A DNA stretch of 64,000 bases, taken from Verrucomicrobiota bacterium (GTDB lineage Bacteria; Verrucomicrobiota; Verrucomicrobiia; Limisphaerales; UBA8199). The translations under genes and the position numbers were made by a program. Each line of letters begins with the position of its first letter. Positions within the stretch are counted from its first letter, which is position 1. The stretch is taken from the NCBI GenBank assembly GCA_039806935.1, contig JBDHQH010000001.1, forward strand, positions 6,067 to 70,066. Direction: 5' to 3'. Shown piece by piece: positions 1-64,000 of this stretch. The notes beneath the pieces are model-generated. The model was not told where the DNA came from and did not search any database. It saw only the letters and a program-made list of their open reading frames with translations.

Positions 1-521
1 TGCACACCAATGACGCGCCGGGCGCGCTGACGCGCCTGGTGGATATGGGAGTGGAGCCTTATCTGGTGGCCTCCTCGCTCGAAGCAGTGCTGGCGCAGCG
101 CCTCGTGCGCGTGCTCTGCGCCCGCTGCAAACAGGAGGATCGCTCCCCCGCCGCACGGACGTTCAAGCAACAGGCGAACATCCCGGCCAACACCGCAATT
201 TATAAATCCGTTGGCTGCCGCGAGTGCCGGCAAACCGGCTTCTTCGGCCGCCACGCCATCTTTGAATGGATGGACGCGGACAGCCAGATTCGCGAGCTGA
301 TCCTCAAACGCGCTTCGAGCGACCTGATCCGCGAAGCAGCGCGCGCCGCCGGGATGCGCGCGCTGGCCGAGGACGGCTGGCGGCTGGTCCGGCTGGGCGT
401 GACTACGGTCGAGGAGGTGTTGAGCGTGACGACCGCCAAGGAAGTGGCGCGGGCCACCGTCGCCCAAGCGGACCACGAACATCCGGCTGCCGCCGCCCCA
501 GCCAAGGCGGGAACTCATTGA
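1..521 (+). CDS. gspE: Type II secretion ATPase GspE, C-terminal fragment (5' end outside window)
   Basis: The reading frame is open to the window start (frame 3 reads [26 protein letters not shown]...). It has a GspE/PilB-type C-terminal region with the tetracysteine motif CARC...[12 protein letters not shown]. gspF follows 7 nt later. Confidence 0.9.
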
Positions 522-527
522 CCGCGC

Positions 528-1769
528 ATGCCAACCTTCCAATACAAAGGATTGCACGCCAATGGCTCGCTGACTGAGGGAAAGCTTGAGGCGGCGGGCC
601 GCGCCGAAGCCTTTGCGCAAATGAGCGGGCAGGGCTTGCGGCCGGTCAGCCTGGTTGAATTGCAAGCCGGAAGGGCCTCCGCCGCGGGAGGCGCGCACGG
701 GCTGACCCTGCCGGGCTTTTCTCGCGCGGAGAAGATTTCGGCCCGCGCGCTCGAAAATTTCACCCGCCTGCTCTCGAGCCTGCTGGCGGCGGGCGTGCCG
801 CTCAGCCGCGCCTTGAGCATTTTGCACAAAGAGGCCGCCACGCCCGCGGCCACGGCCAAGTGGAAGGAAATTCACGGGTTGGTGATCGATGGCATGTCGC
901 TGGCCGACGCCATGGCCCGGTCCCCCGAGACCTTCCCGCGGGTTTACACCGCCATGGTCCAGGCGGGAGAGACCGGTGGATTTCTCGATCTGGTCCTGTC
1001 CCAGATCGCCGATTTCCAGGCCCGGGAGAAAGAACTGCGCTCGAAGGTGATGACCGCGATGTTGTATCCGGCCATTCTGCTCGCGTTGGCGGTCGGGGTG
1101 GTGATTTTTCTGCTGACATTTTTTATTCCAAGATTCCAGTTGGTGTTCGCGGGGTTTGGGGCGGCGCTGCCTTTGCCCACCCAAATTGTGATCGGCGTGA
1201 GCGAATCGGTCCGCTCCTACGGATTGCTGGCGCTGGCCCTCTGTTTTGCCGCCGCCATTTCGCTGCGCAACTGGCTGCTTTCAGAATCCGGCCGGCGCGC
1301 CTGGGAGGGTTTGATTTTGCGGGCCCCGCTGGCGGGACCGCTCGTTGCCCAGTTCGCCATGGCGCGCTTCTGCCGGATGCTGGGAACCTTGTTGGGCGCC
1401 GGCGTGCCTCTGGTGCAAGCCCTGAATGTGGCGCGCAAATCAATTGGCAACCAGATTCTGGTGGATGCGGTCGCAAAATCCATCGAGCGCGTGCAGGAGG
1501 GCGGCCAGCTCGGCGGCAGCCTGGCCGATTGCAAAGGCTTATTCCCCGGTTCGGTGCTGGAGATGATTTCCGTGGCTGAGGAAAGCGGCCGGCTCGATCA
1601 GGAATTAGTGCGCGTCGCCAACGTCACCGAGGGAGATTTGGATCGCCAGCTCAAGACCGCGGTCGCTTTTGCCGAACCGCTCATGCTGTTCATCATCGCC
1701 GCGTTCATCGGAACCATCTTCATTAGCATGGTGCTGCCGATTTTCACTCTTCAGGATTACATCAAATGA
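528..1769 (+). CDS. gspF: Type II secretion inner-membrane platform protein GspF/PilC family
   Basis: 413 aa and polytopic. Two internally repeated halves are visible (LSSLLAAGVPLSRAL / LGTLLGAGVPLVQAL). The C-terminal TM EPLMLFIIAAFIGTIFISMVLPIF is typical of GspF, and the gene sits between gspE and gspG. Confidence 0.9.
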   Translation: MPTFQYKGLHANGSLTEGKLEAAGRAEAFAQMSGQGLRPVSLVELQAGRASAAGGAHGLTLPGFSRAEKISARALENFTRLLSSLLAAGVPLSRALSILHKEAATPAATAKWKEIHGLVIDGMSLADAMARSPETFPRVYTAMVQAGETGGFLDLVLSQIADFQAREKELRSKVMTAMLYPAILLALAVGVVIFLLTFFIPRFQLVFAGFGAALPLPTQIVIGVSESVRSYGLLALALCFAAAISLRNWLLSESGRRAWEGLILRAPLAGPLVAQFAMARFCRMLGTLLGAGVPLVQALNVARKSIGNQILVDAVAKSIERVQEGGQLGGSLADCKGLFPGSVLEMISVAEESGRLDQELVRVANVTEGDLDRQLKTAVAFAEPLMLFIIAAFIGTIFISMVLPIFTLQDYIK

Positions 1770-1782
1770 CCCGCTCAAGCTT

Positions 1783-2232
1783 ATGAAACTCCGCCCCCTT
1801 CACCCTGCCTCGATCCCCAGCCGCGCCCCGCACGGCTTCACGCTGGTGGAATTGCTCCTGGTGCTCGTCATCCTTGGCATTTTGGCGGCCATCGTCATCC
1901 CCAAATTCTCGGGCCGCACCGAGCAGGCGAAAGAGCAGGCCGCGGTCACGCAGATCGCGACCTTTCGCACCGCGCTGGACGCCTTCGAGGTGGACAACGG
2001 TTACTACCCAAAAGGCCGCGGCGGTTTGCAGGATCTGATCGTGCAGCCGCGCGACGCGCAAAACTGGCGCGGACCGTACTTGCAGACCGATCGCATTCCC
2101 GCTGATCCCTGGGGCAACGAGTACCTTTACGAATGCCCGGGACGGCACAATCCCTCCTCTTATGACGTAAGCTCGGCCGGGCCGCCGGGAGGAGACAAAG
2201 TGATCGCCAACTGGAGCACGCAGAAGCGCTGA
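1783..2232 (+). CDS. gspG: Major pseudopilin GspG
   Basis: Start chosen at ATG 1783 inside track ORF 1669..2232. It has a prepilin leader then G/FTLVELLLVLVILGILAAIVIPKF, and the GspG-typical DPWGNEYLY motif. Confidence 0.9.
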   Translation: MKLRPLHPASIPSRAPHGFTLVELLLVLVILGILAAIVIPKFSGRTEQAKEQAAVTQIATFRTALDAFEVDNGYYPKGRGGLQDLIVQPRDAQNWRGPYLQTDRIPADPWGNEYLYECPGRHNPSSYDVSSAGPPGGDKVIANWSTQKR

Positions 2233-2249
2233 GCGAGGCGAAACCGGCC

Positions 2250-2861
2250 ATGAACGATTTGACGCAGCGAAGGAGCAGCTCCGCGTGGCGTAGCCCGCCG
2301 CCGCTTCCAGTCGAGGCGAGCCGCGCGGCACGCCGCGCCTTCACGCTGATCGAACTGATTCTGGTGATGACGCTGTTGCTGATCGCAGTATCGCTCACCG
2401 CGCCGGCCCTGGCGAATTTCTTTCGCGGACGCGCGCTGGATTCCGAGGCCCGGCGGTTGCTGGCGCTCACACGGCTGGGTCAGAGTCGCGCAGTCTCGGA
2501 GGGGGTTCCGGTCGAACTCTGGATCGCTCCTTCCGGGAATACTTTCGGTCTGGAGATCGAGCCCGCGTTCGAGCCTGAAGATCCCCGGGCGGAGATTTTC
2601 ACGCTGGATGCCGCGCTGCGCATCGAGGTGGACAACCGTGTCGCGGGCAACGCCCACCCCCGCCTGGATTTGGCCGCCTCAGCCGCCGATCCCGGCCTCA
2701 GCCGCCACCCTGGCTGGCCGCGGATACGATTCCTGCCGGACGGCGGATTTGATGAGAACAGCCCGCCGGCCTTGCGTCTTTCCGGACGGGAAGGCGGCGA
2801 ATTGTGGCTGACGCAAAGCCGCAACCACCTGAGCTATGAACTGCGCGCGCGCCCGGATTAA
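2250..2861 (+). CDS. gspH: Minor pseudopilin, GspH/FimT-like
   Basis: A roughly 30-aa leader is followed by AFTLIELILVMTLLLIAVSLTAPAL. The gene lies directly after gspG and has GspH-like size. Confidence 0.65.
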   Translation: MNDLTQRRSSSAWRSPPPLPVEASRAARRAFTLIELILVMTLLLIAVSLTAPALANFFRGRALDSEARRLLALTRLGQSRAVSEGVPVELWIAPSGNTFGLEIEPAFEPEDPRAEIFTLDAALRIEVDNRVAGNAHPRLDLAASAADPGLSRHPGWPRIRFLPDGGFDENSPPALRLSGREGGELWLTQSRNHLSYELRARPD

Positions 2862-3270
2862 CCGCTCTCTCCAGGGGGCGTTTACGCTGGCCGAAGTCAT
2901 GGCGGCGCTGGTGTTTATGGCCATTGTCATCCCGGTGGCGATTGAAGCCCTGAGCATCGCGGGCCGGAGCGGCGAGGTGGCCGCCCTCAAAAACCAGGCG
3001 GCCCTGGTGGCCGATCAGGTGCTCAACGAGAGCCTGGTCACAACGAACTGGGAGCAGACGGCGCGAAGCGGAATCACCCGGCAGGGTTTCCGCGAGTTTC
3101 GCTGGACTTTGCGCAACGAGCTGTGGAACGGCGATCCCGCCCAGAGCGAACTCCGCCAACTTACGGCGGAAGTCGCGTTTCAAGCCCAGGGCCGCGATTA
3201 TTCAGTCGAGTTGAGCACTCTGGCGCTGAGCCCCTCGTTGTTCGGACAAACCAATTCCGCCGCATGGTAG
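2836..3270 (+). CDS. gspI: Minor pseudopilin, GspI-like
   Basis: N-terminal QGAFTLAEVMAALVFMAIVIPVAIEAL prepilin-type helix, small size (144 aa) and position in the gsp order. Confidence 0.6.
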   Translation: MNCARARINRSLQGAFTLAEVMAALVFMAIVIPVAIEALSIAGRSGEVAALKNQAALVADQVLNESLVTTNWEQTARSGITRQGFREFRWTLRNELWNGDPAQSELRQLTAEVAFQAQGRDYSVELSTLALSPSLFGQTNSAAW

Positions 3271-3977
3271 TCGAGGTTCTCCCCACTCACCGGCGCTCTC
3301 GCGCGGGCTTCACCCTCATCGAGATGCTGCTGGCGCTGGCCATTTCGGCGATTGTGCTGGCGGCGATCGGCGGCGTATTTTTCGGCGCGTTCCGTTTGCG
3401 CGAGCGCACCACGGCTTTGCTGGATCAAACCGCGCCGCTCTGCCAGGCGCTCGCCCGGGTGCGGCGCGACCTGCGCGGCACGCTGCCGCCCTCCGGGTAT
3501 CTCGCCGGCGACTTCAAATGCGCGCCGCTGGGAGGCGGCGGCGCGAATCAGAGCTTTTCGTTGCAGTTTTCCACTACCACCGGCCAGCCCCAAGCCGGCG
3601 TGGCCGGTTGCGACATTCAAGAGATCATCTATGAACTGCGGGACAGCGCGGCCGGCGGTTTCCGCGGCGGCAAGGATTTGATCCGCAGCGTGGTTCGCAA
3701 CGTTCTGACCGCGGGAATCCTCGAGACCGAGGATCAGCTTGTGCTCGGGCGCGTTGAGAGTCTGGAGTTTGCCTGTTATGACGGCTTTCAATGGCGGGAT
3801 ACCTGGGACACCAGCCTGAGCGATACCAACCTGCCTTCGGCAGTGCGGCTGCGCCTGCGGTTAAGCGCGCCGGATCTTTCCCGAGGGATCGACCCCGGCG
3901 AACCGATTGAACTAGTTGTGCCGCTGCTCTGCCAGTCGCGGACCAACCATCTCTCCGCCGGGGAGGGAAGCGAATGA
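3264..3977 (+). CDS. gspJ: Minor pseudopilin, GspJ-like
   Basis: Start chosen at ATG 3264 (ATGGTAG overlap with the gspI stop) inside track ORF 3123..3977. It has the RAGFTLIEMLLALAISAIVLAAIGGVF prepilin helix. Confidence 0.6.
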   Translation: MVVEVLPTHRRSRAGFTLIEMLLALAISAIVLAAIGGVFFGAFRLRERTTALLDQTAPLCQALARVRRDLRGTLPPSGYLAGDFKCAPLGGGGANQSFSLQFSTTTGQPQAGVAGCDIQEIIYELRDSAAGGFRGGKDLIRSVVRNVLTAGILETEDQLVLGRVESLEFACYDGFQWRDTWDTSLSDTNLPSAVRLRLRLSAPDLSRGIDPGEPIELVVPLLCQSRTNHLSAGEGSE

Positions 3978-5341
3978 TTCCGTCGCGAGCAACCGAGCGC
4001 GGTTCGACGTTCATCGTGGTGCTCTGGGTCAGCCTGGGTTTGGTGAGCCTGGCGCTCTATTTCGCCAACTCGATGATGTTTGAATTGCGCGCCTCGGACA
4101 ACCGGGTCAGCGGCCTGGCCGCCGATCAAGCGATCGAGGGAGCCATCCAATACGTCAGTTACGCGCTGACCGCGTACGAAACCAACGGCGTGATGCCCGA
4201 CCCTGCCACCTACTTGAATGAGGCGGTGCCGGTGGGGCGTTCGCATTTCTGGTTGATCGGGCGGGAGACCAATGCCAGCGCCGCTTCGGTGACGTTTGGT
4301 CTCGTCGATGAGGCCTCGAAGATAAATTTAAACACGGCCACGAGCAACATGCTGGTGTACCTGCCCCGCATGAGCCTCGATCTGGTCCAAGCCATCCTCG
4401 ATTGGCGCGATACCAACGGCGGCAGCGGCGCCTTTGACACCTGGTACGGCATGCGCAAGCCCGCGTATCAGAACAAATCGGCCCCTTTCGAGAGCATCGA
4501 GGAGTTGCGGTTGCTCTACGCGGCGGATGATTACACCCTGGTCGGCGAGGATCGCAATCTGAACGGCGTGCTCGATCCCGATGAGAGCCGAGGGCAGCCG
4601 GTGGTTTCTTTCGAGGAAGCGCTGCTTGAGGACGTCACGGTCTTTAGCCGGGAACCCAACACCTACAGCAACGGCACACCCCGGATCAATATTCGGAACC
4701 TCACCGCCGACGGTCCCTTGGCGCAGTTGCTGGAATCCGCACTGGGCCAGGGCCGGGCGCAGGCGGTGCTGGAGCGTCTCCAACTTACGGGCGCTTCCGG
4801 GCCACGCCCGCCTGGGGGGGGCGGCGGCGCGACTGTCAGCTTCACCAGTCCCCTGCATTTGTATCGCATCAGCGGCATGACCCCCGAGGAATTTGCGCTG
4901 ATCGGTCGCGCCCTTACCACGGTCAATGGCGACACGATCGAAGGCCGGGTGAATGTGAATACCGCCCCGGCAACCGTACTGGCCTGTTTGCCGGGATTGG
5001 TGGACGCTCCCGATTTGGCGCAGACGCTCACGCAGTACCGGCTGGCCAATCCCGGCCTGCTGGGTTCAGTCGCCTGGGTGGCTGAAGCTCTGGGTTCGGC
5101 CAACAGCACCGCCATCGAGGCCCTCCAGGCGACAGATTGCATCACCACCGAGAGCTATCAGTTTACGGCCGACATCGCCGCGCTGGGCCCGAATGGCCGC
5201 GGCTACCGGCGCGTGCGAGTTGTGCTCGACACCGCCACCGGACAACCCCGAGTCGTGTACCGGCAGGATCTCACCCATCTCGGTTGGGCTTTGGGCGGCG
5301 AGATTCGTAAAACCTGGCTGGCAGCCAACCCTCTCCCATGA
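3974..5341 (+). CDS. gspK: Minor pseudopilin GspK
   Basis: ATGA overlap with gspJ. It has an N-terminal hydrophobic helix (RGSTFIVVLWVSLGLVSLALYF), the GspK-typical DEASKINLNTAT motif and helix-hairpin-helix-like VNVNTAPATVLACLPGL. Confidence 0.75.
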   Translation: MIPSRATERGSTFIVVLWVSLGLVSLALYFANSMMFELRASDNRVSGLAADQAIEGAIQYVSYALTAYETNGVMPDPATYLNEAVPVGRSHFWLIGRETNASAASVTFGLVDEASKINLNTATSNMLVYLPRMSLDLVQAILDWRDTNGGSGAFDTWYGMRKPAYQNKSAPFESIEELRLLYAADDYTLVGEDRNLNGVLDPDESRGQPVVSFEEALLEDVTVFSREPNTYSNGTPRINIRNLTADGPLAQLLESALGQGRAQAVLERLQLTGASGPRPPGGGGGATVSFTSPLHLYRISGMTPEEFALIGRALTTVNGDTIEGRVNVNTAPATVLACLPGLVDAPDLAQTLTQYRLANPGLLGSVAWVAEALGSANSTAIEALQATDCITTESYQFTADIAALGPNGRGYRRVRVVLDTATGQPRVVYRQDLTHLGWALGGEIRKTWLAANPLP

Positions 5342-6783
5342 TCGATTCCTCCAAAAAATTATCTTTCAAGCGCTCCGCGCCGAGCAGGCTCCTGGGGCTC
5401 TCGCTGGATGGAACGCGCGTCGAGGCGGTGGTGCTCCAGCGGGTCAACGGATCGCTCACCGCCGGACCGCCGTCCACCTTCGCGCTCACGCTGGATCCGC
5501 TCACCGCCGATCCGCAACTCGTCGGGCGTGAACTGCGCAACCATTTGGATGCCGCCGGCATCCGGGAACGCGTCTGCGCGGTCGCGCTGCCCCTGAACTG
5601 GGCGCTCACCGCCGCCGTGGAGATCCCCGCGCTGCCCGAGGGAGATATTCCCGGCTTCCTGCTATTGGAGGCGGAGCGCGGTTTTCATTGCGACGCGGCA
5701 ACGCTGCGGGTTGAACCTTCCCGGTTTCAGACGCCCGGCGGCCAAAAGCACGCGCTGCTGGTGGGAATCCCCCAAACGCAATTGCAGACGCTCGCGCAAA
5801 TCATCCGCGCGGCCCGGCTCAAACCCGTAAGCTTTGGACTCGGCCTCGCCGCCCTGCAACCTCCGCCCCCGCCGGAACACGAAGGCGCCCTGGCCTTGCG
5901 CATCGGCGAGACCCGACTGGGCTTGCAGATTGCCTGCGGGGGGGGGATCGCCGCGTTGCGCGTAGTCGAGAGCGCGCTGGCCGCGGAAGGCCCCAAACGA
6001 AACGTGGATTCCGACCTGGTGACTCGTGAAATCCGCATCACCTTGGGGCAGATCCCCCCGGACTTGCGAGAGACCATCCGGCGAGTCCGGATCTTTGGCC
6101 CTCGGGATCTCGCCCAGCAATTGGCGGACGACCTGGAACTGCGCCTGGATTCCCTCAGTTTGAAAATCGAGCCGGTGACGCACTACGAAGCCAACGAGTT
6201 TGGCTTGAGCATCGCCAGCGAGGTCCCGATTACCACGGCCTGCAGCCTCGCCGCGCGCCGGCTGGCCAACCAGGGCACGTTCGAGTTTCTGCCGCCGCAA
6301 ATCAGCGCCTGGCGGCAACTGACCAATCGCTACGCCTCGGGCCGGTTGCGCACGGCGGGGATCGCCGCGGCGGGGATCGCGGCGTTGGTTCTCGGCGCGT
6401 TGTTGATTCAGCAAATTCAGCTTTGGCGCCTACAAGCTCAATGGAGCGAAATCGCCTCTAAAACCAAGGAACTCGAGCAAATCGAGGAGCAGGTGCGCCG
6501 CTACCGTGCCTGGTACGACGATTCGCTGCGGGTGATGAGCATCCTGCGGCAACTCACCCTGGCCTTTCCCGAGGAGGGCTCGGTCTGGGCGCGCACCATC
6601 GAGATTCGCGATGCCGGCGCGGTGGCTTGCACCGGGTTGGCGCGTGACCATCAATCGCTGCTGAAAACCCATGAGCAGCTCCGCGCCGCCAACGGGGTGG
6701 CCGAGTTGAAGATCAGCCAGATTCGCGGCAAAACTCCGGAACAATTCACCTTTGATTTCGTCTGGCGGGGAGGCCGGCCGTGA
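5338..6783 (+). CDS. gspL: GspL-like assembly protein (cytoplasmic actin-like domain, one TM, periplasmic domain)
   Basis: ATGA overlap with gspK. A roughly 330-aa N-terminal soluble domain is followed by a single TM (AGIAAAGIAALVLGALLIQQI) and a roughly 120-aa C-terminal domain. Architecture and position match GspL or a PilM-PilN fusion. No strong motif was recognised. Confidence 0.55.
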   Translation: MIDSSKKLSFKRSAPSRLLGLSLDGTRVEAVVLQRVNGSLTAGPPSTFALTLDPLTADPQLVGRELRNHLDAAGIRERVCAVALPLNWALTAAVEIPALPEGDIPGFLLLEAERGFHCDAATLRVEPSRFQTPGGQKHALLVGIPQTQLQTLAQIIRAARLKPVSFGLGLAALQPPPPPEHEGALALRIGETRLGLQIACGGGIAALRVVESALAAEGPKRNVDSDLVTREIRITLGQIPPDLRETIRRVRIFGPRDLAQQLADDLELRLDSLSLKIEPVTHYEANEFGLSIASEVPITTACSLAARRLANQGTFEFLPPQISAWRQLTNRYASGRLRTAGIAAAGIAALVLGALLIQQIQLWRLQAQWSEIASKTKELEQIEEQVRRYRAWYDDSLRVMSILRQLTLAFPEEGSVWARTIEIRDAGAVACTGLARDHQSLLKTHEQLRAANGVAELKISQIRGKTPEQFTFDFVWRGGRP

Positions 6784-7319
6784 AGCTCAAGAATCGTCAA
6801 CAAATCCTGCTCCTCGTGGTGGGCGCCGCCATCGCGCTTCTGCTGCTGGACCGGGTGGTGCTCTCCACTCTCGGCGGCGCCTGGCGACAGCGCTCGGCCC
6901 GGATTCAGGAACTTCGGAAAAAAGTGGCGAACGGAAAATGGATGATCCAGCGCGAAATGAGCCTGCGGACACGCTGGGATTTCATGCAAACAAACGCCCT
7001 GCCCTCGAACATCTCGGTCGCCGAACAGCAACTGCTCAAAGCTTTCGATGGTTGGGCGCAGGAGAGCCGCGTAACCATTCTCTCCATCGGCTTGCAACGC
7101 AAACGTGAGGCGGACGATTACTTGAGCCTGGATTGCCGGCTGGAAGCCTCGGGCAGCCTGGGCGCCATCTCACAATTCTTATATGCGATCGAACGGAATC
7201 CGATGGCGCTGCTCCTGCAGAATGTCGAGTTGAGCGCGCGGGACAACGACGGCCAACAACTGGCGCTCGGGTTGCAGATTAGCGGCCTGGTGTTGGGAGC
7301 TTCCCAGGAACAAAAATGA
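6780..7319 (+). CDS. GspM/PilO-like bitopic assembly protein
   Basis: GTGA overlap with the upstream gene. It has an N-terminal TM (QQILLLVVGAAIALLLLDRVVL) plus a roughly 140-aa periplasmic domain. The call is by position and architecture only. Confidence 0.45.
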   Translation: MKLKNRQQILLLVVGAAIALLLLDRVVLSTLGGAWRQRSARIQELRKKVANGKWMIQREMSLRTRWDFMQTNALPSNISVAEQQLLKAFDGWAQESRVTILSIGLQRKREADDYLSLDCRLEASGSLGAISQFLYAIERNPMALLLQNVELSARDNDGQQLALGLQISGLVLGASQEQK

Positions 7320-8050
7320 AACGATCCTTGCTCTTTCGATTGACTCCTCCAATCGCGGCCCCCTCCGTCGCGCGGGCCGGGCGTTGGTGCTGGCTCGCTC
7401 TGCTGGCCCCGGTGCTGTGCTCCGGCGCGGATTCACCAGGCTTCGCCGCCTTCAAGATAATCGGAGATCGAAACATTTTCAGCCCGCGCCGGATCGCCTC
7501 GGTCAGCGAGACGCCGCGCGCGACCCGGCGCGCGCCGCGGGTGGACACGCTCACCCTCGTCGGCACGATGGAGTACGATGAAGGACCAGTGGCCTTCTTT
7601 GACGGATCCAGCAGCCAGTATCGCAAGGCGGTGCGGCCCGGTGAGAGTATTGCCGGCTTCCAATTAAGCTGGGTGCGTCCCGCCTCGGTGGTGTTAAGCC
7701 TCGGAACAAATCACTTTGAAGTGGCGATGGGAGGACAGCTTCGCCGGGAAGAGGATAGCGAATGGCGCTTGGCCGCCACGCCGGAATTGCCTGCCCTGGC
7801 GCATTCAAACCGCGCTGGCCCGGGAGCGGGCCCGGGGCCTGCAATCCTGCAACCGGCTCCCCCTGCGCCGGGCGGCGCCAACGCCAGTCCCCAAGTCGTC
7901 ATTTTGGATCCCGAAGGCGAGGAGCTGGCTGGGTTTCCGTCCGAAATGACGCCGACCAATGGCCTGCCCGAGGCCAATGCAGGCGAAACCGACCCCGTTC
8001 TTTTGCGCCTGCGCCAACGAGCCGCCGCCGAGCGCGGCGACCGAGAATAA
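7316..8050 (+). CDS. Secreted/anchored protein, possibly GspC/PilP-like secretin-interacting component
   Basis: ATGA overlap with the upstream gene and an N-terminal hydrophobic signal or anchor. A central beta-rich segment (LTLVGTMEYDEGPVAFFDGSSSQYRKAVRPGESIAGFQLSWVRPASVVLS) resembles the PilP/GspC HR-domain pattern. The tail is Pro/Gly-rich. Confidence 0.35.
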   Translation: MKRSLLFRLTPPIAAPSVARAGRWCWLALLAPVLCSGADSPGFAAFKIIGDRNIFSPRRIASVSETPRATRRAPRVDTLTLVGTMEYDEGPVAFFDGSSSQYRKAVRPGESIAGFQLSWVRPASVVLSLGTNHFEVAMGGQLRREEDSEWRLAATPELPALAHSNRAGPGAGPGPAILQPAPPAPGGANASPQVVILDPEGEELAGFPSEMTPTNGLPEANAGETDPVLLRLRQRAAAERGDRE

Positions 8051-8053
8051 TCA

Positions 8054-9352
8054 ATGATCCACCGATTCCAATCCATGAAACCCAGACTGATGATTCCCCT
8101 GGCGCTCCTCGCCGTGGCGGGAGCCTGGCTGCTCCGGGCCCAGACCTCCAATCCCCCGCCGTCTGAAGCCCTTGCCGCTACCAACTCTCACCCGGCGGCC
8201 GCCAGCGCCAGCTCCGCGCCGGCCGCCCCAATCGCGCCCACACCCCCGGCCCCGCCCCCCCCCGCCAGCGAACCCCCTTCCCCACCGCCGGCCGCCCCGC
8301 TCAATCCCGACGAACTGCGCCTCAACTTCCGGGGCGCGCCACTGGACACCGTGCTCAATTATCTGAGCGAGGCGGCGGGGTTCATCATCGTGCTCGAGGC
8401 GCAACCCCGCGGCAAAGTGGATGTGCTCAGCAACCAGCCGCTCACGCGCGAGGAAGCGGTGGACTTGCTGAACACCGTGCTCGCCAAGAACGGCTACGCC
8501 GCCATCCGCCGAGGGCGCACCTTGACCATCGTCAATAAGGATGAGGCCAAAACGAAAGCCATTCCGGTGAAGATGGGCAGCGATCCGGACCAAATCCCCG
8601 ACAATGACGAGTTTGTAACTCAAATCATCCCGGTTCGCTTCGTTGAGGCGGGCCAACTCATCAAGGATTTGCAGCCGCTGGTGTCTCCGCAAACCGCCCT
8701 GACCGCGAACGAATCGGGAAACTCGATTGTGATCACGGATACCCAGGCCAACATCCGCCGGGTCGCCGAAATCGTGCGGGCCATTGATGCCGGGGCCGAG
8801 GATGTCACCGAAGTCCGGGTGTTTCACTTGCAATACTCGGATCCCAACGAGATGTCCGATCTGCTGGCCAATCTCTTCCCGGACGACAGCCGCACCGGCA
8901 GCTCTCAGTCGCCCGTTCAATTCAGCAGCTTCCGCAGCCGCTTTTTCGGAGGTTTCGGGGGCAGTCCCGGCTCCAGCAGCGCGGCCAATAACCAAAACGC
9001 CCGCGTGAAAAAACGGAATCGCGTCCTGGCGGTGCCCGATCCCCGCACTTCCTCGGTGGTGGTGACCGCCTCCAAGGATCTCATCGATCAAATCGCGGCG
9101 GTGGTTACGGAACTGGACTCGAACCCCGCCCGCAAACAAACGGTGCGGGTCTTCACGCTGCAAAATGCCTCGCCAGAGGAGGCGCGCCAGGTGCTGCAGG
9201 ATATGTTTGAAAAAAACACCACGGCGAACAATCGCAACACCACGCAAAACGTTTTGCAAAACCGCTCGCAACAGCAGAGCCAGACCTCCGCCAGCGCGGC
9301 CAGCCGGTCGCGCTCCGGCTCGAGTTCGCGCGGCCGCACCGTTGGCCGTTAA
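8054..9352 (+). CDS. gspD: T2SS secretin, N-terminal half only (signal peptide, Pro-rich linker, N0-N1-N2-like domains, Ser/Gln-rich tail)
   Basis: N0-like LNFRGAPLDTVLNYLSEAAGFIIVLEA...RTLTIVNKDEA, then two repeats of the secretin N-domain type (VFHLQYSDPNEMSDLLANLF and VFTLQNASPEEARQVLQDMF). The ORF ends at a TAA stop without any secretin pore domain. An alternative start is ATG 8075 (MKPRLMIPLALLAVAGAWLLRAQ). Confidence 0.75.
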   Translation: MIHRFQSMKPRLMIPLALLAVAGAWLLRAQTSNPPPSEALAATNSHPAAASASSAPAAPIAPTPPAPPPPASEPPSPPPAAPLNPDELRLNFRGAPLDTVLNYLSEAAGFIIVLEAQPRGKVDVLSNQPLTREEAVDLLNTVLAKNGYAAIRRGRTLTIVNKDEAKTKAIPVKMGSDPDQIPDNDEFVTQIIPVRFVEAGQLIKDLQPLVSPQTALTANESGNSIVITDTQANIRRVAEIVRAIDAGAEDVTEVRVFHLQYSDPNEMSDLLANLFPDDSRTGSSQSPVQFSSFRSRFFGGFGGSPGSSSAANNQNARVKKRNRVLAVPDPRTSSVVVTASKDLIDQIAAVVTELDSNPARKQTVRVFTLQNASPEEARQVLQDMFEKNTTANNRNTTQNVLQNRSQQQSQTSASAASRSRSGSSSRGRTVGR

Positions 9353-9364
9353 CCCCGCCCCGCC

Positions 9365-10612
9365 ATGTTTTCCATGAATACCTCTCTTTCGCACTCTAAA
9401 ACCCGGGCGCGCCGCATCGGCGCTGTGGCGCTGATGGCGTTGCTCGGCGCGCTGGCCGCCCAAGCCCAGTTCCCCGGCGGGCCGGGGGGCTTCTCCGGCT
9501 CCCGCTCCTCCTCCTCCTCAAGAAACACCAGCGGCAGCCGCCAATACCCCAATAATACCACGGTCGGTGACGCGGTGATTTCCATCGACCCCGAGACCCG
9601 CAGCCTCATCGTCATCGCCGACGATGAAACGAGCCAGTACATTTCCCAGGTGGTTTCCAATCTGGACCGGCCGAAGCCGCAGGTGCTGATCAAGGTCGTG
9701 TTCCTCGAGGTGCAGCACACGGACGCCAAGGATATCGGGTTGGAGGGTGGCTGGTCCAAATGGATCGGCAACTCGACCACCGGCGCGGTCGCGCAATCGT
9801 TCGGCATTTCCGGCCTCAACACCGCCGCCTCCAGCAATAATCTCCTCAACGTGTTCGGTCAGCCGATCCAGGGATTCTCCGGCACCCCTTCCGGGGGAGG
9901 CTTGTACCAAATCTTCGGCCGGGATTACCAGGTCACCCTGCGCGCCATCGCCGCCGCCGGAAAGGCCAAGGTGCTCTCGCGTCCGTCGATCGTCGCCCGC
10001 AATAATCAGCCAGCCACCATCACCGTGGGCCAATCGGTGCCGCTGATCACCGCCGTACGTTACGACAACTACGGAAACGCCATCAATTCGGTCACTTACC
10101 AGGACGTGGGCATCATCCTTGAGGTCACCCCCTTCATCACCTCCGAGGGCATGGTCGAGATGATTGTTTCGCCGGAAACCTCCGATCTGGTCGCTGACCG
10201 CAGCCAGTGGGTTCCTATTTCGACCGGCCCCAACGGTTCTGTGAGCGCGCCGCTCATCAATTCCCGATCCGCCGATACAGTGGTGGTCACCCCCAACGCC
10301 CAGACCGTCATCATCGGCGGACTGATGCAGAACTCCAAAGCCAATTCCGAAAGCAAAATTCCCTTTTTAGGAGACATTCCGCTGTTGGGTAATTTGTTTA
10401 AGCGCCGCACTTCGAGTGACCAGAAAACCGAACTGCTCATCTTCCTCACGCCGTACATTATTGAGGCGCCTGAAGAGCTGGCGCATTTGTCCGATCGCGA
10501 GCGGGAAAAATCAGACGCGCCCAAACAATTCGAGGAGCGGGAATTGCGAAAATTTCTGGACGGCCTGCCCATGAAGGAGCCTGAGGCGCCGGAGGGAACG
10601 CCTCCGCGATAG
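9365..10612 (+). CDS. gspD: T2SS secretin, C-terminal half (own signal peptide, N3-like domain, secretin pore domain)
   Basis: Signal peptide RRIGAVALMALLGALAAQAQF. N3-like ISIDPETRSLIVIADDETSQYISQVVSNLDRPKPQVLIKVVFLEV. Secretin-domain motifs VLSRPSIVARNNQPATITVGQSVP, YQDVGIILEVTPFITSEG and IPFLGDIPLLGNLFKRRTSSDQKTELLIFLTPYII. Confidence 0.85.
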   Translation: MFSMNTSLSHSKTRARRIGAVALMALLGALAAQAQFPGGPGGFSGSRSSSSSRNTSGSRQYPNNTTVGDAVISIDPETRSLIVIADDETSQYISQVVSNLDRPKPQVLIKVVFLEVQHTDAKDIGLEGGWSKWIGNSTTGAVAQSFGISGLNTAASSNNLLNVFGQPIQGFSGTPSGGGLYQIFGRDYQVTLRAIAAAGKAKVLSRPSIVARNNQPATITVGQSVPLITAVRYDNYGNAINSVTYQDVGIILEVTPFITSEGMVEMIVSPETSDLVADRSQWVPISTGPNGSVSAPLINSRSADTVVVTPNAQTVIIGGLMQNSKANSESKIPFLGDIPLLGNLFKRRTSSDQKTELLIFLTPYIIEAPEELAHLSDREREKSDAPKQFEERELRKFLDGLPMKEPEAPEGTPPR

Positions 10613-10665
10613 GATGGAGCGCGAAAAGGGCTGAATTCAAGCCATGGATTTGCTATAAACTCACG

Positions 10666-12207
10666 ATGCGATCTCGCCGGCGAAATCTCCTCGTTTACAG
10701 CCTGCTGGCAGGAGTGTGGGCCATTGTGCTGATCTGGCAGGCCGAGGAGCACGGGCGCGTCCGACAGGCGGCCCAGGCAGACCTTGGCAACCGCTCCCGC
10801 GACATCGCGAACACCGTAAGCGCCTGCATCCGCGGAATGAAGTTTCGCGGAGCGGTGTTCCAGGAGCGGTTGGAGTCCGTGCTTGAGGAGCTCGTCAGCA
10901 GCCCCACCAACACATTGCTGCGTTCCAGCGACCTGCTTTCCATCGCGCTGCTGAACGCCTCGGGTGAACCTGTCGCCACTTCCGGGCGGCCGATCGATTT
11001 CGCCCAACGCGAGATCCTGCAAAACGGCGAGCGCTGGGGCCAGCGGGCAGTCACCTTCGTGCATACGGTGGATCTGGGCACGACCGCCACCTCGAGCGGC
11101 GCCTCGAACCCAGTCGTAGTCCTGCCGCCCATGCGCGCTTTCACCAACGGACTCCCCGAGCGCGGGCATGAGGAACCACCCGCGCCGGCAGCTCTGGGAC
11201 ATGATCCCCCGGGGCCCCCGCCCCCGCCGGCGCGCCCGCCGCGGGAGCGCGGCCGCGAAAACGAAAGCCGCACCCGGCGCCCGCCCTGGCTCCGCAACCT
11301 CAGCGACCACGACTTCCAGATGCTGCTCGCCCAACGCCAACTCCACGGATTAGTCCTCTCCCTCTCGACTGATTCGTTCCATGCGGCCATGCGCCGCGAC
11401 CTCTGGCTGCGGGCGATGATCGCGTTGCTCTCCATGGTCTCAGTGGCTGGCGTGGGGCTGGCCTGGCGAAGTCTGACCACCTCGGCGGATTTGCAAATCC
11501 GCCTGGTGCGCGCCAGTGAGCTGAACACACACCTCAAAGAAATGAATCTGGCGGCTGCGGGTCTGGCTCATGAAACGCGCAACCCGCTCAATATCATTCG
11601 CGGCCTGGCGCAGTTGGTGTCGCGCCGCCCGGAGGCTTGCGCCGAAACCCGGGAAAGCGCGCGCCAGATCATCGTGGAAGCCGACAAAGTCACCGCCCAA
11701 CTCACCGAGTTCATCAATTACTCCAAACCGCGCGAGGTGCGCCGCGCGGCGGTCGCCCTGCCGGGGGTCGTTAGCGAGGTCGCCCGAGCGCTGAGCTTCG
11801 ATCTCGAGGAAAAGAACATCCATCTGGAAATCCAAGGCGACCCCGTGCGCGTCGAGGCGGACGAGCAGCTTCTCCGGCAGGCGTTGTTCAACCTGCTCCT
11901 GAACGCGACACAAGTATTGCCCCGGGACGGGACGATCGAAGTCGTCACCCGCCGGTCCGGCCTCGATGAGGCCACGTTGGAGTTGCGCGATAACGGTCCC
12001 GGTGTGGCCCCGGAAGTCCGGCGGGAAATCTTCAAACCTTACTTTACCATGAAGCAACAGGGCACCGGCCTCGGCCTGGCCATTGTACAACAAATTGTCC
12101 AGGCGCACGGCTGGGAGATCGAATGCGCGCCCAACCAGCCCAAAGGAGCGATCTTCCGCATCTCACGTCTGAAACTCCTGACTGGGACCAAAGAGTCACC
12201 GACATAA
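10666..12207 (+). CDS. Membrane sensor histidine kinase (HisKA + HATPase_c)
   Basis: N-terminal TM, a second TM (LWLRAMIALLSMVSVAGVGLAW), H-box LAHETRNPLNIIRGLAQL, and N/G boxes LLNATQV, DNGPGV and GTGLGLAIVQQIVQAHGWEI. Confidence 0.85.
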   Translation: MRSRRRNLLVYSLLAGVWAIVLIWQAEEHGRVRQAAQADLGNRSRDIANTVSACIRGMKFRGAVFQERLESVLEELVSSPTNTLLRSSDLLSIALLNASGEPVATSGRPIDFAQREILQNGERWGQRAVTFVHTVDLGTTATSSGASNPVVVLPPMRAFTNGLPERGHEEPPAPAALGHDPPGPPPPPARPPRERGRENESRTRRPPWLRNLSDHDFQMLLAQRQLHGLVLSLSTDSFHAAMRRDLWLRAMIALLSMVSVAGVGLAWRSLTTSADLQIRLVRASELNTHLKEMNLAAAGLAHETRNPLNIIRGLAQLVSRRPEACAETRESARQIIVEADKVTAQLTEFINYSKPREVRRAAVALPGVVSEVARALSFDLEEKNIHLEIQGDPVRVEADEQLLRQALFNLLLNATQVLPRDGTIEVVTRRSGLDEATLELRDNGPGVAPEVRREIFKPYFTMKQQGTGLGLAIVQQIVQAHGWEIECAPNQPKGAIFRISRLKLLTGTKESPT

Positions 12208-12584
12208 AGCCAGTCCGATCCGCCGGCCAGCGTGGGACGCACGCGCTGGTGGGCGTCGTTGCGCTGAGCGCCGGTCCGCCACCTGCCTCAGACGCGAGGC
12301 CGCGTCGTTTTCGTATTAGGCGCCCGCCAGCAAGCCGCGCGCGGTGGAGCGCAGCGAGCGGTTTGTTTGCCGCAGAAACGATTCGTATCCGTGAGTGAGC
12401 GACAAGGAGAAGGAGGTACATTAACCCCGTATCCTGTGGGGGCAGGCGAAGCCCGAAGCCCGCGTATGGAATAATAATCGAGCGGAAAATTAAGCCCCAC
12501 CCACACCCGTTCGAATACTGACGCCAAAGACTTACCTTTCTTTCCGTTTTTGACGGCGCTCAGGCCGGCGTCTAATCTCGCCGG

Positions 12585-13391
12585 ATGAACAAATCGGAAC
12601 TCGGCGGAAATTTGGAACCATTGGTCCGGAGCGCGGGCAAGGTTTTGATGCGCTATTTCGGCCGGGTGACGGGTTTGCGGCAAAAGGAGGCGTTGAGCAG
12701 CGTGGTCTGCGACGCCGATCTGGCGGCTGAGGAACTGATTTTGAAGCGCCTCGCGGCGGAGTTTCCCGAAGACGGGATTATCGCGGAGGAGAGTGGCGTG
12801 ACGGAGGGGCGGTCGGGGCGGATCTGGATCATCGACCCTTTAGACGGGACCTCGAATTTTGTGGCGGGACTTCCGTGGTTCGGAGTGCAAATTGCCGTTT
12901 TGGCAAAGAATCAGCCATTGGCCGCGGCGATGTACTTGCCGGTCTCAGATACGCTGTATCTGGCGGAGAAAGGCCGGGGCGCATGGCGGGGAAGCCAGCA
13001 GCTCGGGCTGACCACCGAGCGCCAATTAAGAAACATCTTATGCGCCTTTGGCATGGACGGTACCGACACGGGCCGTGGCAGCCGCAGGCAGGCGGAACTG
13101 GTGCGGCGAATTTCGCGGCGGGTGCGAAATCTGCGCGCCACGAACTCGCTGGTGGATTTCTGCTACACCCTGGAGGGGCAGTTTGGCGGGTGCGTAAACT
13201 TGAACACGCGGATTTGGGACATCGCGCCCATCTGCCTCATGCTGCCGGAGAGCGGGGGCAGGATTTCCGATCTGCACGGCGCCAGCCTTTCACTGGATAT
13301 CGGACCCAAAGCGCCGGAGCATCAATACCAGATTCTTGCGGCCAGCCGTCGGCTTCATCCGGCTCTGGTCCGCGCGGCCGCCGGTGAGTGA
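12585..13391 (+). CDS. Inositol monophosphatase family protein (SuhB/CysQ-like)
   Basis: IMPase signature WIIDPLDGTSNFVAGLPWFGVQIA, later WDIAPICLMLPESGG, and 268 aa. Confidence 0.85.
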   Translation: MNKSELGGNLEPLVRSAGKVLMRYFGRVTGLRQKEALSSVVCDADLAAEELILKRLAAEFPEDGIIAEESGVTEGRSGRIWIIDPLDGTSNFVAGLPWFGVQIAVLAKNQPLAAAMYLPVSDTLYLAEKGRGAWRGSQQLGLTTERQLRNILCAFGMDGTDTGRGSRRQAELVRRISRRVRNLRATNSLVDFCYTLEGQFGGCVNLNTRIWDIAPICLMLPESGGRISDLHGASLSLDIGPKAPEHQYQILAASRRLHPALVRAAAGE

Positions 13392-13395
13392 GCGG

Positions 13396-13617
13396 CTAAT
13401 CGCGTCTGCGCCCGAGCAGGAAGCCGATCGCGCAACCGACGAGAGCCACGGTGGCAATGCTCATCCATGCATTTTCGCGCACATAGCGGTCGATGGCCTC
13501 TCTGGTTTCACAGGCGGTTTGCTTCCAATCTTGCGCCCGGTGCTTCAACTCATCGGCGGTTTCGGAGGCGGCGCTGTGCCATTCTTGCGCCTTTTCAGTA
13601 GTCTCTTCTGCGTCCAT
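13396..13617 (-). CDS. DUF883/ElaB/YqjD-like small membrane-anchored protein
   Basis: Start chosen at ATG 13617 inside track ORF 13396..14151. The 73-aa product is a helical charged region followed by the C-terminal anchor NAWMSIATVALVGCAIGFLLGRR, typical of ElaB-family proteins. Confidence 0.6.
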   Translation of the reverse strand: MDAEETTEKAQEWHSAASETADELKHRAQDWKQTACETREAIDRYVRENAWMSIATVALVGCAIGFLLGRRRD

Positions 13618-13836
13618 GGAATGCAAGGTAGTGGACTTTGGGGAAACTGCCAAATGGGTCCCGCACCCCAATTTCACCCATTCCGCATCGGAGCCAGGGC
13701 GGGACACCTGAACAAACGGACTGAGAAACGCGTCAAACTGCGGTGCGGACGCATTTAGATTTGCCAAACCCCAGGAGAGTTTTCCAGGCTTAAGTGCGGT
13801 CATGGGTCTGGCCGGCAAACGTGTGAGAGAAGAGAA

Positions 13837-15561
13837 ATGAGTCGCTGGGCCACATTCTGGATTGGAATCATCGCTGGCGGACTGCTGCTGATCAGCGGTC
13901 TGCTGGTGCCGGCGCATTTGCGCGCGGTGGACCCCCAGGTTTTGAAAATAGCGGGCCGCGGCTCGCCGAGCGTGAGGGAGCTGGCGCTGGCCTTCATCAA
14001 AGAACGGAACCCCGGGGCCGCGCGGCTGTTGCGCAAAGCGTCCGAACGAGAGCAGATTCCCTGGGGCCAAGACGTGGACGATGCGCTGACGGCGGCTGAA
14101 CAGGCAGACCCAATGCTGGCCCGCTCGGGAGCGCCCCCGCCGCTTTTGCATCTCTCCCGTCCGCCCGCAACCGGCGCCGCGCCGGCCATACTGCCAGTCA
14201 CGGACCTGTTCATTCCGGAGGAAAACCGCACCCGAGCCTTGGAATCATTTACGGTCTCACGGGATGTCGATCTGGCCCGCCTGCTGCGCACCCGCGAACT
14301 TACCAATACCGTGTTGTTCGCCCCCTCCCAATCGGGAGCGGGCCAGGCGTTCGATGCGGCATTGTGTGTGGCGGGCTTGCTGCTGCAGGAGCGGCAGCTC
14401 GGGCCAGGGCTAGCCAACGACCTGGCGGGCCTGGCACGGAGCGCGCTTGGCAGTCGGACCAACACACAACGCTTCGAACAGGCTCTCCTCGATCTGATGT
14501 CGCTGGGACAACGGCTCAACTGGGGCCAACTCACCGCGGTGGCGAGCCGGCTCGAGGACGTTGAAACTTTGCGCCTGCTGGCGGGTTACGCGAGGAAATC
14601 CGAGCGCGATCAACCGATTCTTTTCTCCGCCGCACTCCTTTCGGGCCAACCCGCCGCCGTGGTGGGTTATCTCACTGAATACAGCGTCTCGGGGATGAGG
14701 AATTTAGGAGCTGGTCTGCGTTACGGCGCGGGTGGGCTCCGGGAATTGCTCCAGCGCAAGCAGCAACTGGCCGCCGCCCATCTGCGGAGCAGTCCGCTCA
14801 GCGCACGGATCGCTTGGCAGTATCCGCTGCTGATGTTGATTTTCAAATGGCTGTTGTACGGGTTGGCGGGGTTCAGCCTGGCGGCGGCGGCACGGGCGCT
14901 GCTGTCCCGCCCGGCATCGGCTCGACCGCGAGCTGACCTCGTTTATCGGGCGGGGCATGAGCCTCGCGGCCGGGACGTTCCGCCGTCGGAATTCCGCCCG
15001 GGTTTCCCGGTCGCGCGGCAAATCCTTTTTGCGCTTGGCTTTCTGCTGGCTATGCTGCTGGTGACAGAACCGTATTTGTCCCATGAGAGCCAGCGAATGG
15101 AAATGCCCTTTCGGCTGCGCGTGCCGATGACGGCCAGCGCCGCGCAATTCGCAACCACACACGCAACCTCATCACTTATGAATCAATTGAGTCTTCTCAC
15201 GCTGCTGCTGTTTTTTGTGCTGCAGTCGCTGCTTTACACCGCCAGCCTGGTCAAACTGGCCGAGATCCGCCGACAACGCCTGCCGGCGCGGATTAAGGTG
15301 CGGCTGCTCGAGAACGAGGACCACCTGTTTGACGCCGGATTATACCTGGGCTTTGTGGGCACGATCATTTCGTTGATCATGGTTTCGCTGGGGGTGATCA
15401 AGCCCAGCCTGATGGCGGCCTATTCCTCCACCTCGTTCGGGATCATCTTCGTGTCGATCTTCAAGATTTTTCATTTGCGCCCGCTGCGCCGGGAGTTGGT
15501 GCTCGAGGCCGAGCGGGCCGCGGAACCGGCGACTGCCAGCCCCACACCGATCCTCTCATGA
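13837..15561 (+). CDS. Large polytopic membrane protein with a divergent MotA/TolQ/ExbB-like C-terminal channel module
   Basis: 574 aa. An N-terminal TM (WATFWIGIIAGGLLLISGLLV) is followed by roughly 300 aa of unrecognised soluble sequence and then several TMs. The last roughly 110 aa read GLYLGFVGTIISLIMVS...LMAAYSSTSFGIIFVSIFKIF, paralleling ExbB/TolQ GLFGTVWGIM...ALxATAIGLxAAIP. Confidence 0.5.
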   Translation: MSRWATFWIGIIAGGLLLISGLLVPAHLRAVDPQVLKIAGRGSPSVRELALAFIKERNPGAARLLRKASEREQIPWGQDVDDALTAAEQADPMLARSGAPPPLLHLSRPPATGAAPAILPVTDLFIPEENRTRALESFTVSRDVDLARLLRTRELTNTVLFAPSQSGAGQAFDAALCVAGLLLQERQLGPGLANDLAGLARSALGSRTNTQRFEQALLDLMSLGQRLNWGQLTAVASRLEDVETLRLLAGYARKSERDQPILFSAALLSGQPAAVVGYLTEYSVSGMRNLGAGLRYGAGGLRELLQRKQQLAAAHLRSSPLSARIAWQYPLLMLIFKWLLYGLAGFSLAAAARALLSRPASARPRADLVYRAGHEPRGRDVPPSEFRPGFPVARQILFALGFLLAMLLVTEPYLSHESQRMEMPFRLRVPMTASAAQFATTHATSSLMNQLSLLTLLLFFVLQSLLYTASLVKLAEIRRQRLPARIKVRLLENEDHLFDAGLYLGFVGTIISLIMVSLGVIKPSLMAAYSSTSFGIIFVSIFKIFHLRPLRRELVLEAERAAEPATASPTPILS

Positions 15562-16967
15562 ATCGCAGCATTCTGATTGTCATTTGCGATTTTTTGCTGG
15601 TGAGTTTGCTGGCGTTTTCCACGGTGGACATCAACAAGGTTTCCGACGAGAGCACGCCGCGGCAGCCTCAACTGACGATTGCCACCAACGAACCGGCGAG
15701 CGGCAACGACCTGGCCGCGGTGATGCGTCAGGCCTTGAACGAGGAACGCCAGAACCGCGACTTGTTGCTGGGAGAACTGGCGCGGGCGAAGGATGCCGCC
15801 ACCCGCCAGCAAAGCCTGCTGGGAGAACGGGAGCATCAATTGCAAACCTATGAGCAGGAGTTGCGCTCGCGCGAGCAACAAGCCGCCCAACTCCGGCAGC
15901 AGCAAACCAATCTCCAGCAGCAATTCGCCTCGGCCCAGGGCAGCATTCAAAATCTGAGCCAGCAGTTGGAGGCCGCGGCGACCGACGCTTCGGTCTCCAA
16001 GGAGAAACTGGCAACGTTGCAAAAGCAACTATCCGGCCTGGAAGAGAGCAATCGTCTGGCCGTGGCCGAGCAGCAGCGGCTTTTCACGGAGTTGCAAGTG
16101 GCCGAAGTCGAACGCCGTCATGCGGCGGAAACGGCGGCGCGGATGCAGGAGGAGGTAAAGCACGAGCGAGCCGAAAAGCTCAGATTGACACAACAAACCG
16201 AGCAGTTGGCCGAGGGGGTCAAGGCGCTGGCCAGCAAATCCGGCGAATTGGCGACCGAAATCCGCGAAAACCGTCCGCTGGCGCCCAACACGATTTTCGC
16301 GGACTTTCTGACCAACCGCGTCGAAGCGCTGTTCGAAGCTTCCCGGCCCGGCCTGATCGGCGCCACCCGGCGCCGCGAGACGCAAACCGTCCTGGTGGCG
16401 AGCGGCGCGCAAATCTACGCCGTCTATCATGTCCAGGACACGCCTTTCACGCTCACCTCCCCCGGCACCGATTGGCAATCGCTCGCGGGCTTCGTGCGCC
16501 GGGGCGACAACTCGGCGCCCATCAATTCCGTCGCCTTCTCCGCCCGCGACCCCCGTATTCTATTTGTGCCGGTGGCGGCGGCGGACGCCCGGAAATTGGG
16601 CGTGTCGGTTTATAAGACCTCGACCGAGCCGTTCAAGTTTCAAGATGCCGTTCTAGTGGGCGCCGGCGAGGGTTACTATGGGGAGTGCAATTTCCAGTTT
16701 GATCTCAGCACCCCGGATTACGTCAGACTGGATCGCAACTTCGTGAAAGGGCTGTTTGGGAAATTCAACCCGTCGCGCGGCGACCTCGTATTCAGCCGCA
16801 CGGGCGAACTGATGGGCATCATGGCGAACAGCACCTATTGCCTGGTGTTAAAGGGATTCGAGAGCCGGGCAACACTGGGCTTCGGCCAGTTGCAGAATCA
16901 GCATACCGGCGTTCTTTTTTCAGAATTATACCATCAGCTGTTTGCGCTGCCATCCAAGTTGCAATAA
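15558..16967 (+). CDS. Bitopic protein with an ExbD/TolR-type N-terminal TM helix (conserved Asp), a long coiled-coil and a C-terminal trypsin-fold-like domain lacking the Ser nucleophile
   Basis: ATGA overlap with the upstream gene. The N-terminus ILIVICDFLLVSLLAF parallels TolR/ExbD PLLDVLLVLLLIF. Residues about 75-235 are heptad-like and Q/E/L-rich. The C-terminal segments IYAVYHVQD, DPRILFVPV and SRGDLVFSRTGELMGIMAN recall HtrA-type His/Asp/GNSGGPL blocks, but with Leu in place of Ser. Confidence 0.5.
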   Translation: MNRSILIVICDFLLVSLLAFSTVDINKVSDESTPRQPQLTIATNEPASGNDLAAVMRQALNEERQNRDLLLGELARAKDAATRQQSLLGEREHQLQTYEQELRSREQQAAQLRQQQTNLQQQFASAQGSIQNLSQQLEAAATDASVSKEKLATLQKQLSGLEESNRLAVAEQQRLFTELQVAEVERRHAAETAARMQEEVKHERAEKLRLTQQTEQLAEGVKALASKSGELATEIRENRPLAPNTIFADFLTNRVEALFEASRPGLIGATRRRETQTVLVASGAQIYAVYHVQDTPFTLTSPGTDWQSLAGFVRRGDNSAPINSVAFSARDPRILFVPVAAADARKLGVSVYKTSTEPFKFQDAVLVGAGEGYYGECNFQFDLSTPDYVRLDRNFVKGLFGKFNPSRGDLVFSRTGELMGIMANSTYCLVLKGFESRATLGFGQLQNQHTGVLFSELYHQLFALPSKLQ

Positions 16968-17037
16968 CCCAGGAGGCCGCGAGGCCCCCGGGAGCGGAGC
17001 GGACTTTTCCGAAGCCATTCATCAACCATCATCCAGC

Positions 17038-18171
17038 ATGGGACCACAGATCGGTGACCTGACCACCCTGGAGATTTCCGACCTCGCCTTCGGAGGGGAA
17101 GGCGTGGCTCGGGCCGGAGACTTTGTCGTTTTTGTGCCGTTGGTGGCGGTCGGGGAAACGGTCGAGGTCGAGATCACCGAGCGGAAACCACGATTCGCCC
17201 GGGCGCAACTGCGCCGCGTGGTCAAATCCTCTCCCCAACGGGTGGCGCCGGTCTGTCCTTACTTCGGCCAATGCGGGGGTTGCCAATATCAGCATCTGGC
17301 CTACGCCGAGCAGCTCGCGATCAAACACAAACAAATTCGCGATTTGTTTGAGCGCATCGGGGGCCTCGATCCTTCGGTCATCGCCCCGGTGATTCCTTGT
17401 CCGCAACCTTATGGCTATCGGAATCGCATCATGATCCGGAGCCAGTGGGACAAATTCAAACAGGGCCTGAATGTTGGGTTTATCCGGAGTGACAGCCGGC
17501 TGGTGATCGATATCGAAAAATGTCCCATCGCCGAACCGGCCATCAATGATCAGCTCCGGGAAGTGCAGGCCCATCCCCCACCCAAAGGCGGGCTGAAAGT
17601 GGTGCTCCGGATTCCTCCGCCGGGTTGGGAGGTGCCGCCCGACTCATTTTTCCAGAACAACTTTTTTTTGCTGCCGGCTTTAGTGGCCACGGTCCGGGAT
17701 TTTTTCCGTTCGGGCGGCGCCCGGCATCTGGCGGATATCTATTGTGGTGTGGGCTTTTTCAGCATGGAACTCGCGGAGGTGGTGGAATCCTTTGTCGGGG
17801 TCGAGTATGACGCTTTAGCGGTGAAAGCGGCGCGGCGAAACGCGGAAAACCGGGGCATCACTAACGGCCGCTTTATTCAAGGGACCGCGGAGGAAGTATT
17901 GCCGGAGTTGACCAAGAGCTTCACGCCCTCCGCCACCGCTGTGCTGCTGGATCCGCCGCGGAAAGGCGCCCTGCCCGCCACTCTGGCTTTGCTGCGCGAG
18001 GCGCGGCCGCGGCAGGTGATCTACGTGTCGTGCCATCCCGCCACGATGGCGCGCGACTTGAAATTGCTCTGCGAGCCGGGAGCCTACCGGCTGGCCGCCC
18101 TGGCGCCCCACGACATGTTCCCCCAGACCCAACACGTCGAGTGCGTTGCGGATCTGCGATTGCAGGAGTGA
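17038..18171 (+). CDS. rlmD: 23S rRNA (uracil-5-)-methyltransferase, RumA/RlmD family (TRAM + 4Fe-4S + SAM MTase)
   Basis: Start chosen at ATG 17038 inside track ORF 16942..18171. It has a TRAM-like N-terminus (ISDLAFGGEGVAR...VFVPLVAVGETVEVEI), the Cys cluster CPYFGQCGGCQYQHL, the SAM motif DIYCGVGFFS, and catalytic LLDPPRKG...YVSCHPAT. Confidence 0.8.
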   Translation: MGPQIGDLTTLEISDLAFGGEGVARAGDFVVFVPLVAVGETVEVEITERKPRFARAQLRRVVKSSPQRVAPVCPYFGQCGGCQYQHLAYAEQLAIKHKQIRDLFERIGGLDPSVIAPVIPCPQPYGYRNRIMIRSQWDKFKQGLNVGFIRSDSRLVIDIEKCPIAEPAINDQLREVQAHPPPKGGLKVVLRIPPPGWEVPPDSFFQNNFFLLPALVATVRDFFRSGGARHLADIYCGVGFFSMELAEVVESFVGVEYDALAVKAARRNAENRGITNGRFIQGTAEEVLPELTKSFTPSATAVLLDPPRKGALPATLALLREARPRQVIYVSCHPATMARDLKLLCEPGAYRLAALAPHDMFPQTQHVECVADLRLQE

Positions 18172-18385
18172 TTAATTCGTTTATTCGCGCCCGCACACTT
18201 GCCAATCGGTTCGGATTTTCCCATGCTTTTCGGCGGAAAGCGCCGGTCAGCGGCCAACGGACGCCGCCCGGTGGAGAGACAGTGATGGTGGTTGCCGGGG
18301 TATCTCCGGTGAGCGCGCGAGGCGGAACGCCGGGTGAAAACCTCGCCGGTCGCCTGCTGGAACCGGATAGCATTGAACCAGGCTG

Positions 18386-21361
18386 ATGAGCACAAATACG
18401 ACTTTGCCCCGCCGCCCGAAGTCGGCGGCTGATATCAGCGCGCGGGCTCGCTTCAACCAGATCCTCCTGCCCTGGATCATCTCGGGGATTTGCCTGCTCG
18501 CGTTCCTCCTGACCTTGAATCCGTGGCTGACACTGAGCAGCGCCGGGCAAGGCAATCTGGCGCAGACGGCCCGCCTTTCGGGTTGGGCATGGCAACCGGA
18601 GGTTTTCGGCCCGGTGTATTGGCTGGCGACCGCCCCCCTTCGCTGGCTGCCGGTCACGGTCATTCCGCTCGCGCTCAATGTGTTTTCGGCCTTGTGCGCC
18701 AGCCTCACGCTGGCGCTTCTGGTCCGCTCGGTGGCCCTGCTGCCGCACAACCGCACCGAGCAACAGCGCCTTCGCGAGCGAAGCCCGAGCGGCGCGCTCT
18801 CGATTCCCCTGGCGTGGCTGCCGCCGGTTTTCGCAGCGGTGTTGTGCGCGTTTCAGCTCTCCTTCTGGGAACAGGCCACCATCGGATCGAGCGAGATGCT
18901 CGATCTGCTTCTGTTTGCCTATATCACACGGTGCTTGTTGGAGTTCCGGGCGTATCGCCAGGATCGCTGGGTGTTGCAAGCCCTGGCGGTTTATGGCGCC
19001 GCCACCGCCAACAACTGGGCGATGGTCGGCTTTGCCCCGATTTTTCTGGCCGCTTTGCTGTGGATGAAGGGACTGCAGTGGAACCGCCGGTTTTTGGCCA
19101 CCGCCGCTCTGGCCGGTTTGGCGGGATTATCCTTTTATCTGCTGCTGCCGCTGGCGGACGTCCTGGGCGGGCGAACTTCGGCCACTTTCTGGCAGATCCT
19201 GAAAATGAACCTGGGCTTTCAAAAGCAGTTCGTGCTGCAACTGCCTTTCAACAAGGGCGCCTTGTTCAACAGCGATCGTCCAGTCTGGGTGCTGGGATTG
19301 GCGGCGCTGTTGCCTCTGCTGACAATCGCGATCCGCTGGCCCGCGTATTCCGGAGATACCAGCAAACTGGGCAATGCGCTCAACACGTTCAGCTTCCATT
19401 TCTTTCATGGCGCCCTGCTGCTGCTCTGCGTCTGGGTCGCGTTTGATCCGGAGAAATTCAGCGCCCGCTATCTGCTGCCCGGAGTTCCGCTGCTCACTTT
19501 CTATTATCTCGGCGCTTTGGCGGCGGGCTATTTTGCCGGATATTTCCTGCTGGTTTTCGGGGCCAAACCCGTCGGGCGGCCACGACCGGTCGCGGCTTAC
19601 GTTCGCGCGCTGGATCGGTTGGTGGTCATGCTGCTCTTCGCGCTGGCGGCCCTTGCGCCTCTCGGATTGCTCATCCGGAACTTGCCCCAGATCCGGTTTG
19701 CCAACAGCTCCCTGGTCCGCCAGTACGCAAACCTCGAGTCGGCTGCGCTCCCTCGCTCGGGTGGAATTATATTGAGCGACGATCCTCGCCGCCTGGTCAT
19801 TCAGCAGGCGGCGCTCGTCGCCGAACGCCGGGATCGAGATTACGCGTTTGTCGATACCACTTCCCTGTACTATCCGGATTACCAAAGATATCTGGCGCGA
19901 ACGTATCCGCGGCGCTGGACGAACTCCATCCCGCCAACGCGAAAGATCGCGCTCGAGCAAGTGGAGGTGCTGGCCCAGATCGAAACCCTCTCCAAAGCGA
20001 ACGACCTGTTTTACCTGCACCCGAGCTTCGGATTTTTCTTCGAGCTGTTTTATCCCGAGCCGCACGGCATGATCGTCCAACTGCGCCGCTATGCTGACAG
20101 CAGTCTGCTGCCGCCGCCGCCCGATCCCGCTTTGGTGGCGAGCAACGAAACTTTCTGGTCACAAACCGCGTCGCCGTTGTTGGCGCGGCTGGAACAGGGC
20201 ATCACCCCCCCTGCGAACAAAACCAGCCTGGGCGGCAGACTGGCTGGCAAACTTCACCTGAAACGGGAACCGAACCGGTTCGCCGTTCCGCTGGCGGCAT
20301 ATTTTTCACGATCTTTGGTCTATTGGGGGGCGCAAGCGCAACGCTTGGGATTGACCGCCGCGGCAGGCGGCCATTTCGGGCAGGCGCTCCGGCTCAACCC
20401 AGGCAATGTGGTGGCCCAAGTCAATCTCTCGTTCAACGAACACCTTCGCACCGGGCAGGAAACGCCCCTCGAGGTGACCAAATCAATTGAGGATCAATTT
20501 GGGGCTTACCGCAGTTGGGATCAGGTGATCGGCGCCAATGGGCCGTTCGACGAGCCCACTTTCTGCTATCAACAGGGGGGAGCGTTTTTCCAGGGCCACA
20601 ACTATCGGCAGGCTGCCCAGCAATTCGCCCGCGTGGCGGAGCTGATCCCCGACCATCTGGCGTCCAGATTGTTGCTGGCGCGGGTTCACATCGCCACGGG
20701 ATCGCCCCATGAAGCGCTCCAGATCCTCACCAACCTGCATCGTCGGACGGAGTTCTTCGGCCTCTCCGAAACCAACGCGCCGGCGGTGCTCGAGGTCGAG
20801 GCCTCCGCTTATTTGGCGACCCAGAACTCCGCCGCCGCCCAGCGGGTGGTGGACGCCGCCCTGGCGGGCGCCCGGGACAAAATGCCCGTGCTGATGCATT
20901 CGGCTCAGGTTTTCCTGAACTACGGGCAATACCCGGCCGCGCTGCAAATGCTGAACCGTATCTTAAAAGAGGATCCCCGGGATCGGATCGCGCTTTTCTT
21001 TAAGGGCTTCGCTTGCGCGCAAACGGGTGATTACGCGGCGGCAATTCCGCCGCTGAGCCAATTGCTGGAACTGGAGACCACCTGGAATGAACTCCGCTAC
21101 AAAGCCCTGCTCAGCCGCGCCAACGCTTATTTGCAACGGGACCAGCTTGATGAGGCCCGGGCGGACTACGCCTCGATTGAAAAGGAACATGCATCCGATT
21201 TGGCGGCGCTTCTGGGGCTGGGCGAGATCGCCTATCGGCAGCACCACACCAATGCCGCACTCGAGCATTACCGGCTTTTCCTCGCCGGCGCGCCGGCCAA
21301 CACCGTGGAAACCAGCAACGTGTTGACTCGAGTCAAAGAGTTGGAACGCGCGGCGCCGTAA
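18386..21361 (+). CDS. Large membrane protein with a polytopic GT-C/DUF2723-like N-terminal half and a C-terminal TPR-repeat domain
   Basis: 991 aa. About 11 predicted TMs occupy the first roughly 430 aa. The C-terminal roughly 350 aa contain TPR-like repeats (YRQAAQQFARVAELIPD..., YPAALQMLNRILKEDPRD, YAAAIPPLSQLLELE, LDEARADYASIEKEHASD). Confidence 0.6.
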   Translation: MSTNTTLPRRPKSAADISARARFNQILLPWIISGICLLAFLLTLNPWLTLSSAGQGNLAQTARLSGWAWQPEVFGPVYWLATAPLRWLPVTVIPLALNVFSALCASLTLALLVRSVALLPHNRTEQQRLRERSPSGALSIPLAWLPPVFAAVLCAFQLSFWEQATIGSSEMLDLLLFAYITRCLLEFRAYRQDRWVLQALAVYGAATANNWAMVGFAPIFLAALLWMKGLQWNRRFLATAALAGLAGLSFYLLLPLADVLGGRTSATFWQILKMNLGFQKQFVLQLPFNKGALFNSDRPVWVLGLAALLPLLTIAIRWPAYSGDTSKLGNALNTFSFHFFHGALLLLCVWVAFDPEKFSARYLLPGVPLLTFYYLGALAAGYFAGYFLLVFGAKPVGRPRPVAAYVRALDRLVVMLLFALAALAPLGLLIRNLPQIRFANSSLVRQYANLESAALPRSGGIILSDDPRRLVIQQAALVAERRDRDYAFVDTTSLYYPDYQRYLARTYPRRWTNSIPPTRKIALEQVEVLAQIETLSKANDLFYLHPSFGFFFELFYPEPHGMIVQLRRYADSSLLPPPPDPALVASNETFWSQTASPLLARLEQGITPPANKTSLGGRLAGKLHLKREPNRFAVPLAAYFSRSLVYWGAQAQRLGLTAAAGGHFGQALRLNPGNVVAQVNLSFNEHLRTGQETPLEVTKSIEDQFGAYRSWDQVIGANGPFDEPTFCYQQGGAFFQGHNYRQAAQQFARVAELIPDHLASRLLLARVHIATGSPHEALQILTNLHRRTEFFGLSETNAPAVLEVEASAYLATQNSAAAQRVVDAALAGARDKMPVLMHSAQVFLNYGQYPAALQMLNRILKEDPRDRIALFFKGFACAQTGDYAAAIPPLSQLLELETTWNELRYKALLSRANAYLQRDQLDEARADYASIEKEHASDLAALLGLGEIAYRQHHTNAALEHYRLFLAGAPANTVETSNVLTRVKELERAAP

Positions 21362-21369
21362 AGGACGCC

Positions 21370-22551
21370 GTGCGCGTTACCCACGTCATCACGCGGCTCA
21401 TTGTCGGCGGAGCGCAAGAGAACACCGTAACCTCTGTGCTCGGCCTGCGTGAAAAGCCGGGAATCGAGGTGGACCTCATTTCGGGACCTTCCACCGGTGC
21501 GGAAGGCTCGTTGGAGCCGGTCTTCGCGCGCCGCCCCGGCCTGTTTTCAGTGGAGCCGTCCCTGATCCGCCCGCTGCACCCTTGGAAGGACTGGATCGCC
21601 CTGCGCCGGTTGGCCCGCCGCTTTCGCGGATCACGTCCCGACATCGTGCATACCCACAGTGGCAAAGCAGGAATCCTTGGGCGGCTGGCGGCAGCGCAAG
21701 CGCGGGTGCCGATCATCATCCACACGATCCACGGGCCTTCCTTCGGCGCCTTCCAGGGCGTGATACCCAACCTGCTCTTTCGCCGGGCGGAACGCCACGC
21801 GGCGAAGGTCACCACTCATTTTGTCGTGGTCGCCGAGGCCATGGCCGCGCAATATCTCGCTGCTGGCATCGGCATCCGGGAACAATACACCCGGATTTTC
21901 AGCGGATTTGAGTTGGAACCCTTCCTCGAGGCCCGGAACGAAACCGGGCGGCGCGCGAGCCTCGGGATTGCCGCGGATGACATTGTGGTGTGCATGATCG
22001 CCCGACTCTTCAAACTCAAGGGTCACGACGAACTCCTCGCCGTGGCGCCGGAACTGCTCAGGGCCTGCCCCCAGCTCAAGTTTCTGTTGGTGGGTGATGG
22101 GCCTTGCCGGAGGCGCTTTGAGAAGCGGGCGGCACAACTGGGAATTCGAGAGCGTTTTGTGTTCACCGGCCTGGTGCCTCCCGCGGAGGTGGCTCCGCTG
22201 CTGGGGATATCCAATCTGTTGGTGCATTTGTCGCGGCGTGAGGGACTGCCGCGAGCCGTCCCGCAGGCATTGGCAGCGGGGATACCCGCGGTCGTGTACG
22301 ATTGCGACGGAGCGCGAGAGGTGTGTATCGAGGGCCAAACAGGCTTCCTCGTTTGCCCGGGCGATCTCGCGCGCGTACGGGATGGAATTCTCGAATTGGC
22401 TCGCCGGGCTCCGCTCCGCGCCCGGTTGGGGCTGGCCGGACGTGAATTTGTGCGCGCGCGATTTTCGGCGGACACCATGGTGGATGAAATCCACCAACTT
22501 TATCTTCGCCTCAGCGAACGAACAGCGCGAAGCCTGGAGGCCGGACGATGA
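21370..22551 (+). CDS. Glycosyltransferase family 4 (GT-B fold)
   Basis: GTG start 8 nt after the upstream stop. N-terminal VTHVITRLIVGGAQENT, HTHSGKAGILGR, and the C-terminal GT1/GT4 motif SRREGLPRAVPQALAAGIPAVVYDCDGAREV. Confidence 0.75.
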   Translation: MRVTHVITRLIVGGAQENTVTSVLGLREKPGIEVDLISGPSTGAEGSLEPVFARRPGLFSVEPSLIRPLHPWKDWIALRRLARRFRGSRPDIVHTHSGKAGILGRLAAAQARVPIIIHTIHGPSFGAFQGVIPNLLFRRAERHAAKVTTHFVVVAEAMAAQYLAAGIGIREQYTRIFSGFELEPFLEARNETGRRASLGIAADDIVVCMIARLFKLKGHDELLAVAPELLRACPQLKFLLVGDGPCRRRFEKRAAQLGIRERFVFTGLVPPAEVAPLLGISNLLVHLSRREGLPRAVPQALAAGIPAVVYDCDGAREVCIEGQTGFLVCPGDLARVRDGILELARRAPLRARLGLAGREFVRARFSADTMVDEIHQLYLRLSERTARSLEAGR

Positions 22552-23561
22552 AATTCCCATACAACGTTTACCTCCTGGCCGCGACCAGCGGGTTTGCCGC
22601 CGCTTTGCTATCGCTGCCGTTCTGGCGCGAGTGGTGTCGGCGAACCGGGCTGGTTGATGATCCCGGACGCCGGAAAATACACCAAACGCCGACCCCGCTG
22701 GCGGGGGGGCTGGCTGTGGCCACCGGCCTCGTGATTCCCGCCTTGCTGGGCGCAGCGCTGCTGCGGTTTTTGGGGCCGGGCCAGGCGCCTCCCGCAGCCG
22801 CTGGCGCCGGTCACTTGAAGCTCGCCGGCTATCTCCTCGGCTATGGCTTGAGCAAACGCGCCCTACAACTGGGGGCTATTCTCGCGGGCGCGGTGCTGAT
22901 GCTGGGCCTGGGGTTGCTGGATGATAAATTTGAGCTGCGAGCCCGGACCAAGTTTGCCGGTCAATTGCTCATCGCCACCCTGGTGGCCGCCGGCGGCGCG
23001 CGAATCACCCTTTTTGTGCCCAACGTCTGGTTCAGTTACGCCCTGACGATTTTTTGGATTCTGACCGTGATCAATGCCTTCAATTTCATGGACAACATGA
23101 ACGGTCTGTGCGCGGGTTTGGGCGCGATTGGCGCCTGGATCTTCGCCGTGGCCGCCGGGATACACGGGCAATATCTGGTCGCCTCGATCGCGTTTCTGAT
23201 TTTCGGCGCGCTGGCGGGATTCCTCCCCTATAACTATCCGAAAGCCACCGCCTTTCTCGGTGATTCAGGAAGCCACCTGGCCGGCTATCTCCTGGCGGTC
23301 CTGGCGATCCTGCCGCACTTTTACAGCGCGCGCAATCCACGGCCGCTCGCGGTTCTGGCGCCGCTGCTGGTGCTGGCCGTGCCGCTCGGGGACATGGCCT
23401 GGGTGGTGTGGTGGCGCTGGCGGCGGGGCAAGCCCTTCTATGAGGGCGACACCAACCACTTGTCTCACCGCCTGGCCGCCCGAGGCTTGAGCCGCGCGCG
23501 AACCGTCGCGCTCATCTGGCTCCTGGCGTTGGCCGTTGGCGTTTGCGCCTGGGCACTATAA
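22548..23561 (+). CDS. Polyprenyl-phosphate sugar-1-phosphate transferase, MraY/WecA family
   Basis: ATGA overlap with the GT4 gene. The protein is polytopic, with LLDDKFEL, NAFNFMDNMNGL and FLGDSGSHLAGYLLA motifs typical of WecA/MraY enzymes. Confidence 0.8.
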   Translation: MKFPYNVYLLAATSGFAAALLSLPFWREWCRRTGLVDDPGRRKIHQTPTPLAGGLAVATGLVIPALLGAALLRFLGPGQAPPAAAGAGHLKLAGYLLGYGLSKRALQLGAILAGAVLMLGLGLLDDKFELRARTKFAGQLLIATLVAAGGARITLFVPNVWFSYALTIFWILTVINAFNFMDNMNGLCAGLGAIGAWIFAVAAGIHGQYLVASIAFLIFGALAGFLPYNYPKATAFLGDSGSHLAGYLLAVLAILPHFYSARNPRPLAVLAPLLVLAVPLGDMAWVVWWRWRRGKPFYEGDTNHLSHRLAARGLSRARTVALIWLLALAVGVCAWAL

Positions 23562-23579
23562 GCCCGCCTTGCGCCCGGG

Positions 23580-25505
23580 TCACACTTCGGCGTTTTTATT
23601 CGCGGCGATGACTTCCGAAAAGAGACCCAGCACTTCGGCGCGGCCCAGGGCGCCAATCAGTTGATTCTCCTTCAAGCTATTGACCACCGGGATATTGCGC
23701 TGCTCGCTGGCCAGCACCACTGGGAGGACATCCACCAGACGTTGATTGGGAGTCACACTGACGGGCGGGGGGCGCATGATATCATAGGCGATCACCGGCA
23801 ACATTTCCCCTTCCAGCGACAGGTATTCCTTCAAATCGTGCAGCGAGATGATTCCCACCAACGCGCCCCGGGCGTCCACCACAGGCACGAAATTGTTTGC
23901 GCTGGTCAGAAAGCGGTTGCCGATTTCCCGGAACGTGGCGATCTCCCGGATGGGGGGCACCGGCGCGCGCATCAAGTCACTGACCGTTTGCTCCAGCGCC
24001 TGCTCGGTGGCGGTCGGATCCGAGATCATTTTCAGCCCTTTGCGCCGGAGCGGAGCGGTGTAGATCGTGTCCGGATGCAATCGACGCGCCACCAGCACCG
24101 AAACCACACAGGCCAACATCAACGCCGGCATCAGGGAATAATCAAGGGAAATCTCAAAAACCATGATCATCGCCAGCAACGGCGAACTGGTGGTCGCCGA
24201 GAGCATGCTGCCCATCCCGACCACGGCGAAAGTGGCGATGGGCAACTCCGCGCCGCCATGCAGCTGATGCAACCCCATGCCGAAGCTGGCCCCCAGCGCG
24301 GCCCCGAGAAAAAGCGTGGGCGTGAACACGCCGCCCACCGCGCCGGAGCCGACGGTGGCCAGAGTCGCAAGCAGTTTTGCGAGCAGCAAGCCAAAGAGAA
24401 AAATCAGCCCCCAGACGCGCGGCGGATAATCACCGACTAGAATGCGGTCCGTGATCACGTACCCATTCCCCCAAACCCCGGGAAACTGCAACGCGATCAA
24501 CCCCACCATCAATCCGCCGGCCGCCAGCCGGATGTAGGCAGGCACGGCCAGACGCTTGAACAATTGTTCGGTTCGGTTGAGCAGTTTCAGAAACGCCGCG
24601 CCGGCCGCTCCGGAAACCAGCCCCAGCAAGACAAACCAGGGCAACTGCAACACGCTGGTGAACTCAAAGGTGGGCACCGTATACCACGTTCGAATGCCAA
24701 AGAAACTGCGGGACACCATCGTGGCCACGACGGAGGCGAAGACCAGCGGCGCGAACAGGTTCATCGAAAAATTCCCGAGCACAATCAAGGCGGCAAACAC
24801 CGCGCCCGAGATCGGGGCGTTATAGGCCGCCGCGATGCCCGAGGCGGCGCCGCAGCCCACCAGCAACCGCAACCGGTAAGGGTGCCAGCCCGCCAACTGC
24901 CCCCACTTCGAGGCGAACGTCGCTGAAAGCTGGGTGATGCCTCCCTCGCGCCCGATGGAGCCCCCCGAACCAATCGTGATCAAGGAGGAGACAAACTTCA
25001 CCAGGGCGCTGCGAAACGGCAGCCGGCCATCTCCCGCCACCACCACCTCGAGAATATTCGACGAGCGCTGCGGCCCCACCAGGCGCAGCCCCCAATACAG
25101 CGTCAGGCCCGCCAGCAACCCTCCCAACGCGGGCGTGAGGACCACAGCGATCTTGCTCACCTTGACCAACATCTCGGCCACCTCTACGGGATCTCCCGGT
25201 CGCCGCAGAAAGAGGGTCTTGACCGATTCAATCGCGTAATAAAAAAGCAAGTTTACCAAACCGCCAATAACCCCCACGCCCCCAGCCAGCACCAAGTGAA
25301 ACGCGCCTTCGCTAAAGCGAATCTTCTCGCGGATGCTCAGCGCTCGCTGCCAGTGCCGACGAAACCAAACCGGCAATTGGGACAGCGCTTTCGTGTTCCT
25401 CAAAAGCGGCACCAGCCCATTGTCCACGAAAACAGGTGGTTTGAAAAGCCGAAGCGGCTCCGGCCCCGCCGCCGGACGGTTGCCAAGCCAGCCCGCCTCC
25501 GCCAC
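23580..25505 (-). CDS. ClC-family chloride channel/antiporter with a C-terminal CBS-domain pair
   Basis: ClC selectivity motifs GSGGSIGREGGITQ, GAASGIAAAYNAPISG and GSGAVGGVFTPTLFLGAALG. The C-terminal roughly 140 aa have two CBS-like repeats (VSDLMRAPVP...VVDARGALVGIISLHDL and IMRPPPVSVT...IPVVNS...LIGALGRAEVL). Confidence 0.85.
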   Translation of the reverse strand: MAEAGWLGNRPAAGPEPLRLFKPPVFVDNGLVPLLRNTKALSQLPVWFRRHWQRALSIREKIRFSEGAFHLVLAGGVGVIGGLVNLLFYYAIESVKTLFLRRPGDPVEVAEMLVKVSKIAVVLTPALGGLLAGLTLYWGLRLVGPQRSSNILEVVVAGDGRLPFRSALVKFVSSLITIGSGGSIGREGGITQLSATFASKWGQLAGWHPYRLRLLVGCGAASGIAAAYNAPISGAVFAALIVLGNFSMNLFAPLVFASVVATMVSRSFFGIRTWYTVPTFEFTSVLQLPWFVLLGLVSGAAGAAFLKLLNRTEQLFKRLAVPAYIRLAAGGLMVGLIALQFPGVWGNGYVITDRILVGDYPPRVWGLIFLFGLLLAKLLATLATVGSGAVGGVFTPTLFLGAALGASFGMGLHQLHGGAELPIATFAVVGMGSMLSATTSSPLLAMIMVFEISLDYSLMPALMLACVVSVLVARRLHPDTIYTAPLRRKGLKMISDPTATEQALEQTVSDLMRAPVPPIREIATFREIGNRFLTSANNFVPVVDARGALVGIISLHDLKEYLSLEGEMLPVIAYDIMRPPPVSVTPNQRLVDVLPVVLASEQRNIPVVNSLKENQLIGALGRAEVLGLFSEVIAANKNAEV

Positions 25506-25516
25506 AGTAAGCCCGG

Positions 25517-27061
25517 ATGAACAAACGGTTTTATATCACGACCGCCATCGATTACGTCAACGGTCAGCCGCACCTGGGACATGCCTACGAAAAGGTGTTG
25601 GCTGACGTAATCGCCCGGGCGCGCCGGAGCCTGGGTCAGGAAACCTTTTACCTCACCGGCCTGGACGAACACGGGCAGAAAGTCCAGCAAGCCGCCGCCG
25701 CGGAGGACAAGGCCCCCCAGACCTATTGCGATGAGCTGGCCGAAAGCTGGCGCCGGTTCGCCGCCCGGCTCAACCTGAGCAACGACGACTTCGTCCGAAC
25801 CACCCAGGACCGGCATAAAACCGCGGTTCAAGCCATTCTCTCGCGTCTGCATGCGGAGGGACATTTCTACAAGGCACCCTACGAAGGTTTTTATTCCACG
25901 AAGGAGGAAACCTTCCTGACGGAGAAAGATCGGCGTCCGGACGGCACGTTCGATCCCGCTTATGGGGAGGTGGCCCCCCTCAGAGAGGACAATTATTATT
26001 TTCGGTTGGGCACTCACCAGCAATGGCTGATCGACTATATCGAGGCGCACCCCGCCTTCGTGCAACCCGACTATCGCCGAAACGAAGTGCTCGGATTTCT
26101 GCGGAATAACACCCTCGAGGATCTTTGCATCAGCCGGCCGGCGGCCCGTCTGAGTTGGGGCATTCCCCTGCCCTTCGATCCCTCGTACGTCACCTACGTC
26201 TGGTTTGATGCCTTGTCGAACTACATCACCGTGCCGGCGGCGCTGGGTGATCCTGGAGTGCCGGAAGGCATCCGCGGCTCATCCGGCGGTCCCGCACTCT
26301 GGCCCGCCGACATTCATCTTATCGGCAAGGACATCCTCAAGTTCCACGCGGTGTATTGGCCAATCATGCTCAAGGCCATGGGCGCGCCGCTGCCCCGGCA
26401 GGTGCTGGTGCATGGCTGGTGGCAAAAGGACGGCCAAAAAATCAGCAAAAGCACCGGCAACATCGTCGATCCGGTCGCCGTGATCGACGAATGGGGCGTG
26501 GACGCGTTCCGCTTCTATGTCGTGCGCGAGTTGGACCTGGGACCGGACGGCAACTGGACGGACACCGGCTTTCGCGCCCGGTACGCCGCGGAACTGGCCA
26601 ACGGTTTGGGAAATCTGGTCAACCGCTCGCTCTCCATGTTGCAACGGTACCGAAAAGGCGTCGTGCCTGAACCGCACGACGAACTCAGAGTCGAGGCGGA
26701 ACGGGTAGTACGGCAAACGCGCGAATGTCTGGAAGCCAATCAATTGCAGGCGGCGCTCCTGTCGATCTGGAGCCTGATCACACGCGCCAACCAATATGTG
26801 GACCAGACCGCGCCCTTCCATTTGGCCAAAGATCCGGTCCAGGCCCCACGCCTCGATCAGGTGTTATACAACTTAACGGAGATTTGCAGGGTTTTGGCGG
26901 TCCTGTTGTGGCCCTTTCTGCCGGGAACCGCGGCGAATATCGCCAGGCAATTGAATCTTCCAAACCTTCAGGGTGGCGCGGTTCGTTGGGGTGAGTTGGC
27001 CGCCGGTCATGCAATTGGCGCTCCCGCCCCATTATTTCCACGCCGAGACGAAAAGAGGTGA
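25517..27061 (+). CDS. metG: Methionine--tRNA ligase
   Basis: Class I HIGH region YITTAIDYVNGQPHLGHAYE, a KMSKS-type KISKSTGN motif, and 514 aa. Confidence 0.9.
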   Translation: MNKRFYITTAIDYVNGQPHLGHAYEKVLADVIARARRSLGQETFYLTGLDEHGQKVQQAAAAEDKAPQTYCDELAESWRRFAARLNLSNDDFVRTTQDRHKTAVQAILSRLHAEGHFYKAPYEGFYSTKEETFLTEKDRRPDGTFDPAYGEVAPLREDNYYFRLGTHQQWLIDYIEAHPAFVQPDYRRNEVLGFLRNNTLEDLCISRPAARLSWGIPLPFDPSYVTYVWFDALSNYITVPAALGDPGVPEGIRGSSGGPALWPADIHLIGKDILKFHAVYWPIMLKAMGAPLPRQVLVHGWWQKDGQKISKSTGNIVDPVAVIDEWGVDAFRFYVVRELDLGPDGNWTDTGFRARYAAELANGLGNLVNRSLSMLQRYRKGVVPEPHDELRVEAERVVRQTRECLEANQLQAALLSIWSLITRANQYVDQTAPFHLAKDPVQAPRLDQVLYNLTEICRVLAVLLWPFLPGTAANIARQLNLPNLQGGAVRWGELAAGHAIGAPAPLFPRRDEKR

Positions 27062-28089
27062 ACCGCAGACGCGCCATTTTCGACGCGCTCCCGCGACCGG
27101 CAGTCCTCCTCGTTGCCGCAGCGATGTTGCTCGGTCTGCTCGGAAAGTTGTCCGGCGCTGACGCGCCGCCGCCACCGACCGCGCCCAAGTTTGCCGAAAA
27201 CGTGGCGCTCCGCGAGCGGAGCGCCAGTTTCCGGCTGGAACCTGACGTGTTCATCCACCTTAACACCCCCTTGGAGCAAGACCTGGCGGGCAAACCTTAT
27301 TGCTTGGTGTTTTACGCTTTGCCGAACGGCAGCAACCTCGAGCAAACCCAAGGACGAGCGATCGCGCCGGGACAGGACTGGCGTCTGGACCTCCAGCACA
27401 TCGCGGCGCAAACGAGATTCCTGCGACGCTATTACACCAACGAATCGTTGGTGGTCGCGTCTTTGCAAGCGGGGACCAAAAGCTGGCCCGCCTGGCGCAA
27501 AGCCTATGGAGACGAGCGCATTCCCCCTCTGCTCGAGGCGGTGGAGCGGTGCTTTCCACAGCCCGCCGCGCATCTGATTCTGTCAGGCCACAGTGGCGGC
27601 GGAAGCCTGATCTTCGGGTATCTGAACACCGTCTCCAATATTCCCTCGCGCATCGAGCGCATCGCTTTTCTTGACGCAAATTACGGCTACGATCCCGCCC
27701 AGGGCCACGGCGGAAAACTCGCCGCCTGGCTGCAAACCGGCCCGCCCCACTATCTCTGTGTGCTGGCCTATAACGACGCCGCGGCCCTGTTGCATGGAAC
27801 CAATTTCGTTTCGGCCGCGGGGGGCACCTGGGGCAAGAGCCATGAAATGCTCCGGGACTTTTCGAACGTGTTCTCCCTCACCACCAACGCCACGACCCGA
27901 TACAAGGTGTGCGCCGCCCTGGGCGGGAGACTGCAGTTCATCCTCAAGGACAACCCCGAAAGGCTAATCCTGCACACCGAGCAAGTCGCAAGAAATGGGT
28001 TTATCCACTCGCTGCTGACCGGCACCCCATGGCAGGACCAGGGGTACGAGTATTTCGGACCGCGCGCCTATTCCGCCTTCGTGAAGTAG
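27058..28089 (+). CDS. Secreted alpha/beta-hydrolase-like protein of unknown specificity
   Basis: GTGA overlap with the metG stop. It has an N-terminal signal-like segment (PRPAVLLVAAAMLLGLLGKLSGADA) and a GxSxG-type nucleophile elbow in HLILSGHSGGGSLIFGY. Confidence 0.45.
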   Translation: MNRRRAIFDALPRPAVLLVAAAMLLGLLGKLSGADAPPPPTAPKFAENVALRERSASFRLEPDVFIHLNTPLEQDLAGKPYCLVFYALPNGSNLEQTQGRAIAPGQDWRLDLQHIAAQTRFLRRYYTNESLVVASLQAGTKSWPAWRKAYGDERIPPLLEAVERCFPQPAAHLILSGHSGGGSLIFGYLNTVSNIPSRIERIAFLDANYGYDPAQGHGGKLAAWLQTGPPHYLCVLAYNDAAALLHGTNFVSAAGGTWGKSHEMLRDFSNVFSLTTNATTRYKVCAALGGRLQFILKDNPERLILHTEQVARNGFIHSLLTGTPWQDQGYEYFGPRAYSAFVK

Positions 28090-28091
28090 CC

Positions 28092-28643
28092 TTATCCAGC
28101 ATCCGCCCCGGCCGACAACCCTTCCAGAGAGATTTCGACGATCATGTCCGCGGCGATTTTTTCGAGCTCCGCGCGCAAAGCCTCGAGCTCGCAATGGGCC
28201 GGAATCCCCAACCGAGCTCGGCCGTGAAACAAAGTCTGACCTGACATCGCGGCGCTGGAGCACTCGGTTTCCAGTTCCTCGACGTTCACCCCCGCCAGCG
28301 CCAGCACTCGTGAAATCTGGTTAATGATACCCGGACGATCCTGGCCCACAATGTCGAGCTCGCAGACGCTTGCCGGAGATCCGGCGGCACGATGGCTGTC
28401 CTCGTGAATGACCACGCTCAAGCCGCTGGCGGAAAGCCCTTGTAAATCAGCCAGCAGAGCGGATTCGCTCGGGGTGGGCACTTCGACCCGCAAAAGGCCG
28501 GCAAATTGGCCGCCGAGATGAGCCATTCGGCTCTGCAGCCAGTTGCCGCCCCGGGAGGCTATCGCCCTGGAAATCGCCTCGACCAACCCGGGGCGATCCG
28601 GCCCGATTACCGTCATCACGAACGTGCGCTTCATCACCTCCAC
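28092..28643 (-). CDS. Tandem ACT-domain protein, GcvR-like
   Basis: Two ACT-like repeats (FVMTVIGPDRPGLVEAISRAIASRGGNWLQSRMAHLGGQFAGLL and ELDIVGQDRPGIINQISRVLALAGVNVEELETE), with size similar to glycine-cleavage regulator GcvR. Confidence 0.6.
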   Translation of the reverse strand: MEVMKRTFVMTVIGPDRPGLVEAISRAIASRGGNWLQSRMAHLGGQFAGLLRVEVPTPSESALLADLQGLSASGLSVVIHEDSHRAAGSPASVCELDIVGQDRPGIINQISRVLALAGVNVEELETECSSAAMSGQTLFHGRARLGIPAHCELEALRAELEKIAADMIVEISLEGLSAGADAG

Positions 28644-28697
28644 CTACGCTGGAGTCGCTCCGGAAGCAAGGGATTCCCGCCAGAAACGGGAGACGTT

Positions 28698-29444
28698 TCA
28701 GGCCCGGTCTTTCAAGAGCGCCAGCGAACGGGCGCAGATTTCCTCCGGCGCGCCATCGGCCAAAACCGAAAGCAGCAATCCCCGTTGTCGATAGAAATCT
28801 GTCAGCGGCGCGGTGCTCCGCTCGTAAGCCTCCATCCGCACGCGGATCGATTCAGGCCGGTCATCCTCGCGTTGGTAGAGGGCGCCTCCGCAATGATCGC
28901 ACACCCCGGGCGTCTTTGGCGGGCGCGCCTCGATATGGAACACCGCTTTGCATTGGGAGCAGGTGCGCCGTCCGCTCAGCCGGGCGACAACCTGCTCCAG
29001 CGGCAAGTCGTAGCTCAGAACGGCATCCAATCGCAGATCCTCGCGGGCCAGAAGGTTCTCGAGCGCTTCCGCCTGCGCCACCGTCCGGGGAAAACCGTCG
29101 AGCAGGAACCCGCCTTCGCAACGCAGGCAGTTGACCCGCTCGGAAACCAGGGCCAGCACCGTTTCATCCGGGACCAATTCGCCGCGTTTCATATAATCCA
29201 GCGCCGCGCTCAGAGCCGGCGTGCGCTCACACGGATCCAGGCTTTTGGCGGCGCGAAAAATGTCGCCGGTGGAGAGATGACAGCCGCCGAGTTTTTGGCA
29301 GAGCAGTTCGGCCTGGGTGCCCTTGCCGACCCCCGGAGCCCCTAGCAGAACCAAGTGTTTGGCGCCCTTCTGGCCCCGCGGCGGGGGTTCACATTGCGCA
29401 CACCCGGATTGGATCCAGGCCTTTCGATCCGTGTTCGCTTCCAT
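28698..29444 (-). CDS. adk: Adenylate kinase (long, zinc-lid type)
   Basis: P-loop LLGAPGVGKGTQAELL, STGDIFR, LLDGFPRTVAQA, and lid cysteines CSQC...CDHCGG. A roughly 28-aa N-terminal extension is uncertain. Confidence 0.9.
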   Translation of the reverse strand: MEANTDRKAWIQSGCAQCEPPPRGQKGAKHLVLLGAPGVGKGTQAELLCQKLGGCHLSTGDIFRAAKSLDPCERTPALSAALDYMKRGELVPDETVLALVSERVNCLRCEGGFLLDGFPRTVAQAEALENLLAREDLRLDAVLSYDLPLEQVVARLSGRRTCSQCKAVFHIEARPPKTPGVCDHCGGALYQREDDRPESIRVRMEAYERSTAPLTDFYRQRGLLLSVLADGAPEEICARSLALLKDRA

Positions 29445-29542
29445 CGCGCAGAAAACTTAAACCAACCGCCTCGTGTACGTCACTTCTTTTATGATGATTT
29501 TTTGTTGATGCTTCTTCGCCGGGAAGCTGTACAAGATAAGAC

Positions 29543-30172
29543 ATGTTTTCATTGCGGAAGTTGTTGGGAAAACAAGATAAATTCTTCACTTTGCTGGAGG
29601 CCAGCGCCGAGGAGGCGCGCACCAGTGTGCAGGCGCTGGTCAAGTTGAGCAAAGATCTCGATAAACCGGTGCCCTTGGGGGAGTTCAGTTACTCCCGGCA
29701 GAAGGACAAGCAGATCACGCGGGAAATCAGAGCCGCCGTCTATAGCACGTTCGTCACGGCGCTGGAACGGGAGGATATCGAGGCGCTCTCGAACGCGCTC
29801 TATAAAATCCCCAAAAGCGTCGAGAAATTCAGCGAGCGCATTTTGCTCGCGCCTCAGCACGCCCGGGGCATCGATTTCTCAAAGCAAATTGACCTGCTCG
29901 AACGCGCCACCAATATCGTCCTCGAGCTCACCAAATCCTTGCGCAACGGCATGGATCTGGAGAAGAGCAAGGAATTGAACGACAAACTGCAGTTCATCGA
30001 GGGCGAAGCCGACCGACAAATGATGGCGCTCTACAAGGATCTCTTTGGCGGCAAGCACGAACCGGTGCAGGTGATTGTCCTGAAGGACCTCTACGAATTG
30101 CTGGAAAAGATCATCGATAAATGCCGCGATGCCGGAAATGTCATCGCGCAAATTGTCTTGAAAAACTCGTAG
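29543..30172 (+). CDS. DUF47/PhoU-like phosphate-transport accessory protein
   Basis: 209 aa and all-helical. It lies immediately upstream (4 nt) of a PiT transporter, which is the classic DUF47-PiT gene pair. Confidence 0.75.
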   Translation: MFSLRKLLGKQDKFFTLLEASAEEARTSVQALVKLSKDLDKPVPLGEFSYSRQKDKQITREIRAAVYSTFVTALEREDIEALSNALYKIPKSVEKFSERILLAPQHARGIDFSKQIDLLERATNIVLELTKSLRNGMDLEKSKELNDKLQFIEGEADRQMMALYKDLFGGKHEPVQVIVLKDLYELLEKIIDKCRDAGNVIAQIVLKNS

Positions 30173-31242
30173 CCGCATGGCGCTGCTGCTCGCGGTCATC
30201 CTGTTGGCCCTGATCTTTGAATACATCAACGGCTTCCATGACACGGCCAACTCGATCGCCACGGTCGTCTCGACCAAGGTGCTGACCCCGCGTCAGGCGG
30301 TGCTGCTGGCCGCCTGCACCAACCTGATCGGGGCGCTCTGGGGAACGGCGGTGGCCAAAACCATTTCCTCGGGGTTGGTGGACCCTCATTTGGTCGCGCT
30401 GACCTCGGGAGTCATTATTTGCGCATTGCTGGGGGCGATCATTTGGAACCTCATCACTTGGTGGTTCGGTCTGCCCTCGAGTTCGAGCCACGCGTTAATC
30501 GGCGGTCTCTGCGGCGCGGCCCTGGCGACCTCCGGTGGGGACTGGAGCGTCATTATCTGGTCCCGGCCCAGCCCGCAAAGTTGGTGGCTGGGCAACGGGC
30601 TGCTCTGGAAGGTGGTCGTCCCGATGGTCTTATCTCCGGTGGCGGGGTTGATGCTTGGTTTTGGGGTGATGGGGCTCCTGTACCTCCTGTTGCGCAACGC
30701 CCGTCCCGCGAGGGTGAACCGCTTCTTCGGCGTGGCGCAGATGTTCAGCGCCGGCGCGATGGGGCTGATGCATGGAACCAACGATGCCCAAAAAACAATG
30801 GGCATCATCGCGCTCTCGCTTTTGGCGGCCACCCAGGCCGGCACCCTTTCCGAACTGCCGGGGTGGCTTTCCTTCTTGCATACTCCGCCGCCGCCGCCAG
30901 GTCAATCTGTCGAGATTGCTCTCTGGATCAAAGTGGTCTGCGCGTTAACCATGGCGGCCGGAACCGCGGTGGGGGGGTGGCGCATCATCAAGACTTTGGG
31001 CCACAAAATGGTAAAGCTGCATCCGATCAACGGTTTCGCCGCCGAGGCAAGTTCCGCGGCCGTCATCCTCACGGCCACCAGACTGGGCATCCCGGTTTCG
31101 ACCACCCACAACATCGCGGCGGCCATCATGGGCGTGGGCGCGGCGAACCGGTTGAACGCGATCAAATGGCGGGTGGTCGAGCAAATGATCTGGGCCTGGA
31201 TCCTCACCCTCCCAGTCACCGGCACTCTCTCCTTTTGTTTCG

Positions 31243-34547
<3,305 letters not shown>

Positions 34548-34551
<4 letters not shown>

Positions 34552-35597
34552 GGCAGTCGGACGGCCTGGCCGTCGGCGAGTTGGTCCGCGTTCTCGATCA
34601 CCACCGCGGCGCCCGGCGCGAGGCCGGATAAAATCTCGATCTCCCCGTTTTCCCGCCGACCGGTCTTGACCAGGTGCAATCGGGCGCGCTGCTCCTTGAC
34701 CGCAAAAACGATTTCCATCTGGCCGCGCCGCACCACCGCTTCAGCGGGGACGCTTAAGGCCACGCGCTCACCCACGGGCACCAGCAAACGCGCGAATTGT
34801 CCCGAGAGCAGGCTGGAGTCTTCCGGCAGATCGAGTTGCGCCCGCACGGTGCGGGTCGTGGGGTCCGCCCAGGGCGCGAGCTCCGCCACCCGGGCGGTAA
34901 TTTTGTCACCGCCATCGCCCCACCGCACCGCTAGCAGCGCGCCGGGTTGCACCCGCGCGACTAGCGACTCTGGAATCTCGGCCTCCAGTCTGAGCCGGGC
35001 GGGATCCTCGAGCTCGAGCAGCAGCTTGCCCGGCCCGGCCAGATCACCCACGTCCGCCAGCTTGCGAGTGATGGCTCCGTCGAAGGGCGCCACAATTTCC
35101 ACATAGCCCAGCATCGCCCGGGCTTCTCCCGCGCCGGCCGCCGCCGCGCGCTGGCGCGATTCGGCGCCGTCATACTCCGCGCGTGTGGCTGCCTGCCGTT
35201 GATACAGCGCGGAGACCCGCCGCCACTCGCGCTCAGCCTCCTCCAGGCGGGCTTCGGCCTGGTCCAGCCGCGCCTTGATCTCAGGCGCGTCCAGTCTGGC
35301 CATTATCTGGCCCGCCTGGACCCGCTGCCCAAGTTGGATGGGCATTTCGGAAATCCTTCCGCTGACTTTCGCCTCAAGGGCGGCGCGCAGCCGCGCTCGG
35401 ACCGTCCCCACGACCTCCTCCGTGAGCCGGGTCGTCTTGCTGCTCGCCATTTCGACCCGCACGGACGCGGGTGGCAGTTCCGGAGTTGCCGCCGTTCGTT
35501 CGTCCGGCTTTCGCCCGCAACTGGCGACCGCCAGCGCCGCGATCAGACCGATCCAAAACCGGGGGTGCTTGCGAAAATGATTGCTCATGGGTTGCAA
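34548..35597 (-). CDS. RND efflux periplasmic adaptor (membrane fusion protein), lipoprotein
   Basis: Lipobox LAVASC, a coiled-coil hairpin region, and MFP beta-barrel-type segments. Its stop overlaps the RND start by 4 nt. Confidence 0.85.
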
Positions 35598-35601
35598 CGG
35601 T

Positions 35602-36927
35602 TCACTCAGGGGCTGAATTCAGTTGGGAGAGGCCCAGAGCCTTGCGCAACGCTGCCAAGGCGATGCGGCGATCCGCCTGAGCCTGGGCCAGGCGGGCGCG
35701 CGCGGCCACGAGCGCGGATTCCGCATCCATTAATTGAGTGGTCAACGCCGCGCCCTGCTCGAAGCGTTCCCGCGTCAATTCCGCGCTTTCCGTCGCGCTG
35801 GCGACTGCCTCCCCGGCGGCGGCAATCCGCTCTCCGGCGGTCCTTAAATCGAGCCGCGCCTGCTCGAGTTCCAGATCAATGGCCAGACGCAGTTTCCGCG
35901 TTTCCTCGCGGGCCATCTCCAGATTGGCGCGTGCCTCTCGGGCGCGGGCGCGCGTGAGATTGCCATCCCACGCCTCCCACTGGATAAGTCCGCCCGCCGT
36001 GTAGCTCATGCCGTCGCGGTCGAATTTCCAGCCGTAATCATAGTCGATCGCGCCGAAGGCGCTGACGCGCGGGAGGTAACCCGCCTTCGCGCCGCGGACC
36101 CGCTCCTCGGCGGCGCGTTCCCGCATCCGGGCCGCCGCCAACTCAGCCCGGCCCGAGACGTCCAGTGAATCTGGCGTCAACAGCTCCGGACTGCTCTCGG
36201 CGATGGCGAGCTCCCCTTGTTCAAGGCCCAACAAATTTCGCAGCGTGCGCCGGGCCAGCGTGTCCGCGCTTTCCGCCCTCGCCAACTCCTCGCGCGCCTC
36301 AGCCAGGCGAACCCGAAGATCCAGCACGTCGGTCTTTAGCAGGGTTCCCGCGTCCAGCCGCTGCCTGGCGACGACGAGATTCGTCTCCTGCGCGGCAATC
36401 GCGGCGCGAGCTACCCGGATGAATGCGCGCGCCTTTTCCGCCGTATGAAACACCCGCGCGACCTGCAATTCCAGATCGTGGCGCGCCGCGACCGCCTCCT
36501 CCCGGGCAGCCTGCCTCGACGACCGCGCCGCCTCGCGCTCCGCCGTGCTGCGCCCGCCCGTATAGAGCGGCATGGTCAGCAAGCCGCGAGTGTTGAGATC
36601 ATCCACATCAGGCACATGGTTGAAATCCAGCGTTTGCGAGTAGGCGCGCTGGTTGAGAATGCTGCCGAAAACCATCATCGGATTATCCGTGCGGGTGTAG
36701 CCGGCTTGCAGTTGCAGCCTGGGCCAGAAGGCCGCGTTGGCCTGCTCCAGACCGGCCTCGGCGGCGGCCACCCGCGTCCGGGCCAGATGAATGTCCGGGT
36801 TATTGGTCAAAGCCGTCTTCAGGGCTCGTTCCAGCGTCCACGGCTGGCCGGCCCCGGCGGCGTGACCACTCATGGCGGCACTCAGCATCAGGCCGGCCGC
36901 CAACCAGAGTTGTTTGCGTTTCCTCAT
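35602..36927 (-). CDS. TolC-family outer-membrane efflux protein
   Basis: Start chosen at ATG 36927 (MRKRKQLWLAAGLMLSAAMSGHA signal peptide) inside track ORF 35602..37035. It shows the duplicated TolC repeat pattern (LERALKTALTNNPDI, TDNPMMVFG..., coiled-coil arms). Confidence 0.85.
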   Translation of the reverse strand: MRKRKQLWLAAGLMLSAAMSGHAAGAGQPWTLERALKTALTNNPDIHLARTRVAAAEAGLEQANAAFWPRLQLQAGYTRTDNPMMVFGSILNQRAYSQTLDFNHVPDVDDLNTRGLLTMPLYTGGRSTAEREAARSSRQAAREEAVAARHDLELQVARVFHTAEKARAFIRVARAAIAAQETNLVVARQRLDAGTLLKTDVLDLRVRLAEAREELARAESADTLARRTLRNLLGLEQGELAIAESSPELLTPDSLDVSGRAELAAARMRERAAEERVRGAKAGYLPRVSAFGAIDYDYGWKFDRDGMSYTAGGLIQWEAWDGNLTRARAREARANLEMAREETRKLRLAIDLELEQARLDLRTAGERIAAAGEAVASATESAELTRERFEQGAALTTQLMDAESALVAARARLAQAQADRRIALAALRKALGLSQLNSAPE

Positions 36928-36941
36928 GAGGGCGCGCCGGC

Positions 36942-37172
36942 TCAAACCCTCTCTGAAGCTGGTGTTGGGTTCTTTTCGCAAGCCCCGCAGCGCCCCCCCA
37001 CCCCGGCCTTGCGAAGCACGATTTCCAGCGGACAAAATTTGGTGAAGGACGACTGCAGGAGATTAAATCCGACAAACGCCGTGAGCCATAACCACTTGGG
37101 GTCGTGGTAATGCGCCAGCAGCAAGCTGGCTAAAATAAATGTCCCGGCAAATCTGCGAATAATTCTTTCCAT
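36942..37172 (-). CDS. DUF2892/YgaP-like small membrane protein
   Basis: Start chosen at ATG 37172 inside track ORF 36942..37328. The 76-aa product reads MERIIRRFAGTFILASLLLAHYH...WLWLTAFVGFNLLQSSFTKFCPLEIVL, the pattern of YgaP-type TM domains. Confidence 0.55.
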   Translation of the reverse strand: MERIIRRFAGTFILASLLLAHYHDPKWLWLTAFVGFNLLQSSFTKFCPLEIVLRKAGVGGRCGACEKNPTPASERV

Positions 37173-37299
37173 CTCGAGTGCTCCATTCCCCGGCTGTTCG
37201 CCATTGAACCGCCGCCGCGCCCCGCGCGGACGTTTTGTCACTGGAATCGAGCCGCCCGCGATGAAATAGTTACAACGATTCCTCAGAACCATTGCCGCG

Positions 37300-38238
37300 G
37301 TGGCGCAAGCCTGCCAACCTTTGGACATGCGAGTGCGTCGTGTTGCCTGGATTCTGCTGCTCAGTCTGCTGGCGTTGATAATCGTGGCGGGCCTGGGGCT
37401 GGGCTCGCTCTGGATTTACCTTCATCCCCGGATTGAGCGGATCAACGCGGTCGAGTACGGCCAGCGAGGCGAGCAAAAGCTGACCCTCGACATCCTGCGC
37501 CCCGCCAAGCCCAATGGGTTTGGGATCGCCATGATGGTCAGCGGCGGTTGGAAATCTTTGAAACCAGGCGGCTTCCCGGCCTGGGTGGCGGCGCCGCTCC
37601 TGCGCCGCGGTTACACCGTCTTTGCCGTCTGTCACATCTCTCAACCGCGCGCCACGGTCATGGAAATCGCTCATGACGCGAGCCGGGCGATGCGATTTAT
37701 CCGCCACCATGCCGCTGATTACGGCGTGGATCCGCATCACCTCGGCGTGACCGGCGGCAGCGCCGGAGGGCACCTGAGCCTGCTTCTGGCAACCCAGGGC
37801 GGTCCCGGCCCGGCCGATGCCTCCGACCCCATCGACCGCGAGAGCAGCGCGGTCCAGGCGGTGGCAATTTTTTATCCCCCCACCGACCTGCTCAACCTGG
37901 GCGCATCTACCGAGAATCTCGGGGACGGGGGGCCGCCGAAAAGCTTCGTCAAAGCATTTGGCCCGCAATCCACCAATTTGGCGATCTGGAGGGTTACCGG
38001 GCGCGAGCTCTCGCCCATTTACTATGTCCACACCAACCAGCCGCCCATCCTTATTTATCATGGCGACGCCGATACTCTGGTGCCGCTGGATCAATCGGAG
38101 CGATTCCAGGCCGAGGCCCGGAAGGTGGGCGCGGTGGTGGACGTGGTCGTGCATCATGGCGGCGGCCATGGATGGTATAGCATGGTCCTGGACGTTCGCC
38201 GCTTCGCCGACTGGTTTGATCGCTACTTGCGCGAGTAA
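37300..38238 (+). CDS. Alpha/beta hydrolase (esterase/lipase fold-3-like), membrane-anchored or secreted
   Basis: N-terminal hydrophobic segment VAWILLLSLLALIIVAGLGL, nucleophile elbow GVTGGSAGGHLSLLLA, and a late HHGGGHGW. An alternative start is ATG 37327. Confidence 0.7.
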   Translation: MAQACQPLDMRVRRVAWILLLSLLALIIVAGLGLGSLWIYLHPRIERINAVEYGQRGEQKLTLDILRPAKPNGFGIAMMVSGGWKSLKPGGFPAWVAAPLLRRGYTVFAVCHISQPRATVMEIAHDASRAMRFIRHHAADYGVDPHHLGVTGGSAGGHLSLLLATQGGPGPADASDPIDRESSAVQAVAIFYPPTDLLNLGASTENLGDGGPPKSFVKAFGPQSTNLAIWRVTGRELSPIYYVHTNQPPILIYHGDADTLVPLDQSERFQAEARKVGAVVDVVVHHGGGHGWYSMVLDVRRFADWFDRYLRE

Positions 38239-41200
38239 TCGTCCGCTCCCCCGGAGTCGGCGGCCGGGAGCGGCAGGATCAAGGTAAATGTGCTCCCCTC
38301 GCCGACGAGGGATTCGACCGCCAGGCCGGCGTTCATTTTTTTGGCCAGCTCGTAGGCCATGGAAAGTCCGAGGCCGGTGCCGCGCCGGCTCGACAGGGCT
38401 TTGGTGGTGAAGAACGGTTCGAACAGGCGCGATACATTCTCCGGAGGAATTCCCGCGCCATGATCTCGCACCGAGACCATCAAATACCTCGCGGCCACCG
38501 GCGGCATGAGCGCCACTCCGCGCGGCAATTTCTCCAGGATGCCGGTCCGCAGCAACACCCGCCGATCCCGCGGCTTGGCCTCAGCCGCATTGAAAATGAA
38601 GTTGAGCAGGATTTGCTGAACAAAATCTTTTGAAACGGGGGCCGGCGGCAAATTCACCCCGGGGCTGAACCGCACTTCGACCTCGCGCATAAAACGATCG
38701 CCCAGAAGTTTGAGTGTGTCCTCGACGACGCCGTTCAGGTCGCCAAGCGGCAGTTGATCCGAATCGCGGCTGAAACCGAGCATCGCGCGCACCAATCCGG
38801 TTCCCTGATCGACCACCAGTTTGATCCGCTCGAGGCGCGTTTGGACTTTTGCGGCGTCGGCAAGGTTGTCTTCGATGATCTGCGCTGAGCCTTTGATGAT
38901 CGAAAGAATATTGTTGAAATCATGCGCCACGCCCGCGGCCAGCGTCCCCAGCGCGCGCATTTTCTGGCTCTGCAACAGTTCGCGATTCGCCTGCTCCAAC
39001 TCCGCCGAGCGTTCGGCCACCTTGCGCTCCACCTCCGCATAGCTGCGGACCAGGCGCAAGTGCCGATTGAGCGCCAGGCCCGCGAAAAAAAGGGCCAGCG
39101 CCGACCCGGCCGTGGCAATCAAAACCAGACGCGCTTCACGATACCAGGGCAGAATGACCGAGAACTCGATTTGGGCCGGAGTCGTTTCCACATTGCCGCT
39201 TCGATCCATGGCTCGCACCTGGAGGAAATGCCTCCCGCCGGCCAGGTCCGGCAGCGTCACGAAATCCGTCTCCGAGAAGCTGGACCAATCCCCGCTGTCC
39301 AGGCGGCGCGAAAACAAGAGCCGGTCCCGGGGGGTGTATTTCCATCGATCCCGTCCGGCAAAGCTGAACGTGACCGCGGCGCCTTCACGGAAAGCAACTC
39401 CGCCAGGGGGCGGATGGATGGTGGTGCGGGGTGGGTCCACATCCGCGCCGGGATGATACTCGCTCAGGCCGCGGGCGGTCGCGGCCCAAATGCGCCCGCG
39501 AGCATCTTCCTGCACGTCGCGAATCGCCGTCCCAGGCAACCCTTCGTCCACGCCAAACTCAATCCAGGTTTCTTTATAGAGCCGGAATAAGCCGCTGTTC
39601 GAGCCAAGCCAGACGCTGCCGTCGCGCGCCGAAACCAGGCTGTTGATGCGGTCGAAGCCGCCCCGGACGCTGCTCCAGACCTTCCCATCAAACGCCCAGA
39701 GTTGATCTCGAGTGGCGGCCCAAAGCCGGCCCGCGGCGGTCTCCGCAAACTCGATCACCGGCCCTGGCAGTCCGGACGGAGGGAAAACGCGCCACGCTCC
39801 GTTGCGCAGGCAGGCGATCTCCTCGGAATCCGTGCTGATCCAAAGGTCGCCGTCTCGCGCGGTGAAGGCGCGGAGGGCGTGAACTCCGGCCCCCAGGCCG
39901 CGAAGCGGGGGCAGTTTTTCCAGACGGACGCCATCAAAGCGCGCCAACTCCAGATCTCCCGGTTGCTCGGGCGCGCCGATTTCCACACACACCTGGCCAT
40001 CACGCAAAGCGCCCAGCGGACGGGGCCCGCGACTCCCGATCACTTCATCAAGCTCGCGATATTCCCGCCGCTCGGGATCAAACAACCAGGCGCCCTCGGC
40101 GCCCCAGAGTAACACCTGCCCACTGCTCAGGAAGCTGAGCTGCTCAGGCGGTTGCAGGGAGCGCAGACGATCCGGAAAGGAAACCTCCCCCGCCTCCTCG
40201 CCGCGCAGCCAATGAATGGCCCCGGTGGTGATGAACCAGAGACTCTCCGAACCGGAGGTCACTGCGTTCACCGGCGAGCTTATGCCCCGCAGCGCCAGCG
40301 GCGTCTGCCACGGCAGCAGCGCGTGGCGGAAAAGCCCGTCCGAGGTGGCCAGCCAGAAGTCCCCGCTTTTCTCGATCGCCACATCCCAATACTGCCGGGC
40401 CGATATCTCGTCGGCCTCGGCAAACCCCTTCGCCGCCGCGTCCCACCAGAGCAAGCGATCGATCGTGATCCCCCAAAGCGTCTGGCCACCGGTACTCCAG
40501 GCGTGCCGCAATCGGTCGCGCCCCGCCCCTTCGAGACGCCAATGCCCTGAGTTGTAATGCACGACCAATCTCTCCCTGCCGGGTTCTCCGGTCTCCCCGA
40601 CCGCCACTACGCCGCCCCGCTCGTCTTCGTGCGGTTCCAGGAGCGCCCGCATGGCGACATCCCCCGGCAACATAAAATGCTCCCATTCGCTCTCAGGTGT
40701 CAAACTCCGCGCCGGCAGCCGCGTCCGGCAAAAGCCGCGCCGACCGGCCACCCAAAGCCCCTCGTCCGAGGCGGCGCACATCCCGGTGAACGTCTCCAGG
40801 CCCGCCGCCGCGGCGGTCAGCAGCGGGCGAATGCGGCTTTGCCCGGCAGCATCGATGGAAAACTCGACCAGCGCATCCGAGAGCAACAGCAGCACGACGC
40901 CCTGCCGCACCGGCCACAACGGGATAGGATCGATCAGCCGCGGCGCGCCCTTTTGGAACTCGACGGCCACTTCCGGAACTGGATGAAAAGTCCAGACGCC
41001 GCTTTGATAAGCCTCAAGGCCGCCATCGCTCACCGTCCAGAGTTGGCCGGCGGGACTGCCGTACACCCGTCCGACACTCTTTTCCGGCGCCGGGATCACG
41101 TTGACGCCGTAGCCGTCCAGTTCGGTGATGCGAGGCAAATCGGGGTGCCGCACCAGCACTCTGCCCTGGGGGGTGACGCTAACCGCCAGGCAGGCAGACT

Positions 41201-41327
41201 CCGGCAGCCCGTCGCTCAGCCGGTAGGCCTGCCACGGTGAGCCGCGCTGCGCCAGGCCCGCGGGCCGGAATGCCAGCAGAAAAGCGCAGAAAACTACGAT
41301 CGTGACTGGCCGCCGCCGCTTGCTCAC
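38223..41327 (-). CDS. Large sensor histidine kinase with a periplasmic beta-propeller/Y_Y_Y-type sensor region
   Basis: 1034 aa with a signal or anchor. About 700 aa of repeated W/G-rich propeller-like blades (GLWVAG, DFWLATSDGLF, DLWISTD, RLWAATRDQLW, SVWLGSNSGLF, RIWAATARGL) are followed by a TM, the H-box VAHDFNNILSII, and DHGAGI...GTGLGLSMAYE. Confidence 0.8.
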   Translation of the reverse strand: MSKRRRPVTIVVFCAFLLAFRPAGLAQRGSPWQAYRLSDGLPESACLAVSVTPQGRVLVRHPDLPRITELDGYGVNVIPAPEKSVGRVYGSPAGQLWTVSDGGLEAYQSGVWTFHPVPEVAVEFQKGAPRLIDPIPLWPVRQGVVLLLLSDALVEFSIDAAGQSRIRPLLTAAAAGLETFTGMCAASDEGLWVAGRRGFCRTRLPARSLTPESEWEHFMLPGDVAMRALLEPHEDERGGVVAVGETGEPGRERLVVHYNSGHWRLEGAGRDRLRHAWSTGGQTLWGITIDRLLWWDAAAKGFAEADEISARQYWDVAIEKSGDFWLATSDGLFRHALLPWQTPLALRGISSPVNAVTSGSESLWFITTGAIHWLRGEEAGEVSFPDRLRSLQPPEQLSFLSSGQVLLWGAEGAWLFDPERREYRELDEVIGSRGPRPLGALRDGQVCVEIGAPEQPGDLELARFDGVRLEKLPPLRGLGAGVHALRAFTARDGDLWISTDSEEIACLRNGAWRVFPPSGLPGPVIEFAETAAGRLWAATRDQLWAFDGKVWSSVRGGFDRINSLVSARDGSVWLGSNSGLFRLYKETWIEFGVDEGLPGTAIRDVQEDARGRIWAATARGLSEYHPGADVDPPRTTIHPPPGGVAFREGAAVTFSFAGRDRWKYTPRDRLLFSRRLDSGDWSSFSETDFVTLPDLAGGRHFLQVRAMDRSGNVETTPAQIEFSVILPWYREARLVLIATAGSALALFFAGLALNRHLRLVRSYAEVERKVAERSAELEQANRELLQSQKMRALGTLAAGVAHDFNNILSIIKGSAQIIEDNLADAAKVQTRLERIKLVVDQGTGLVRAMLGFSRDSDQLPLGDLNGVVEDTLKLLGDRFMREVEVRFSPGVNLPPAPVSKDFVQQILLNFIFNAAEAKPRDRRVLLRTGILEKLPRGVALMPPVAARYLMVSVRDHGAGIPPENVSRLFEPFFTTKALSSRRGTGLGLSMAYELAKKMNAGLAVESLVGEGSTFTLILPLPAADSGGADDYSRK

Positions 41328-41363
41328 CGTCGGTCATTATCCGTTGCGGGCGCGAGGCGCGCA

Positions 41364-42644
41364 ATGAAAAGCCGCGGCTTCACACTGGACGCTGCCGCGA
41401 CTGGTGCTACCATTATGCCCATGGCAACTCAAGCCCCTGCCCCTCCGCAGAAGGTGAACCTGCGCCGCCCCGAGATCATGGCCGCGGTGCAGGCGCAAGT
41501 TCTTTCCCATTACCGCAGTGAACTGGTCGAAAAGATCCGCGCCAGCGGGAATATCCTCTCGGCTGGCGGTCTGACCATCAAACTGGCCAAGGAATTCGGC
41601 TTTTGCTACGGCGTCGAGCGCGCCATCGATCTGGCCTATGCGGCCCGGCGAGCCTACCCGGATCGGCGGATTTTCCTCCTGGGTGAAATCATCCACAACC
41701 CCGAGGTCAACGATCAGATTCGGCGGCTGGGCATTGTCACCATCTCCAGCAAACCTCGCGACGAGGAAATCAATCAGCTCCGGGACGACGACCTGGTAAT
41801 CATCCCTGCTTTCGGCACCGAGGTGGCGACGCGCAAGCAGCTCGAGGCCAAAGGGTGCCTCTTCGTGGACACCACCTGCGGAGACGTGATGAGCGTCTGG
41901 AAACGGGTGCGGCAGTATTCCAAAGACAGCGTCACCAGCATCATTCACGGCAAAGCCTGGCACGAAGAGACCAAGGCGACCAGCTCACAAGCCCGCGCCA
42001 GCGGCAACGGCCATTATCTGGTGGTCTTCACCCTCAACGAAACCGCCTACGTCTGCGACTACATTACGAAGGGGGGCGACAAAGCCGAGTTTCTGGCAAA
42101 ATTCAAAGGCGCCTACTCCGAAGGATTTGACCCCGACCTGCACCTGCAGGCGATTGGCGTGGCGAACCAGACGACCATGCTGCGGGGCGAAACCGAAGAG
42201 GTGCAGCGCCGCTTGAAAACCGCCATGATCGAACGCTACGGCGAGGAGAATCTGTCGCGGCATTTCCGCTTTTTCGACACCATCTGCGGCGCCACTCAGG
42301 ACCGGCAGGACGCGCTGGAGAAGCTGCTGCTCCAACCCCTGAACCTCCTGCTCGTGGTCGGCGGTTACAACTCTTCCAACACCTCGCACCTCGCTGAAAT
42401 GGGCGAGGCGAAACTGCCGACGTACTTCATCAAGAACGCGGCCAAAATGGTTTCCAGTTCGGTCATCAGCCACTACGACCAGCACCAGCACGCCGAAGTC
42501 GAGACCCGGGATTGGCTGCCGCCGGGCAAAATCACGGTCGGCATCACCGCCGGAGCCTCCTGCCCAAACAACCTGATCGAGGATACCATTCGCCGGGTGT
42601 TTGAATTGCGCGGCATCTCGGTGCAAGAGGCGCTGCGATCCTAG
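41364..42644 (+). CDS. ispH: 4-hydroxy-3-methylbut-2-enyl diphosphate reductase (long-form IspH/LytB)
   Basis: GFCYGVERAI (first Cys ligand), IIHNPEVN, VDTTCGDV and FDTICGATQDRQ. The start codon is uncertain, with several in-frame ATGs at 41364-41490. Confidence 0.85.
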   Translation: MKSRGFTLDAAATGATIMPMATQAPAPPQKVNLRRPEIMAAVQAQVLSHYRSELVEKIRASGNILSAGGLTIKLAKEFGFCYGVERAIDLAYAARRAYPDRRIFLLGEIIHNPEVNDQIRRLGIVTISSKPRDEEINQLRDDDLVIIPAFGTEVATRKQLEAKGCLFVDTTCGDVMSVWKRVRQYSKDSVTSIIHGKAWHEETKATSSQARASGNGHYLVVFTLNETAYVCDYITKGGDKAEFLAKFKGAYSEGFDPDLHLQAIGVANQTTMLRGETEEVQRRLKTAMIERYGEENLSRHFRFFDTICGATQDRQDALEKLLLQPLNLLLVVGGYNSSNTSHLAEMGEAKLPTYFIKNAAKMVSSSVISHYDQHQHAEVETRDWLPPGKITVGITAGASCPNNLIEDTIRRVFELRGISVQEALRS

Positions 42645-42655
42645 CCGCCACTTCC

Positions 42656-43801
42656 ATGCCTCGCAGCAAGGCAGAGCTAGAGGCGCTCGAACGCCGCTCC
42701 CTGGCGCCTTACGCCCAGGCCAGCGCCGACACTCGCGGACGCGAACATCCTGAACCGCCGCCCGACTGGCGCACCGAATACCAGCGCGATCGCGACCGGG
42801 TCATCCACTCGCGCGCCTTTCGCCGGCTCGAATACAAGACCCAGGTCTTCCTCAATGGAACCGGAGATCATCTGCGCACTCGGCTCACCCACACCATCGA
42901 GGTCGCCGCCATCTCCCGAAACATCTCTCGCGCACTGCGCCTGAATGAGGATTTGGCCGAGACAATCGCCCTGGCTCACGACCTGGGCCATTCCCCCTTT
43001 GGGCACAAGGGCGAAACCGTGCTGAACCGCCTGATGAAAAATCACGGCGGCTTCGAGCACAACCGCCAAAGCCTGCGCATCGTCTCTGAATTGGAACAAA
43101 AATACCCAGGGTTTCCCGGCCTGAATCTCACCTGGGAAGCCCGCGAGGGGCTAATGAAACACACCACCGCCTACGATCCAACCGGCGGGCGCAGCCCCTT
43201 CCGCTCCCAATCCCTCGAGGCTCAGGTGGCCAATCTCGCCGATGAAATCACCTACTACAGTCATGACCTCGACGACGGTCTGGACTCCGGCTTGCTCTCC
43301 GAGCGCCAATTGCTCAAGGATGTCCAACTCTGGCGGCAGGCCGCGCGCAGCGTCGAACGCGAATACGGGAAACTGCCGGATGAGTGCCGTCGATATTTTA
43401 TCATCCGCTGCATTATTGATTTGCAGGTCAAGGATGTGGTGAGCACCACCGAAAAGCGCATCGCCACCGCGAGGGTGAACTCGGCTGATGACGCGCGCCG
43501 ACAGTCGCTGGCCCTGGTGCAGTACAGCCCCGAGCGGCGAAAACAGAACGCCGAGTTGCGGAAGTATCTGTATCGAAACCTCTATTACAATCCCGTCGTC
43601 AACGAACCGCACCTGCGCGCCCGGCGGGTGCTGGAGGACTTGTTCACATACTACTTGAGGCACCACGATGAAATCGGCGCCCTATCCCGAAAACGCGCCC
43701 GCAAGGAAGGCTGGCACCGGGCTATCTGTGATTATCTCTCCGGAATGACGGATCGTTACGCCATCCTCGAACACGCCCGCCTCCATCCCCCGCCCGCCTG
43801 A
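42656..43801 (+). CDS. dGTPase-like HD-domain triphosphohydrolase (Dgt family, short type)
   Basis: YQRDRDRVIHSRAFRRLEYKTQVF, HLRTRLTHTIEVAAISR, LAHDLGHSPFGHKGE and DYLSGMTDRYA. Confidence 0.85.
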   Translation: MPRSKAELEALERRSLAPYAQASADTRGREHPEPPPDWRTEYQRDRDRVIHSRAFRRLEYKTQVFLNGTGDHLRTRLTHTIEVAAISRNISRALRLNEDLAETIALAHDLGHSPFGHKGETVLNRLMKNHGGFEHNRQSLRIVSELEQKYPGFPGLNLTWEAREGLMKHTTAYDPTGGRSPFRSQSLEAQVANLADEITYYSHDLDDGLDSGLLSERQLLKDVQLWRQAARSVEREYGKLPDECRRYFIIRCIIDLQVKDVVSTTEKRIATARVNSADDARRQSLALVQYSPERRKQNAELRKYLYRNLYYNPVVNEPHLRARRVLEDLFTYYLRHHDEIGALSRKRARKEGWHRAICDYLSGMTDRYAILEHARLHPPPA

Positions 43802-43832
43802 CCTTCCCCGAATCATCCTCAAGCGGCCGGAT

Positions 43833-44486
43833 TTACGGAGAATCCTTCGGCACCAACACCAGCTTCCCCTCCGCCACCTTGATCCCGCGCAAATGATCCA
43901 GCGCGATCGAGGCTTGGGGTTCCTGATTGATTTTTCGGGCCAGATTAAATGCCCGTACTTTCGCCATGATCGGCGTGGGCAGGGGCTTGCCTTTCACTTT
44001 GAAGTCCACGACCCGCACATCGAGAAAACCCTGGTCCAGGCTGATATGGAACGTCGCGGCGCCATTGAGATAGCGGCCCCGCAAAAAGGATACCCCGAGC
44101 TCATCCAGCGGCAGACTCACCTCGCCCCCCAGTTTCCCGTCCTCAATGCGCACATGAATGCGGTCCCGCAACGGCTCTCCTTCAGGCTCCGCCTCGATCA
44201 GGCCATTCAACTCCGTGGCCGTCAGTTCCAGTGGCGATACGGGCTGACCCGCCTGGAGCGCGGTCTGGAAAGCTTCAACCCGTTTGAGCAACTCCGCGCG
44301 CGCGCGCGGCGGCAGCTCGCTCCTGGGCAGGGCTGCGGGCCGGGAATCCGTGTAGTGGCTTCGCGCCTCCCGCAATTCCCAAAACAGGGCAAACACCGCC
44401 CCCAACAACAACAAGGTCAGGATACCTCCACCCAGGCAGCCCCAAAACAAGCAGCCGCGTTGCGGTTTCCGGGATGGTTCTGGCAT
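43833..44486 (-). CDS. Hypothetical N-terminally anchored protein
   Basis: Start chosen at ATG 44486 inside track ORF 43833..44822, because the longer form overlaps the upstream gene. It has a TM (CLFWGCLGGGILTLLLLGAVFALFW) plus a roughly 170-aa soluble domain. It is the last gene of the NfeD-flotillin operon. Confidence 0.4.
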   Translation of the reverse strand: MPEPSRKPQRGCLFWGCLGGGILTLLLLGAVFALFWELREARSHYTDSRPAALPRSELPPRARAELLKRVEAFQTALQAGQPVSPLELTATELNGLIEAEPEGEPLRDRIHVRIEDGKLGGEVSLPLDELGVSFLRGRYLNGAATFHISLDQGFLDVRVVDFKVKGKPLPTPIMAKVRAFNLARKINQEPQASIALDHLRGIKVAEGKLVLVPKDSP

Positions 44487-44506
44487 GTCGGATCCGGATC
44501 GCGGCC

Positions 44507-45343
44507 TTAGCGCGGCTTGATTGGGGTTTTGAGCTGGATCCGCGGGCGGATGCGAGGAGGCACTGGATGCGGCGGCGGCGCGGTGGGGGCCGGAGCGGCA
44601 GGCGGCGAGGCCGGAATGATCCGGACCTGCTCCATCTGCTGGGTGAGCCAGTCCCGAGCTCCAGTCATCACTTCGCCAACCTTTCCCTCGGGAAACTTCA
44701 GCTCCCCGATCTTGAAAGCCGCCAGTTCCTTCAACGAGGTCAAGGTCTGGTTCGCCAAATCCACGGTCACGTCGGATTTCGGGACCGCCGCACCGAGGAT
44801 CTCGTAACCGTTCACCAACCACTCGAGCTTGCCGGTGTCTGAATCAACGATTAATCCGTGGATCGGCACATGCGGAGAAATGATCGGGCTTTGCCGCAGC
44901 AAATCCACGGCTTTGATGACGTTCTGCCGTTCGCTGCCGTAAAGGCCGAAAAACTCGTTCAGGTTGTCCGGAAGATTGGCCCGCCCGATGCCATAAGCCT
45001 GAAACCCCTCGAGGAGCTGCATCGTGCTCGACGTGCGAATCTGGCAATCCGTATGACCAATGACGGCAATTTCCCGGCCGCCTTTGACGACGCAGGCCAG
45101 GCTGACAGAGCGCGTGGTGCTGCTCAGCGGCCCCGTGATAACGTTGCCCGCGTTGCGCAACCAGATAAACTGATCACCCGGGAGGCCCAGCACGGAGGGA
45201 AAGAAGCTGTTCAGCCGCGGATCAATGCAGGTTAGCCCCACCAGGGGCAGTTCCTCCTCGAACTCCGCCGGGCGCAAGCCCGCGTGGGTGTCGCCCGCGA
45301 CCGCGCGGTGGTTCGCGTCCACAATGGCTTCGAGGAGTCGCAT
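44507..45343 (-). CDS. Beta-class carbonic-anhydrase-like protein with a roughly 110-aa C-terminal extension and a Pro-rich tail
   Basis: Beta-CA zinc-ligand spacing is present: LTCIDPRL (CxDxR) and VIGHTDCQI (HxxC). The extra C-terminal region ends PASPPAAPAPTAPPPHPVPPRIRPR. Confidence 0.6.
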   Translation of the reverse strand: MRLLEAIVDANHRAVAGDTHAGLRPAEFEEELPLVGLTCIDPRLNSFFPSVLGLPGDQFIWLRNAGNVITGPLSSTTRSVSLACVVKGGREIAVIGHTDCQIRTSSTMQLLEGFQAYGIGRANLPDNLNEFFGLYGSERQNVIKAVDLLRQSPIISPHVPIHGLIVDSDTGKLEWLVNGYEILGAAVPKSDVTVDLANQTLTSLKELAAFKIGELKFPEGKVGEVMTGARDWLTQQMEQVRIIPASPPAAPAPTAPPPHPVPPRIRPRIQLKTPIKPR

Positions 45344-45358
45344 TCTTTCCTCAACCAG

Positions 45359-46879
45359 TTACTTGTCCGGCGCGGCCGGCTTCTCCACGCTCCGCCGCAA
45401 ACCGGGCACCCGTTCGACCAGTTGCTCGAGCTTCAACCCCGTCAGCCCCTCGAGCACGGGAGGCAACTGGGCGATGATCTGGGTGACGTCGCCCGTCAGC
45501 TTGCTGGCGCCGCCGCCTGCGCCGTTGCCGGTATTCACGATCACCATCTTCTCCGTCTTCGCGAGCGGCTCGCTGATCTTGCCGGCCACCTCGGGCAGAA
45601 CTCGGATGATCATCTCCACCACCGCGGCTTCGTTATATTGCTTGAACGATTCGGCTTTCATGCGCATGGCTTCCGCGGTGGCTTTGCCCTGCGCCTCGAT
45701 AATGGCCGCCTCGGCGAGACCGCGCGCCTTGTTGGCGTCGGCTTCCGCGATGCCGGTGGCTTTGGCGACATCCGCGTTGGCAAACCCGGTGGCCTTGGTC
45801 GCCGAAGCAGCGCCCGCCGCCTCGGCCTCGAGCTGGAACTTGCGGGCGTTCGCCAGCGTCTCGACTTTGTAGCGCTCCGCGTCCGCCGGCTTCTGCACGT
45901 TGGCCTCCAATTCCTTCTGCCGTCGCAGGATTTCCTGCTGTTGCAGCTCGATCTGTTTTTGCTTCTCCACGATATTGACCTGGACCTCCTCGGCTTTGAC
46001 GAGCTGGCCGGTCTTGAATTTCTGGAGATCATAGGCGAGATCGGCCTCGGCCTTGCGCTGGTTCACCGAAGCCTGATAGGCCGCCACGCTCATCTGGTAA
46101 TCACGCTGCGATTCCGCGATTTTCGTGTCGGCGGCGAATTTGGCCTCCTGGCCCGCCTGCTGCGCCTGCGCCGAGCGGATTTGCGAGTCCCGATCGGCCT
46201 CGGCCTGGGCGATCACCGCGTCGCGCTTGACCTGGGCGATGCGCGGCTTCCCCAAGGCGTCCAGATACCCCTGATTGTCACGGATATCCCGAATCGTGAA
46301 GCTCACGATACCCAGGCCCATGTTGGCCATGTCCCCGGCAGCGACTTCCTGCACTTTCGAGGCGAAAGCGTCGCGGTTCTGGTAAATATCCTCCACCGTC
46401 ATGGTCCCCAAAATCGCCCGCAAATGCCCCTCCAAGGTTTGCGTAGCGATGTTTTTGATCTCATCGGTGCCCTTGCTCAAAAACTGCTCCGAGGCGGTCG
46501 CGATCGAAACGTCATCGCCCTTCACTTTGATTTGCGCCACTCCATCCACCCGCACCGGCACGCCTTTGCTCGTGTAAACCTCCGGGGTCTGCACGTCGAT
46601 GGTCAGCAACTCCAGCGAAAGCACATCCACCTTTTCATACACCGGCCAGACGAAAACACCACCACCCTTGACAATCCGAAAACCCACTTCGCTGGACGTG
46701 CCGTCCGGCTCCAGGATCCGGTGTTTGCGTCCGGAAATCACCAAAACCTGGTTCGGCCCCACTTTCGTGTAACGGCTCGCCCAGATGGCGACGAACATGA
46801 AGAAGACAAAAAGGAACGCCCCAACGCCAAAGATTACCCAGGCGGTGGGCGTGATCTCGGCAAGTACGATGGTGGTCAT
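45359..46879 (-). CDS. Flotillin/SPFH (band 7) family protein, YqiK-like
   Basis: N-terminal TM, an SPFH domain (VGFRIVKGGGVFVWPVYEKVDVLSLELLTIDV), and a long A/E/Q/K-rich flotillin coiled-coil (EAEAAGAASATKATGFANADVAKATGIAEADANKARGLAEAAIIEAQGKA). Confidence 0.85.
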   Translation of the reverse strand: MTTIVLAEITPTAWVIFGVGAFLFVFFMFVAIWASRYTKVGPNQVLVISGRKHRILEPDGTSSEVGFRIVKGGGVFVWPVYEKVDVLSLELLTIDVQTPEVYTSKGVPVRVDGVAQIKVKGDDVSIATASEQFLSKGTDEIKNIATQTLEGHLRAILGTMTVEDIYQNRDAFASKVQEVAAGDMANMGLGIVSFTIRDIRDNQGYLDALGKPRIAQVKRDAVIAQAEADRDSQIRSAQAQQAGQEAKFAADTKIAESQRDYQMSVAAYQASVNQRKAEADLAYDLQKFKTGQLVKAEEVQVNIVEKQKQIELQQQEILRRQKELEANVQKPADAERYKVETLANARKFQLEAEAAGAASATKATGFANADVAKATGIAEADANKARGLAEAAIIEAQGKATAEAMRMKAESFKQYNEAAVVEMIIRVLPEVAGKISEPLAKTEKMVIVNTGNGAGGGASKLTGDVTQIIAQLPPVLEGLTGLKLEQLVERVPGLRRSVEKPAAPDK

Positions 46880-46900
46880 GTGATGATTCGCTCAGGTTGA

Positions 46901-47458
46901 TTATTGAAGTTGTTCGACAAAATATTGGGTGCCGACGATGCGGGTGATGCGAACCGGCTTGCCAGCCGCGACCGCGGAGCCTCGCTCCGTCCGGGCCGGC
47001 GCCGTATAGCGCGCGCCTCCGACCACGTAGGCAATCTCCCCCACCCCATCCGGCGGGATGGGCGTGACGATCGATGCCGTCTGTCCCACGAGTTTGCTGA
47101 TGCGCGCCTCGCTGGAACTTTGGGTCTGCTTAAAAAGCCAGTTAAAAATCAGGAATGCTCCCCACGCCAGCACCAGGCCGGCCACCGCGGAAATCGGCGC
47201 GCTGATCCAGACATTCCTGGTCAACTCAACTTTCGTCAAAATCATCCCGCACGCGCCAAAAGCGGTGATGAAACACGCCAACACGGTGGGGCTGAAGAAC
47301 GAGATCCCCGGTACCCCGCTGGCATCATACCCCGCCTCGGCGTGGCCGCCCGTCCCCACCTCGTGGCCGCCGCCATCGCTGTCGAAGAAGTGCCCCGCGA
47401 TGGCGCTGATAACCGTAAACAGCAACCCCAAAGCCAGACATGCCGCGTAAACGATCAT
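46901..47458 (-). CDS. NfeD/YqiJ-like membrane protein (OB-fold C-terminus)
   Basis: Three or four TMs and then a C-terminal OB-like segment (LVGQTASIVTPIPPDGVGEIAYVVGGARYTAPAR...GKPVRITRIVGTQYFVE). It lies immediately upstream of flotillin, which is the conserved NfeD-SPFH pairing. Confidence 0.7.
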   Translation of the reverse strand: MIVYAACLALGLLFTVISAIAGHFFDSDGGGHEVGTGGHAEAGYDASGVPGISFFSPTVLACFITAFGACGMILTKVELTRNVWISAPISAVAGLVLAWGAFLIFNWLFKQTQSSSEARISKLVGQTASIVTPIPPDGVGEIAYVVGGARYTAPARTERGSAVAAGKPVRITRIVGTQYFVEQLQ

Positions 47459-47792
47459 ATCCTTAATGTCATTCGGACATTGCGCGGTGCGGGACTTAAC
47501 CTCACCCGGCTTTTGGACCGCGCCCGCACCTTAGCGCTCGAAAAGCCGTCTCTCCCCTCCGTCCCTCGCATTAAAAATCCAAAAATCCCACGCCGCAAGC
47601 ATAAAGCGCGGGCGCGACGCATTTGGCAAGGCGCTCGCGCAACGCGGAACTAACCGGCCCGCGAAGCTCTGGAGATGCTGATAATTCGGCCTCCTCCAGA
47701 TGCAGCCGCAGTGCGGCCACAGGGTTTTCGCCGGCCTGGTCGCTGGGCGAATTTGCTTCTCTCCGGCGCCCCCGCTTTCTATATTGCCAACC

Positions 47793-48116
47793 GTGACCGT
47801 CGATACATTTAAACCGGAGATTCTCCAGGCGCTGCGGAGTTACGATAAATACGTCGTCTGTGTCGGCAAAACTCCGGAAGAATTCGAGGCTGCGGTAACC
47901 TCCCTGATGGGCAAAGCCATCAAAGCATTCCAGAGCCGCGGCCCCGAATTGCGCCACGGCATTGCCCTCGACAAACAAATCACGGTCATCCTCAGCCAGA
48001 CCGACAATCCCCGCCCACTCTGCGGGATTTACTTCAATCTGCATTCGCCCTATCAAAAACCCCAGTCCCGAGCCTCCCGACGCGTGCGAGAATCCATCGG
48101 CGGCTCCGAAGAATAA
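47793..48116 (+). CDS. Small hypothetical protein (107 aa)
   Basis: GTG 47793 (or ATG 47700) to TAA 48116. Codon third positions and amino-acid composition look coding (VTVDTFKPEILQALRSYDKYVVCVGKTPEEFEAAVTSLMGKAIKAF...), unlike the antisense 222-aa ORF. No family was recognised. Confidence 0.35.
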   Translation: MTVDTFKPEILQALRSYDKYVVCVGKTPEEFEAAVTSLMGKAIKAFQSRGPELRHGIALDKQITVILSQTDNPRPLCGIYFNLHSPYQKPQSRASRRVRESIGGSEE

Positions 48117-48461
48117 CTGACGGGTCACCGCCAGGGCGGACCCGCGCGTCGCTTCCAAGCGAAAGGAGGACGGCGGCCAATGCGCGCGCGGGATTTCAGA
48201 CGATGGCGCGTTGGCTGAGTTTAGGTCTGCTGCTGCCACGGTTGGGCGGCACCGACGAGGGCGCTGGAGATTCCGGCTGGTGCCGGGCGGACACGCGCTT
48301 CTCAGGAAATGCGGGCGACTTCAATTGCGGCTGGCTCTCGCCAATACCGAACGCCCCGGTGCGATGTTTCCTTCGGGCACATCTGGGCCAAAAAGTGCGT
48401 GGCCGTTTTCCTAGGGTAGTGCGTCGCAATTGACTCGGCATATTAGCTTTGGGGTGCGAAA

Positions 48462-48836
48462 TTGTCGCCGATGCCAAAAATCGCCTCTCCCGTGGTCCTG
48501 CCCGAGGCTGATCGGAACAAACTGGAAAGCTGGGTTCGTGCTCAGTTCACCCCGCAGCAGGTAGCGGTTCGCTCTCGCATTTTGCTCCTGGCGGCCGACG
48601 GCAAGCAGGACCTGGAAATTGCCGATGAGTTAAGCGTCAACCGCCACACTTCCGCGCTCTGGCGCAAGCGCTTCCAGACCGAGGGACTGGACAGCGTGTG
48701 GGAAACCCAACCCGGTCGCGGTCGCCGACAACCCACCCGATATGGAAAAAGATGTTTGGGAAGCTGTGACATTCCTCGCAGGCGTGGACTTTATCTCAAC
48801 AGACAGACCCTACCTCTTCATGAAGGTGGATTTTGA
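48462..48836 (+). pseudogene. IS630-family transposase remnant (N-terminal HTH domain only)
   Basis: The first roughly 85 aa (LPEADRNKLESWVRAQFTPQQVAVRSRILLLAADGKQDLEIADELSVNRHTSALWRKRFQTEGLDSVWETQPGRGRR) match the IS630 ORF N-terminal pattern. The rest is non-homologous and short, and there is no DDE domain. Confidence 0.6.
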
Positions 48837-48877
48837 ATCCGAGTTGGCAAAGCTCCTAGAGCGCTGAAGCAATCTCT

Positions 48878-50023
48878 ATGAGCGGTTTCTTTTCACTGCT
48901 TCGGCTATGGATAATGTTCGCCGCCACGGCCTTTGGCCCGTGCGCCACGTTCGTCCACGACGCCGGTCAAACACTCGTCGTCGCCGCCAACGGCGTGCGG
49001 GTGACCTACACGCGGGGTCTGGACTTGGGGGGCGGGCTGGACACGGCCGGGGGCATCGGGGGCCTCCTGGCGCGGACGGACGGGGCCGGTTCGGTGTATT
49101 ACCACGCCGACGGGGCGGGGAACATAACGGCTCTGATGGATCGCGAGGGCGGGATTGCCGCCCGTTACGGCTACGGCCCGTTTGGGCGGCTGCTTTATCA
49201 ATCGGGGCCGCTGGCCGGGGCGAACCGGCCGAGATTTTCGAGCCAGCCGCCGCTGGCGCGCGCGGAGGATATTTATCAGTTTTTTTGGCGTCCGCTGTTC
49301 TCGGGATTGCCGCGCTGGGGCGGGCGCGATCCGCTGGGGGAGGCTGGAGGGGTGAATCTGTATGGGGTGCTGGGGAACAATCCGTTGAGCTACATCGATC
49401 CGTATGGGGAGGATTTGCGTTTGGCCAGCGCCAGCGGGCCATTGGAGATCTCCGGGCCGCTGGGCTACGCGCGGGGAGCCAGTGTGCTGGAGAACGTGGC
49501 GGCGATGGACGAGGCGGTGGCGGGCGGGCTGGCGAGCCTGACGGGGGATCCGCAGCTTGGGGAAGCGCTGCACCGCGCGCTTGCGGTGCTCCCGCTGGGC
49601 TGGCCGGAGGGTCTGGCCGGAGCGGGCAAGCTGGGAAAAGGGCTGACCGGTTGCGCCCCAGCCGCAGGTAAGGCGGCAACGCGAGCGGCAAAGACAGCAG
49701 AGACGGTTGCGGCTGATGCAGCAGCGGCGGGTAGCAGGTGGCCGAGCTTCATTGCGGCTGCGGACGGGAGTGTCTTTGCTGTTCCAAGAGGAGCAACAGG
49801 GCCACTCCCAACCCGTGCTCCCGGAATGCAGTTTACGGGCGGCTCTGGCGGATACGGGCCTGACCCGCGAGTAACCGGCGTTCGTTTCGTGGACACCAAC
49901 GCGAACCAAGGAGCGCGGGCGGTTTACATGAATCAGGCCGGGCAGACTGTGAATCCATTCACTGATCGCACCGTGCCGTATAGCGATCCAACCGCGCACT
50001 TCTACGTCAACCCGAACCCGTGA
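48878..50023 (+). CDS. Orphan Rhs/YD-repeat C-terminal fragment fused to a roughly 200-aa C-terminal polymorphic-toxin domain of unassigned family
   Basis: YD-repeat and Rhs core tail (GGIGGLLARTDGAGSVYYHADGAGNITALMDREGGIAARYGYGPFGRLL) and the core-end motif RDPLGEAGGVNLYGVLGNNPLSYIDPYGE at nt 49325-49411, followed by an unrelated C-terminal region. An in-frame TGA at 48866 means only about 175 aa of Rhs core are present. Confidence 0.8.
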   Translation: MSGFFSLLRLWIMFAATAFGPCATFVHDAGQTLVVAANGVRVTYTRGLDLGGGLDTAGGIGGLLARTDGAGSVYYHADGAGNITALMDREGGIAARYGYGPFGRLLYQSGPLAGANRPRFSSQPPLARAEDIYQFFWRPLFSGLPRWGGRDPLGEAGGVNLYGVLGNNPLSYIDPYGEDLRLASASGPLEISGPLGYARGASVLENVAAMDEAVAGGLASLTGDPQLGEALHRALAVLPLGWPEGLAGAGKLGKGLTGCAPAAGKAATRAAKTAETVAADAAAAGSRWPSFIAAADGSVFAVPRGATGPLPTRAPGMQFTGGSGGYGPDPRVTGVRFVDTNANQGARAVYMNQAGQTVNPFTDRTVPYSDPTAHFYVNPNP

Positions 50024-50469
50024 TGAGCAAAGACATTCGTCAGCCTTCGGACTTGGTCGGTGAGGAAATCTCAGCCGTTTGTTTCGTGCGGGACTACGTC
50101 GAGTTCCATTTTGACGGGCCGATACTTCGCAGCCTGTCGAATCCGTCCGTTCTCGTTCACGGAGTAGAACATCGCTTCCCCGAGCCGGGCTGGCGCGATG
50201 CGCTGTGCTGCATCATTGGTTCAACAGTTCGCGCGGTGAAACTGGAAGAACAGCAAGCGTTGAAGGTGACAACAACCGACGATTGCGAAATTACAATCCT
50301 GCTCGACGCCAGGAGTCTTCGCGGACCAGAGGCGATGCACTTCGTTCCGCAACCGAACGGGCCAATCCAAGTTTGGCAAAGCGGGAGGAATTGGGGGACG
50401 CACCCCTGCCGTTTCGCTGCGTTCCTGGCGCCAGCAGCAAACCTTCACCACGGTTTGGCCAGTGCTTAA
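50023..50469 (+). CDS. Putative cognate immunity protein
   Basis: Its start (GTG 50020 or ATG 50023) overlaps the toxin stop TGA 50021-50023. It is a small, acidic-leaning cytoplasmic protein (148 aa) with no recognised family. The call is by position, as is usual for Rhs-CT/immunity pairs. Confidence 0.5.
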   Translation: MSKDIRQPSDLVGEEISAVCFVRDYVEFHFDGPILRSLSNPSVLVHGVEHRFPEPGWRDALCCIIGSTVRAVKLEEQQALKVTTTDDCEITILLDARSLRGPEAMHFVPQPNGPIQVWQSGRNWGTHPCRFAAFLAPAANLHHGLASA

Positions 50470-50786
50470 TCGTTGAAGAGTCCGGCTCGCTGCCACCGAA
50501 CAATTTACGGGTGCGCCGGACCTGATCAGTCACGGCACCCCCGAAGCAACGGACCCCATACAACCCGCGGAAGCGACGGGCGCCGAAACAGAGTTATAAC
50601 CCAACGGCGCGCCGACTCTCGGACAGAGTGAAGTAAGAGCCCGCTCACCCAAGGCTACGCTATCCCCTCCCCATATCCAGATGAATCACCCCTATTTGCG
50701 GACCTCCTCGAGCCGTTATTCTCTCGTCATGGGCGGCTGGGGATGGCACCCTTTGAACCGCCCGAGAAAAAGGGAATCAGAAATCG

Positions 50787-51428
50787 ATGGCCAAAGAAGA
50801 ACGAGTGCTTTGTTTTGAACGGAAATTGCTCGACGAGCTGGGTGCATTTCAGGGACTGACCCTGGAGGTGGACAAATATTTGCCGGTGGTGACTTCCGCC
50901 AACCATCTGGTATATCGGAACCGCGGCGAGGCCGAGCAAGACCCGCGTTTCAAACAGCTCATCCCCTACGTGTTGTTGCTCTGCGATGGCAAAATCCTGC
51001 GTTACCGTCGGGGGCGGGGGGGGCAGGAGACGCGGCTGCATGGTTGGTTTTCTGTGGGTGTGGGAGGACACATCTCGGACGAGGACGCTGGCCTTTTCTC
51101 CTCGGGAGCGGGCTATCAAGAGGGGATGCGCCGGGAGTTGCGGGAAGAAGTCGCCGTCGAAGGCCTGAAAGATGCCGCAGTTGCCGCCATCAACGACGAC
51201 AGCACCGAAGTCGGACGAGTGCATTTCGGAGTGGTGCATATCATGTGCGCTCCGAACGAAAAGGTCGTCGGGAGGCGAAGCGGCATCCTGAGCCCGGAAT
51301 TCATACCTCGCGCGGAAGCGGTGAACAGTCTCAATGCTTATGAATCCTGGTCACGGTTTTGTCTGGAAAAACTGGACATCCTGGCCGCCAAAGCGGCGGC
51401 GGCGGGTATTTTTGCTTCGGGATCGTGA
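50787..51428 (+). CDS. NUDIX-hydrolase-like protein
   Basis: Nudix-box-like segment GVGGHISDEDAG...YQEGMRRELREEVAVEG, preceded by FKQLIPYVLLLCDGKILRYRR. Confidence 0.6.
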   Translation: MAKEERVLCFERKLLDELGAFQGLTLEVDKYLPVVTSANHLVYRNRGEAEQDPRFKQLIPYVLLLCDGKILRYRRGRGGQETRLHGWFSVGVGGHISDEDAGLFSSGAGYQEGMRRELREEVAVEGLKDAAVAAINDDSTEVGRVHFGVVHIMCAPNEKVVGRRSGILSPEFIPRAEAVNSLNAYESWSRFCLEKLDILAAKAAAAGIFASGS

Positions 51429-51447
51429 GGGTCGCGGCCTGATTATT

Positions 51448-52437
51448 ATGACACTCCCGACTCGAGGATTGTCGGCGGTTCTCGCGGCCGGGATTCTTCT
51501 TTGGGGCGGGATCTTCCAGGCTTCGGCCATTTTGAACGCGAATTCCCAATCCAATACCAATGCACCGCCGAACGGCGCCCCTTGGGATCACGTCGGAGGA
51601 ATCAACGGCGCGAGCGGAGTCTATCTGGCCGCCGGTTGGGCGTTGACCGCCGCGCATGTCGGCGCGGGGAATCTGGTTCTTGGAACCTCCACGCTCGCTT
51701 ATGCGGGCGTCCAGCATCGCCTGACCAACTCGGACGGCAGCGCCACCGATTTGTTGCTCATCCGCCTGAGCCAGCCGGCCCCGCTGCCGAGCCTGCCCTT
51801 GGCGGATACCCCGCCGGAGATTGACTCGTCCGTTGTGTTCATCGGCTTCGGGCACATTGCCGGCGCGGGCCCAATGCCGATCGGCAACGAGATCGGCTTC
51901 ACTTGGGCGCCTGGCGCGTTCAAGAGTTGGGGCGACAACAAAATCACCGCGACCAACGTCGTCATTGATGCCGGGTTGGGCGATGTCACTCTTTTCTCGA
52001 CCGACTTCGATGACGACGGCCAAACCCCGGATGAGTGCCAGGCGACGAATGGAGATTCTGGCGGCGGCGCCTTTCAGAAGAACGGCGCCACATGGCGCCT
52101 TCTGGGGGTGACGGATTTGGTGTCCAGCATCTCGAATCAACCGCCCTCCACCTCGGTGTTCGGAACCAGCTCCTATGCGGCCCAGATTTGCAATTACCGA
52201 GACCAGATTCTCGCCTGGCTGGCCTCTACCCCGCCCGTATTGACCGCCTTGCCTGCCGGCGGCCGCGTCGAGGTGTGCTGGCCGGATCCTGGAGTGGATT
52301 ACACCCTGCAAACCACGCTCGCGCTCGCCCCGGCGGCTTGGGACACCGTCCCGGAACCTCAGGTGTTCACGGGAGGCATGATCCGCGTTTCCGTGGCGGC
52401 AACCAACGCCGCCGCGTTCTTTCGGCTCAAGCGTTGA
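51448..52437 (+). CDS. Secreted trypsin-like (S1 family) serine protease with a C-terminal beta-rich domain
   Basis: Start chosen at ATG 51448 (signal peptide MTLPTRGLSAVLAAGILLWGGIFQASA). The catalytic triad context is WALTAAHVG (His), TDLLLIRL (Asp) and GDSGGGAF (Ser). Confidence 0.75.
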   Translation: MTLPTRGLSAVLAAGILLWGGIFQASAILNANSQSNTNAPPNGAPWDHVGGINGASGVYLAAGWALTAAHVGAGNLVLGTSTLAYAGVQHRLTNSDGSATDLLLIRLSQPAPLPSLPLADTPPEIDSSVVFIGFGHIAGAGPMPIGNEIGFTWAPGAFKSWGDNKITATNVVIDAGLGDVTLFSTDFDDDGQTPDECQATNGDSGGGAFQKNGATWRLLGVTDLVSSISNQPPSTSVFGTSSYAAQICNYRDQILAWLASTPPVLTALPAGGRVEVCWPDPGVDYTLQTTLALAPAAWDTVPEPQVFTGGMIRVSVAATNAAAFFRLKR

Positions 52438-52522
52438 GTGCTGCGAAGGCGCCTCGAAGGCCAGAAATCACCTCGCCGTTGCTTTTCCTCGCCGTGGAAA
52501 GGATTTACGGTATGATCTCCTG

Positions 52523-53809
52523 ATGAGCTTGGGTGAAGAAATGGCAGACTTGGGACGTCGCGCGAAGGCGGCTTCGCGCGAGCTGGCCAAGCTGGCCACC
52601 GACGACAAAAACTCCTGTTTGAGAGCAATGGCCGGAGCGCTGGAGGCGGCCTCCGCTGAAATCAAAGCCGCCAATGCCCGGGACTTGGCCACCGCGGCGC
52701 AAATGGGGTTGTCGAGCGCGATGATGGACCGCTTGCAACTCGATGATAAGCGCATCGCCTCGATGGCGCGCGGACTGCGGGAGGTCGCCGCACTTCCCGA
52801 CCCGGTCGGCCGGATCCTGGACGAGCGCACCCGTCCAAACGGATTGCGGCTCCGCAAAGTCAGCACGCCGATCGGGGTGGTGGTTATCATCTACGAATCG
52901 CGTCCGAACGTGACCGCCGATGCCGCCAGCTTGTGTTTCAAAGCCGGCAGCGCCACAATTCTGCGCGGCGGCAAAGAAGCCATTCATTCCAATCAGGCGA
53001 TTGCCCGAGCCATGATTGAGGCCGGGCGGCGAACTCTGCCGGCCTTTCCGGAATCAGCCATCCAAGTGGTGGGCACCACCGACCGGGACGCGATCAAGGA
53101 ACTCCTCGCCCTGACGCAATTCGTGGATTTATGCATGCCGCGGGGTGGCGAGGGACTCATCCGGGCGGTGGCCGAATGCTCGAAAGTGCCCGTGATCAAA
53201 CATTTCAAAGGCGTTTGCCACGTCTATGTCGATGCCGAGGCGGATCCACAAATGGCCGGCGAAATCGTGATGAACGCCAAAGTCCAGCGACCCGCAGTTT
53301 GCAACGCCATGGAAACGCTCCTGGTCGATCATCGCATCGCGAAAGAGTTCCTTCCGGCAATCGCCCTCAGGCTAGCGGAGAAAAAAGTGCAATTCCGCGC
53401 CGACGCGGAGGCGGAGGCTTTGTTGCGGGCGGAACCGGCCATCCCGGAACTATCGGTGCGCCGTGCGACCGATGAGGACTTTTCCACGGAGTACAACGAT
53501 TATGTCCTCAACGTCCGCGTGGTGGAAGGAGTGCGGTCGGCGATCGATCATATCAATCATTATGGATCAGCGCACTCGGACAGCATTGTCACGCGCAACG
53601 AGGCGCGCGCGCGCCAGTTCTTGGCGGAGGTGGATTCAGCCACCGTGTATTGGAATGCCTCCACCCGGTTCACCGATGGCGGGGAATTCGGGATGGGGGC
53701 GGAGATTGGCATCAGCACCGACAAAATCGGCGCCCGGGGCCCGATGGGTCTCGAGGAATTAACCAGTTACAAATGGGTGGGAATCGGCGCGGGCCAGGTG
53801 CGGAGTTGA
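52523..53809 (+). CDS. proA: Gamma-glutamyl phosphate reductase
   Basis: 428 aa with typical ProA segments (RAKAASRELAKLATDDKN, LPDPVGRILDERTRPNGLRLRKVSTPIGVVVIIYESRPNVT, catalytic CNAMETLLV, HYGSAHSDSIVT). Confidence 0.9.
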   Translation: MSLGEEMADLGRRAKAASRELAKLATDDKNSCLRAMAGALEAASAEIKAANARDLATAAQMGLSSAMMDRLQLDDKRIASMARGLREVAALPDPVGRILDERTRPNGLRLRKVSTPIGVVVIIYESRPNVTADAASLCFKAGSATILRGGKEAIHSNQAIARAMIEAGRRTLPAFPESAIQVVGTTDRDAIKELLALTQFVDLCMPRGGEGLIRAVAECSKVPVIKHFKGVCHVYVDAEADPQMAGEIVMNAKVQRPAVCNAMETLLVDHRIAKEFLPAIALRLAEKKVQFRADAEAEALLRAEPAIPELSVRRATDEDFSTEYNDYVLNVRVVEGVRSAIDHINHYGSAHSDSIVTRNEARARQFLAEVDSATVYWNASTRFTDGGEFGMGAEIGISTDKIGARGPMGLEELTSYKWVGIGAGQVRS

Positions 53810-53991
53810 CAGCAAGCGGCAAGGGAATGCATTTGGTTCAACCGCAAGGTGGCGCGCGGTGCTTGCAACGATCAAGCCAGCGGGTTCGCGCGACGCTGGC
53901 CTGAAGAACCGGATTGCGCGCTTGCGCCAGCCGGCGAGCGTGCGGATTCCTCCCTTTGACGCTGAGCCGGGCGTAACCTAGCTTCTGCCTG

Positions 53992-55347
53992 ATGCAGGAA
54001 TTGACATGCGCCAAGCCACGCTGCGCCTCGCAGCGCGCGCGCTTCGTCCGCGAGCGAATGCCCGCGGGCGGATTGTTTGCCGCCCATGAATGGCGCACCT
54101 CCCCCGCCGCGTTTCCGCTTCCGCCGAAGCTCGCCGCGGAACTCGAGTCGCTCGGACGGGTGCTGCTGCAGTTTTATCGCTCGATCAACCTGCTCTACCG
54201 GAAGAGTGTGGAGGGTGTGGAGCCGCCTTGGGTGTCCGAGTGGCTGGATCGAGGCAAACCGGCGGAGCTGATCCGCATCCAGCGCTCCGCCGCTCTCAGG
54301 AACGATGTCCCGCGGGTAATCCGCCCCGATCTTCTGATCACCGAGGGTGGCTTCAGCGTCACTGAGTTGGACTCCGTTCCCGGCGGCATCGGCCTGACCG
54401 CCTGGCTCAACCACATTTACTCCGAACTCGGCGACTCGATTCTTGGCGGCGCCGATGGCATGCTGCGCGGGTTTAAGAGCATTTTCGGCGGTGCTCCCCG
54501 GACGCATATCGTGATTTCCGAAGAGGCTGCAACGTATCGTCCCGAGATGGTCTGGCTGGCGGAGCAACTCGGATCGGATCGTTTTCGGGTGCGCGACGGG
54601 AATTTTACCGACTTCCCGGACGGCGATGCGGTGTATCGATTTTTCGAACTGTTCGATTTGCCCAACGTGCCCAATTCCAGCGGGTTGCTCCGCGATGCCG
54701 TGGCAAAGCGGCGCCAACTCACTCCACCGCCCAAACCGATCTTCGAGGAGAAGATGGTTTTCGCATTGCTTTGGAACCGGCGGTTGCGCGACTTCTGGCG
54801 CAAATCGCTGGGGCAAAGTTTTTTTGATCGGCTGTTGCGATTGGTGCCCTACACCTGGCTGGTGGATCCCGCTCTGCTGCCGCCGCATGGGGCCATTCCA
54901 GAATTGAACTTGACGGATTGGCGGCAACTCGAGGAACTCTCGCAAAGGCAGCGCGACTTGATCCTGAAAGTTTCCGGATTCTCACCCCACGCCTGGGGCG
55001 CGCGCGGTGTTTACCTGGGCAGCGATTTGTCCCATTCCGATTGGGCGGCGGCGGTGCGGCAGGCCATCGCGTCGTTCCCCGTCTCCCCCTTTGTTCTTCA
55101 ACGTTATCATAAGCCAGAGCTGGTAAGCGCCCAGTGGTTCGATTTTGAGCGCGAGCGGGTCACTGCCATGCGTGGACGAGTGCGACTCTGCCCGTACTAC
55201 TTCGTGAGCGGCGAGGCCGAGCGCGCGCGCGCCCGCCTGGGTGGAGTTCTGGCCACAATCTGCCCCGCCAACAAAAAGATCATCCACGGCATGACCGAGG
55301 CGATTTTCGCCCCCTGCACGGCGCAAAGCGGTGGTGATTCCGTTTGA
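53992..55347 (+). CDS. Hypothetical protein, possibly circularly permuted ATP-grasp / glutathionylspermidine-synthase-like fold
   Basis: 451 aa. The segment VIRPDLLITEGGFSVTELDSVPGGIGLTAWLN resembles the R-x-D...E-x-N/D...PGG pattern of CP-ATP-grasp proteins. No partner alpha-E or transglutaminase genes are adjacent. Low certainty. Confidence 0.4.
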   Translation: MQELTCAKPRCASQRARFVRERMPAGGLFAAHEWRTSPAAFPLPPKLAAELESLGRVLLQFYRSINLLYRKSVEGVEPPWVSEWLDRGKPAELIRIQRSAALRNDVPRVIRPDLLITEGGFSVTELDSVPGGIGLTAWLNHIYSELGDSILGGADGMLRGFKSIFGGAPRTHIVISEEAATYRPEMVWLAEQLGSDRFRVRDGNFTDFPDGDAVYRFFELFDLPNVPNSSGLLRDAVAKRRQLTPPPKPIFEEKMVFALLWNRRLRDFWRKSLGQSFFDRLLRLVPYTWLVDPALLPPHGAIPELNLTDWRQLEELSQRQRDLILKVSGFSPHAWGARGVYLGSDLSHSDWAAAVRQAIASFPVSPFVLQRYHKPELVSAQWFDFERERVTAMRGRVRLCPYYFVSGEAERARARLGGVLATICPANKKIIHGMTEAIFAPCTAQSGGDSV

Positions 55348-56014
55348 CGCGAACCGTCGCGGCGAGTACTCGCAGAGCGTGAAATTAGCGGAATATGTGC
55401 TTTTGACGGCCAGTTCGCTGTTCGTCATTGTGGATCCGCTGGCCACGGTGCCGGCCTTTTTGGCCATGACCCCGACGGATACGCCGCGGCAGCGCGTCAA
55501 AATGGCCGGCCTCGCCTGCTGTGTGGCCGCCGGCGTGCTCATGGTTTTCGCCACCGCCGGGAAATGGATCTTTCGTTTTCTGGGCATCACTATGCCGGCC
55601 TTCCAGGTCGCCGCGAGCATCGTGCTCCTGTTGGTGGCGCTCGACATGCTCCGCGCCCAGCGCTCGCGAGTGCAGGAGACCTCGGAAGAAACGGCCGCCG
55701 GCATGGAAAAGACGGATATCGCCATTGCCCCGCTGGCGATCCCGATGCTGGCCGGCCCCGGGGCGATCTCGACGGCGATTTTGTTGCACAATCAAGCGGT
55801 CGGCATTTATCAGCACGCTGCCTTGTATCTCTGCATTGCCGCGGTGGCGCTGGCCAGTTACGTCATCCTGCGGCTTTCCGCCCGCGGCGCCGCCTGGTTT
55901 AATCCGATCGCGATGAGCATCACCACCCGGATCATGGGCCTGCTGTTGGCGGCCGTGGCCATCCAATTCATGATCAACGCCGTCAAAGAACTGCGGCCCG
56001 GATGGCTGCCTTGA
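55331..56014 (+). CDS. MarC/UPF0056 family membrane protein
   Basis: Six-TM protein with the N-terminal LFVIVDPLATVPAFLAMT motif and central AIAPLAIPMLAGPGAIST, typical of MarC family. The true start may be slightly downstream. Confidence 0.75.
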   Translation: MVIPFDANRRGEYSQSVKLAEYVLLTASSLFVIVDPLATVPAFLAMTPTDTPRQRVKMAGLACCVAAGVLMVFATAGKWIFRFLGITMPAFQVAASIVLLLVALDMLRAQRSRVQETSEETAAGMEKTDIAIAPLAIPMLAGPGAISTAILLHNQAVGIYQHAALYLCIAAVALASYVILRLSARGAAWFNPIAMSITTRIMGLLLAAVAIQFMINAVKELRPGWLP

Positions 56015-56097
56015 GCCGGGGGGCGGGCATTGCCGCGCGAGCGCGGTTGCACAATTGTTTGTTGACGGCGAGACCGAGGTTCTGTTGCTCTGGTCGG

Positions 56098-58905
56098 ATG
56101 CCGAAGTTTAACCGGAAGGCCGCCAAACCCGAGTTGCCGCCAGCCACCGACTGGCGCACCACTGATGATCAGGAGATCGCCAAGCGACGCTTGCGCGCGC
56201 GCCAGGAGTCTTTCCAGATCAGGAACGAATCACCCGCCCATCCGATCTTCTCCAACTTTTGCGTCCAATCGGGAAGCGGGTTGGTTTATGCGGTCGAGAT
56301 CCGGGGGATACGGCCGGGCGAAGCCTCGTGCGATTGTGTGGATTTTCGCACGAACGGGCTCGGGTTCTGCAAACATGTGGCGGCGGTGTTGCAACTTTTG
56401 GAGGCGCGGCACAAACGATCTTTCAGGACGGCCGCGGCCACGGGCACCAACCGGATCGAGGTGACGCTTGAGACGGACGGCGGCCTGCTGCTTCAGTGCA
56501 ATGGGAAAGCGGCGCCGCGCGCGCTCGCACGCTGGTTTGGCCCCGATGGCCGGCTGGCCGCCACCTCGCCCGAGGAGGCGATCCCCCACCTGGCTGAACT
56601 GGCCGCCACCCGCTTGCCGCAACTGCGCATCTCGCAGGAAATCGGGCCGTGGCTGGAAAACCAGCGCCGGGTGGCGGAGCGGCACATGCTCCGCCGCGAA
56701 TATGAGCGAAAGGTGCAGAGCGGCGAGTGGCCAGCGCACGAAACGTCGGTGCCGCTCTTCCCGTATCAACGGGAAGGCATGCTGCATCTGGCCTTTGCTG
56801 AACGAGCCCTGCTGGCGGATGAGATGGGGCTGGGCAAGACGATTCAAGCCATCGCCGCCTGCGCGTTGCTGCATCGGCTGGGCAAGGCGCGGCGGGTTTT
56901 GGTGGTCACGCCCGCCTCCCTGAAAACCGAGTGGGAGGAACAAATCCGCAAATTCACCCCCCTGGATTACCAAATTGTGTTCGGCTCGAAGATCAAACGT
57001 CTCGCCGCCTATTCGGCGGCTCCGCCTTGCCCGAAGGAGCCCGAGAGGAACAGCCAGCCCCGGCCGGCGCGCCCGTTCTTTACCATTGTTAATTACGAGC
57101 AGATGGTGGCTGACGCTTTGGATGTGAATGCGCGGCTGGCGCCCGAGGTGGTGGTGTTGGACGAGGCGCAGCGCATCAAAAACTGGAATACCAAGACCGC
57201 CCAGGCGATCAAGCGGCTGCGCAGCCGATACGCCTTCGTGCTGACCGGCACACCCATCGAAAATCGCATCGATGAGATCCATTCGCTCATGGGCTTTTTG
57301 GACCCCTCGGTGCTCGGGCCTCTGTTTCGGTTTAACCGCGACTTTTACGAACTCGATGAGCGCGGGCGCCCCATCGGCTGCCGGAATCTGGATTTGCTGC
57401 ACAAGCGCATCAAACCACTGATGCTGCGGCGGCGGAAAGCGGATGTTGAAACCGAACTGCCGGAGCGCAGCGACCGGAATCATTTCGTTCCCCTGCATGA
57501 TCTTCAACGCCAAAATTACGCCGTTCATGAACAGCAGGTGATGCGGCTGGTAATGGTGGCAAAACGCCGTCCGCTCCTCCAGCGGGAAGCGGAAAGACTG
57601 CAACGCGAATTAGCCATGATGCGGATGATTTGTGACACCAATTTCATCCTGGATCCCGAGGACCAGACCTGTCCCAAGCTGGCGGAATTGGAGAAAATTC
57701 TCGACGACTGCGACGCCAACGATTCCAAAGTCATCGTATTTTCCGAATGGGAGCGGATGCTGCAGCTCGTCCGTTCGCTCTGCGAAAAGCGTGGCCGCGG
57801 CTTTGCCTGGCACACCGGTTCGGTTCCGCAGCAACGGCGGCGCGCCGAAATCAACGCGTTTAAGCATGATCCGAATTGCCGGGTTTTCCTCAGCACGGAT
57901 TCGGGCGCCACCGGGTTGAATTTGCAAAACGCGAGCGTGGTCATTAATTGCGATCTTCCCTGGAATCCCGCGCGGCTCGAGCAGCGCATCGCCCGGGCCT
58001 GGCGCAAGCACCAGACCAAACCCGTGAGCGTGATCAACCTGATTTCCGAGGACACCATCGAGCATCGGATGCTGGACACCTTGGCCATGAAGCAGTCAGT
58101 GGCGTTGAGCGTGCTGGATCGTCCCGGTGAAATCAAAGAGATCAAGCTGCGGGGTGGCCGCCAGGCTTTCCTGGAACGATTGCAACAGTTGGTGGCGCCC
58201 ATGGAGGCTGGCCCGGCAAATGGAAAACCACAATCCGCCGCTCTGGTCCCTCAACGCCCGACCGATCCGGCGATCGGTTTCGCGCAAGCCGCCGCCGAGC
58301 AGCTTCAAGGCGCGCTGCTGCACTGCGAAGAGCGCTACCCGCACGAGGGCGCGCATTCCGTGCTGGTCGTCGTGGTCGAGCGCGATCCAGCGCAATACCG
58401 CGAAACGCTGGAGCGACTACGCAAGGAATGGCTATCGCCAGGAAACCACCAGATTGCCGAGACTCAGTTGGAGGTGATAGATCGTGCCACTGAAGAGACA
58501 ATCCAGCGCCTCATTGCGGCCGGCGTGATCAGCCGGAGCACACGCGCCACCCGCCCTCTCCATCCGATCGGGGAGCAGCAGCCGGCGCAGCCGCTTTCAG
58601 CCGAGGAAGAAGCCAGGGCCAAAGCGCATCGAGAGCGCGCGACCCGGCACTTGAAGATGGCGCGCGTCTTGGGCGGTGGCGGCTTTGACCAGGAGGCGCG
58701 TTCGGCCCTGATCGAGGCTGTCCACGGCTTTACCCGGGCGGTCGCGGTCGAGCAGCGACTTCCGGACCCAGCCGGGGCGGAACAGATTATTCAATCACCG
58801 TGGGCGCGCGTTTGGGCTGAGAAATTGCCGACCATCAAAGCTTTCCTGCAAGGCGGCGCCGACGACTGGAAAGCGGCTGCGGAGCGTCTTGCGGCCGGAA
58901 TTTGA
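56098..58905 (+). CDS. SNF2-family helicase with an N-terminal SWIM zinc finger and a roughly 270-aa C-terminal extension
   Basis: Start chosen at ATG 56098 inside track ORF 56002..58905. SWIM: CDCVDFRTNGLGFCKHVAAVL. SNF2_N: LFPYQREGMLHLAF...LADEMGLGKTIQAIA and VVLDEAQRIKN. Helicase C: VFLSTDSGATGLNLQNASVVINCDLPWNPARLEQRIARAWRKHQTKPV. Confidence 0.85.
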   Translation: MPKFNRKAAKPELPPATDWRTTDDQEIAKRRLRARQESFQIRNESPAHPIFSNFCVQSGSGLVYAVEIRGIRPGEASCDCVDFRTNGLGFCKHVAAVLQLLEARHKRSFRTAAATGTNRIEVTLETDGGLLLQCNGKAAPRALARWFGPDGRLAATSPEEAIPHLAELAATRLPQLRISQEIGPWLENQRRVAERHMLRREYERKVQSGEWPAHETSVPLFPYQREGMLHLAFAERALLADEMGLGKTIQAIAACALLHRLGKARRVLVVTPASLKTEWEEQIRKFTPLDYQIVFGSKIKRLAAYSAAPPCPKEPERNSQPRPARPFFTIVNYEQMVADALDVNARLAPEVVVLDEAQRIKNWNTKTAQAIKRLRSRYAFVLTGTPIENRIDEIHSLMGFLDPSVLGPLFRFNRDFYELDERGRPIGCRNLDLLHKRIKPLMLRRRKADVETELPERSDRNHFVPLHDLQRQNYAVHEQQVMRLVMVAKRRPLLQREAERLQRELAMMRMICDTNFILDPEDQTCPKLAELEKILDDCDANDSKVIVFSEWERMLQLVRSLCEKRGRGFAWHTGSVPQQRRRAEINAFKHDPNCRVFLSTDSGATGLNLQNASVVINCDLPWNPARLEQRIARAWRKHQTKPVSVINLISEDTIEHRMLDTLAMKQSVALSVLDRPGEIKEIKLRGGRQAFLERLQQLVAPMEAGPANGKPQSAALVPQRPTDPAIGFAQAAAEQLQGALLHCEERYPHEGAHSVLVVVVERDPAQYRETLERLRKEWLSPGNHQIAETQLEVIDRATEETIQRLIAAGVISRSTRATRPLHPIGEQQPAQPLSAEEEARAKAHRERATRHLKMARVLGGGGFDQEARSALIEAVHGFTRAVAVEQRLPDPAGAEQIIQSPWARVWAEKLPTIKAFLQGGADDWKAAAERLAAGI

Positions 58906-58929
58906 AGTGCGAAGGCGCGTTCAAAAGAG

Positions 58930-59991
58930 ATGAAAATCGCGGTCCAGCATTCAGTCAGCCGGGAAAAGCCGAGTCGCTCCCCTTCCCCATTGGAGACGAG
59001 GGGTTTTTTTCTTGGCTTGCCCTTGGGGCTGGCAGCCTTGCTCGCGCTTTTTTTCGTTTTGTTCTATCGGCAACTCGGCGCCCCGACCGCCACCTCAAAC
59101 TGGTGCGCTGAGCTGATTGCCAAGAAGGAGCGGCGGGCTTCCTCGATGCCGCATCCCAAATTGGTTCTGGCCGGCGGTTCCTCAGTGCTCTTCGGCCTCA
59201 AGGCCAGGCAAATCCAGGAAGCGACCGGCTGGCCGACCCTGAACTTCGGACTGCATGGGGCCCTGGGCCCGCAATACATCCTTTCGCGGCTGCGGCAGGT
59301 GCTTGAGCCGGGCGATCTGGTGCTGCTCGGTTTTGAATACGAGCTCTATAACTTCGGCAAGAGCCGGGAGTGGCGCGACAGCGTTTTCCTGGACTATGTG
59401 ACCGCTCGCGACCCGGAATATTTCCGGGCGCTGCCGCTGGTGGAACAGTTCAGGCTGGCCATGTCCATGCCGCTTGAGCGAATTCGCCGGGGGCTGCAGG
59501 CCCGGCGCCACCCGCCACCACGAGTGTTTTTCGGGGTGTACGACGTGGATAAGGTGGATGAATTTGGCGATCAAAACGGGAATACAGCCGATTTGAGGCC
59601 GCCCGGGTCGCCGCAGTTGGCGGTTGCCAGCAAGGCTCTGCTGCAGGGTCTCACCGCCCACCAGCGGAATTTCGCCGAACTGGAGCGATTTCTCGCTTGG
59701 GCGCGGGCGCGCCAGGTGCGGGTGTTGGCAACATTTCCTGGCATTTGCCATCGCCCGGAGTACGACGCTCCGAATGCCCGGGGCGCCATCGAGGCGATTC
59801 GCGGTTTTTATTCCGCTCGAAACATTCCGGTGCTGGGTGGAGCGCGGGAAGCCATGCTGCCGTCGGATCTTTTTTTCGACACCAACTATCATCCGACCCA
59901 GGCGGGCGCGCGCGAGCGAACCCGCCGCTTGCTAACCCACCTTCCCGCGGCTCTTGAACGCGGGCAAAAGAACCCCGCGCCCACTCTCTGA
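58930..59991 (+). CDS. Hypothetical membrane-anchored protein, possibly SGNH/GDSL-like fold
   Basis: N-terminal TM (FFLGLPLGLAALLALFFVLFY), a block-I-like KLVLAGGSSVLFG and a block-V-like DTNYHPTQAG (DxxH). Weak motif-level evidence only. Confidence 0.35.
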   Translation: MKIAVQHSVSREKPSRSPSPLETRGFFLGLPLGLAALLALFFVLFYRQLGAPTATSNWCAELIAKKERRASSMPHPKLVLAGGSSVLFGLKARQIQEATGWPTLNFGLHGALGPQYILSRLRQVLEPGDLVLLGFEYELYNFGKSREWRDSVFLDYVTARDPEYFRALPLVEQFRLAMSMPLERIRRGLQARRHPPPRVFFGVYDVDKVDEFGDQNGNTADLRPPGSPQLAVASKALLQGLTAHQRNFAELERFLAWARARQVRVLATFPGICHRPEYDAPNARGAIEAIRGFYSARNIPVLGGAREAMLPSDLFFDTNYHPTQAGARERTRRLLTHLPAALERGQKNPAPTL

Positions 59992-60032
59992 CTTGCGAGC
60001 GCAGGAGCGCACGCTATGCTCTCCCGCACAAG

Positions 60033-61262
60033 ATGGATGAGCCAGAAATCAGCGCTTTCGCCGGGCGGGTTCGCCAGCACCTGTTTGGACACCTGCTGCC
60101 CTTCTGGACCGGTCCGGCTCTGGATCATGAGCACGGCGGCTGGCTGCCCTGGATGTCGAATGACCTGCGGGTGGACCGCTCTCAGCCCAAAGGATTGATC
60201 GTCAACACCCGGCTGCTTTGGACCTTCTCCGCCGTTCATCGCGTGCGGCCTGAGGAACTCTACCGCTCGATGGCGGAACGGGCCTGCCGGTTTGTCCTGG
60301 AACGCTTCTGGGACGCGGAGCATGGCGGGGCGTTTTGGCGTCTCGACAGTTCCGGACAAGTTCTCGATAACTCGAAGAAGATTTACGGGCAAGCCTTCTG
60401 CATTTACGCCTTGGCCGAGTATTTCCGGGCTTTTGACACGCCGGTGGCGCTGCGCAAAGCGACGGAACTCTTCGAGCTGCTCGAACGCCACGCTCACGAT
60501 CCTGTGGAGGGCGGCTACTGGGAGGTGCGGCGGAGCGATTGGTCCGAGGCAACCGACACCCGGCTGAGCGAAAAGGACATGAACGAGAAAAAGTCGATGA
60601 ACAATCATCTGCACCTGCTCGAGGCCTACACCAACCTGTGCCGGATTTGGAGGGATTCCCGACTGATCACTCGGTTGCGCGAGTTGATCCAGCTCTTCGA
60701 GCGGCGGATCCTTTCGCCCGCGCGCCATTTGCATCACTTTTTCAACGAACATTGGCAGCCCCGCTCGCGCGCTTACACTTACGGCCACGACATCGAGGGC
60801 AGTTGGCTGCTGTGCGAGGCGGCGGAGGTGCTGGGCGACGCCGACCAGTTAGGCCGCGTGCGATCGGTGGCGCTGTTGATGGCCGGCGCTGTTCTGGAGC
60901 AGGGCTTCGACGCGGAGGGCGGGCTTTATTATGAGGGCCAGGACGGCCGCGTGATTGATCAGGGGAAGGAGTGGTGGCCGCAGGCTGAGGCGGTGGTGGG
61001 ATTCCTCAACGCCTTCCAACTTTCAGGCCAGGCCCGTTATTTCAAGGCCGCCCTGCAGATCTGGGATTTCATCGAGGCGCGCCTGGCGGATCGCGAGCAT
61101 GGCGAGTGGTTCTGGCGCATCAACCCCGATGGCAAACCGGATTCAAACCAGCCCAAGGTGAGCGAATGGAAGGGACCTTACCACGGCGTGCGCGCCTGCC
61201 TGGAGACGCTGCGCCGACTTGATCAGATTGGCGGCGCAAGCCGGGCTTCTGGACGAAACTGA
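60033..61262 (+). CDS. AGE-family epimerase/isomerase (N-acylglucosamine 2-epimerase / cellobiose 2-epimerase-like)
   Basis: (alpha/alpha)6-barrel family motifs: FWTGPALDHEHGGW, IYGQAFCIYALAEYF, SMNNHLHLLEAYTNL, YGHDIEGSWLL and WWPQAEAVVGFLNAF. Confidence 0.8.
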   Translation: MDEPEISAFAGRVRQHLFGHLLPFWTGPALDHEHGGWLPWMSNDLRVDRSQPKGLIVNTRLLWTFSAVHRVRPEELYRSMAERACRFVLERFWDAEHGGAFWRLDSSGQVLDNSKKIYGQAFCIYALAEYFRAFDTPVALRKATELFELLERHAHDPVEGGYWEVRRSDWSEATDTRLSEKDMNEKKSMNNHLHLLEAYTNLCRIWRDSRLITRLRELIQLFERRILSPARHLHHFFNEHWQPRSRAYTYGHDIEGSWLLCEAAEVLGDADQLGRVRSVALLMAGAVLEQGFDAEGGLYYEGQDGRVIDQGKEWWPQAEAVVGFLNAFQLSGQARYFKAALQIWDFIEARLADREHGEWFWRINPDGKPDSNQPKVSEWKGPYHGVRACLETLRRLDQIGGASRASGRN

Positions 61263-61274
61263 ACCACAACGAAC

Positions 61275-62462
61275 ATGAACAAACGAGCCTTTCAACAAAA
61301 GCTGGCGGCACTCAAGCGGCAACACGGGCAGCTCATCAAACGCCGCAACGCCAGGCAAAAAACCGGAAATGGAATTTTTGACCGCTACGCGTTCCCGGTA
61401 CTCACGGCTGAGCACACTCCGTTGTTTTGGCGTTATGATTTCGACCGCCAAGCCAATCCGCGCCTGTTGACCCGGTTGGGCATCAACTCCGTTTTCAATG
61501 CGGGCGCAATGGAATGGAACGGGAACATCGTGGTAATGGCGCGAGTCGAAGGCTGGGATCGGAAATCCTTTTTCGCCATCGCGGAAAGCCGGAACGGCAT
61601 CGACCGCTTTCGGTTTTGGGATTACCCCGTGCGTTTGCCGGAACTCGCACCGGAAGAGACCAACCTCTACGATATGCGCTTGGTACGGCACCAGGACGGC
61701 TGGATCTATGGCCTGTTCTGCGCGGAACGGCACGATGATGCCAAACGCGGAGATTTGTCGGCGGCCATCGCCCGCTGCGGAATCGCCCGCACCAAAGATC
61801 TGGTGAGCTGGGAGCGGCTGGCGGATCTGAAAACCCGCTCTTTGCATCAACGGAATTGCGTGTTGCACCCCGAGTTTGTGGACGGCCAATACGCCTTCTA
61901 CACGCGCCCGATGACGGACTTCGCGGCCACCGGCACTGGGGACGGCATCGGCTGGGGGTTATGCAAGGATATTGCCAACGCCCGCATCGGCGCGGAGACG
62001 ATTCTGGACGGGCGCGTTTATCACACCATCAAGGAGGGGAAAAACGGCCTCGGCCCGGCGCCGATAAAAACCGCGGCCGGGTGGCTGCACCTGGCGCATG
62101 GCGTGCGCAACACCGCCGCCGGCATGCGTTACGTGCTCTATCTGTTTCTGTGCGATTTGGAAGACCCCACCCGGGTCACACACGCACCCGGCGGGTATTT
62201 TCTGGCGCCTGAGGGGGAGGAGCGGATCGGGGATGTGTCGAACGTCGTCTTTGGCAATGGATGGGTGGCGCGGCCCAATGGAGACGTGTTCCTTTATTAC
62301 GGTTCCTCGGACACCCGTTTGCACGTAGCCACCAGCCGCCTCGAGACGCTTCTTGACTACGTCATGAATACCCCGCCCGACGCCGGGCGCTCCGCCCAAT
62401 CCGTGGAGCAACGTTGCCGCCTCATCGAGAAAAACCTGGCTCACCATCCCCGGTCAGGTTGA
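61275..62462 (+). CDS. Glycoside hydrolase family 130 (beta-mannoside phosphorylase-like)
   Basis: 395 aa with GH130/DUF377-type segments (INSVFNAGAMEWNGNIVVMARVEGWDRKSFFAIAESRNGIDRF, DMRLVRHQDGWIYGLFCAE, GWLHLAHGV and VFLYYGSSDTRLHVA). It lies 12 nt downstream of the AGE epimerase. Confidence 0.8.
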   Translation: MNKRAFQQKLAALKRQHGQLIKRRNARQKTGNGIFDRYAFPVLTAEHTPLFWRYDFDRQANPRLLTRLGINSVFNAGAMEWNGNIVVMARVEGWDRKSFFAIAESRNGIDRFRFWDYPVRLPELAPEETNLYDMRLVRHQDGWIYGLFCAERHDDAKRGDLSAAIARCGIARTKDLVSWERLADLKTRSLHQRNCVLHPEFVDGQYAFYTRPMTDFAATGTGDGIGWGLCKDIANARIGAETILDGRVYHTIKEGKNGLGPAPIKTAAGWLHLAHGVRNTAAGMRYVLYLFLCDLEDPTRVTHAPGGYFLAPEGEERIGDVSNVVFGNGWVARPNGDVFLYYGSSDTRLHVATSRLETLLDYVMNTPPDAGRSAQSVEQRCRLIEKNLAHHPRSG

Positions 62463-62495
62463 TTCAGAGCCTCCCTTGGGCGCGCTTGCTGGCGT

Positions 62496-64000
62496 TTACT
62501 GCCGGTGAATCTGAAGCCGCAGGTAGCGGGCCGCGCCGCTGCCCAGGGGCTCGACTTCGCGATAGATTTCCCGCCTCAGGTCACCGAGCTCAACGGAACT
62601 ATCGAGCAACGCGCAGCCAGGACCGGAGAACCAATGGGTGAGGTCGGAGGAGACTTGCGGCGCGCAAAAAATGTCCTCGGCCAATGGATCGCGGACTACG
62701 GATACCGAGAGAAAATTCTCCGTTCCGATCTGAACGAGACTGGCCGCGGGCAACCGACTGGCGGGGGCGCTGGCCCGGCCAGGCAGGCCAAGGTAATACT
62801 TCCAGAGATTGGCCACCCCGTCGCCGTCGGGTGCGGCGCTTTCGTGGCTCATCCAGTTGGTTTGTCCGGCGCCGAAATAGCGATCGCGCCAGGCGTCGTA
62901 ACTCGCGGTCCAGCGGGCGACCCGCAACTCGTACCAGAGCGAGCCGGTATTGGTGTCTGCGTTGATCACAGTGCGGGAGTCCGTCCCGGTGATCGGCAGC
63001 GCTGATTTTCGCTGCCCGCGCGGATCCAGGCTCCAGACCTGGACGTGGTTCGTGCCCACCGGCAGCGTGATCGCAAAGGGGACCACCTCCGCCAGGACGG
63101 GCGGGCTGCCCCATTGCATTCCGACGGAAGTCTTCGTGGAATCCGTCCAGGCTTGTCCCGTGTTCTCCCACCACCCGGTCGCGATAATCAGTGCGGAACA
63201 ATCGTTCGTCAGGACTTCGCCGCGGGTAACACTGAGCGCCAGCGTCGCATAGCCCAGCTTGGTCGTGCCCGGCTCCAACGTAATGCCGCCCAAATCCACC
63301 GCGCGATGATCCGCAAAGCCCACTACCGCCTTGGTCTGCGCGGTGTTGACGGTGACAAGTCCTCGGTTTTCCAAAGAAACGTCCCAGGCGAGTTCTCCGG
63401 TGTCGCTGACCAGCACGTTACCCTCAGGCGCGCGAGGTGGCTCGGCGAGACCCACCGGGTGATTCCCATAATCCGTGCTGAGCCGGCTGACGAAAGCGTG
63501 TTTGCCGGGGACGCCGAGCTGGCCGCTGCTGAAAATGCTCCAGGGAGCGGCCGATTGCAGCAAATCCAACTCGCGCTCGGGGGTGAGCGGAAGGGTGATC
63601 TCCCCGGCGGCCTGGCGGGCATGGCCCCGGCGAAACAAGTTCGCCGCCACCAACAGATTCACCATCTTGGTCGGGTGTTGCCCGATTTCAAAATAGCCGC
63701 GGACATATCCCATCGTTGCCGCCGGACTGCCCGGGCCGTAATCGAACATCCAAAAGCCGTCCCAATCCTGCAATGCGGCATAGGCGGCCAACAAAACCGG
63801 CCCCTCGCCGCCATAATAGTTCGGCGAGGGATGCTGATATTCCGTCACCATAAACGGCTTGCCCTTGAGCCGCTGGCGCGCGAGCCCGGCGAGGGTGTTA
63901 TCGAGCGTGTTCACCATCGAAAGGTTGGGCACCCGCCAGTTCCCGGCATCCCATGGTGCGCCCGGAAAGATCGGATGCTGCCAGTACGCGTGTCCGTCGA
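62496..64000 (-). CDS. Putative secreted glycoside hydrolase (TIM-barrel C-terminal part + beta-sandwich + DGDG/calcium-binding-like module), 5' end outside window
   Basis: The frame stays open from the track start (GTG 63932) up to nt 64000 (...DGHAYWQHPIFPGAPWDAGNWR-V-PNLS). FMVTEYQHPSP resembles a clan GH-A nucleophile strand. The C-terminal DGDGVANLWKYYLGL motif is present. Confidence 0.55.
   Translation of the reverse strand, partial: DGHAYWQHPIFPGAPWDAGNWRVPNLSMVNTLDNTLAGLARQRLKGKPFMVTEYQHPSPNYYGGEGPVLLAAYAALQDWDGFWMFDYGPGSPAATMGYVRGYFEIGQHPTKMVNLLVAANLFRRGHARQAAGEITLPLTPERELDLLQSAAPWSIFSSGQLGVPGKHAFVSRLSTDYGNHPVGLAEPPRAPEGNVLVSDTGELAWDVSLENRGLVTVNTAQTKAVVGFADHRAVDLGGITLEPGTTKLGYATLALSVTRGEVLTNDCSALIIATGWWENTGQAWTDSTKTSVGMQWGSPPVLAEVVPFAITLPVGTNHVQVWSLDPRGQRKSALPITGTDSRTVINADTNTGSLWYELRVARWTASYDAWRDRYFGAGQTNWMSHESAAPDGDGVANLWKYYLGLPGRASAPASRLPAASLVQIGTENFLSVSVVRDPLAEDIFCAPQVSSDLTHWFSGPGCALLDSSVELGDLRREIYREVEPLGSGAARYLRLQIHRQ

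What the first reader, a model, noticed from the sequence alone, without database searches (positions are those of the whole stretch)
8054..10612. Type II secretion secretin split into two separately exported polypeptides
The N0-N1-N2-type periplasmic domains (8054-9352) and the N3-plus-pore domain (9365-10612) lie in two ORFs separated by a TAA stop and 12 nt. The second ORF has its own credible signal peptide (RRIGAVALMALLGALAAQAQF). The first ends in a Ser/Gln-rich low-complexity tail and the second begins with a Ser-rich linker after its signal peptide. Canonical GspD proteins carry all of these domains on one chain, because the N-domains gate the periplasmic vestibule and contact GspC. 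A natural split implies non-covalent assembly of the vestibule onto the pore.
Basis: partly seen in the sequence, partly recalled or inferred. Interest (0 to 1): 0.6.

Follow-up and report, generated by a model that had tools for sequence, protein, structure and literature searches.

The report
Naturally split type II secretin
In this bacterium and in at least 77 related Verrucomicrobiota species, the outer-membrane pore protein of a protein-secretion machine is made from two separately exported proteins, cut in the middle of a small folded domain that the pieces probably rebuild together.

Summary
Two adjacent same-strand ORFs (8054-9352 and 9365-10612), separated by TAA plus 12 nt, together make one GspD-type secretin. 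They close a complete gspEFGHIJKLM operon.

It is not an error or a pseudogene. The junction is identical in three independent assemblies. Seventy-seven of 78 related species-level genomes keep a two-gene layout, using all three stop codons, spacers of -4 to 80 nt and both frame relations. All 108 complete homologues of the second ORF have their own signal-peptide-like N-terminus.

The cut lies inside N3, not between N2 and N3. ORF1 ends with N3 strand 1 and helix 1 (Pfam Secretin_N positions 1-26). ORF2 starts, after its signal peptide, with strand 2, strand 3 and helix 2 (positions 30-69).

Single-chain relatives (at most about 44-48% identity) have a long low-complexity loop at exactly this site. 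The same kind of loop was cut again in other lineages, giving a three-piece secretin and a family split in N2.

The most likely mechanism is that the two halves rebuild N3 in trans. This is inferred, and two AlphaFold2 runs did not show it.

No description of a bacterial split secretin was found. The closest precedent is the multi-piece GspD of the mitochondrial T2SS. I rate it a new variant of a known kind, of moderately high interest.

The parts
39..521 (+). 3' end of gspE (secretion ATPase), cut by the window start
   Evidence: Pfam T2SSE, profile positions 257-369 of 370, 84 bits
528..1769 (+). gspF (inner-membrane platform)
   Evidence: Pfam T2SSF, two stretches, 197 bits
1669..5341 (+). 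Pseudopilin genes: gspG (1669-2232), gspH (2250-2861), gspI (2836-3270), gspJ (3123-3977), gspK (3974-5341)
   Evidence: Pfam T2SSG, GspH, T2SSI (20.6 bits, below its cut-off), T2SSJ, T2SSK, each with an N_methyl motif
5338..6783 (+). gspL-like gene, assigned by position only
   Evidence: No Pfam hit. It overlaps its neighbours' stop and start codons. A homologue sits at the same place in L074. The assignment is an inference.
6780..7319 (+). gspM/pilO-like gene
   Evidence: NCBIfam T2SS_GspM_XpsM, E 1.6e-6, below cut-off. Pfam PilO, 21.8 bits against a cut-off of 22
7316..8050 (+). Unknown 244-aa protein directly upstream of gspD-N, in the position where GspC or PilP would be expected
   Evidence: No Pfam or PDB sequence hit. 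A 220-aa gene sits in the same position before the N-piece in L074, where the protein is visibly similar, and next to P0310, where only position and size are known. The role is inferred.
8054..9352 (+). gspD-N, the N-terminal piece of the secretin. The database gene call starts at M8, nt 8075.
   Evidence: TIGR02517 positions 1-295, 191.7 bits.
8075..8143 (+). Signal peptide of gspD-N (MKPRLMIPLALLAVAGAWLLRA), followed by a Pro/Ala-rich linker to nt 8308
   Evidence: Read from the sequence. Homologues have equivalent N-termini.
8315..8548 (+). N0 domain (aa 88-165)
   Evidence: Pfam type_II_gspD_N0, 46.8 bits. AF2 pLDDT 79-91.
8612..8797 (+). N1 domain (aa 187-248)
   Evidence: Pfam Secretin_N best stretch 189-246. 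The AF2 secondary structure is strand-helix-strand-strand-helix.
8801..9127 (+). N2 domain (aa 250-358), with a roughly 50-aa low-complexity loop between helix 1 and strand 2
9134..9214 (+). N3a, the first half of the N3 domain (strand 1 and helix 1, KQTVRVFTLQNASPEEARQVLQDMF)
   Evidence: Pfam Secretin_N profile 1-26, 24.2 bits. Aligns to V. cholerae GspD residues about 245-265. Conservation 0.66 across 120 homologues.
9215..9352 (+). Polar low-complexity tail with a conserved NNRN...LQNRS.QQ motif, then the TAA stop (9350-9352)
   Evidence: conservation 0.63 over aa 388-410
9353..9364 (+). 12-nt intergenic spacer (CCCCGCCCCGCC)
   Evidence: Identical in three independent assemblies.
9365..10612 (+). 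gspD-C, the C-terminal piece of the secretin
   Evidence: TIGR02517 positions 270-599, 256 bits.
9365..9469 (+). Signal peptide of gspD-C (aa 1-35, predicted cleavage AQA|QF). There is no lipobox Cys.
   Evidence: Read from the sequence. All 108 complete homologues have a basic n-region and a hydrophobic h-region, while the sequence itself is poorly conserved (0.29).
9470..9559 (+). Gly/Ser-rich linker of the mature N-terminus (QFPGGPGGFSGSRSSSSS...)
9560..9676 (+). N3b, the second half of the N3 domain (strand 2, strand 3, helix 2: VGDAVISIDPETRSLIVIADDETSQYISQVVSNLDRP)
   Evidence: Pfam Secretin_N profile 30-69, 27.2 bits. Aligns to V. cholerae GspD from residue 274. AF2 pLDDT 85-92. Conservation 0.85.
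9677..10474 (+). Secretin pore domain
   Evidence: Pfam Secretin, 165 bits. The best PDB fold matches are PulD, ExeD and GspD.
10475..10612 (+). C-terminal helical segment (possibly S-domain-like) and stop codon
   Evidence: AF2 predicts two helices. The function was not tested.

Best explanation
gspD-N and gspD-C are the two halves of one type II secretion secretin, produced by an ancient gene fission.

The cut fell in the long, disordered, low-complexity loop between helix 1 and strand 2 of the N3 domain. The downstream half acquired a start codon and a Sec signal peptide.

Both genes sit at the end of the gsp operon and are almost certainly co-transcribed. Each product is exported to the periplasm on its own.

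The C-piece (half of N3, the pore domain and the C-terminal helices) forms the outer-membrane channel. The N-piece (N0, N1, N2 and half of N3) attaches to it by supplying the missing strand 1 and helix 1 of N3. The N3 ring is thus rebuilt from two chains, and the N0-N2 vestibule is tethered under the pore, where N0 can reach the inner-membrane platform. The two new low-complexity ends remain as flexible tails where the ancestral loop used to be.

Shown here: the split itself, its conservation, the separate signal peptides, the exact position of the cut, the matching of the two halves to one domain model, the single-chain relatives with a loop at that site, and the recurrence of the same type of cut.

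Inferred: co-transcription, physical association of the two products, reconstitution of N3 in trans, and any selective advantage.
For: 1. The gene pair is real. The junction sequence is identical in three assemblies from different sequencing runs, with 1 mismatch in about 5.3 kb.

2. The split is conserved. All 120 best homologues of ORF2 are 344-496 aa. Those of ORF1 are 341-482 aa, apart from one of 583 aa. All are at 49-76% identity, and many pairs share a contig. In 77 of 78 species-level genomes the N3a-bearing gene ends at a stop codon (TAA 36, TGA 28, TAG 13). The spacer is -4 to 80 nt, and the frame is the same in 29 and different in 48. This excludes read-through and frameshifting.

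3. Export is separate. All 108 complete ORF2 homologues have K/R residues followed by a hydrophobic segment (maximum Kyte-Doolittle value at least 2.35). In 102 of them an AxA-type site follows. The sequence of this region is poorly conserved (0.29), but its character is kept.

4. Position of the cut. ORF1 aa 326-387 aligns to V. cholerae GspD residues 204-265, and ORF2 aa 61-389 to residues 274-609. In Pfam Secretin_N, the ORF1 tail matches profile positions 1-26 (24.2 bits) and the ORF2 head matches 30-69 (27.2 bits). Joined in silico they give one stretch over 1-69 at 51.8 bits, against a cut-off of 28.2.

5. N3a is not decaying. Its conservation (0.66) is like that of the N2 loop (0.66) and somewhat below N2b (0.75), and the core positions V.VF.L...VLQD.F are nearly invariant.

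6. Ancestral state. Single-chain relatives (P0280 of 708 aa, P0336 of 717 aa, P0313 of 826 aa) are colinear with ORF1 followed by ORF2. They have a 26-95-aa G/S/T/N/Q-rich loop exactly at the cut.

7. Recurrence. L074 and about 15 further protein clusters have a third piece, with its own signal peptide, cut in the equivalent loop of another N domain. P0310 is cut in the N2 loop and follows a 329-aa gene with N0 and Secretin_N in a gsp operon.

8. Context. The pair closes a complete gsp operon, and no second secretin is present in the window.
Against: No result shows that the two proteins bind each other.

Two AlphaFold2 models of artificial ORF1+ORF2 fusions folded N3b with confidence (pLDDT 85-92). 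They left N3a strand 1 unformed (pLDDT about 40) and extended helix 1 into a long helix running into the tail. The alignments were unpaired, so this may be a limitation of the method, but it gives no support.

Covariation between N3a and N3b is only slightly above the control blocks. The one clean pair (ORF1 position 365 Y/F with ORF2 position 85 T) reflects about 2 events on the tree.

SignalP could not be run. The signal-peptide call rests on a heuristic of my own.

No expression or proteomic data were examined.
Confidence: 0.68

Rival explanations
1. The two proteins work together, but N3 is not rebuilt. The N-piece associates with the pore through other contacts, such as ring stacking of N2 on N3b, the conserved tail helix, or sticky Gly/Phe-rich ends. 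Alternatively it forms a separate periplasmic ring attached to the inner-membrane platform. N3a would then have been repurposed.
For: AF2 models keep N3b well folded without N3a and turn helix 1 plus the conserved tail into one long helix. The tail motif NNRN...LQNRS is as conserved as N3a (0.63 against 0.66). Of 120 N-pieces, 84 end with FG or GF, and 98 of 120 C-pieces start with QF, so the new ends are themselves under constraint.
Against: The two halves match complementary, non-overlapping parts of one domain profile, and their scores add up exactly. The hydrophobic core pattern of N3a is conserved like that of the intact paralogous N2. By general knowledge of this fold, a strand-strand-helix fragment is not expected to be stable alone, although this was not tested here. 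The AF2 runs used unpaired alignments.
Confidence: 0.22
2. A single full-length secretin is made by translational recoding across the stop codon (read-through or frameshift). The split would then be only apparent.
For: In this window the two ORFs are in the same frame, separated by one TAA and four sense codons.
Against: Among 77 relatives the frames differ in 48. All three stop codons are used. Spacers range from -4 to 80 nt, several with further in-frame stops. A hydrophobic signal peptide in the middle of a periplasmic loop would not be conserved in all homologues if it were read through.
Confidence: 0.02
3. The split is a sequencing or assembly error, or a recent pseudogenising nonsense mutation in a normal gspD.
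For: A single stop codon in a low-complexity region is a typical place for such artefacts.
Against: The junction is identical in three independent assemblies. The two-gene form is conserved across relatives that share only 49-76% identity, with both halves intact. The downstream signal peptide is conserved.
Confidence: 0.01
4. The N-piece acts independently of this pore, for example as a periplasmic adaptor for another system. The C-piece would be a minimal secretin that functions alone, like short secretins such as phage pIV or RcpA.
For: Short secretins with few N domains do exist (PDB hits 7ofh pIV and 8odn RcpA).
Against: The two genes are adjacent in 77 of 78 genomes. They lie inside one gsp operon, and no other secretin is present in the window. 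The C-piece starts with half a domain, not a whole one.
Confidence: 0.05

Closest known systems
Canonical single-chain T2SS secretin GspD/PulD/XcpQ (TIGR02517; PDB 5wq8, 5wq7, 6hcg, 5wln)
   Same: It has the same domain order (N0, N1, N2, N3, secretin, C-terminal helices) and the same gsp operon context. The best sequence and fold matches are to these proteins.
   Different: Here the chain is cut inside N3 and the second half has its own signal peptide. Neither half reaches the TIGR02517 cut-off of 351 bits (191.7 and 256 bits). The N2 and N3 loops between helix 1 and strand 2 are long and of low complexity.
Single-chain secretins of more distant relatives (P0280, P0336, P0313; at most about 44-48% identity to ORF2)
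   Same: They are colinear with ORF1 followed by ORF2, and they have a long low-complexity loop at the site of the cut.
   Different: They are one polypeptide of 708-826 aa, with no internal signal peptide. The maximum hydrophobicity in the P0280 loop is -0.13.
Mitochondrial T2SS-derived system (miT2SS) of Naegleria and other protists: GspD, GspDL, GspDN1-3 (PMC8134430)
   Same: GspD is described there as split into multiple polypeptides. [quoted passage not shown] That is the same kind of half-domain fragment as seen here.
   Different: It is eukaryotic and nuclear-encoded, lacks N0 and GspC, and its pore-forming GspD lacks N3 and part of the C-domain. The authors could not map the fragments onto N1-N3. 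No evolutionary link to the Verrucomicrobiota split was tested here.
TadB/TadC fission of the inner-membrane platform in Tad/Epd systems (PMC6668835)
   Same: It is a conserved gene fission within the same superfamily of machines, giving two adjacent genes.
   Different: It affects a different component, and the cut lies between two duplicated whole domains rather than inside a domain. That survey reports no fission of the secretin.

Membership tests
T2SS secretin GspD (TIGR02517 / Pfam Secretin + Secretin_N + GspD N0) | C-terminal secretin pore domain (PF00263) | tested here: met
   ORF2 aa 195-367, 165 bits against a cut-off of 27.5
T2SS secretin GspD (TIGR02517 / Pfam Secretin + Secretin_N + GspD N0) | N0 domain at the N-terminus | tested here: met
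   ORF1 aa 90-154, PF21305, 46.8 bits against a cut-off of 27
T2SS secretin GspD (TIGR02517 / Pfam Secretin + Secretin_N + GspD N0) | Three Secretin_N repeats (N1, N2, N3) between N0 and the pore | tested here: met
   N1 and N2 are complete in ORF1. N3 is present only as two complementary halves, profile positions 1-26 and 30-69, which together score 51.8 bits.
T2SS secretin GspD (TIGR02517 / Pfam Secretin + Secretin_N + GspD N0) | All domains on one polypeptide scoring above the equivalog cut-off (351.35 bits) | tested here: not met
   ORF1 scores 191.7 bits (positions 1-295) and ORF2 256 bits (positions 270-599). Each is below the cut-off, and a stop codon and a signal peptide lie between them.
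T2SS secretin GspD (TIGR02517 / Pfam Secretin + Secretin_N + GspD N0) | Encoded with gspE, gspF, the pseudopilin genes gspG-K and gspL/M | tested here: met
   T2SSE, T2SSF, T2SSG, GspH, T2SSI (weak), T2SSJ, T2SSK and GspM-like genes lie upstream on the same strand.
T2SS secretin GspD (TIGR02517 / Pfam Secretin + Secretin_N + GspD N0) | Forms a multimeric (about 15-mer) outer-membrane channel that secretes folded proteins | not testable with these tools
   This needs biochemistry or cryo-EM.
Type IV pilus secretin PilQ (TIGR02515) | Score above the family cut-off, AMIN domains, and a pilMNOPQ context | tested here: not met
   Scores are 45 and 169 bits against a cut-off of 284. No AMIN domain was found. 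The neighbours are T2SS pseudopilin genes gspG-K.
Split GspD of the mitochondrial miT2SS (GspD + GspDN1-3) | Secretin encoded as several polypeptides, including half Secretin_N fragments | tested here: met
   There are two polypeptides, each carrying half of one Secretin_N domain. The feature is as described in PMC8134430. This is a resemblance in architecture only.
Split GspD of the mitochondrial miT2SS (GspD + GspDN1-3) | Common descent with the eukaryotic Gsp proteins, absence of N0 and GspC | not tested
   No eukaryotic sequences were compared. N0 is present here, so the architectures differ.

The most novel reading that the evidence does not exclude
Secretin N domains with long loops between helix 1 and strand 2 behave as natural split-protein modules. 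In a large Verrucomicrobiota clade the periplasmic vestibule (N0-N2) would be a detachable subunit that docks onto the pre-assembled pore by fragment complementation of N3. That would allow stepwise assembly across the cell wall, or reversible coupling of the outer-membrane pore to the inner-membrane platform. The same solution arose repeatedly in bacteria (two-piece, three-piece and N2-split forms) and independently, or even ancestrally, in the mitochondrial T2SS.
Probability: 0.15. Interest if true: 0.8.

Novelty: new variant of a known kind. Interest (0 to 1): 0.6.

Why it matters
Secretins are the shared outer-membrane gates of type II and type III secretion, type IV pili and filamentous phage export. 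In every solved structure matched here they are single chains.

According to papers cited here (PMC8134430, PMC8563730), N3 is needed for pore assembly and is thought to pass opening signals from the periplasmic domains to the gate.

A family in which N3 is naturally made of two chains, conserved across dozens of species-level genomes (77 of the 78 checked), would do three things:
- It would show that a covalent link between the vestibule and the pore is dispensable.
- It would give an experimental handle to separate pore assembly from vestibule docking and from signal transmission, for example by expressing the halves separately, fusing them or swapping them.
- It would provide a bacterial counterpart to the puzzling half-domain GspDN proteins of the mitochondrial T2SS.

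It also matters for annotation. Equivalog models such as TIGR02517 miss both halves, so T2SS detection in Verrucomicrobiota genomes may under-call the secretin.

Tried and rejected
1. AlphaFold2 on artificial fusions. Two constructs were run: ORF1 86-432 + ORF2 36-415, and ORF1 86-412 + ORF2 56-415. The alignments were unpaired. Mean pLDDT was 66.7 and 69.3. N3a did not fold onto N3b, so the result is inconclusive.

It accepts only exact window or search-hit sequences. A mini-construct alignment was badly aligned by MAFFT and was not used.

3. Mutual information between N3a and N3b across 79 gene pairs was slightly above control blocks (mean 0.152 against 0.077-0.116). The best pair changes only about twice on a tree, so it is not independent evidence.

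4. Read-through or frameshift was considered because the window's ORFs are in frame. It was rejected on the frame and stop-codon statistics.

5. PilQ was considered because the neighbours resemble PilO and PilP. It was rejected on scores and on the pseudopilin context.

6. The upstream 244-aa gene was searched against Pfam and PDB sequences and gave nothing.

7. Rfam on the whole window gave no hit.

8. The taxonomy of the window and of the single-chain relatives could not be obtained from cluster look-ups. Placement in Verrucomicrobiota rests on the titles of the related genome records, some of which are obviously mislabelled bins.

9. Five literature searches found no description of a bacterial split secretin. 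The library does not cover subscription journals.
Full report
**Observation**

The window carries two adjacent ORFs on the + strand: 8054-9352 (432 aa) and 9365-10612 (415 aa). They are separated by a TAA stop and 12 nt. They happen to be in the same frame.

ORF1 contains a GspD N0 domain and three Secretin_N stretches. It matches the GspD equivalog model TIGR02517 over positions 1-295 of 600. ORF2 contains a partial Secretin_N (profile 29-69) and a full Secretin pore domain. It matches TIGR02517 over positions 270-599.

ORF2 begins with a basic segment, a hydrophobic segment and AQA|QF. This looks like a Sec signal peptide, with no lipobox cysteine.

**Context**

The pair closes a complete type II secretion operon on the same strand:
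- gspE (3' end at 39-521)
- gspF
- the pseudopilin genes gspG, H, I, J, K
- a gspL-like gene with no family hit
- a gspM/pilO-like gene
- an unknown 244-aa gene in the position where GspC or PilP would be expected
- the two secretin genes, followed by a histidine kinase gene

There is no other secretin in the 64 kb window and no Rfam match.

**Is it an artefact?**

No. The identical ORF2 protein occurs on ten contigs. Three independent assemblies from different sequencing runs carry the identical junction, with one mismatch in about 5.3 kb.

The 120 best database homologues of ORF2 are all 344-496 aa. Those of ORF1 are 341-482 aa, apart from one of 583 aa, and contain only N0 and Secretin_N. 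Identities are 49-76%. Many ORF1-type and ORF2-type proteins come from contigs of the same length, which suggests shared contigs.

A scan of one genome per species found at least 544 genomes with a relative of ORF2. The best 80 loci were fetched, and all are Verrucomicrobiota-type bins (subdivision 3, Pedosphaera, Limisphaerales). Some have evidently wrong names.

In 77 of the 78 loci where both genes are visible, the upstream gene ends at a stop codon (TAA 36, TGA 28, TAG 13). The spacer is -4 to 80 nt (median 25). The downstream gene is in the same frame in 29 cases and in another frame in 48, close to the one-third expected at random. The remaining locus has an 809-nt insertion between the genes. 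This pattern excludes sequencing error, recent pseudogenisation and programmed read-through or frameshifting.

**Separate export**

All 108 ORF2 homologues with a complete N-terminus have K/R residues followed by a strongly hydrophobic stretch. In 102 of them an AxA-type motif follows, typically ...AQAQ|F(P)GG.

The sequence of this region is the least conserved part of the protein (0.29). Its physical character is kept, as expected of a working signal peptide. The equivalent loop of the single-chain relative P0280 has no hydrophobic segment. SignalP itself was not available.

**Where the cut lies**

Alignment to V. cholerae GspD (5wq8) puts ORF1 aa 326-387 on residues 204-265. That covers the second half of N2 plus strand 1 and helix 1 of N3. 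ORF2 aa 61-389 falls on residues 274-609, which covers strands 2 and 3 and helix 2 of N3 plus the pore.

A direct Pfam test makes the same point:
- The ORF1 C-terminal 76 aa match Secretin_N profile positions 1-26 (24.2 bits, below the cut-off).
- The mature ORF2 N-terminal 72 aa match positions 30-69 (27.2 bits, below the cut-off).
- The two joined in silico match positions 1-69 in one stretch at 51.8 bits.

The cut is therefore inside N3, in the loop between helix 1 and strand 2.

**Ancestral state**

A full HMMER search of 1.84 billion cluster representatives shows roughly the top 40 representatives, down to about 40% identity, to be of the short, split type. Single-chain proteins of 700-930 aa appear at about 44-48% identity or lower.

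Three of these are colinear with ORF1 followed by ORF2. For example, ORF1 88-385 aligns to P0336 50-352, and ORF2 67-394 aligns to P0336 398-701. They carry a 26-95-aa Gly/Ser/Thr/Asn/Gln-rich loop exactly at the cut.

The fission therefore inserted a stop, a start and a signal peptide into a long disordered loop. The ORF1 tail and the ORF2 linker are the remains of that loop.

**Conservation of the fragments**

Across 120 homologues, the conservation values (fraction of sequences with the consensus residue) are:

| Region | Conservation |
|---|---|
| N0 | 0.84 |
| N1 | 0.86 |
| N2b | 0.75 |
| N3a | 0.66 |
| Tail motif NNRN...LQNRS.QQ | 0.63 |
| N3b | 0.85 |

The hydrophobic core positions of N3a are nearly invariant. 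N3a is thus under purifying selection and is not a decaying remnant.

The new ends are also constrained. Of 120 N-pieces, 84 end with FG or GF within the last six residues, although the window's own N-piece does not. Of 120 C-pieces, 98 start their mature part with QF.

**Recurrence**

In locus L074 (Pedosphaera sp.) the secretin is in three pieces:
- 318 aa: signal peptide, N0, N1, a half domain and a Gly/Phe-rich tail
- 309 aa: signal peptide, Gly-rich linker, the other half domain, a full N domain, N3a and tail
- 441 aa: signal peptide, linker, N3b and the pore

The middle piece has about 15 database relatives of 266-309 aa, each with its own signal peptide. The unsplit counterparts are N-pieces of 500-540 aa, whose extra N domain has a long Gly-rich loop at that position.

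A further family (P0310, 588 aa) starts with a signal peptide and the second half of N2. It follows a 329-aa gene with N0 and Secretin_N in a gsp operon.

The loop between helix 1 and strand 2 of these N domains is thus a repeated site of fission.

**Mechanism**

The best-supported reading is that both products are exported separately and that N3 is rebuilt from the two chains. This would tether the N0-N2 vestibule to the pore. The reading is an inference from four observations:
- The two halves are complementary.
- N3a is conserved.
- The two genes are strictly adjacent.
- This fold is generally understood not to be stable as a strand-strand-helix fragment.

It is not shown. Two AlphaFold2 runs on artificial fusions gave confident N0, N1, N2, N3b and pore. 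They left N3a strand 1 unformed and extended helix 1 into the tail.

Covariation between N3a and N3b is slightly above controls but is not phylogenetically independent.

The main rival is that the N-piece binds by other contacts and N3a has another role. I give it about 0.2.

The fold of the model best matches PulD, ExeD and GspD structures.

**Comparison with what is known**

By domains and context this is a GspD-type T2SS secretin. It fails the one defining feature of being a single chain that reaches the equivalog cut-off.

Five full-text searches found no description of a split bacterial secretin. The large survey of type IV filament systems reports fission only for TadB/TadC.

The closest precedent is the mitochondrial T2SS-derived system. 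There GspD is split into several polypeptides, and GspDN2 and GspDN3 correspond to the C- and N-terminal halves of a Secretin_N domain (PMC8134430). That system lacks N0 and GspC, and no relationship with it was tested here.

For phage pIV, the N3 domain is described as a three-stranded sheet packed against two helices, with a disordered loop pointing into the channel (PMC8563730). Whether that is the same loop was not checked.

**Verdict**

This is a real, conserved and repeatedly evolved split of a T2SS secretin inside its N3 domain. It is a new variant of a known kind, with an inferred fragment-complementation mechanism that can be tested directly.

Noticed in passing
L074:4861-8065 (Pedosphaera sp. 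Baikal-deep-G226, SIBF01000016.1): A three-piece secretin of 318, 309 and 441 aa. Each piece has its own signal peptide, and both cuts lie in the loop between helix 1 and strand 2 of an N domain. The middle piece has about 15 database relatives of 266-309 aa.
   Followed up: partly
P0310 and its contig (JGI sample 3300056388; no DNA available): A different split family. A 329-aa gene with N0 and Secretin_N is followed, after 95 nt, by a 588-aa protein that starts with a signal peptide and the second half of N2, then a complete N3 and the pore. Both lie in a gsp operon.
   Followed up: partly
Proteins P0286, P0343, P0388, P0381, P0360 and others: Giant predicted proteins of 1.5-5.5 thousand residues with many matched stretches and a secretin domain at the extreme C-terminus. 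They are 31-37% identical to ORF2.
   Followed up: no
L066, between the two secretin genes (about 2768-3578): An 809-nt GC-rich insertion with what look by eye like inverted-repeat segments separates the two halves in this one genome. It may be a small mobile element.
   Followed up: no
window 9215-9349 and 9470-9559; homologues: The new termini are constrained. The N-piece tail has a conserved NNRN...LQNRS.QQ motif and usually ends in GGF or FGQ. The mature C-piece usually starts with QF(P)GG. The window's own N-piece ends in RTVGR, without Phe.
   Followed up: partly
window 7316-8050: A 244-aa protein with no Pfam or PDB sequence match. A gene of similar size (220 aa) lies directly upstream of the N-piece in the two other contexts examined (L074 and P0310). 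It probably stands in for GspC or PilP.
   Followed up: partly
window 5338-6783: A 481-aa protein in the gspL position with no family hit. A homologue sits at the same place in L074.
   Followed up: no
window 18386-21361: A 991-aa protein combining a TMEM260-like O-mannosyltransferase N-terminal domain with many TPR repeats. It is unrelated to the finding.
   Followed up: no
record titles of L014, L017, L022, L029, L033 and others: Several genome bins carrying this Verrucomicrobiota-type locus are labelled Bifidobacterium, Akkermansia muciniphila, Limnocylindrales, Haliangiales or Acidoferrum. These are probably mislabelled or contaminated bins.
   Followed up: no

Follow-up and report, generated by a model that had tools for sequence, protein, structure and literature searches.

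An orphan Rhs cassette from a Verrucomicrobiota bacterium with a putative toxin distantly resembling the nuclease PT7

What does the end of a short Rhs-like open reading frame (ORF) encode when the sequence after its core-end motif matches no named toxin family, and could the product still act? This question is raised by ORF 48878..50023 of the window, the whole 64-kb stretch of Verrucomicrobiota DNA that was analysed. A first-pass annotation made from the sequence alone had described a DPLG-x19-DPYGE core end, an Ala/Gly linker and a terminal peptide that it quoted, and we found all three present as described. It had read the last roughly 200 aa as a toxin domain that could not be assigned, followed by an overlapping candidate immunity gene. 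Polymorphic toxins rank among the chief sources of new enzymatic activity and of antibacterial leads. Our analysis leads us to favour, with moderate confidence, an orphan Rhs-CT/immunity cassette bearing a PT7-like toxin that probably cleaves nucleic acid. The features discussed below are as follows.

48462..48836, + strand: IS630-family transposase remnant, immediately 5' to the Rhs-tail ORF
48878..50023, + strand: orphan Rhs-tail/putative toxin ORF, 381 aa (ORF listing, domain searches)
49172..49408, + strand: Rhs-associated core end, aa 99-177 (TIGR03696, E 4.4e-9)
49412..49729, + strand: Ala/Gly-rich linker, 106 aa (composition)
49730..50020, + strand: putative C-terminal toxin module, 97 aa, predicted all-beta, distantly PT7-like (HMM search, conservation, AF2)
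50023..50376, + strand: conserved part of the putative immunity protein, 118 aa (homologues, synteny)
50377..50469, + strand: read-through tail of the immunity ORF with its stop, 31 codons, window-specific

A truncated Rhs tail

ORF 48878..50023 is a truncated orphan, not a full Rhs gene. It has its own ATG start and an intact reading frame, with in-frame stops upstream, and its 381-aa product (identical to library protein P0130, which is called from M13) consists of a hydrophobic leader, a short Rhs core remnant, the linker and the toxin module, which is followed by the stop. A long YD/RHS-repeat shell, usually >1000 aa, was not found upstream of the core end, and neither a full-length Rhs nor any other Rhs ORF lies within the 64-kb window. 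Searches of Pfam and NCBIfam returned only two domain matches in the ORF: a single RHS_repeat match below threshold (18.1 bits against a Pfam cutoff of 22), and the NCBIfam Rhs_assc_core model TIGR03696 at aa 99-177, which at 36.7 bits is weak but above its cutoff of 32.5. Full-length relatives with the same toxin score 48-65 bits with this model, in line with the decay at which the first-pass annotation hinted. What is kept of the Rhs core is its last ~130 aa, including both catalytic Asp residues of the DPxG-x19-DPxG self-cleavage motif (DPLG-x19-DPYG, 49328..49408): D151-P-L-G is followed by exactly 19 residues and then by D174-P-Y-G-E178, so that DPYGE ends at 49411. At P1 of this motif stands E178 (49409..49411), where L or M is usual.

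The transposase remnant encodes 124 aa with the N-terminal helix-turn-helix only (Pfam HTH_23, E 9.6e-9), and the NCBIfam model transpos_IS630 matches it over profile positions 2-53 of 299 with 32.8 bits, well short of the cutoff of 100. The first-pass annotation had hinted at decay, and the case is stronger than it stated, with a 381-aa truncated orphan, upstream in-frame stops, an adjoining IS630 remnant and no YD shell. Enterobacterial orphan rhs-CT/rhsI loci, such as the Salmonella Typhimurium orphan rhs (PMC7043789) and Serratia Rhs orphan immunity (PMC10539506), likewise keep nothing of the Rhs core but its 3' end. They share with the window locus the DPxG-x19-DPxG motif, a variable toxin, an overlapping immunity gene, nearby mobile-element debris and the lack of a delivery shell. 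The window locus differs from them in host and Rhs lineage, in its divergent core end (36.7 bits), in having no adjacent full-length rhs within 64 kb, in its own ATG and hydrophobic leader, and in its other, uncurated toxin and immunity families.

The terminal module and its downstream partner

Between the core end and the terminal module, the linker is 41.5% Ala+Gly and 71.7% GC and has no domain-family match in Pfam. It is also not conserved, as homologue matches span only 33-58% of a 204-aa query. The earlier reading of a C-terminal toxin domain therefore holds but its size does not: the conserved unit is 97 aa, and the remainder is non-conserved linker.

A word-indexed homologue search with the toxin returned only 9 matches and suggested a tiny family. 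This was ruled out by an exhaustive search of 1.84e9 representatives with an HMM of the module, in which 684 cluster representatives matched, 425 of them at E<=1e-10. The module includes the last residue of 112 of 155 proteins, and in 147 of the 155 it stops no more than 3 residues short of the C-terminus. Its conserved polar residues are R52, D/E55, R/Y63, Y66, N68, Q72 and H90. A search for the same module on other scaffolds had been proposed, and it proved to be carried by Rhs proteins (P0133, P0144, P0154, P0201, the 1692-aa L002, and L004), by PT-HINT proteins (P0161 and Anthocerotibacter L001) and by mini-proteins with only a leader (L005, P0003); bare cassettes also occur. Decayed copies were seen as well, with a frameshift in L016 and fusions in P0185 and P0225. 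The presence of one C-terminal module on several scaffolds, and of a conserved small ORF that lies directly downstream and co-varies with the toxin, agrees with the description of polymorphic toxins by Zhang et al. 2012 (PMC3482391). Neither the single protein nor profiles A2 and A3 gave a curated match in Pfam, NCBIfam or PDB sequences, where the searches returned noise only (2C_adapt, CTLA-4, diabody). These comparisons strongly support the placement of the module in a large polymorphic-toxin family that is widespread in environmental metagenomes and absent from Pfam and NCBIfam.

The downstream ORF had been called a candidate cognate immunity gene that starts on the toxin stop codon. The overlap stands, as the A of the toxin stop TGA (50021-50023) is also the first base of an ATG at 50023 (TGATG). 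The ORF listing begins at GTG 50020, but homologues begin at the ATG (MSKD...). The same 1-nt overlap of stop and start is found in L001 and L002. In all 16 loci that were fetched, an immunity homologue follows the module, either 3-40 nt downstream or overlapping, so the possibility that the downstream ORF lacks conservation alongside the module elsewhere falls away. With 684 homologous cluster representatives for the terminal module and at least 124 homologues of the downstream ORF, neither is a chance reading frame. Immunity homologues are typically 118 aa and end in ...QVW followed by TAG. In the window this stop codon is CAA, which makes the ORF 31 codons longer, and similarity to the homologues ends at that codon. 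Over its conserved part the window protein departs from the >=85% consensus at one site only. From conservation and gene order, we regard the module and the 118-aa protein as very probably a toxin/immunity pair, in which the immunity protein would neutralise the toxin through direct binding.

No PDB sequence matched the immunity protein. Its length is close to that of DUF6188 (PF19686; 121 positions), a domain without known function, and its residues 26-118 align to profile positions 19-120. The window protein scores 15.0-15.3 bits, below the gathering score of 27.1; 8 of 69 family members match at E<=0.1 (best E 3.5e-4), all of them below 27.1 bits. DUF6188 went unmentioned in the literature that we searched. 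The immunity family may offer the first functional clue for this Pfam domain.

Probable relationship of the module to PT7

The second of two independent AF2 models of the toxin module is confident (pLDDT 90.6, pTM 0.82) and all-beta, without a single helix of 4 residues or longer. A fold search of the toxin had been suggested in the first-pass annotation. For both models, Foldseek gave 8OWU, PT7(Bc), as the sole PDB match with meaningful probability (8owu_B: prob 0.63; TM 0.47/0.57 and 0.44/0.54; all 76 target residues aligned). For the second model, this match had an rmsd of 4.4 and an E of 0.95 and was the only one with prob >0.1, while a search of BFVD with the toxin model gave nothing above prob 0.21. 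PT7(Bc) is a small Mg-dependent nuclease toxin, a DNase with catalytic residues D37, H47, H49 and H73 (Nachmias et al., 10.1101/2021.10.19.465003), and like the window module it is a small beta-rich C-terminal toxin paired with an immunity gene of ~117-118 aa (PIM7).

Profile comparison pointed the same way. With PT7 as a single pre-chosen target, hhalign aligned the toxin family to PT7 with a score of 22.6 (P 0.001-0.002), which none of 200 column shuffles reached (mean 10.3, sd 2.4, max 19); the alignment is local, covering 26-57 columns at a probability of 12-20%. HMMER matches between the two, significant only with PT7 as the single pre-chosen target, were obtained in both directions in one register, which sets ...G-x-T-V-x-x-x-D-P-x-A-H-I-P-[YLW] against ...G-x-I-V-D-x-K-S-P-D-A-H-I-P-Y and pairs V-R-I-M-D with I-R-M-R-I-D. 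The motifs common to both families are h-R-h-x-D and, near the C-terminus, [SD]-P-x-A-H-I-P-[YLW], and in both the catalytic His lies 5-7 residues before the C-terminus. At the level of database searches sequence similarity is absent: 8OWU was not matched at E<=10 in PDB searches with profiles A2 and A3, and the sequence threshold for the PT7 family (DIAMOND E<=0.001, >=80% coverage) was not reached. The module is also ~20 residues longer than PT7 N-terminally and has an inserted GGSGG-x-G-L-D-x-R loop. The scaffolds differ too: PT7 is found in LXG/T7SS-type or stand-alone proteins of Firmicutes and Proteobacteria, whereas the toxin family is found in Rhs, PT-HINT and leader proteins of PVC bacteria and cyanobacteria. 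No relationship between the immunity proteins was detected: an hhalign comparison of the immunity family with PIM7 homologues gave P 0.11, and a second one, which aligned 31 columns in a shifted register, gave P 0.009 with a probability of 4.5%.

Could the likeness be a coincidence between small beta-rich domains, the toxin having a wholly novel fold and activity? The Foldseek E of ~0.9 with TM of ~0.5, the hhalign probability of just 12-20%, the failure of the HMM to retrieve PT7 in a search space of a few thousand ORFs (L006, L007) and the unrelatedness of the immunity proteins to PIM7 would all fit this. Nevertheless, two independent lines reach PT7, which was picked by structure before the sequences were compared; no shuffle attained the observed profile score, the reciprocal searches agree on register and on the distance of the catalytic His from the C-terminus, and both domains are polymorphic-toxin C-termini with immunity genes of similar length behind them. 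We consider coincidence improbable, and homology of the module to the PT7 fold fairly likely. The statement that the toxin could not be assigned is thus accurate for sequence searches of Pfam, NCBIfam and PDB, and it is too strong once structure and profile comparison are included, as these link the module distantly to a characterised nuclease toxin.

We next considered the active site. PT7 D37 aligns to D/E55, conserved in 138 of 142 family members, and H73 aligns to H90 (140/142). At the position of H47, residue 63, the family has R (112/142) or Y (28/142), and the position opposite H49 varies between V, N and S. Only two residues of the four-residue catalytic pocket are kept, which means that the chemistry or substrate of the toxin may differ from that of PT7. 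In the mechanism that we propose, the toxin would be a distant relative of PT7(Bc) that most likely cuts nucleic acid in the target-cell cytoplasm, D/E55 and H90 would be the counterparts of D37 and H73, and R/Y63, Y66 and N68 would stand in for the H47/H49 part of the pocket. We put nuclease activity as such at about even.

Loss of the two PT7 histidines, together with retention of R52, R/Y63, Y66, N68 and Q72, raises the possibility of a nuclease that is RNA-specific or does without metal. A conserved set of Arg, Tyr, Asn, Gln and His is typical of metal-independent RNases. A PT7-like scaffold could accordingly have another activity than that of a DNase, acting on rRNA, tRNA or another phosphate-containing substrate; PT7, too, has rRNase activity in vitro (10.64898/2026.07.31.742022). 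Against this, no RNase fold appeared in the Foldseek lists (barnase/T1, BECR and colicin-type folds were absent, and CdiA-CT ECL, 4ntq, reached only TM 0.26/0.31 at prob 0.04), and the acidic residue and terminal His that are shared with PT7 are exactly those that were kept. We hold this alternative to be unlikely, though less so than coincidence, and continue to prefer a PT7-related toxin that cleaves nucleic acid. Replacement of the two catalytic histidines by Arg/Tyr-Tyr-Asn could still signal a mechanism or substrate other than that of the PT7 DNase.

We also considered a barnase/RNase N1-T1 (barnase/RNase Sa-like) toxin, from the order D/E...R...H. The barnase/RNase N1-T1 fold is alpha+beta, with an N-terminal helix or helices on a beta-sheet. 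We rejected this candidate since the confident model consists of beta structure throughout and Foldseek returned no RNase.

More tentatively, the family may represent a PT7-fold superfamily of at least 684 clusters at 50% identity, with a remodelled active site, DUF6188-linked immunity and a 0.7-kb cassette that crosses phyla. If so, a named family with 97-aa bounds, a paired immunity family and a tie to PT7 would provide a testable mechanism and residues to mutate, and the PT7 'novel fold' nuclease class would expand beyond a narrow family of Firmicutes and Proteobacteria to a much larger Rhs/PT-HINT group.

History and condition of the window cassette

The cassette is shared at 84-88% nucleotide identity over 0.7 kb between the window genome and a Gloeobacter-like cyanobacterium. 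Compared with the Anthocerotibacter copy (L001), identity is 88% in the toxin and 84% in the immunity gene, with sharp boundaries. Homology to this copy begins at ~49686, so the last ~15 linker codons form part of the shared unit, and the linker has a GC fraction of 0.72, against 0.56 for the immunity gene. We propose that recombination joined the toxin-immunity cassette (~49686..50376) to a local Rhs tail.

The window toxin has three changes at strongly conserved sites: L44P (L, M or F in 140/142 members), M54V (M in 137/141) and G79D (G in 139/141 and D in none). These may well weaken the toxin, and we rate the chance of a weakened allele in the window genome as about even. Without a YD shell, the orphan copy would not be deliverable as a normal Rhs effector, and it probably persists as an immunity gene that was retained, as a recombination reservoir, or as both. 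Taken by itself, the locus is an ordinary orphan cassette that is probably in decay, and its value lies in giving access to the family and not in acting as a working weapon in this genome.

Decay could have gone further, to a dead relic in which the toxin is inactive or unexpressed and the two genes no longer serve any function. The truncated scaffold with its adjoining IS630 remnant, the substitutions at conserved toxin sites, the lost immunity stop codon, the Glu at P1 of the cleavage motif and the decayed copies elsewhere are all consistent with this. So is a scan for sigma-70-like promoters, which found none in 48100..50800, although this promoter type may not be that of the host. On the other side, both ORFs are intact and the immunity protein retains nearly all conserved residues. 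The ORF also has its own ATG and a leader that resembles the leader of P0009, a carrier of the same cassette (BLASTP E 7e-7). Furthermore, orphan Rhs modules are reported to be expressed and functional in Salmonella (PMC7043789). We judge a dead relic to be the less probable state, yet the most plausible of the alternatives that we weighed, and favour a retained immunity gene and/or recombination reservoir. Between the window toxin ORF and the Anthocerotibacter copy, 28 codon differences are synonymous and 9 non-synonymous, which, with the intact ORF, suggests purifying selection for most of its history; the window toxin may still be active.

An orphan Rhs tail and its surroundings

The locus is an orphan polymorphic toxin-immunity cassette, a well-known kind of system, with the toxin at the end of a short Rhs-derived ORF. 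The core-end motif, linker, terminal peptide and overlapping next ORF described in the first-pass annotation were all found in place.

48462..48836 (+), IS630-type transposase remnant of 124 aa, HTH only, adjoining the toxin ORF on its 5' side
48878..50023 (+), Rhs-tail/toxin ORF of 381 aa, from the ORF listing
48878..49000 (+), hydrophobic leader, the first ~40 aa of the toxin ORF
49328..49411 (+), core-end motif, D151-PLG, 19 residues, D174-PYG-E178, from sequence reading
49412..49729 (+), Ala/Gly-rich linker of 106 aa by composition (41.5% Ala+Gly, 71.7% GC)
49730..50020 (+), toxin domain of 97 aa, the part conserved among homologues
50023..50469 (+), immunity ORF

The Rhs-associated core model TIGR03696 (NCBIfam) matches aa 99-177 of the toxin ORF at 36.7 bits against a cutoff of 32.5, whereas full-length Rhs proteins with the same toxin score 48-65 bits, and E follows DPYG, a position held by L or M in relatives. 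The TGA stop (50021-50023) has one base in common with the ATG at 50023, from which the second ORF runs to 50469. Several in-frame stops directly upstream shut the toxin reading frame, which has a single, sub-threshold RHS_repeat match. No other Rhs-like ORFs were found in the 64-kb window, the four largest ORFs of which encode a TPR protein, an AcrB-type pump, a sensor kinase and an SNF2 helicase. The locus is thus a truncated orphan, not a full Rhs. The original interpretation was essentially right, and needs refining to a truncated orphan with a toxin of ~97 aa and a characterised distant relative, PT7.

The IS630 fragment probably marks the event by which the rhs tail was truncated or moved. 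Because the leader resembles that of P0009 (BLASTP E 7e-7), a homologous protein carrying the same cassette, the toxin ORF need not be a bare 3' fragment and may instead be an Rhs with an internal deletion or a short secreted form. On the opposite strand, long ORFs of 271 and 364 aa run across the Rhs tail at 48876..49999 (−); as the homology evidence lies entirely on the (+) strand, we regard them as the usual high-GC artefacts. The neighbours are of housekeeping type (45359..47458 (−) and 51334..52437 (+); a flotillin/NfeD pair and a trypsin-like protease, plus NUDIX and ProA), with no secretion-system genes among the cassette's neighbours in the window.

The toxin module and its resemblance to PT7

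Both the toxin and immunity families are large and uncurated. A word-indexed homologue search with the toxin returned only 9 relatives, every alignment being limited to the last ~95 aa. An exhaustive search of 1.84 billion cluster representatives with A2, the profile built from these relatives, matched 684 proteins at E<=1e-3 (425 at E<=1e-10); Pfam, NCBIfam and PDB sequence searches with the module gave no match. In 112 of 155 retrieved proteins the module reaches the very C-terminus, and in 147 it stops no more than 3 residues short of it. Its carriers include Rhs proteins of 1299-2890 aa with assorted N-terminal domains, PT-HINT proteins, a 1692-aa Rhs at locus L002, a Lentisphaerae MAG Rhs at least 999 aa long, a 280-aa PT-HINT cassette in Anthocerotibacter panamensis, stand-alone ~140-aa proteins with a signal-peptide-like leader (P0003, and L005 in a Verrucomicrobiae MAG), and bare 105-aa cassettes lacking scaffold or start codon (L008 and L009, at 2980..3294). 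Since the linker differs between carriers and is not conserved, the toxin domain comprises 97 aa, about half the ~200 aa first assigned to it. Positions conserved at 90% or more are mainly Gly and Pro, plus R52, M54, Y66, N68, Q72 and H90 (module numbering); D or E occupies position 55 in 138 of 142 sequences, and R (112) or Y (28) occupies position 63.

At L005 (CAWBHS010000114.1), two adjacent ~140-aa proteins (704..1123 and 1353..1781) have a common leader (...LLxLxFxLSxPAM...) and different C-terminal modules, with a small ORF after each protein; the arrangement resembles an array of leader-bearing mini polymorphic toxins.

An AlphaFold2 model of the module from a 66-sequence alignment was all-beta and confident (pLDDT 90.6, pTM 0.82), which ruled out a barnase/RNase-Sa reading. 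Foldseek against the PDB gave no match with a significant E-value; the sole match with appreciable homology probability (0.63) was to chain B or C of 8OWU, with every one of the 76 target residues aligned and TM-scores of 0.44 (query length) and 0.54 (target length). The same entry was the top-probability match for a first, weaker model (pLDDT 73), and a BFVD search found nothing comparable. 8OWU is the Bacillus cereus polymorphic toxin PT7 bound to its immunity protein PIM7 (bioRxiv 10.1101/2021.10.19.465003). The 78-aa PT7, reported to have a novel fold, is an Mg-dependent endo-DNase with a D37/H47/H49/H73 catalytic pocket, and PIM7 has 117 aa (bioRxiv 10.1101/2021.10.19.465003); in vitro the wild-type toxin degrades rRNA as well (10.64898/2026.07.31.742022).

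We partly rebuilt the PT7 sequence from mutagenesis primers (10.1101/2021.10.19.465003), retrieved its family and compared profiles. As a single-target test, hhalign scored the two families at 22.6 (P 0.001-0.002), a score reached by 0 of 200 column-shuffled controls (mean 10.3, sd 2.4, max 19), and HMMER alignments gave a single register in both directions. In this register V-R-I-M-D55 lies opposite PT7 I-R-M-R-I-D37, and R63, V65 and N68 lie opposite H47, H49 and D52, respectively. The toxin's ...G-R-T-V-x-x-S-D-P-x-A-H90-I-P-[LWY] lies opposite ...G-x-I-V-D-x-K-S-P-D-A-H73-I-P-Y, the terminal His being 5-7 residues from the C-terminus in both. The toxin family keeps two of PT7's four pocket residues and replaces the other two. 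The immunity family showed no detectable relation to PIM7. With the target nominated by structure and supported by an independent sequence test, we consider remote homology to PT7 fairly likely; the link is new but unproven. Because of the two replaced pocket residues, the odds that the toxin is a nuclease, acting on DNA or RNA and metal-dependent or not, appear roughly even. In Pectinatus frisingensis (L007, CP116937.1), a PT7 homologue lies downstream of a TPS/filamentous-haemagglutinin (CdiA-like) gene and adjoins a PIM7-like immunity protein (2754..3110) with a weak YxiG-like Pfam match (E 0.0075).

The immunity gene and cassette history

The immunity ORF has at least 124 homologues, typically of 118 aa and ending ...QVW. 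When all fetched loci were scanned with HMMs for both families, an immunity homologue followed the toxin module in 16 of 16 module-bearing loci, on the same strand and overlapping or 3-40 nt apart, as the proposed pairing had predicted; L001 (Anthocerotibacter) and L002 also show the 1-nt stop/start overlap. DUF6188 (Pfam) matches the family near full-length but below threshold (8 of 69 members, best E 3.5e-4), a lead rather than membership. The window protein departs from the family consensus only at S57W. Its ORF runs 31 codons beyond the family's stop (50374..50469, +) because the usual TAG is CAA; similarity to all homologues stops exactly at this codon, which may mean that the stop was removed at the cassette junction.

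At the nucleotide level the window resembles the Anthocerotibacter cassette from ~49686, an abrupt start 15 codons before the module, to the immunity gene's last sense codon. Identity is 88% across the toxin part (28 synonymous and 9 non-synonymous codon differences) and 84% across the immunity gene (28 and 20), and GC drops from 0.72 (linker) to 0.56 (immunity gene), with 0.62 for the whole window. These sharp boundaries, the 84-88% identity and the GC fall are the signature of an exchange between distant lineages in which a 0.7-kb toxin-immunity cassette was joined by recombination to a local Rhs tail. The matching pair is this similar although its host, A. panamensis, is a Gloeobacter-like cyanobacterium; there (CP062698.1, 3310670-3327026) it belongs to an array of PT-HINT and CdiA_C cassettes, every one of them with a small ORF after it.

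Non-synonymous changes in the window allele sit on strongly conserved toxin sites: L44P (L, M or F in 140 of 142 family members), M54V (M in 137 of 141) and G79D (G in 139 of 141, D in 0). The Anthocerotibacter allele is consensus at all three. These changes, together with the missing shell, suggest that the toxin is attenuated and the immunity gene retained. Decay was also seen in copies elsewhere, with a frameshifted immunity gene at locus L016 (2416..2747) and toxin-immunity read-through fusions in the homologous proteins P0185 and P0225.
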